Source: Catajapyx aquilonaris
Lineage: Eukaryota
Direction of reading: 5' to 3'
Assembly (NCBI GenBank): GCA_000934665.2
Contig: KZ539058.1
Coordinates: forward strand, 1-34,789
Length of the DNA: 34,789 bases
The translations under genes and the position numbers were made by a program. The notes beneath the pieces were generated by a model. That model ran no database searches, had not been told where the DNA came from, and saw only the letters and a list, made by a program, of their open reading frames with translations. Below are positions 1-34,789 of the stretch, one piece after another (the first letter of the stretch is position 1; each line of letters begins with the position of its first letter).

Positions 1-702
1 GACGATATTTTTTTTTGTTTTCAAGGGAAAAAAAATTTGGGTGAGGGAAAGGATATTTTTGAGGGACAAACTTTTTTTCGTTTTTCAAAAAAAAAAAAGA
101 AATGAGAGAGAAACACATCTTTGGTTTCGCGAGAGGTCACGTGAATGTCACTAGATGCTCCCCTTTCGCACTAGTAGTAAGTCTATTATGTTCTCCTTTT
201 TTCTTCTCCTCCGTAGGTCTTTTTTTTTTCGTTTAAAATTTTTAAAATGTTCCTCTGCTCCTGCCACAGTCTGTACACTCACGTTCAAGAACAAACATCT
301 TTGGCTTTGTTACAAGGTTGTTTTTTTTAAGCAGGAATTTTTTGGGTGAAAAGAAGGTGGGGAAAGGTGAAGTGTCCAGTAAATTTAGGCCATGTGCTCC
401 GGTTGATATTTGCATGAATTCCATAGAAAATCTTCATATTACCAAGTAGGGATTATAAATACCTTATGTAATTAGAAATTATTCGTTAATTTTAAATTGT
501 CAAAATGTTTGGTCAATGCACTGTGCAGTTGTTTACATTACGGTACGTACTTGACAAGTAACTGCAGTAAGTATTGTAATTCAAGTAATGATTGGTGAAA
601 TGTTTGTAAAGTTTCAAACAACTTTTTGGTAGCATGGTCAAGTTTGCATAATTTAAAAATTGCGCAATATGCCCATGGGCAGAACAATTTTTTCACCACT
701 TA

Positions 703-906
703 GGCCCAGTTGCAGCAACACAAATTATTATTATTTTAAACCTCTGACTATCCATTTGAAGCCAAGTTGTGTACGAACACAAATTAAGTAAATATCTCTG
801 ATATTATGTATCGGAATATTTGCAATCCATAATTTGAGTTTACAAAAAAAATTACACTGTGTAAAGGTACACATTATCTTGTCGGATAATTAAATACAAC
901 TGGGCC
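703..906. mobile_element. Small MITE-like element downstream of the stop codon (possibly in the 3' UTR)
   Basis: Terminal inverted repeats GGCCCAGTTG...CAACTGGGCC flanked by TTA and TAA; no coding capacity; GGCC termini resemble PIF/Harbinger-type MITEs. Confidence 0.55.
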
Positions 907-1142
907 TAATTATTACATGTACAGGATTTTTCTTTTAAATATATGAGTTGACGCAACACATGGCCCAACATAACTGTCCCTTCACACTGGAATGGGATCC
1001 TGACAATAATTACGCCTCAATAATTATTATTAAAAAAAGAGAATCCATCCGACACTTGAAGTATCCCTCGAGGGAGCGAAGAAGATGAGATCTTGACCTC
1101 GTCTTGACCTGCTGACTGGTAGTTGCGTTGCCCTGGCATGAT

Positions 1143-1348
1143 TCAAATGCAGAGGTCGTTGGCGGGGGCCTTGTTGTTGATGTTGCAGTTGTTGAGGGAG
1201 CAGGCGCTACCCGTTGGCGATGCGGCCGCGGTGCTTCCGGAGGAGTTGGCCCTGGTGGCGGCCAATGGAGACCGGGCTTCTTCCGCCAATCCGGACGAAG
1301 ATGACCGGATTCCGTTCCCGTTCCCGCCACTGTAGTAGTAGGCTGAAC
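1143..1348 (-). CDS. sv: Pax2/5/8 last coding exon
   Basis: (S)SAYYYSGGNGNGIRSSSSGLAEEARSPLAATRANSSGSTAAASPTGSACSLNNCNINNKAPANDLCI*; acceptor CTCCTTCTGAACTTAG|GT; LL-SSxYYYS across the junction matches the Pax2/5/8 C-terminal motif; TGA at 1143-1145. Confidence 0.92.
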
Positions 1349-2088
1349 CTAAGTTCAGAAGGAGAGAAACATGAGTTAATGACTGTCTGAACTGAAGTCG
1401 TAACTACAAAGCCACAATCCGACTGAAGTTTTGTTTTTTGCGCATTTAGTTCAGTTACAATGATGGTGTCGTACTGGTGGCGCCATATCCAATATCGGCA
1501 AAAGGGCGAATCCAAATTTTCCTTCCTTATGACCGCCTTGAAGGTGGTCATTCGGAGGGTCGTGGCGCCACCAGTACAACATGGTGTCCAGCACTGTACT
1601 CCTCTTATGGCATTATCTTTTAAGATTTGCACAAATTTGTTTTAAAAATTTAAAATAAATATTTGCTACAGCGCAGCGCAGCGCGGCGAGTTTATCCTGG
1701 CTGTTGGCTTCCCTGCGTACAGGTATGGCGCATGGGTGGCCCTGTAGAGTCAGGATAAGCTTTAAAATCACTGAATATCACTTCAAAATAATAAGTCCAA
1801 ACAAATCGGGAAGGATGACCATAATGCGCTTCCCTCAGGGAGTAAATTCTTGATTTAAATATGATAGTTGAACTAATAACTTCAGTCGAACATGTAGCCG
1901 TGTGAACTAGGTGTGAAACTACGGTGTGTGTACTAAACAAAAATAATGGTGCGTCAGCGTGCTGGGAAGAGGTGCGATACATGCAGACGGTTGTCTCCTG
2001 GTATGTACACAGACGACGGATGATAAGAACCCAAGCACCCCCACACAGCACGGAACGAAACAAAGACGTATACTCACGGGTTACTTAC

Positions 2089-2208
2089 TAAGCAACCCTC
2101 CGGCTCCGTAGCCATAGGTGCCGTACGAAGCCGTGTACTGCGAGTAGGGCGAACTGTACGAGTAGTCCGCTCCCGGTACCACAGCCGCCGGTACCGCACT
2201 GCCGCCAA
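2089..2208 (-). CDS. sv: Pax2/5/8 coding exon (Tyr-rich transactivation region)
   Basis: (V)GGSAVPAAVVPGADYSYSSPYSQYTASYGTYGYGAGGLL; acceptor TTTCATTCACAG|TT, donor CTTA|GTAAGT; 120 nt, phase 1-1; resembles the VPG..PY..Y C-terminal motif of Pax2/5/8. Confidence 0.9.
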
Positions 2209-2329
2209 CTGTGAATGAAAAAAATTAAGTCAGAACACATGCAGGTATTGATTGTCGTGTCAGCATTTCCTGTATACACTGGGGGCATGGTGGCAGAAGC
2301 ATCGTGTGTGTGTGTACATGTAGACTTGC

Positions 2330-2614
2330 CTGTGTACTGGTGTCCGAAGCTGGGTAGAGTATAGGGCGAACTGGCGGGTGTGACCGGTTGCAGGACGGTC
2401 AACGTGGTGGAAGAGACGGGTGTGTCCGCCTTGAGAGGAGATCCCGTCTGGGGAGGGGGCTCGAGCTGTTGTTGCTGCTGATGCATCTGGGGAGGTGGCA
2501 CAGGGGAACTTCCCCCGACCGACCCGTCCGCACCGCCCTGGGTGCCCGCCCCGGGGCCACTATCACCCACGCCCATCACTGGCGGAGTGCTCAGACCGCT
2601 GTACGAGCCGCTAT
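2330..2614 (-). CDS. sv: Pax2/5/8 coding exon (Pro/Ser/Thr/Gln-rich), followed by a GC donor
   Basis: (D)SGSYSGLSTPP...QMHQQQQQLEPP...TLTVLQPVTPASSPYTLPSFGHQYT; acceptor GCATGCAG|AT, donor ACAG|GCAAGT; 285 nt, phase 1-1. Confidence 0.88.
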
Positions 2615-2809
2615 CTGCATGCACCACAACAGAGAACACACGGGTCACAAAACACATGCTGGACATGCTCACATATGACACAATCACACAACATGACAAC
2701 ATGTAAGTTCTGGCATTAAATGAAGCATGCATCATATTTAGGATTGGGTTTGTATCTTTGTTTGTCCGCGACGAGTCATCACTAGAGCGCTAGTGTCGCC
2801 AACTTATTG

Positions 2810-2880
2810 TGACGTCACGTCGTTTCTGATTGGCTGGAGCCATCTACTACTCCAGCCAATCGGAGTCGACCGTGACGTCA
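2810..2880. repeat. Short imperfect palindrome/hairpin
   Basis: TGACGTCACG..GATTGGCTGGAG loop CTCCAGCCAATC..CGTGACGTCA. Confidence 0.65.
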
Positions 2881-2968
2881 GAGCCGGCCACCTTTTCTAT
2901 AGCAACTACATAGGACACGTAAACAGTCCATAATTACTACTCGGTTGCGTTCGTTAAAAAATCATCTA

Positions 2969-3113
2969 CAGTCCGTTAAACGAAAGAACGATCTGACGTT
3001 CATCCCAGCCTCCACCCGGCTCTTCCCTCCAATCATGTCCTCGAATCGCTCCGCAAGCATACCAATGCGCATGCTCAGTGTGACGTCAGATCGTTCTCTG
3101 GTTTAAAGGACTG
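2969..3113. mobile_element. 145-bp MITE, Tc1/mariner-like
   Basis: 31-bp TIRs (CAGTCCGTTAAACGAAAGAACGATCTGACGT vs reverse complement of the right end, 3 mismatches) with TA on both sides. Confidence 0.75.
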
Positions 3114-3429
3114 TACATCAGTAGTGTTCAGAGAGGGAGGATGCGACATCTGTGAGAGATATGGCACTACGTCCACAGTTGGTGGGCAGTGTTGCCAAAT
3201 TTTGCAACGGGTTCACTCTTGTAAATTACAACTGGTTAAATTTTAAATTGATATCAATTATATAAATCAACCAATTTCATGTCGCCTAATAACGCAAGCA
3301 CATATGATCGGGCACAATAATATCAGAACGAACAGGTCGATATCAAATGGAGTAAATTGTGTTGTTATTACCAATCATTCACTCTTTCTTTATCCATAAA
3401 AAAGAGAACAACACTATAACAGGGGGGGC

Positions 3430-4967
3430 CGCGTGCAAATGCCACACGCAAATCACGTGACAGTGACAAGTGACCCTATAATCGCAATCCATTTATAGGG
3501 ACTCGACCTAAAGTCAAAGAGGCGTCTTTTGCACGTGACGATTTGGCCAATACGGTGTGGGAATCGGCCCTTCCCTTCTCCTCCTCCTCCCACCTTTACG
3601 AGGAGGGGGGGTTAAAAAAATATAGAGCGCGTGTTGAGGTCGTGTCCTGGCAGCAAAGAGAGGTCATGAATTCCTGATGAGGTCCGTCGGGGGAACAAAG
3701 TGGGGAAAAGACTGCGGCGCTATGGACGCTCCGACACAAAGGCCCCCTCTCGATGGACATCGATTCAAAGAAGAGTAATTATCGGCTTTGTACGAGGTGG
3801 GGGGGGGGGGAGGCGTTGGGTTGGCAGGCGCTTGCATGTTGTTATGGGAAGCCACGCCCTTGGGGTCAATAAGTCCAGGAGCTTCCCACAGGGGTTGGTA
3901 CAAAAGTGAATATCATCAGGTCGAAAAGTACGGCCATCTTTCAGGGGAAGTGTCCAGGTAATTTTCTCACGCCGAATGTTTTGATTAGTGGTCAAGGGTG
4001 GGGCCATCTAACGACACGTGTGATTTTTACCTGCCAAACGGGCCAAGTGACATCCGTCAACATGGCTTCAATATTTAGACATTTTCTATTTTAAAAAAAC
4101 TGCATTATATACAGGGTGACATACAGTATGGAAACATATATAGACAATTGGTATCCTGGCAACCAACAATATAATATTATTGCCTATGTTTCCAGACTTT
4201 AGAGTCACCCTGTAGAACGGCTGTCTGTCTGTCCGTCCGTGGACAGGTATCAGGGCCTTAACTGTATGAGATAGCGGCAAACTGTTTTCGGATTCGGATT
4301 CAGTGTGACCAGAATATAGGTTTTATGGCAAACTTTCGGTGACCGGCCACTTCCGGTGTACCTGTAAATCGCATTTTTTAAATCCTATTAGGATAATATC
4401 GATATATAGGCAGAGAAAAATTTGGGAAAGTGCGGCCTCATCATCAATTTTCGATACTTATGATAGATGGCGCGCAGATTTTGAATTCTGGAAGGCGGGG
4501 AGATGTTTTTTTTCCCCGTTCGGCGGTGTTACGTTATACGTGAAAGAATTAATGAGAAAAAGTCTACTCGAATCACGCTCACAATTTCCAAATGACAGCA
4601 TTGTTGTAATTACTGAGCTGATATTAGCATATCTTGTGCAACTGTGTGTTCAACAGCAACTGTTTAATAATAATCATCATCAAATATTGGAAAAATAAAA
4701 TTGCTGACCGAAACTGACACCTCAATTGGACCACATCATCTACATGACGCCTTTGATGGCCCATCCCGTGAGGATTTTTCACATGCCCAGTGCCCACCAT
4801 GTTTTTTTGTGTGTTTTTTTTTGCGCCTCAAAATTAACTGATCGCGGAAGTCATCAGGTCAAATATGGGGCGGGGACTTGCCTGGCGTGGAAATAAAAAA
4901 AATGGCTTCTCACACGCCATTGAATCCTGAATTGACGCCTCCACACCCAACCAGATTTGTTCCCACG
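3430..4967. promoter_or_regulatory. Candidate Notch-responsive intronic enhancer(s): Su(H)/CSL and bHLH site cluster
   Basis: YRTGRGAA matches at 3556, 3843, 3883, 3964, 4907 and 4960; CACGTG at 3454, 3532 and 4015; CGCGTG at 3430 and 3628. Motif evidence only. Confidence 0.4.
4195..4460 (+). mobile_element. Interspersed repeat, possibly Helentron/DINE-like; second copy near 10090-10235
   Basis: Shares TAGAACGGCT..GAGATAG..GTTTTCG.ATTCGGATTCA..AACTTTCG.TGACC..CCACTTCCGG with 10120-10232; has a CTGT/CCGT microsatellite. Family assignment is inference. Confidence 0.5.
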
Positions 4968-5549
4968 ATCTCCCCTCCCCCTCCCCCCAAAAAGAGCGCG
5001 ACACCGGAAGTCAGGTCCCATCCTTATCTTAATACTGGCTGCTGGGGGCCCAAATTTCCAACCCCTCCAAGTCAGGCAGGAAACACAGTTTTGCCGCATT
5101 TCACACTCTTCCCCCTCACCCACTATGCTGACTGCCATTTTTTTTACCCCTCTTCATATGACTTTAGTTTTCCCCACCCCACACCCTAGGATGTGAAAAA
5201 AAATAATTTCACACTTGTGGAGAAAAAAAAATGGTGGGGATAAAGGTTTAATCGGCGTGAACATTTAGATGATGATGCTGAAACCGCAGATCTTTCACAG
5301 CTTCCGTAAAGGAGAAGCTCATATGCAGTGTTTTAAGCTATTTCCTCGACTAAAACTTTAATTGTGATATGAAAATTAAATAGTTATTTCAAATATGTCA
5401 ATTAATTTATTGAAAGACATCCATTAATTACCTGTAAATTCGTCTAGATTTTCATTTATTTTTAAATAATTATTTATTATCTCGTAATTCAATATTATTC
5501 AAATAATTATTTCTGGAGTTCAATAATTTTCATTCAATAATTAGTTAAC

Positions 5550-5960
5550 AACTTATTTCAATAATTTTCACCAATTAATTCACTATTTATTTCAACAATA
5601 ATGATTTTATCAATTCACTATTTATTTCAATAATTTTTACCAAATAATTCACTATTTATTTCAATAATTTTTACCAAATAATTCACTATTTATTTCAATA
5701 ATTTTTACCAAATAATTCACTATTTATTTCAATAATTTTTACCAAATAATTCACTATTTATTTCAATAATTTTTACCAAATAATTCACTATTTATTTCAA
5801 TAATAATGATATTATCTATTCACTATTTATTTCAATTATTTTCCATTTACCAATTTGCTATTTATTTCAATTATTTTCCATTTACCAATATTTATTTCAA
5901 TTATTTTCCATTTACCAATATTTATTTCAATTATTTTCCAATTACCAATCTGATATTTAT
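5550..5960. repeat. AT-rich minisatellite: 34-bp unit grading into a related 30-bp unit
   Basis: AATAATTCACTATTTATTTCAATAATTTTTACCA, about 5 near-perfect copies at 5613-5803; then TATTTATTTCAATTATTTTCCATTTACCAA about 3-4 times; no unique spacers. Confidence 0.9.
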
Positions 5961-6627
5961 TTGCTAATTTTTTATAATTATGAAAATATCTGAAATTATA
6001 TTAGGTTTTTTAAACAACTAACACCTAGTGCAAAAATTGCAAATCAATTAGAACATATTGCCTTTTTAATTGATCGAGAGTGTTTGTTAAAAAGATTAAC
6101 GGAGTTGTCACAAGTTCCGGAGAGATCAAAAGGATGCTCGCACTGTGCGAAATTATCATGTGGCGTTTTGCAAAATCGGGTTTTTGACGAATCATCACAC
6201 ACGGTTGAAATAATTGCCGCCTTCCTATAATCACATTTTATTTAGCAGGCCTCCCTCTCTGGTCATGATCAATTTTGGATTCAATTGCGCTCATGTATCC
6301 ACCGTCATATGTGCGGTCAGTTTGTCAAAATCTCATTTTTTTTCTCTCCATGTCTCATTCAAGCCAGATATTCACTATGCACAGTACATATTGCGCAAGT
6401 CCCCCAAGTTCAAGAGATGCAACCAATTTAACGTAAAAATAAGAATTAATTACAATATTTCCTTATTTTTAAACTGGTTGCTGGAAATTGAACTGGAAAC
6501 TTCCAACACTGCATACATCCACCATGTTAGTCCTATAACTAAGTGCCAGAAAAAAAGCAGTCCTTTTGTACAGATTTTTTTCTTCTTCTTCTGTCTCAGC
6601 TTTTGAAGAAAAAAAATGAAGCGTTAC

Positions 6628-6735
6628 CTGGTTGGTAGGAGTTAGCAGCTGTGGTGTCGAGAACTCCAGGCGCACCCAGCAAGGGCTTCATGTCCTGCAT
6701 GCTCATTGGCGTGAGGGGCGTCAAGGTACCGCTAC
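6628..6735 (-). CDS. sv: Pax2/5/8 coding exon (symmetric, 108 nt)
   Basis: (G)SGTLTPLTPMSMQDMKPLLGAPGVLDTTAANSYQP; acceptor CCGACAG|GT, donor CCAG|GTAACG; phase 1-1, open frame, GC island in AT-rich intron. Confidence 0.82.
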
Positions 6736-7691
6736 CTGTCGGAACGGATCAACTCCGTTCTAGATCCACCAAAACTTTTCCAAGCATATCCCATCCGGAA
6801 AATAGCATTTCAACCAAATCAAGCCCAAAAAATCGCACTCCTCTCCCATCAAACTTTGCTGGAAAGGGACTGTTACTTTCTCTTCGATAATGCTCTTTCC
6901 GATGATGGGAAAGCCTCTCTAAATGAGTTGAACTTTTCGTTTTTCAAACATCAATAGTAAGAAGATGAGGATCTGCGCAGTGGTAGACCTGACACCCCCA
7001 TACCAAACATGCATAGAAAAAAGGGTCTAACTACATCTACTTAAAAAAAGCAATTGCATGCCGGTAGATGGCGACTCTGGTAGTGCTGCCATCTGTCGGT
7101 TTTTAATACAACCCAAAGTGTTATGACTACGTGCCGTGTAAAAGTGTAGAAATTGTGTAAAAGCTTCTGCCACCATATTATATAGCCTTTGAAAGTACCT
7201 TCACCAGATAGTATCTACAGAAAAATGTGACCTACACCCGGGATAAATCAGTACACAATTGGAGTGATAAGGAAGGAAGATATCAAAGATGACCTTGCTA
7301 AGATATAGGGAAGTACGTAAGCAGTTGGAAATAATTTTTTTCCCATCTCCATGGTCCAACGAGAAAAGAGCACCGCTATAGCTGTTAGCTGTTTCTCATT
7401 AAAGCGTGAAATGTTGGGTAACATTTGAATTTTCGGTAAGGACCCAAATATTACCTGAATTTTCCATTTTTTAATAAGATTTTTATTTTTATAGCAAATG
7501 AAGAACTAACTAGGAACGGCCAAAATTGTGCGCCCCAAGCCTGCATTTTGATGCTACGTTTTTCGGCCCCACATCGGGCGCGAAACAAGTAGCAGTTACT
7601 GCTTATTGAAAAGCAGCTAAATATAACTTGCTTCTATTGTTGGACCATCCCAATTTTTTTAGTGGATGTTTCAGAAATTTTGGAGACTCAC

Positions 7692-7938
7692 CTAGAGACG
7701 ATCCGATTGGCGGCGTGTAGACCGGGGTGCTTTGTGCCTGGCTCATGCCGTTGAGGGAGTCGTAGAGGACATCCGCGGAGGTCGCGTTGCCCGCAGAGGT
7801 CACCGCGGTGGTGAAAGGTGTTTGGTGGTCCGCAACAAAGTACGGGGAACCGCCGTTCGGTGCGCTGACGGCGGGGCTGCCTAAGTCTGGGAGCAGCTTA
7901 GGCTCTTCCTTCATGCTCGCCCATTTGGCTGACCACAG
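7692..7938 (-). CDS. sv: Pax2/5/8 coding exon
   Basis: LWSAKWASMKEEPKLLPDLGSP...PVYTPPIGSSL; acceptor TTTTCCCCGCAG|CTG, donor CTAG|GTGAGT; 247 nt, phase 0-1; GC-rich coding island. Confidence 0.92.
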
Positions 7939-8507
7939 CTGCGGGGAAAAAAAAGTGTAAGGTTGTAACTCTTGTTCAGTAGACAAAAATTGCGTTATAT
8001 AACTTATAAGCTTGCAGTAAAGCTATCACATCGGCTGTAATTCCCGTCTGCTGGTTTACGTAACATCCGGCCAAAAACCAAAATAGAAATGCAATATTTG
8101 CTCAATAATTTCGTAAGTAGTGAAATATGTACATGCCGCACTTTTATTTTCCCAAGCAGATGCATATACTTTAAAAGGCAATTCCCACCCGGAGTCATTG
8201 GTAATGAATTACGACTGGTTTAAGTAACCCTGAGGGCTTTTTCCCATTGTTCCCATCACTGGAGATAATGGCGATGGTAGATGATGAGGATGCGGATGAT
8301 TATGACGACGGGTGAGGATGAGAGATGATCCAAATAAAGATAAAATGCTGGCGTCGTATAGGGTTCCGAATAGCCTTGACGCCAACTCAATTTCAGAAAA
8401 CAATTTGCTTGGTGGGAATTGAATTGAGATGACGGAGGAAAAAAAAAATATTACTTCAGGTTTGGTCATGCTCGAACGATTCACCCTTGAAAAATTTGAT
8501 GACTTAC

Positions 8508-8596
8508 GTTGGAATAAAGCTGATCACCGTTGTACTGTGCTGTCCTTTGCCTCTTCAGGTCGTGGTCTGGATGCCCGTTCAGGTCACGGTTGTCCT
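8508..8596 (-). CDS. sv: Pax2/5/8 coding exon (basic NLS-like region)
   Basis: Not in the ORF track; read by hand as (E)DNRDLNGHPDHDLKRQRTAQYNGDQLYSN. Acceptor CTTTTCAG|AG, donor AAC|GTAAGT; 89 nt, phase 1-0, bridging the flanking exons exactly. Confidence 0.9.
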
Positions 8597-10089
8597 CTGA
8601 AAAGTCACAGCGTTTTAAAATATGGACAGAAAATTTACACTTAGTATATCAATTTTGAAGCAAATACAGCTCGAAAATTACTATACAGTACAATGCTTGT
8701 TAATAATTGCTATTAATCACGACGTGCCAGCTGTATCTTTCAATTGAGTATTGCAATTTTTAACATAAGCTGCATATGTGATGATGATAACACTGGGACA
8801 CAGTTTTCACTGAATTGAAAATAATTAAGAAGCACAATACTTTTCAAGAAATCAATGCAATACAAGCAGAACGTGAACGTATCTTCTGAGTACTAAATGA
8901 CTAAAGTAATGACTTTCCATGCAAAAAAAAGAGTCAGGGGGAAAATGGGCAGGCAACTCGCACTCAATTCCAGGCAAATGACTCATCATCAGATCCGCTC
9001 TAATCGCCTTATAATCGCACTTCCGCATCCCACGCTGTTTGGAAACAACTCCTCTTCACAGGTCCTCCTCACCAATACGTTACTCCCTGATAATGATCGC
9101 CTCCATAATTTCGCAAAATCTGGTCGGAGCCATAAATCGCCCTGCTTCTTTTTTTTATATTCTAACTCGCTCTCTCCATGCTTCAAGTAAAGGGTCATTA
9201 AGCTCCCCTATATCCGCGACACAATATCGTCGCCCGTATCCGACATTAGCCTAATTACCTCCCGAAGGAGGCCCCAAAACCCAGAGTCACCTTCTTGAGC
9301 TTAGGTGTGATGGGGAGCGAATTTCTCTGCTAAGGCGAAACCATATTTCGCAGTGGGGAAAGGAGGATTTCCCTATAGGATTACCCCCCTTTCCTCTCCA
9401 CAATTTCGACTGAATCTAACCCGAGCTTTTGACTGTGGGGATAATAGCAAGGTGGATCTCTAGCTATACATAATATCATCTGGAAAGTGCGGACATTAAC
9501 AACCTAGCGTGAGAAATCCCACAGTAGCGGTTATCCTTGGTCCGAATCAGCCACCTTCACCTTTTGGCAATATATATAATAATAAAAAACTTCCGGCTGT
9601 ATTACCTACGAACAATGAGTGACATTGGACAGACATTCTAACCCCTCGAAAAGCAATCGGTCTCCTTCACATCATTATGATCATCATCATCATCATCTGA
9701 TGCACTCTCGCCCCCCGCCCCCTCCCCCATTAAAATAATTCGGCTTCCCCTCACCCCTCATGGCTGGCCATAGTTGCCTTCCCCCCCTCCTTTTTGCTAT
9801 ATCACATTGCAGCCGCTTAATTGAGCTCCTGACACTTGATGTGAGCTGCATCATTGTGATTAGATTGTGTTTGGAAGGGGCCAACACAAACACTCCTCCT
9901 CTTTCCCCCTCACATCCAGGATTAGAAGTTAGTCCAATTATGTCAATAATTGTGCTGCTTGTAGTATTATTCTCATTATGTGTTGTGAAAGACCGAAATC
10001 AGTAGATGGCGCACGCTGCTTATTCCGAATAGCGGCATGACATTAACGGATTATCGCAAAAAATTGGTATTTACCTTATGTTGATACCA

Positions 10090-10235
10090 ACTTTAGACTT
10101 TTTCTCATCAAAATAAGTATTATAGAACGGCTCTGTGTCCGGCAGGAGATAGTGACAAACGGTTTTCGAATTCGGATTCAACGTGATCAAAATAGGTTCC
10201 ACGGTCAACTTTCGATGACCCACCACTTCCGGTTT
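10090..10235 (+). mobile_element. Second diverged copy of the 4195-4460 repeat
   Basis: Colinear shared blocks with 4195-4356. Confidence 0.5.
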
Positions 10236-13144
10236 TCCGGGCTCACTCTATCCGCCAAGGTCAATTTACAGGCAGATTACCATATGAAATGAGACTGACA
10301 ACATTGTCATTGTTGTCCTATTAGAATCGCATCGTGTCGTATCGTATCGGGTTTATCAGCCTCATTTCCCACGTCACAATGAGAAAAAGCCTACTCGAAT
10401 CACGCTCTTGCTTCATATGTGCCCCCCCCCCCCCNAGCAATTTGAACTTTGCAGTCACACTTTGACCCAGTCCCTCATTTTGCCAAAATATTTCAGTGGC
10501 TGTGACCACACTCTCCGGAACTCCTCCTTTCGCGATCCAATTTCGACTTGAGGCTGCGGCTACGAAGGTTAGGTTAGGTGGTGGGCGGGAAAAGCTCTGT
10601 CCCCTGCGATCTACACCCTCGACACTCTCTCCCCTTTTACTCCCTCCCCGCCAACCCCTCCCTTCCCAAAAACTGGAGAGTGGGGGGGCTTATCTGGCGG
10701 TCCCCACTCGGTGTCACAATGGCCGCCCGGGGGCAGCCCCAAGTGCCGCTCTACCAAGCCTCATGTCATTAAGCGCTTATCGCCAAGCCTCCAACTTCAC
10801 ACGCCCAACAACTGTCTCTTGTGTGTGTGTGTGCTATGTGGAATCCTCATCCCACCTTTCATTCTTAGATCCGGATTTTTTTAGAGGGCAAAAAGGGGAG
10901 GGGGGTTATATTATGCCAAAAATTTTGCACGCGAGTGGAACCGGATTTTTTGGCAACTTTTTGATGGGCACGTGGTGCAGCTGGACAATATTGTGCATGG
11001 GGCGTGGCAGGACTTGTAGCGTTGTTTGGGTCAGTTGTGCTCAAAAATTTTGACATTTGACCAACGGACAGGGGTGGCAGATTTTCCATCCAAAAATTTA
11101 AGCCTTACTTTACCAAATATGGAGTCGCCTGATTTATTTTTCCAAATTAATTTATTGCGAAGAATATTATGCAACCCAGATGTGCCTGAACTCTTTTTGT
11201 TTAATTTTAAAAATATAGTTTACATTTTATGAGCAAATTACCAAACACAACACCTATAATCTAACAACTGTACTGTAATTTATTGAGCGTTTTTTTGCCA
11301 TAACTCGAACTGATTGTCTCATTTTTTGTCCAATTTTGAGCTCAATCAATTCAGCTCTCAGTTACAATAGTGCACATACGTAACACTGAAAATGGCCAGA
11401 AACCAACAGTCCTCGTCTAACCCAATCGATCGAAACTCTTTTCTCTCAACCGTAGCATATATATCCTCCTCGTATTCTCCGCGTCAGCAACGACCTAATG
11501 TCATCAATATTTCTCCATCGCGCAGAAACTACAGGGTGGGCTACATCACGCACCTTTTCCTGACAAAGCAGAATATATATCAGGGGGGGGTCCTTAAAAA
11601 AAAGTAGTGTAGCCCCGAGTTNCCCCCCCCCCCCCCCAAGCCCGAAAATCCAATAACAAGCATGGGCTTGGTGGCAGCGGGCGTTTCCCCAAGGCGTTTA
11701 TGTATGGGTTGGACTCACAATGGAAGGCCAACAGGATTTCTCTCCCGCACTTTATTCTACTCTCTTTCTCTCGGGGAAGCCCTTCTAGCGGGGGCCCAAC
11801 TTCCCAAAAAACCGGGTGGAATGAAAAATGCTCCACCAAACTTGACAATGAAAATCCGACGCCGCTTTTATGTGCCCGGTGTATACACTGTGCTTTATTA
11901 TCCGGCAGTTTTTACTAGCTGAGTAGTAAAAAAAAAGTTTTTGATTTTTACTGCTACATGTTCCAAAATAATTCGTGGTGGCCCACCCAGCGACGTTATC
12001 TGCAATCTGGCATTCCTATGCAGGAGGAATTCCCTGGCTGTGTCTCAAAGTCGCAAATGAGACCACCGTGGTCCGTGACGGAAGGCGTGGCAAACTCCTC
12101 GGACACGCCACCGCATCCATTTTGTCCCACCACACCGGTCGGGCATTTTGTCAACGTGGTAAACAAACTTTTCCCCTAGATTTTTGAACGAATCAATCAT
12201 CTGCTGATCAACTTTTCTTTATTAAAAGGCTAAGACTAATGATGCCCAGAGTCTACATACTGCTAGAGGGGATGGTGAAAAGGGCTTCTCTCCCCCCCCC
12301 CCCTCCTGTACCTCCCTCCTCCCCCGTACTGGAAAAGGCCCCCGTTGTCAGCTGAGATCAACGCTTCCGTTCCAATGCCTGGCGACGTAGAATGGCCCGT
12401 TTGTCCGTGATCCTCGGCTTGTGACGCGGCCGCAAGCAGTGCACTTGGAGCCGGCGGCGGACTCACAATGGAGGCATGCGACGGGGCCTCGTGTTCCTGC
12501 CGTGTTTTAATGCGTTTCTGATCCCCCCCTCGACCCATTCCACATCACCCCCCCTTCCCTAAGAGGAAATGGGAGATGAGGATGTGTAGAGAGAGGGGAC
12601 TAGGACTAGGACCAGGACTGACTTTTCCTCACCATCACGCATGGCTAGGCAGTTAGGGGGGTTCAAAATGGCTGGAGTTTTCCTTCCGTATGTGTTTTGT
12701 CATCACTGGATGATGGCTTCATCGCGAAAGGCACGTGGCCCAATAGGAAGGCGCAGAATTTGGCGGGATGAAGTCTGATTGGGCAAGGAGCCACCAGTGA
12801 TTCCATTGTCCAGGGTGAGTCATAAGGTAGGTGTATGTCACTTCCAGAAGTATCTCCACCTAGTGGTGGTGGGTCTTGTTTCTCCCATGACCCCAAGAGC
12901 TATGAAGACGGTAGCTTCGTCTACTGGTAGGGCCATCCAAGTCGGACAGGTCTTTGGGATATGAATTTTCTCTTCGTTTATGGATGTCTTCCGATAGCCA
13001 AATTACTATAGTAGCTTTGGCTCCTTACTAATGAACCTAACCTGTCCGGGGTGAGTGTAAGCTAGCTGACAAGTGAGGAAGAGCGAAGAGCGCCTCTCTT
13101 GGAGGCTATTTTGAGCTTCAGCAGGTTTCTACCTTACGTATTGT

Positions 13145-13345
13145 TTACGCCCTCACGATATGAGCATCGGTCGCACGACCAGACTCTCTGCGACTTGGTC
13201 AGGTCGGAACGACTAGAGGCATGCGACAGTTTCTGTTTGAGACTATTTTGGTCGGTTTGGCGGTCGCAAGCCTCTAGTCATTCCGACCGGACCTAGTCGC
13301 AAAGCGTCTGGTCGTGTGACCAAGGCTCAAATCGTGAGGGTGTAA
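13145..13345. mobile_element. About 200-bp foldback MITE (long hairpin)
   Basis: Arms 13145-13227 and 13263-13345 are imperfect reverse complements (TTACGCCCTCACGAT... / ...ATCGTGAGGGTGTAA). Confidence 0.75.
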
Positions 13346-13374
13346 GCAGGTATTTACTTCTGAAAGTGACTGTA

Positions 13375-13536
13375 CAGTGTTGGACATTAATCGAGGCATA
13401 CTGCCAACGACATTTTCCGAAGCGGTAGAAGAAGGAATCGAAGATAAGGATACTGCAAGCCGGGGAAGCAAGATTTCTTCTTCTGCCACTTCGGAAAATG
13501 TCGCTAGCAGTATGGCTCGATTAATGTCCAACACTG
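13375..13536. mobile_element. 162-bp Tc1/mariner-like MITE
   Basis: TA|CAGTGTTGGACATTAATCGAG...CTCGATTAATGTCCAACACTG|TA; inverted arms of about 60 bp. Confidence 0.82.
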
Positions 13537-16500
13537 TACCCCTCGCACGACACTGAGAGTGGCAGGATTCGCCATATATGTGACGGATACATTGCCAGGT
13601 AATCCATCTAACGACCGCGGTTTCTGATTGGTCCTAGATGGCCACAAACCTCGTGCAACGCCAGCAGGTAATCCGGATCATTTCCACGCTCCAATGGCCG
13701 TGCAGTCCCCCCCTTCTTCCAACTCCACCCTCTCTGGTACTCTCTCCCCTCAAAAGCCCGATCATAACCTCCGACATATGCGGAAAAGCACAGGGAGGGC
13801 GAAAGAGAAATGAGCTCTTGGATCCACCCCTCCACTTTATTAAAGAGAAACACTCATCCGGGAACCTCCGGGAGCTGGTTGGCTCCCTCAGAAGAAGCTA
13901 GGGAGTTTCCCCCCTCCACCCTCCCTTTTCCGGTGCTTCATCCCTGATTGCACCGCGCCGATCCAATGGCGCTGCCTGACATCCTGGATCGAAGCGGCCA
14001 TCAAACATACCCCTAGGAAAACCGACGCCATGTTTTGCTGGCTCCAATTGAAACTAGAGGCGCTTCTAATTTTAGTGTTTTGCTAAATTCGTGTGTAAAA
14101 AACTGTTGGCTCCCTTGCTCGTCCCGGATAGTTGGGTTCCGGAGAGGGGTGTATATACTCCCCCGCCACCCTGTGCTCCTCCCCCACCATTCCTTGCATG
14201 AGGGATCAATAGGCGATCAGAAGCCAGGCGAAGCGAAGTGAGGTGAGACGAGACGAGGCGAGGCGAGTCTTCTCGCTACTTGACTCAAGTCTGACTGACC
14301 CAATGCCAATCCTTGTAAAGCTCCCTCCCAAATATTTGTGCTTTTCCGAGCCAACAACCAGGAAGACCAAAGAGCCGTATAATGTAACACATGTAATCCA
14401 CTCACATGAAGCGGTAGCCCCTCTCAACCTTACCAAAAGACTATTTTACCCTGGCACAAAGAGCTGTGCAAACTTGTTCAACAACTACCCAACACCTTCC
14501 ACACCAAAAAAAGGGACCAGTTTTTGGCCCTACCTGAACCTGCTAATAGTGATTTAATAATCAGGATTAAATCTCAAGGCCTGACTTTCTCCGGTGGTAG
14601 GCCCCGGGAGCGGTTTATATAGAACCTGGCATTATGAAGTCCGGACCTATTGTCCCCTTCCCGTCGCCTTTCAAACACAAGTCACATGCCAGCGACCCTC
14701 AATAACTGCCAGGATTTTGGTGGGTGGTTGGGAGAACTGACTTGCCTTGCCTCAAAATCCAGGCTTAAATTTCTAGAAGACTGGCCCAAACTTGGGCTAA
14801 GTCACGCTGTGTTTGTGGCTATGAATAATGTAGTTAACGAGGTCATGCAGGAGTGTATACTAGTAATAAAATAATGCGCTAAAATTATTCAACGCCAGTT
14901 ACACAATAGTAAGGTTATATCATCTCTTTGACACTCTTTGAATGGAATTTGCATTCGAAACAATTTTGGGGAGAGTATATAGAGGTCATTGCAGCTCGTC
15001 AGTTCGGTGGTAATTATACTAACAGATAGCCGCAGATTACGTTAGCTTAATATCGGACTGGTAGGGAAAAAACCACACCAAAAGGGCTGACAATAGGCGA
15101 TTAGTGTTACACTATATTTGTATCAGCCTGTACTGACTATTACAGTGTCAAAACCTGCCGGATGCTCTCTCTTTTTAAATAAAACAAGATTGGCAATAAT
15201 CACGCGAGCGTGATTCGAGTAGACTTTTTCTCATTGCCAAAAGAATTCAAATGGAACAACAATGACATCTCAAGCGGTTTCGACCTTTTCCGATGAAAAA
15301 ATGTCTGAAGAAGCTTTTGGCACCACCTGGCCTCAATATTAATCTTTAAAAAATTGCCTAATAAAACCAGGGTATAGCCGGATAAGTAGCTGCAGTTTAC
15401 GGCACGCGTGACTCTGGCTTAATAAAATGAACAAAAAAATATTGACACTTTCAAGTATATTAGACCCCCCCTTGTGTTTGAATCTACATGTCTTTTCCCT
15501 GCCTTCCCCCACTTATACCCAGGTCTCCCTTCCCCCCGCCCCCTTCAACCAGGGGGTAGGGCGCGCTACTTCAGCTCAATTAGGCCGTCCCCCAGATTGC
15601 TGCGCGCGCTTTTAATCAACTTAATTATCCCTCTCCATCTGTTTATGGGGCCCCGGGAACCCGATCCCAGCTTCCCTACCACTCCCTCTCTTCCCTTCCC
15701 TCCCCCCCCTCCCTTAAAGCACAAAGCAGTGGGGGCGTAATGGGGTGCAGGGGAAAAGGTCCATTGCCACCAGGGTGGGTGGTATTTGGATGAGGTCTGT
15801 AATATTCCAAGCCCAAGAGTGGTCCTCTGTTCCAGGGAATTATGATGGGAGAGAGTCCCGTAGGAAATCGGAAGGGAGGTGAGATTGAAAATTGCGCTTG
15901 ACAACAATAGGGGCACCAGGATGAGCCAATAGGAGGCTGACCTATTGGGCCACATTGTTACTATGCGGCTTCTGGCACATTTCTGCAGACCAATCATTCA
16001 AAAAATTTGTAAAAAAAAAATATCATTATTATTGCAGTCCCAGCATGTCTCCAGAAACGTAACATTCAAAATTTTTATTGCAGACTGGTCCTACTGCTCG
16101 GTGTACCGCAATACAATTCGATAGCATTGTTACTACGAGCTACTGGCACATTTCAGCCAATATTTGAGCGAGCTAAATATTGGAGAGAAAAAATTTATTT
16201 GCACACCTATAAGTTGTACCGTCTCCAGAAGAATTTTTGCAGTGATCCGACTGCTTGGTGTACCTCAAGACAATTCGATAACAAATAAGCATTCCGTGAA
16301 ATTATTCGTTAACATACTCAAAAAACGTATAGGAATATTTTGGAGGTTTCTTTCACCACCCCCCACCCAATCCCTCCTCCTTTTTTTCTTAATGGAGCAC
16401 GTAATCCGGCCAGACGGGCCTGGAAATTGAGTGGAGTGGCCTGCTGGAGAAAAGTATTGATGCGGCCAGGAAGCCGACCAAAAAAAACGGGGGCTGAGAG

Positions 16501-18555
16501 GAAGTACCGTGTGTGTAAAAAAAAATTAGGGTTGTACCAACCTGGAGGTCCGGTCACCCACCAGTCAGTGTTTTCGTGCCGGGTTCCTAAAGTAAAGACA
16601 CAGAACTAAACAAAAAAAGCCACACACAAACAATCAAAACAATAAATTGCATGCTTATTTTATGTAAAGCACTGGACATGCATAATATTGCGGTGCTGCA
16701 CAGACAACAATGTAGCAAAATGCATCGGCACCTCCTTCAAAAGACTGGCTGGCCGGAACTGGCCAAGCGAAGCACCATCAATCGCTCCTTGTTTACCGCT
16801 TGTCTTCCTCGGCCTTGCTGGTCAGTGTTCCACGTTGCTACCCTTCGTTTCCTCAGACCCCCCCAAACCTCCCTCTGCTACCACTACACTATACCCCCTC
16901 CCCCTCTTCCCAACCCGTTTTTCCTCATCCCCAACCACGTTTTAGACTCCCACCACAAGGNNNGGGGGGGGGATGAGATGAGAGAACAGGCTTCAACAGG
17001 GATTTTTTTTTGCAATCCGCAATTGCAAATATTTTGGCCAAAATGCGTGAATTTTCGCTGTTGATAACCTGTGAATATTGCTGCTACATACACCGTGTGG
17101 AGATGATCATTAAGGTACTGTACAGCGTACAGGGTGACTAAAGTCTGGACACATAGGTACTAAACATGTATGTGTATGTGTCCAGTAACCCGGTAGTGTA
17201 AAAGGCGCATTACGTTGTCTAACTGTAATTTATTATTTAAATAGTCACAAGTGTTCCGTGCAGTTCACTTTACGCCTGTGATCCATGCAAGACTGCAAGC
17301 CAAACGAGGCTTTTAGGTTGTATAAATACCAGGATGAAACCTGTTCGCTCCCAATTTTCGGCATAGCCAGGAGCACTGCCAGCAAGAAACGGAAGATGCC
17401 AATGGAAAGTATCCAGCCAATCAGAATTTCCATTATTTAAATTTATAAATAAGTTCGAATGAGAAAAAATATTCAAATTAGCACACTCATGATTATGTTT
17501 TTTCTCTCTCCACGTTTGACGTTCTGTGCTAATTAGGCCGGGAATCTCATGCTTCCGAGCAACCTGTTCCGTTTTGAAATCGGAACCCTAGACGGGACAT
17601 CAATTGCTATGCACCGTTTATGACAAATCTGGTGAGATGAAGTTGTTAATTTTTTTTATTGCTCTTAAGCTTCACCTTGCTGTGTTGCTGTGTTTGTCTT
17701 AAACCTTCTCATTGTCACATTTAGACCCTTCCGCCTGAATTCGTGTCCCAATTAAACCTGGTTGTCTCCTTGTAAGACGATCCCTGTCAAGATGGCGACC
17801 GGTGTATGGGATGCATGTGTGAAGAGAAGGAACAGCGCTGGGAAAACGCTGGAGGAAGGAAGCTTTGGCTCCCGAGTAAGGGCTGCTGCTGGGTGTGGTG
17901 GTGGGTGATGGGGTAGGGTAGGTGGGGGTGTTCTCATGGGAACAGGCGTTCCATTAAAGGAAAAAGGGGCCGACTAATTCCGGGACGCAAGAGGGAATGG
18001 CAGGCGGTGGGGGGAAACTCTCCTGGAAATGGCGGCCTGCCGTTTTGAGCGGTAAACAGGGCCATGGTGAGGAGGAAGGTTGGATGTGGAGGGGGGGAAT
18101 GATGGCGGTGGTTGTACAAGAGAGAGAGAGAGTGGAAGGGTGAAATTCTCGTCTTATGTCCACTAAAACCGAGTGGATCAACCTGCGTGTTTGTCCGCCA
18201 CTGAAAAGAGACGAGGAAAGCTCCGACTATAAATCGTGAAATGGGGCTCGGTGGAAACATCACACCGAGTGCCATCAGACATATTTTTTTTTGTAAATAT
18301 TCTCAAAATTCGAAGCGCTGATTGGCGGTGACCACAACATCACTTCCGGGGCGTAAAAACAGAATCAATAACCTCCGACCCTCCCACCATCTTCTCTGCT
18401 ACATCCCACAAAACCCGGTCGATATGACGTCGCCCACAGCACACGGGGAGGAAAAAAAATAATTTATAATGTGAAAGCCAGTCTGATGAAGAAGATGCCT
18501 CAAAATGGCGGCCGAAACATAATCAAAATGGCGCGAACCACGTGGGTGGACTTAC

Positions 18556-18803
18556 CTTCGTCGTCCCTCTTCCTCTTGGCCACGTTTCCGTTGGGATCGG
18601 GCTGAGGTATACCGAGGATTCCGTTGATGCTGTACGAACCGTGTCTTTGCAGCGGTGCTTCGTGCGGACTGGGCGCCGACGCCACCGGTGCCGGCGGCGC
18701 GTGGGTGATGACCGACGTGGTTTGCGACACCGAATTACCCGAACCTTGTTGGCTCTGATGATGCACCTGTTTCGCCTTCTCCGCCGCCTTGTTCCTCACG
18801 ATC
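18556..18803 (-). CDS. sv: Pax2/5/8 coding exon: end of paired domain + octapeptide
   Basis: (R)IVRNKAAEKAK...HGSYSINGILGIPQPDPNGNVAKRKRDDE; contains the Pax2/5/8 octapeptide YSINGILG. Acceptor TTTGCAG|GATC, donor GAAG|GTAAGT; 248 nt, phase 2-1. Confidence 0.96.
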
Positions 18804-18941
18804 CTGCAAATAAACAAACAAATCGATATTTATAAACGGTAAAGTTTGTTGGTATGTACTCTCAGCGGTCTGAGTGTGAGTTTGTCCGGGCCACCTAACC
18901 CACTTTCAGACTGCTGAGAGTTCTGAAATTGAGCACACTGT

Positions 18942-19232
18942 CTCTAAAAAATCGAGTTAAGATTTCACTCAAAAAATGATCAATTTTTTGAGTGAATTTC
19001 CCTCGGTAAAAATTTACTTCAACTCAAATCGAGTGGAATATTACTCGTAAGAAGAGTCTTACTATATTTTCAGTCTACTCTTTCAGTGAGTGAAATGATT
19101 ACTCATTCTGAGTGAAAATCACCCAAGAGATCGACTGCTTTTCACTTAAAACGAGTGGGATTCCTAAGTAGAAGAAAGAGTGAAAATCATGACTCAAAAC
19201 GAGTGGAAAAATACTCCGATTTTTTTTAGAGT
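18942..19232. mobile_element. Degenerate MITE with internal ACTC/GAGT subrepeats
   Basis: CTCTAAAAAATCGAGT at the left vs ACTCCGATTTTTTTTAGAGTG at the right; many internal GAGT/ACTC motifs. Confidence 0.55.
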
Positions 19233-19515
19233 GATACGATGTCTTACATGTAAGCCCGCATTTTTTTTTGAGTCCAAAGATCCACAATTTTAGGATGTTT
19301 CTGTGACAATCTACCCGTTTGGATGGGTGAGAAGCTATAAATAAATAATCATCATAAGGTCAGAATGAGAGTACCCTGAGAAAACCTGTTCGTATGTGGT
19401 GACAACTCTTTTACAAACGAGGGGCTCATCGTCCCCAAAAATTAATTCATGCCCAACTGCCAGTTTCCCCCGGTCCTAATCTAATTTTCTGTTCGGGAAG
19501 AGAGGGGGGGGGGGG

Positions 19516-19548
19516 NNNNNNNNNNNNNNNNNNNNNNNNNNNNNNNNN
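19516..19548. other. Assembly gap (N run) after poly-G
   Basis: 33 Ns; a smaller N run at 23825-23833 and isolated Ns also sit next to G/C homopolymers. Confidence 0.95.
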
Positions 19549-22500
19549 AACTTTCTGGTTAAGGTCAAGCTCGAAAAGCATGGTCAACGACTGTCGTTAT
19601 TGTTTGTTTCCGGCGTGTGGACAGAAGAAAAAGGCCTGTCATCAAACCGTCCACGGTTTGGCGACTTTACTAGAGTCGATAGAATCTGATGATATCTCGG
19701 ACTTGGATCGGACCTTTTTTTTTTTCCAGGGAGGGCGCAAATTAGGTCAAACTGCTCGTCGAATTGCCCATTTTGGCATGAATATTACATCACTTATGGC
19801 GTGGTGCTGTGGCTAACGTCGTTGGCACATTCTGGCTGTGACACATGGTGCCTTTATGCGGAACCACAGACTCGCATTAATTATTTGGCGCGGCCGATTG
19901 TGCCAGGTTGGCGCAACGGTTCTACGCGCACTATGATAGTGGGTCACATCGATAGTTTTCATATTTAAGGAGCGCGGGATCGTTGCCTGTCGTTATATGG
20001 AAGCCGGCAAAGGGGTGATAAAAATCATGAGCATATTTTTGACCTCTGAACAATGCGACTGGAGTGTTTGATGGGAACGCTCTAGAGCGTACCGGTGTAC
20101 AATACCCGTCACGAATAACGCTTTTGATTCTATAACACACACGACAGAATACATGTGACAAATGTAAGTCCCCAAAAAACAGGTCTTATCCCAAATATTT
20201 GAAAACAGCAAAGTCCACCGATATGTGCATAAATTATTTAAATGCCACTGGGTATTTATTGCATATTTGCTTATGTAGTGCGGAAACACATAAAAAGATT
20301 TAAGATTGTACATATTTTCGATCCTTTTATGACAATTTCAAGCCTTTGATCTGGGACGGCTCATTTGTGCTTACATACAAGTAAATTCAGAAAAATCCTG
20401 GCTTGTTGGCCCATTTTGAATTGTTACGTACTTCACCAGACAATAGAGCAGAAAAATGCTGTACTTAGCAGTGTAAATAATATTCAAAACCGCCAAAATT
20501 GGTTGAAATGTCAAAAAAATGTTCCGGACACTACAATTTTCCCGACGAACTTTTCTTCACCCTGTACATAGCTCGACTCTTTATCAGTTATTAAGTAGCC
20601 ACGAGTCAACCGGAGGCGTTATTGGCAAGGGTGTCTTTTCAGTTGGAAGCACCCGAGTGGGTCCTCAAATATTAATGATCAGATCATCAAATGGCTGCCC
20701 CCACAAGCACTTGCAACAGTTTCCCCCCTATTGGAAGGGTCGGGGTGGAGCTGTACTTGGGACCAATCACAATCGTCGCTCAACCGATAAAATGCCCGCC
20801 ATTGCAGTCCAACACGCCTGGTTCTCCCTTCCATATCCACCCCCACACACACACACCCACACACACATATAGCACTAGCTCTATTCAAACGTCCATCTTT
20901 TTGGGGCCCCCAAAAACCTGGCTTTCAAAATGCATTATGCATTCCCTACAGCAGCGCGGTTAGCACTTTATATTCGGAGCGAATTTATAACCTGTGTAGT
21001 TTAATGGCGGAAACTAATATTTGTGACCGGCCATTTATGGTCGGTGCGCGGTCTCAGAAATTGTGCGCTGCTGAGCCTACAATTTTGCAATTGAAAAAAA
21101 AACCGCGGACGTTTGCAGAATCTGGGTTGTATATGTCAAAGTCAACCCAGTTTTTGGCACTCAGATTCAAATAACTTAAATACTGCTCAATATTATATAG
21201 CCACTGGACAACAGTGTAACTGATTACAATTTAAATTTATTACTAAACTATTAGTGTGTGTGCCAAGTTTCAGCACTCTCAGTATTATGAAAGTGGGTTA
21301 GGTAGCCGTGATCTACAAACGTTCTACTTTATATCATGTATATATGTAACTAGTTATTATGTAATGCATTTATGCATCGTATAATACAGAGTGAAACCTG
21401 TCCATGTTGGACACTGACGGTTCCAAGAAAAATGTCCAACATAGGGAGGTGTCCAACTTGACAGGTCAGATTAGTAGTTATTATTCTTTGCAACAAATCG
21501 AATCTTGCCAGCAATATAATAATGACTTATATATTGAATAACTCGTGGATTGTTTACCCCAGTACAAAAGTCGAATTCTTTTCGTATATATGTACACCAT
21601 CCCTTCCGTGTTATAAGTTAATTCTTTAGAGGTCCCCTCCGGAATGGCGGGGCTTACTTTTTTGTGTGTGTGTCTGCGTGTGTCTGCGTCACGTCATTCG
21701 GAACCGCACGAGCGAACCAATGCAAACAGGAACAAAGTGGTTTTACCCTCTAATTATCTCCCCTGCAAGTCACCAGCAATGTCTCCCCCCCCCCCCCTTT
21801 TCCACCTGTCTTCCCCATATATTTCACCTGTTAATCCGCATTCGAGCGTTAAAAATTCCGGTAAAAATGTTTCACAAAAATTCGCACCTGTCACATTGCT
21901 ATGCAAGGGAGTGACACTAAAACGGCAGCGCTAACTATGAACTTATGGAGCATAGTAAATCAGCCGTATGTATGCAGCGGCTTTGGTTGAGAGTCATGTC
22001 CTCAACTTCTTGTTGTTTTTATTCGGAGGGGTCCAAACAGGCATTTACATTCCCAAAGAAGTCGGCACTGCTTCTTTTTTCCCAAGCAGCAGCGTTAACA
22101 TCGCGGCGCTTTTATTGCCTCCTTCTCCATCTCTCTTTCCCCCCTCCCCCCCCAACCCACCCACTTCGCTTTCTAATCTTCTAGCTACGCTCCTGAATGT
22201 TAGGTGCCCTCTTGGGGCCCAGTCTAAACCCCCCCCCTCTTCTATATAACCCCCCCCCCCCCTTTGCATTTGTTTCCGACGACAAAGCGCACTCCTGCTA
22301 CTTACGACTTAATGGCACTTTGAGGCAATTATTGTAAATTTCTAGACCCCCCCTCCCACCTCTATACCCCCACACCAATCACTTTTTATAAGGGTATATA
22401 GTAGGGCAAAACCAGATTTTTGTGGTAGAAGATTTATGATGGTTGAAGACATTTTTTTATGGTGACAAAAATGTGCGTCCTGTGCGCCCTTCTATTCAAA

Positions 22501-22924
22501 CCGGGTGATGGCTGATTAATCGACCCCTCTCAAATACTTGACTCAGGCGGACCCTACCCTTTTGCCAATCCCATTACTTCTGGGCTGCTGACTCTATTGG
22601 CGAAAACAGCGCACCCTGCAGACTTTGACCCTCCCTTAGGGGGGGACACTATACTGGAGGTCAAATCCACAACTGTCGACTGGATTGTGCCGCATGTCGC
22701 GTTCAAAAGGGCAAGTCATCGCACCTGCATATGTTGCCTTTAGAGGTGACATGCTGGTTGAAACTTAACATTATTGACACTCAGCGTCATATATGATCAT
22801 TACTGTAGGCCTATATACTGTACTTGTACAGTACAGATACAGTAAAAATGGTGCATTTTAAATATTATTGTGGTATAGTTCTTCTATCAGTATTATGTTC
22901 ATAAAAAGAAAAAACAGTTACATT

Positions 22925-23072
22925 TTTATACAAATAATAATACTAAAAATAATAAAAATAATAAACGAAATAAAAATAACAAAGAATAATAAATAGTGAA
23001 TAATAAAACAACACTATAAAAGAATAATAAATAGTAAATGACACTATAATAATGAAAAATAAAAAATAAAAA
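22925..23072. repeat. A/T-rich low-complexity tract (AATAAT-like)
   Basis: Degenerate (AAT)n/(AATAAA)n. Confidence 0.75.
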
Positions 23073-23142
23073 CTCGTACATGCATGTTGTTAGCAACAAT
23101 TTAATTTCATATGCACTGTAATTCATGTACTGATTACGTAAG

Positions 23143-23330
23143 GAGGCGGAGTGGTGCTGCGGAAACGTATGCGTTCAAGGATGTTAAGGTCCCGGGTTCG
23201 ATCCCAGCCCGGGGACACCCCCTTCATCTCGTGCAGAGTTAGGCCGTCTCTGGCTTCGTCTCGGGTGGTATCTCCAATAGACTAAACCACCCGGGGGAGT
23301 TCACAAAACGACTACACATGAGACATTGAA
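23143..23330 (+). mobile_element. tRNA-derived SINE-like fragment
   Basis: Pol III B-box GGTTCGATCC at 23195-23204 inside a T-arm-like stem (CCGGGTTCGATCCCAG), with a degenerate A-box (GTGGTGCTGCGG) about 45 nt upstream; no full cloverleaf. 3' end approximate. Confidence 0.5.
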
Positions 23331-24089
23331 CGACGGGCTAGTCAGTATCGTTACAATATTGGTTGATCAAAAAGTACCACCTCCGGAATCGGTACATCGG
23401 TGTCTTATAACACCAGGCCCATTCCGAGCCTCTAGTGAAGCAGAAAGTAAACCCAATATCACCTGTTCAACTGATTTTAATGATTTTTTCCCCCCCCCAG
23501 CACCCTCCTACTGTTCTTCCATTTTATCCGGATGTTTGCGCCTGCCCCGTGTTTATCCTACCCTCGTGCGAGCATCACGCCCACTTGTCGGCTCACATCT
23601 GCGATCCTTTGAAGCTCTTCCGCCTCAATAAAGAGGAGGCCTCCCCCTAAGCACCTTCTCCAAATCTAGGGGAAAACCTCAATATGGCACGGCCTTATCT
23701 AGAGCCTTATAAGTGCTTAAGTCGCGATTACCACCAAATTTTCCCTGGCTGAACACACACCCAGATCTGATTTATTTGTACTCAGAAATTGATTGCTAGT
23801 TTGCTGTGGGGGGGGGGGGGGGGCNNNNNNNNNGCTCCCAGCAGCTTTGAGAGATATGATTGAACAGCCGATTGTTTGATAAGCTGTCAACAAGCGCTAC
23901 CAGATGGGTTATTGTGAGAGCGGGCCCTCTTAGGAAAGAGATTTATGAGTTTTACACGCACATTGTTATAACAATGGGAAATAATCGGTGGATAATTGAG
24001 CTGTAATGATCGAGGCGGATTTATTGTTTCTAAAGTGCTGATAAAGGATTGCAAGAACTAATTTTGCGCCCCTTTTTATAGAGAAAATT

Positions 24090-24605
24090 GCACTGTAAAT
24101 CATGTACCGACTTGAAGGTGGTATTTTGTGATAAACAAGTACCGTCTACAGTACTGAAGTATAGACAGCCCGTGGTTCAGATGTACCGACTTGAAAATGC
24201 TACATCACTATGTACCGATTCGTGTACCGACTTGGAGGTGGTATTTTGTGATCAACATATACCGTATATGAGTACCGGTACTGACTTGTAGACGGTATTT
24301 GATGTCCAAGACGGGTATACATGAATCGGTACATCGTGATGTATCATTTTCAAGTCAGTACATTTGAACTATACGGACTGTTTACAAGTCAGTACCGTAG
24401 ACGGTATCTCTATCAATGGATGTGCTGACTTGAAAATGGTACATTACGATGTACTGATTCGTGTACCGACGGGACGTATATTTTGTGATAAACAAGTACC
24501 GTCTACCAGTACTGACTTGTACATGGTATCTAAGTCGGTACATCGTGATGTACCATTTCCAAGTCAGTACATCTAACGTTGTGCTGTCTGCAAGTCAGTA
24601 CTGTA
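24090..24605. mobile_element. Foldback repeat family A (CACTGTAA terminus; GTACCGACTTG/GTACTGACTTG subrepeats), copy 1
   Basis: Starts CACTGTAAATCATGTACCGACTTG; contains both orientations of the core; shared with 28039-28385, 29764-30061 and 34748-34789. Confidence 0.8.
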
Positions 24606-25803
24606 GCCGGTCTCTGTGCCAAAATAATTAAGAATAATGCCAATAGAGCATAGGTTTCGAGTCGGAGCTGGCTCTAGGAATAGCTATAGAGAGAAAAAAT
24701 AGGTGGTGCGGGCCATTTGGGCGGCTAATTATTCTTTTTACGAGCGCCATCCGCCATTGAAGGAAAGGCGAGCAGTTTGGAAGGAATGGATCTGGTAGGA
24801 CATTAAGGAAAGAGGTGGGGGGTTGGAAGTAGAGAAATTCGGAAGGGGGGGGGGGGGAGACCATAGCAATTCCGACCCAAAGAGTTGGCCACAAGGGACT
24901 GCGGCCATCACGACCCTTCCTCCGCATTAATCGCCTACCCTGGATCAGTCAAAAAAGAAAAAAGAGAGGAAAATGGGTGGNCCCTGCCTAACCCACACGA
25001 CCCAATAAAAGAGAAGGAAGGTTTGATGGAAAGGAGCAATAAGTGAAAATCTCGGGGAAGGGGGCCTTGCCCGGATGGGTTACGGCCCCTCATCCGTCTT
25101 GCTCCGGGGGTACTTTGGAAGTTGCCTGTGGGGATTTGGCCCCGGAGAAGAGAAGGAAACGCACCTCACTTTGGAAGAATTTTTTTCTATCCAAAAAAAA
25201 AAGGCCGATGGTGTTCCCCCCTCCCCCCCCTTCCCCCCATGATATGGCTGTCGCTCAGGGAAAGTTCAACGAGAATGTCAGAACAGAAACGAGTTTTATT
25301 AACTGGATGATATCCCCTAAATTTGAGACTAACTGCATCAATTTGGATTTGGAGTGAGTGATTTAGTTCATCATAGACTATTGTTCATTTCGGGAGGCTA
25401 ATCTCCAAAATTTTGAACCGGAAATATTAAGCCCAATCGGTTTAACAGTGGTTACTGGGAGGTAACTATATAACTGGACGGTGTTATGCAATAATGTGTC
25501 AACCCACAAAAAATGTCAAAATTGAGTTAAGCCCAGGAACTTATACCCAAAGGATCATACTTCATTATGTTAAAATCAATCTGGCAAAATCTGCATACTT
25601 CTGCCATAAATGATCGAAAATGACACTGAATTAATTTCACAGGTGTGCTGGCATTCAAAGCCCTTTTTTCTCAAAACTGTTCTGATGTGGGTTGACTTAT
25701 TATTGCATAATACCGTCCAACTGACACTCCTACTCCAGCCTTATGGAGACCCACCGTTCTTCCGAACTGTTAGGGAGTGGGGTTGCCCCTTCGGCGCTGG
25801 TAT

Positions 25804-25985
25804 ACACTGCAAATCATTAAAAAGAGCACCACCCATAGAAAAACAATTTTAATGCTCTTGTGATGCTCTTGTAAGGTGTTTTATGCTTTTTAGCAACAAA
25901 AAACATCAAGAGAGCATCAGATCATCAAAGATGGTTTTTCTATGGGTGCTCTTTTAATGCTTGTGGCGCTTTGCGGTTTACAGTG
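25804..25985. mobile_element. MITE with CACTG termini and an inner foldback
   Basis: TA|CACTGCAAA...TTTACAGTG|TA; inner inverted pairs CATTAAAAAGAGCACC/GGTGCTCTTTTAATG and CACCCATAGAAAAAC/GTTTTTCTATGGGTG. Confidence 0.7.
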
Positions 25986-26767
25986 TAGTGGGCTGATGAC
26001 TGACACTCCTACCCAAGCCTTATGGAGGAGACCCACTAAGCTGACGGAACCTGTGGGGTTGCCGCTTCGGCGCTGGTGTAGTTCTCATGGCTTTGATCAT
26101 GTGTGAGCGTATCAATTCTGATTGTTGCCAAATATTAGTCACAAGCTTTACACACTTCAGCTCAGCATGGGGCAGCCCCCTAATTCTATAGAAATTCGCT
26201 TAAGAGGCACAATTTTTTCCAGTTTTTTACCCCCCAGATTCATAAAAAGGCCTCGTGGTGGTCCCCCACGCCATTTCCTTTCCTTCCTTCCTTCCTTCCT
26301 TCCTTGTGCTTTCCACCCCCCTTGTCCACATCGATCGTGAAGAATCTCGGCTTCCTTTCCGCTGGGCGATGGGTTGGGGGGGGGGGGAAGGAGGGGGGAT
26401 ATAAAAAAAGAGGGAAAGAAGGAAGGGGATTGGATTCAGATCGTAGGGAATTCGCCAAGAAAAGTGCCCCCATTGCACCCTCTCCCTCTCTCTCTAAGCC
26501 AGTTCCCGCGCTTTCTCACTCTGGGCCTTATTTTATGCAGCACGAGGCTTCGATTCTTGAACATTTCAACAATACAGGGTGTTTCGTAATGGTGTAGACA
26601 AAGTTCTACAGTCAGTTCGTGGGAACAACAGGATCATTTTATGTATATAGAGGAATCATGTGTGGCATACGAAGTCTCGTTACTACTGAACGATCCGATG
26701 AAACAATGCTACTACAATCGGAAATTTTTAAACAGTTATAAAATTAAAACTGAATTCTACAAGTTCA

Positions 26768-26983
26768 TTTTAATTAAAAAGCAACGTGGAGGAATATGCC
26801 AAAAATAGTTTGTACTTATTCAGTAACGTCTGAAGAACGTTACTTTATAAGTAGGCTGCACGTCTGAAGAACGTTACTGAATAATTAGTCTACGCATCTG
26901 AAGAACGTCATAGATTCCGAAGACGTTACTGAAAAAGTACAAAATATTTTGGCACATTCTTCCGCGTGGCTTTTTAATTAAAA
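26768..26983. mobile_element. Foldback element with about 60-bp inverted arms and internal tandem CGTCTGAAGAACGTTACT
   Basis: TTTTAATTAAAAAGCAACGTGGAGGAATATGCCAAAA...CAGTAACGTC vs GACGTTACTG...TTTTGGCACATTCTTCCGCGTGGCTTTTTAATTAAAA. Confidence 0.72.
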
Positions 26984-27859
26984 CCAACTGTTACATGACT
27001 GCTGGGAAATCATCAAAACCACTAATGCTTCCCAGTCATCTCAGATGTTTGTCTGAATAATTAGTAAGGAAATGATCAGCAAAAATTAAAGGAAAAAAAT
27101 TCAAAATTGGGAGTAAATCAACCGTGTTATGGCCTCTTCCCATATATGAAAGGTAGTATTAGTTACGGTATTTTGAGGATCACTGATTCCCAAAAATGCA
27201 TAAATTATGTAACAAAAAAAGTTTGGTCCGATTGACCCCCTCCCCCTCTCATCCAACAAAGTGATTGGTTTTAAAACGTTCGTAAATAAATTAAGAGGTG
27301 CGATTGGGTGATGTAATTAATCAGTCACCGTCCATTGGGTTTTTTAGGTCGTCCTGTGAATGGTTGGCAGCACTTAGTGTCGTTAAAAATTGCGCACAAT
27401 TTCATGGTAATGGACGTATCTGTCGCGATAATTGTGGCCCCATGTGGCCGGGTGTGCGTACTGATTTTTAAAGAGGGGGGGGGGGAGGACATGCGTCCGG
27501 TAATCAAATATTGGCCTCTCATTTGCATTGATGTTTAATGTACATGTTATTTAATGTCAGAATACGTAAGCGGGGGCTAAAATATTCAGTGGTGAGAGTA
27601 ATCCGATTGGCCCTCTAATATTTAACGTATAGGCTCCAGCTATATACTAGTGGCGATGTAAAAGGCTTTAGATCGCTGCGTGATCTCCTAGTTAATCAGA
27701 TAATAGGCCCGAATGATGTAATGCGGAAGGTAAAAACCCGTAATTGCGTCATTAACATGGCTCGCTGTGTTTAGACGATTAGGCCTGTATAAATATGTAA
27801 AAAAAATCCATTACTTTACAAGTAGCGCAAAATATTGTGCTGTAATATGCGAATAAAAA

Positions 27860-27995
27860 AATCATAAAATTTGGGTATTTACACAGACTTTGAAAAAGTG
27901 CAGTTTTCGGACTTTTCCCTCAATTACGGACCGGTTTGCCATTAGTGTGCCAGGTTTCAGCACTCTCAGGTGTCTGAAAGTGGGTTAGGTTGCCG
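27860..27995 (-). repeat. Interspersed repeat family B (ACCTAACCCACTTTCA...GAAAC[CT]TGGCACA)
   Basis: Reverse-complement match to 33632-33745; shorter copies at about 18892-18937 (+) and 21257-21304 (-). Confidence 0.7.
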
Positions 27996-28038
27996 GTACA
28001 AACTTTCCTCCTTATAAAAAATATAGAGATGACGACTG

Positions 28039-28385
28039 CACTGTAATTCATGTACCGACTTGGAGGTTGGTATTTTGTGATCAACAAAAATTGTTTAGAA
28101 ATCAGTACTGTACATGGGATATGACTTAGATTATTTCATATAAATCGCAATAAGCTACTGACTTGTAGACAGCCCATCGTTCAGATGTACTGACTTGAAA
28201 ATGGTACCTCAACATGTACCGATTCATGTACCGACTTGGAGGTTGTATTTTGTGATCAACAAAAACCGTCTCCTATATAGACGTATATGACGTCCAAGTC
28301 GGTACATGAATCGGTACATGGTGATGTACCATTTTCAAGTCAGTACATCTAAACGATGGTCTGTATACAAGTCAGTAGCTTATTG
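28039..28385. mobile_element. Foldback repeat family A, copy 2
   Basis: CACTGTAATTCATGTACCGACTTGG start; about 93-bp inverted arms at 28148-28240 and 28293-28385. Confidence 0.82.
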
Positions 28386-29526
28386 GGATTCATATAAAAT
28401 AATGGGTAGGACACACAAATTTGGTTATAAATTGAGGTTAACATCCATCGACGGACCTTCAAACAAATTGGCTTCTGAGGACCAATTGTTGTAAGCCTTT
28501 GTTTGCGCCCCCCTTCTGCCTTCATAATGAATTTTCCAATCGCCCTCTTATGGCTCTCCGATTACAAACTGAGGCCCGCCAGAGTCCTATCAGTCGGCTC
28601 CTGATATGAACATCGGGGCCCCATCCTTTGGGGTTTATCCTCTTCCCCCCCCTTGGGGTCACGGATATCAATCCAGTCCAAAAGGTACAGTTGGTGGAGA
28701 GGGAACAGGGGGGTGGGGGGTGGGGGAGAAACAAATGGCACTTTAAACACGGGCAATAACACGATCATCACTTGGATTCGGTTCCCTCTCCCATTCCAGG
28801 CTGGTGTATATACTAGGGGGGTGGCACTAAATCCCAGCCAATGCATTATTAATATGGATGTCCCCCAGGGTGGTTCCCTCGGGATCACTTGCGCTGGCGC
28901 GGCCGTTGCTCCTACTCCTCCCTAGGGAGCGTCCTTAACGAAATGAGTTGTCAACTGGTCGCCATTTCGGGGGTCCCTGAGCGACATTCCCCCCCTACCT
29001 ACCCACCCTCCTCGACGCCTGATGGACGGGCTGCTGGGCACCCGATTAATTGACCTGCTCCCCAAAACCCAGCCATATCCATCCACGATTCTCGACATCA
29101 GGGTGGGGGAGAGGTCACATAAAAATTCTGACAATTTTTTGGTCACTTAAAAATGTGGAATGTCCAATTTGAGGGGCAATGCCAGTCCAGGTGACAAAAC
29201 ACTTTGTCCCACATTAAATCGGGGGGGCCAAAGACAAATGAAGATGGGCTTACAATTTCATGGCCCTCCCTTCCTTTTCTCTCGGACTAATCTCAGCAAC
29301 AGGCCGAACCTCCCCAGCACCTATACCTCCTTTTTCCCAAAAAAGCTGGAATTTCCCTCGAGACGTATCTTTCGGATCCGAGTCGCTGCTCCGGGACTTT
29401 GCCTATATCTCTTTCTTTGGCACCCTCCCGAAAAATGTGGGACGCAGACACCATTAGGAAGAATAGGTTTCGATATACAAGGATGTGTGAGCCGAGTTCT
29501 GAAACATACGGTTTTTTTCAACTGAC

Positions 29527-29724
29527 CTGTTAATGGAGCTGACACTTGGCACGTTGTCCTGCGTGCAGATTCCTTCGGCTAGTAACCGATCTCGGATCTC
29601 CCATGCGAACATGGTCGGATTCTCTCTCTTGTAGTTGGCGATGGCATCCACCACAGGAGGAGTCGCCACCTTGGGTTTGCTGCCGCCAATCACGCCAGCT
29701 TTGAAGCTCCCAGTCTCGTAGTAC
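29527..29724 (-). CDS. sv: Pax2/5/8 (shaven/D-Pax2 type) coding exon: paired-domain linker + RED subdomain (canonical 'exon 3b')
   Basis: Translates (R)[65 protein letters not shown](R), the C-terminal half of a Pax2/5/8 paired domain; [16 protein letters not shown] is the Drosophila shaven type. Acceptor TTCTTGTTCCAG|G with CCTAAC branch-like motif, donor AACAG|GTCAGT; 198 nt, phase 2-2. Confidence 0.97.
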
Positions 29725-29763
29725 CTGGAACAAGAATGACAGAATTGTTAGGAAAAAATGTCT

Positions 29764-30061
29764 ACAAACAGTTCATCGTTCAGATGTACTGAGGTGAAAA
29801 TGGTACATCACGATGTACCGATTCATGTACCGACTTGGACGTCAACAGTAGGCTATACTGTATTGTAGACAGCCCATCGTTCAGATGTACTGACTTTAAC
29901 GTCAAATACCGTCTACAAGTCAGTACTTGTTAATCACAAAATACCAAGTCGGTACATGAATCGGTACATCAAGTCAGTACATCTAAACGATTGGCTGTCT
30001 ACAAGTCAGTACTACGTTTGTCACAAAGTACTACCTCCAAGTCGGTACATGATTTACAGTG
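29764..30061. mobile_element. Foldback repeat family A, copy 3 (between the two paired-domain exons)
   Basis: Ends CCAAGTCGGTACATGATTTACAGTG, the reverse complement of the family terminus; internal inverted core copies. Confidence 0.82.
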
Positions 30062-30322
30062 TAAGCATGCTTCATGAATGCATATACAGATGATTTAAGA
30101 GCCTATGACTAACTCGGGTCCCGTTTTTGGCAGGGGCACACTTAAAAAAATGTTTCTGCGTGCTCTTGGTTGGAGGAACATCTAACGATCGTGCAACGTT
30201 TGCCAAGTCCATGGATCATAAACTGCGACCTATTTTCCTGTAGAATTGCATCGCTAATGTAACGTCAACCTCAAAAAAGCAATGTGGATGGTAAGCGGCC
30301 CCAGGGAAGGGGGAAAACACAC

Positions 30323-30547
30323 CTGGGGACGGGGGCGGCCCGGGTGTCCGTCTGCCCCCAAGCAGCAGCCACGAGGGCCGCAGCATCAGGGGCTGGGCAA
30401 GAAGTGGAAGAAGGGCTGATGTAGGATCCCGCACCTTCTACTGTCTCAAGGGCTGGGGTGATATTGGTGGTGGTGGTGATGGTGGTTGTGGTTGGGTTGC
30501 AGGGGCCGCTCACCAGCCCAGGGCGGACCGACCCCGTCTCATAATAT
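30323..30547 (-). CDS. sv: Putative alternative duplicated paired-domain exon ('exon 3a') lacking the RED helices
   Basis: Long polypyrimidine acceptor TTCTGTCTCTGTATCCCTTCAG|A, then YYETGSVRPGLVSG... in the same phase as exon 3b; open for 74 codons to donor CCCAG|GTGTGT; 225 nt, phase 2-2. The 3' boundary is less certain than the 5' boundary. Confidence 0.68.
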
Positions 30548-33500
30548 CTGAAGGGATACAGAGACAGAATAGGTTGGCAAGAGAGGACAATAAAGGAAAG
30601 GTTGGAAATACACATACCTCATTAGCACCCAGCATATCAATCTACATGATTAATAAGAGTTGGACTCTTGCAGAGTGCATTAGGCCTTATTGCTTCTGAC
30701 AAGTGCATTATCTCAATATTGGCTGATCCACATGGGGGGTATCTTGTGGTTAGAGGGAGAGTAAAGTGCCGCATGGAGCTCACCCAAAAGAGCTAATGCC
30801 GTTAATGTGAGGGGAGAGCTCCCTAAAAAAAAAAAATCTATCGAAAAGTTAAAGCATGAGTTGACAATGGAGCTCTCAGCTCCCTTCTAAAAAAAACGCC
30901 ATTTAATCTTTTATTGTCCAACAATACCCCCACTAAAAGTTGACATCGATCCCCATTTATTGTTTGAAAAGAAGAGTGCATCAGTTAGATTTTCATCCCT
31001 AGAATCAATCATTGGAACGACCTAAGCGCCATCTCCTCCATGCGGGCTAGAGAATCATCCCGGGACCCAACCCGCCTCGGTCGATCAGCCCCGGAACATT
31101 CCAGGAATTGGGGGGAGTTTCATCCCGATCCGGATTGGCTTATCCAGGGCCAAATGACTAGATTCTCCGGCATCCTTTTTTTATGTTGGCGTCGTTCCCG
31201 GTATCTTTTTCTAAGACGCTCAGAGTCCAATTTGCAGAAGCTGAGGACCCATAAGTATGCAAGAAATCCGCGGAATTTATCGCGTCCCGGATAATATTTG
31301 GGAGGGTACCCGAGTTTTTTTGGGGCCTTTTTTTAACGAGTGGAAAGGGGGTGAAATTAGGCTTCCGGTGTGTCTAAGAGAGGCATAAATTGCAAAGGAG
31401 CCTCTTTATTTTCACTAGTTTTTTTTTTCCTCAGCTCCTTTTGCTCATGTTTCTCTCCCACACTGCAGCGTGATAACACTTCCTCAGCATTAGTCAGCTA
31501 CCCATAAATAAAGATGAATACTCCATTACGTTATACACAAGAGGTTAACTCAGTTTTCCTCTGCTTTTAGGTGCTTGCGAATTTTTTTAAAATAAAAAAA
31601 AGTGTTGTTGCTGTTACAGGTCTCTCTGGAGGAAAAGTCTTTTGCAAGTGTGTGCGATGAAATGAGGGCGAGAGAAATTAGGTTAACAATTTTCTGACGT
31701 CGTCGGCTCAGTTGACGTGTTAACTATTAATTTTCAGGAAGGTGCACAGTGACTTAGACTATGTGTCTTAATGGTAGGAAGTTGACATTTTAGGCAGCGA
31801 AAATACTGTGCCAACTCCAAGTGAAATGAATTTCAGCTCGCTTTGGTTGACTTTTCTACATTGCCAGTACATTTTGGCCTTGTCTTGTGCCACGTTCTGC
31901 CACACCCTGTATATTGACACGACTCCGGTGCTCCCGTCCCCCAAACAATTCCGGGCCCATCAATATCAAGCTCTGTCTTTTCCAGCTGCCGTCTCGTCAA
32001 CAAGTGCCTTTCCTTTATCCCTTGCGACAGTTGCCAATCGGGAACCCGCCAGAGGAAACCGAGGTGGTGGGCGTCAAACCAGGGGCGAACACAGGGGCCG
32101 TGTCTGGGCCTTGAGAACAAAGGGCTTCTTTTTACCTCGCCGGCTTTCTGGTGAAAGGGGGGCACACACACTGGCGGGTTTGCTCCTAAACAAACTGGGG
32201 GTCCCCCCTGTGATTAATGAGACCCAACCTGCGTAGCAACCAGTGTCGGCAGGAACGTCTCATTAACTTTCATTATGCGCGGGGACAAGACGAAGAAGCA
32301 GAAGACGAAGAGGCCAGGTTGCCTCTCTCCAACATTGCTCTTCTTCCCTTTCAAACAGACCAAACTGCCAAGGCATACCCTCCTCAAGGTGAAGATTGGC
32401 CCATTAGGAACGGGTGGATACCAACTTGGCAAAAGATGTGGAGGAATGGTGGGGGGGGGGGGGTGTTGAACAAGGCAACACACTCATTTCATGACTCAAT
32501 GGAGGCATTTGGCGGATGATTTTTTTGAAATGCCATTTTCCTGTTGAGACACTGCCAAAAATTATATCTAAATTGTGCGGGTTGCATCAAAAACAGATTG
32601 TCAACTGGACCTTACAAAGAGTGCAACAAACGTGGTGAGGCCCGTACTTTTAGCTCACCACCTAACTTCATGTGTTACACCACTTTATTATACAAGTGCA
32701 ATCCCCTCAACCGCACTTAAAATGTGTATGTTCTACACATGACATCTCTACTATGCTGTACCAAATCTGCATAGCTACTTACAACCATACCTTGACAAAA
32801 TTTGAAACTTACATATCCAGCCTCTTAGCCGATGTGCTTCGAAAACGAAGTTATGATAGTGCACAAAGAAAACGTTTTCTGTGGAAATGCCGAGGTAATT
32901 TAGCGTTTAGACGTTAGTCGACGACATGATTGCAAAAGTGCCTTGAGCAGGTACCTCTAAAGTGGTGTAAGGGCATGTGGTAAAATGGTGTGTTGGAAGC
33001 TGAGTTAGCAACACTATAAAAAAAGGAGAAGAAAGGAGGAAAAAAAGAGCTCTCTCTCTCTGGAGAGAGAGAGAGGCCTGGCCACAGAGATATAGAGCTG
33101 GGGGCAGACATGCCTACTAGCAGAGAACCACGGGATCGATTGCGGCCATGCACTCGCATATGACGTAACGGAAGCACCATTGTGGGGACCAACTGCGGGC
33201 AGAGGGGGATGGTGGGGATGGGGGACAAAAAAGGGGAGGACTATGGACAGAGGAAACTGCCAAATGGCCTCCTGCCGCCAGCATCCGAATTACGAATCTG
33301 CACCTTAAGTCCACGGACGCAACGACATAGTCAACAATGCGGATATTGCATAAAACATGTCCTAAGTGTACAGGATAACTGATAGCACTGAAGCTATGAG
33401 TAGGTCATTATCAAAACCAGGCTATATGTTGTCAAATTCCTGGTTGCATGCATTAACCCAACATATGTATAAAGCAGAAAGTTTGTTGGTATAGTACGTG

Positions 33501-33631
33501 AATAATTCCGGGGTTGCTTCCGTATAATAGGCCACAGCCGCTTCCTTCCTTCCCTATCCTTGGAGGTTGAAAGGCAATGCTGGGCCAACCTCCTTAAATA
33601 TATCAATTACAAAGGTATAGTACGTCACGGT

Positions 33632-33745
33632 CACCTAACCCACTTTCAGAGTATTGAGAGTATGAAACTTGGCACATACTGATTTCGAGAAAAGTCTGAA
33701 AACTGCACTTTTTTGGATTCTAAATACTCAAAATTTAGGATTTTT
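33632..33745 (+). repeat. Interspersed repeat family B copy
   Basis: CACCTAACCCACTTTCAGA...GAAACTTGGCACA...GAAAAGTCTGAAAACTGCACTTTTT; inverted relative to 27860-27995. Confidence 0.7.
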
Positions 33746-34747
33746 AAAAATGACCTTTAGAAGAACGGATCCCATGCTAGTTTCTAATATACAGTATGGA
33801 ACATTTTCACCTCGTGTCCGGGCACCTGGGCCGTGAAAAGTCTCACTAAATCATTCTGAATTTCCTGTTTTCCGAAGAAGTTTTCTTGTGCAAATTCCAC
33901 ACAAAAATACAGTTACGTAAAATCCAAAAAAATTCAGCCCAAACTTTGATCATTCTACTAGAAAAAAACAAGTCATCAGCAACATCTGGGGTTATTTCAT
34001 GACGCGTGACGAGTCTCGCCTGTGAGAAGAACCGCGTCTTTTTGACTTGATGACTTGATCCGATCTGCCGGCACCATCTTTGTCGACAGTCATTAAGGGA
34101 AAAGTGTCTTCCCCCACCTTAGGAGTCCCCATCGGCAGATGTCTCTGGTAGATTACGAGTGATAAATAAGAGGTCGTGTACAAAGACAGTGGTTCAGACC
34201 CTGCAAATGTTGCGTCAACTCCTGCTTTGATTTGGCTGACACCATGTGCAATTTCGGCGTTGTCACATGTATGGGGGGGCCAGCAACACCCAAGCATGTT
34301 ATGTATATAACGGTGGCCAATATACCGCATATGTGCAATTCTCGCTCTGGTATTGAGCCGCGCGACCCGTTCGAATGCAATTTATATGGTGCATTACCCG
34401 CCATAATAACACCATTAGCAGGAATTTGTGCCATTTTTGGTCGCGGCCAGATTACTTTTCATTGCGTGCATGTATAGCCCCCCCCCCNCCCCCCCCCCCC
34501 CTGCACTCACTTTTCGCACCGAGTTTTGCAGTAGCCAAGCTGGCGGTCGGTCCTAACTGTGACCCAGGTCTTTCGGGGGGGTCCTGCTTATTGCGGAAAC
34601 AGTGTAATTGATATTTTTGTGGTCACTAGGTGGAAACGAACTTTTGCAGAAATTAGAAGGAAACTGTCTTACATATAATATACGCTTGAGTAAAAAAATA
34701 AAATTATAATTGTTGAGCACAGACCGATTCCGGAGGTGTTATTTGCA

Positions 34748-34789
34748 GTATACTGACTTGTAGACAGCTCATCGTTCAAATGTACTGAC
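34748..34789. mobile_element. Foldback repeat family A, copy 4 (cut by the window end)
   Basis: TACTGACTTGTAGACAGCTCATCGTTCAAATGTACTGAC matches the family core. Confidence 0.75.

Follow-up and report, generated by a model that had tools for sequence, protein, structure and literature searches.

A candidate exon with the start of a duplicated RED exon in a Pax2/5/8 gene of Catajapyx aquilonaris, and tandem RED exons in other invertebrates

The DNA analysed here, a 34,789-nucleotide stretch from Catajapyx aquilonaris that we call the window, contains on its minus strand a portion of a Pax2/5/8 (shaven-type) gene, and a candidate exon, 3a, lies upstream of the gene's canonical RED exon, 3b (Table 1). 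The beginning of 3a is homologous to the beginning of a RED exon, the remainder has lost all resemblance to RED, and the splice signals at both ends are intact; in other animals, complete RED exons stand in tandem in the same gene family. With moderate confidence, we read 3a as a truncated derivative of a tandem-duplicated RED exon, most likely the remnant of an IRPG-type partner, that no longer encodes a selected segment of protein. The tandem, swappable RED exons that we find across Pax2/5/8 are a more solid and more interesting result than 3a itself.

The surrounding gene is clear in outline. Exon 3b scores 110.5 bits against Pfam PAX, covering profile positions 57-122, and 64 of 65 residues are identical to beetle, sandfly and mayfly proteins. 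For the octapeptide exon, the best identity in the searched protein collection is 65% (among the best 120 of 241 relatives), so that this gene's own product is absent from the collection. The top scores for the less conserved exons came from proteins of a cricket and a termite, with two further proteins next in rank. The PAI exon is absent from the window, so that the upstream junction of 3a falls outside it. A dispersed repeat with inverted arms (pairs I1-I4, at about 29768-30052; arms of 27-41 nt, 80-100% complementary) takes up roughly half the intron that separates 3a from 3b, and other copies of this repeat lie at about 24088-24600, 28039-28377 and 34749-34789; minus the repeat, the distance from 3a to 3b would be about 300 nt. 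The introns of the gene also hold assembly gaps, namely N runs at 19516-19548, 23825-23833 and 16961-16963 and four single bases, 49 N in total.

Table 1. Positions of the Pax2/5/8 features in the window, with the metagenome loci that carry tandem RED exons
Feature	Position	Strand	Remarks
Candidate exon 3a	30323-30547	(-)	225 nt, open; acceptor AG 30549-30548, donor GT 30322-30321
3a acceptor region	30548-30607	(-)	long pyrimidine tract, end ...cccttcag
3a head	30505-30547	(-)	Arg-completing base and 14 codons YYETGSVRPGLVSG; homologous to RED exon start (paired-domain linker)
3a tail	30323-30504	(-)	60 codons and 2 bases, T/S/P/A-rich, 64% GC
(ACC)n microsatellite in 3a tail	30465-30492	(-)	period 3, 9.3 copies, 84% matches; read as a Thr run (TGG on the + strand)
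Proposed 3a donor GT (CAG/GTGTGT)	30321-30322	(-)	sequence reading
Intron between 3a and 3b	29725-30322	(-)	598 nt
Canonical RED exon 3b	29527-29724	(-)	198 nt, 66 codons, FKAG-type; starts cag/G TAC TAC GAG
Octapeptide exon	18556-18803	(-)	IVRNK...YSINGILG octapeptide...KRKRDDE; in-frame partner downstream of RED exon
Further C-terminal exons	~8505-8603, 7690-7940, 6611-6736, 1200-1337		tblastn
Metagenome loci with tandem RED exons	L026, L030, L032, L036, L037, L041, L055, L057, L058, L060-L062, L066, L070, L072, L075, L076, L078, L079		two complete copies each

An earlier note on this DNA had pointed to a second acceptor about 600 bp upstream of the canonical exon, with a strong pyrimidine tract and in the same phase. 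These features hold up: the intervening intron measures 598 nt, and the pyrimidine content at -40 to -4 is 81%, which is the 99.5th percentile of the 1,972 AG sites on the same strand, compared with the 96.8th for 3b and the 92.6th for the octapeptide exon. On the minus strand, 3a reads ...ctgtatcccttcag/A TAT TAT GAG ACG GGG TCG GTC CGC CCT GGG CTG GTG AGC GGC ... GTC CCC AG/gtgtgt. Translation agrees with the earlier description of a start at YYETGS that continues VRPGLVSG and runs into a T/S/P/A-rich stretch; the frame gives YYETGSVRPGLVSG and then 60 residues, of which 37 are T, S, P or A by hand count. The described donor, CCCAG/GTGTGT, is likewise present, closing an exon of 225 nt within a split Arg codon. 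The two exons have identical phase and are both multiples of 3, but differ in length (225 versus 198 nt). Because each opens with one Arg-completing base and closes with AG, 3a is in frame either with 3b (G at 29724) or with the octapeptide exon (G at 18803), again as had been claimed. Both copies are flanked by AG and GT sites that appear usable, as judged from the sequence alone. By eye, 3a contains three donor-like sites, and the proposed one is the only one in frame; the out-of-frame sites are CTG/GTGAGC after 34 nt and AAG/GTGCGG after 113 nt. The former (30513-30514) is strongly donor-like, and splicing there would, as read by eye, change the frame and lead to a stop within 3b.

The proposal that 3a is a tandem duplicate of the paired-domain exon stands for its beginning, together with the acceptor and phase, but not for the other approximately 60 codons, which have no RED homology. 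A single BLASTP comparison of 3a with 3b gives 8 of 14 identities and 11 of 14 positives, with E = 4e-05. When 93 distinct RED exons were compared with the whole window by low-stringency tblastn, the only prominent matches were 3b (E = 1.6e-42) and the 3a head (E = 2.4e-04), and this search found no further RED relics in the 34.8 kb, for example downstream of 3b. The sequence ATTCTGTC lies upstream of both acceptors. Similarity between the two exons at the DNA level extends to about codon 18 (...GCAACCCAA versus GCAAACCCAA, with a 2-nt gap) and then ends; homology in 3a is confined to its acceptor region and roughly 14-18 codons at the start. In the YYETGS codons, the six base differences between 3a and 3b are all synonymous, including Ser TCG versus AGC, and relative to YYETGSI[KR]PGVIGG, the form seen in most of the collected exons, the 3a head has four residue changes, all conservative (I>V, V>L, I>V, G>S). 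We conclude that 3a is a real tandem duplicate of the RED exon start.

The alternative that this resemblance arose by chance, 3a being GC-rich intron sequence whose open frame begins with YYETGS by accident, draws on several weak scores. Against Pfam PAX, 3a reaches 13 bits (E = 0.1, profile positions 57-84) and the whole 115-aa open frame 16.6 bits (PF00292, E = 0.0077), both below the 22-bit gathering cut-off; on DNA alone, the alignment of 3a with 3b is not significant (score 11, reached by 90 of 500 nulls); and an open frame is expected from the composition, as described below. We nevertheless consider coincidence extremely improbable, because the 14 aligned residues (8 identical, 11 similar) stand immediately after an AG, in the same phase and on the same strand, 598 nt upstream of 3b, because the 3a head is the sole other RED-like match in the 34.8 kb, and because both acceptors are preceded by the same sequence.

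The tail of 3a shares nothing recognizable with RED. In three frames, the three RED helices (...VPSVSSINR) find no match in 3a above shuffled controls, RED similarity in the tail scoring 23-26 versus a shuffle mean of 26.2 (sd 4.1). A frameshifted RED was considered on the basis of a by-eye match of AAWGQTD to FAWEIRD, which failed the shuffle control. No relatives of the tail were found among 1.84 billion representative proteins, where the 3a peptide drew three matches, all confined to low-complexity residues 20-70 in 5-10 stretches each, and a word-based search of longer proteins scored none of 510 candidates; in both searches, a relative sharing just the 14-residue head would fall below the thresholds. 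The possibility that the tail is a repeat was discarded, as no second copy of it occurs in the window. At the tail's GC content, a frame this long would be open with a probability of 0.30-0.37, versus 0.03 at intron composition, and since it is expected from composition, the open frame is no evidence of coding. The plus strand over 3a is also open, in a 134-aa frame; a gene on that strand was rejected, this frame being without a Pfam match. GC by codon position in the tail is 0.55/0.72/0.63, and in the real exons GC3 is well above GC2 (0.46/0.66 and 0.49/0.72). A GC island (63/55/76% in 75-nt bins, with flanks of about 40%) coincides with the limits of 3a, as one likewise does at 3b.

Where might such a duplicate have come from? 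Among the best 120 of 241 arthropod relatives found with the octapeptide exon, the residues after YYETGS form two classes. In the relatives listed, chelicerates, a myriapod, tardigrades and vertebrates show an ancestral type, I[KR]PG...YKKQNP, and insects, Artemia, a barnacle and malacostracans show a pancrustacean type, [FY]KAG...YKRENP. Both types are present in decapods. In Macrobrachium rosenbergii, isoform X2 differs from X4, X5 and X7 (P0015 versus P0013, P0012 and P0010) in the 66-residue RED exon and in unrelated cassettes elsewhere; the C-terminal part is identical at 485 of 485 residues and the RED exon at 52 of 65. In Cherax quadricarinatus, the RED exon is swapped likewise (P0040 and P0041 versus P0044 and P0042), and the rest is identical (451/451 and 466/466). 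These decapod isoforms are RefSeq database predictions. Panulirus ornatus also has IRPG- and YKAG-type exons, but in proteins with different C-terminal parts, and for that reason the two are probably paralogues there. No hexapod protein with an IRPG-type exon is present in the 108 named rows among the best 120 matches to the IRPG-type exon.

The 3a head sides with the ancestral type. It has R-P-G where 3b has K-A-G, and its local score is 69 against the decapod IRPG-type exon versus 50 against the YKAG type, in a comparison that rests on 14 residues; at 30505-30549, tblastn likewise matches IRPG-type proteins and not YKAG-type isoforms. The decapod genes thus resemble the window in belonging to the same family, in their exon limits (R/YYETGS...SSINR/IVRNK) and in pairing one version of ancestral type with one of pancrustacean type (RPG in 3a and FKAG in 3b, compared with IRPG...YKKQNP and Y/FKAG...YKRENP in decapods). 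They differ in that both decapod exons encode a complete RED of 66 codons, whereas 3a keeps about 14 of these codons and measures 225 rather than 198 nt. A tree of the 66-residue exons, built without support values, is less accommodating: FKAG/YKAG exons group with the upstream copies of some of the tandem loci described next, which fits poorly with a simple shared exon order, and the orthology of 3a with the decapod IRPG-type exon is accordingly something that we infer.

Tandem RED exons are not confined to decapods. Scanning metagenome contigs with exon 3b yielded 80 invertebrate loci. At 19 of these, two full-length RED exons of 198 nt each follow one another head to tail on one strand, separated by spacers of 25-224 nt. 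All 38 copies in these pairs have AG and GT in the phase seen in the window. With two intact copies at 19 of 80 loci, tandem duplication of the RED exon is common in protostome Pax2/5/8. The spacers measure 25-81 nt in 16 of the 19 pairs, from which we infer that the two copies are probably not spliceable to each other. At two further loci, L034 and L063, a second copy is cut by the end of the contig, and at L058 a third, partial piece of RED exon (positions 283-324) lies upstream of the two complete copies. The tandem pairs (L026, L030, L032, L055, L057 and others) are like the window in their head-to-tail order, shared strand and phase, and AG and GT at each copy; they are unlike it in that both copies are intact and the spacers mostly short (16 of 19 at 25-81 nt); the window has a 598-nt spacer and a truncated copy.

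The loci most like those of insects give a different picture. Their RED exon is 95-97% identical, and 11 of the 12 such loci show no second copy, eight of them (L004-L011) with 0.9-6 kb of upstream flank. The remaining locus, L001, has at positions 77-121 an ungapped RED-like stretch of 45 nt (GGQKPFVLKQPVVDA), 277 nt upstream of its FKAG-type exon, to which it is identical at 31 of 45 positions, a score reached by none of 500 nulls; lacking YYETGS and an acceptor, it is a dead copy. The expectation that the exon would be kept in orthologous introns was therefore not borne out in these loci, none of which is a close relative: no metagenome locus shares intron sequence with the window, and identity, at about 80%, is limited to the exon.

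These data bear on whether 3a might instead be a younger, lineage-specific duplicate of the FKAG-type 3b that diverged quickly, its R-P-G being coincidental and unconnected with the decapod pair. Duplication of this exon does look recurrent, given 19 of 80 loci from varied animals and the third partial copy at L058, and the L001 relic resembles its own neighboring exon at synonymous sites (31/45 nt). For 3a, however, such an origin seems improbable. Only 27 of 46 nt agree between the 3a and 3b heads, which does not exceed the agreement of 3a with the exons of distant animals (26-33 of 46; 3b shares 31-37 of 46 with the same exons). The change from K to R would take three base changes (AAA to CGC), the Ser comes from the other codon family, and fast neutral divergence would not leave YYETGS intact with synonymous changes only. 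The 27 of 46 shared nucleotides, the Arg CGC versus Lys AAA and the Ser TCG versus AGC together indicate that the split between 3a and 3b is old.

The origin that we favor would then run as follows. A pancrustacean ancestor would have had two RED exons, both of which were kept in decapods, and 3a would be the leftover of the ancestral-type (I/V-R-P-G) exon of an alternatively used RED pair. Of that exon, the acceptor and 14-18 initial codons for the linker would have survived, the part coding for the three RED helices would have been replaced by an unrelated GC-rich, low-complexity stretch with a microsatellite, and any splicing of 3a would be at a low level or without conserved function. Several observations sit uneasily with a relic. 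Neither 3b nor the octapeptide exon has as strong an acceptor tract, and the length of 3a keeps the frame. The base changes within YYETGS are synonymous and the residue changes in the head conservative, and the head resembles exons of distant animals almost as closely as 3b does. The GC island also speaks against a long-dead relic, which should drift toward the composition of the intron. Finally, neutral decay acting evenly along the exon would not have removed the rest and left the head, which implies a recent truncation or continuing selection on the head.

Such observations lead to a second possibility, that 3a has the same origin but functions today as an alternative exon. Splicing in 3a and leaving out 3b would yield a Pax2/5/8 protein with only PAI and linker that retains the octapeptide and C-terminal region; including both exons would place 75 extra residues between PAI and RED. 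We think this possible, although we would not call it probable. It accords with the presence of AG and GT and a pyrimidine tract at the 99.5th percentile, with an open frame of 225 nt that leads in frame into both 3b and the octapeptide exon, and with a GC island that matches the exon limits as at 3b. The head has been kept at the protein level despite saturated synonymous divergence, and with no intact ancestral-type exon in hexapod proteins among the best 120 matches, a recent loss becomes harder to imagine and lasting constraint on the head more probable. On the other hand, the tail has no relatives, contains a microsatellite and does not show the excess of GC3 over GC2 found in the gene's real exons; its frame would be open with a probability of about 0.3 from composition; the two additional donor-like sites seen by eye are out of frame; no exon without RED follows YYETGS among the best 120 of 241 arthropod relatives; and 3a is missing in 11 of the 12 insect-like loci. 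Weighing these points, we prefer the truncated remnant, with probable descent from the IRPG-type partner and probable loss of a selected protein segment.

A more far-reaching version of the working-exon idea holds that the ancestral partner of an ancient swappable RED pair was remodelled rather than lost, becoming a working exon in which a DNA-contacting linker is followed by a disordered T/S/P/A-rich segment and which yields a PAI-and-linker-only or long-linker isoform, and that the swapping of RED by tandem exons is old, widespread and undescribed in protostome Pax2/5/8. As a whole, we hold this to be tentative and rather doubtful.

Several known systems invite comparison. Tandem exon duplication has given rise to mutually exclusive exons, for example in Dscam and myosin heavy chain, whose members keep a similar length and fold; 3a and 3b share with this class the adjacency and phase of homologous exons, but 3a is without most of the homologous part. 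The earlier note had seen in 3a the mirror image of Pax6(5a). According to PMC4488758 and PMC1182360, Pax6(5a) carries an alternative paired-domain exon that alters which of the subdomains can bind DNA, 5a being a 42-bp insertion into PAI (PMC1182360). The likeness is sound insofar as 3a would also be an alternative exon inside the paired domain. But 5a is not a duplicate of a neighboring exon and is experimentally established, whereas candidate 3a would remove or displace RED; moreover, 3a comes after PAI, at the linker (Pfam positions 57-84), and so is not an insertion into PAI of the Pax6(5a) kind. The closer parallel is the full tandem RED exons in decapod and other invertebrate Pax2/5/8. 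A further lineage-restricted extra exon in the paired-box region of Pax2/5/8 is the noncanonical "exon 3a" of mouse Pax5, reported with other paired-domain splice events in chordate Pax2/5/8 in the available text of PMC4488758. That text concerns chordates, reports no insertion in the amphioxus paired domain and uses "mutually exclusive" in a generic sense, not of RED exons.

The earlier note knew of no such exon in shaven/Pax2. In the largely open-access literature searched, which included passages of PMC4488758, PMC12486386 and PMC5333810, there is likewise no account of swapped RED exons in Pax2/5/8. Public protein databases, though, already contain predicted swapped-RED isoforms.

The RED subdomain contributes to the DNA-binding specificity of the paired domain. 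A gene that swaps or drops RED by splicing would draw several target repertoires from one locus. This raises the questions of whether the two RED versions recognize different binding sites and of what became of the second version in insects.

A few further observations concern exon choice and unusual database entries. As a candidate for RNA pairing that might govern the choice of exon, we found only one pair of 17-nt segments, 88% complementary, between 30502-30518 (in the 3a head, codons GLVSGP) and 30286-30302 (in the intron just past the proposed donor). Paired in RNA, the segments would enclose the 3a tail and donor. In 2.3 kb, chance alone should produce roughly 0.2 pairs of this kind; the pair is probably a chance occurrence, and we set it aside. 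Among database proteins, P0125, of 558 aa, has two serial copies of one vertebrate-type RED exon (...SSINRYYETGSIRPG...), which could be read-through of a duplication or an artefact of assembly. Three predicted insect shaven forms (P0116, P0114 and P0005) have unrelated residues immediately before YYETGS, such that PAI is absent and RED is kept.
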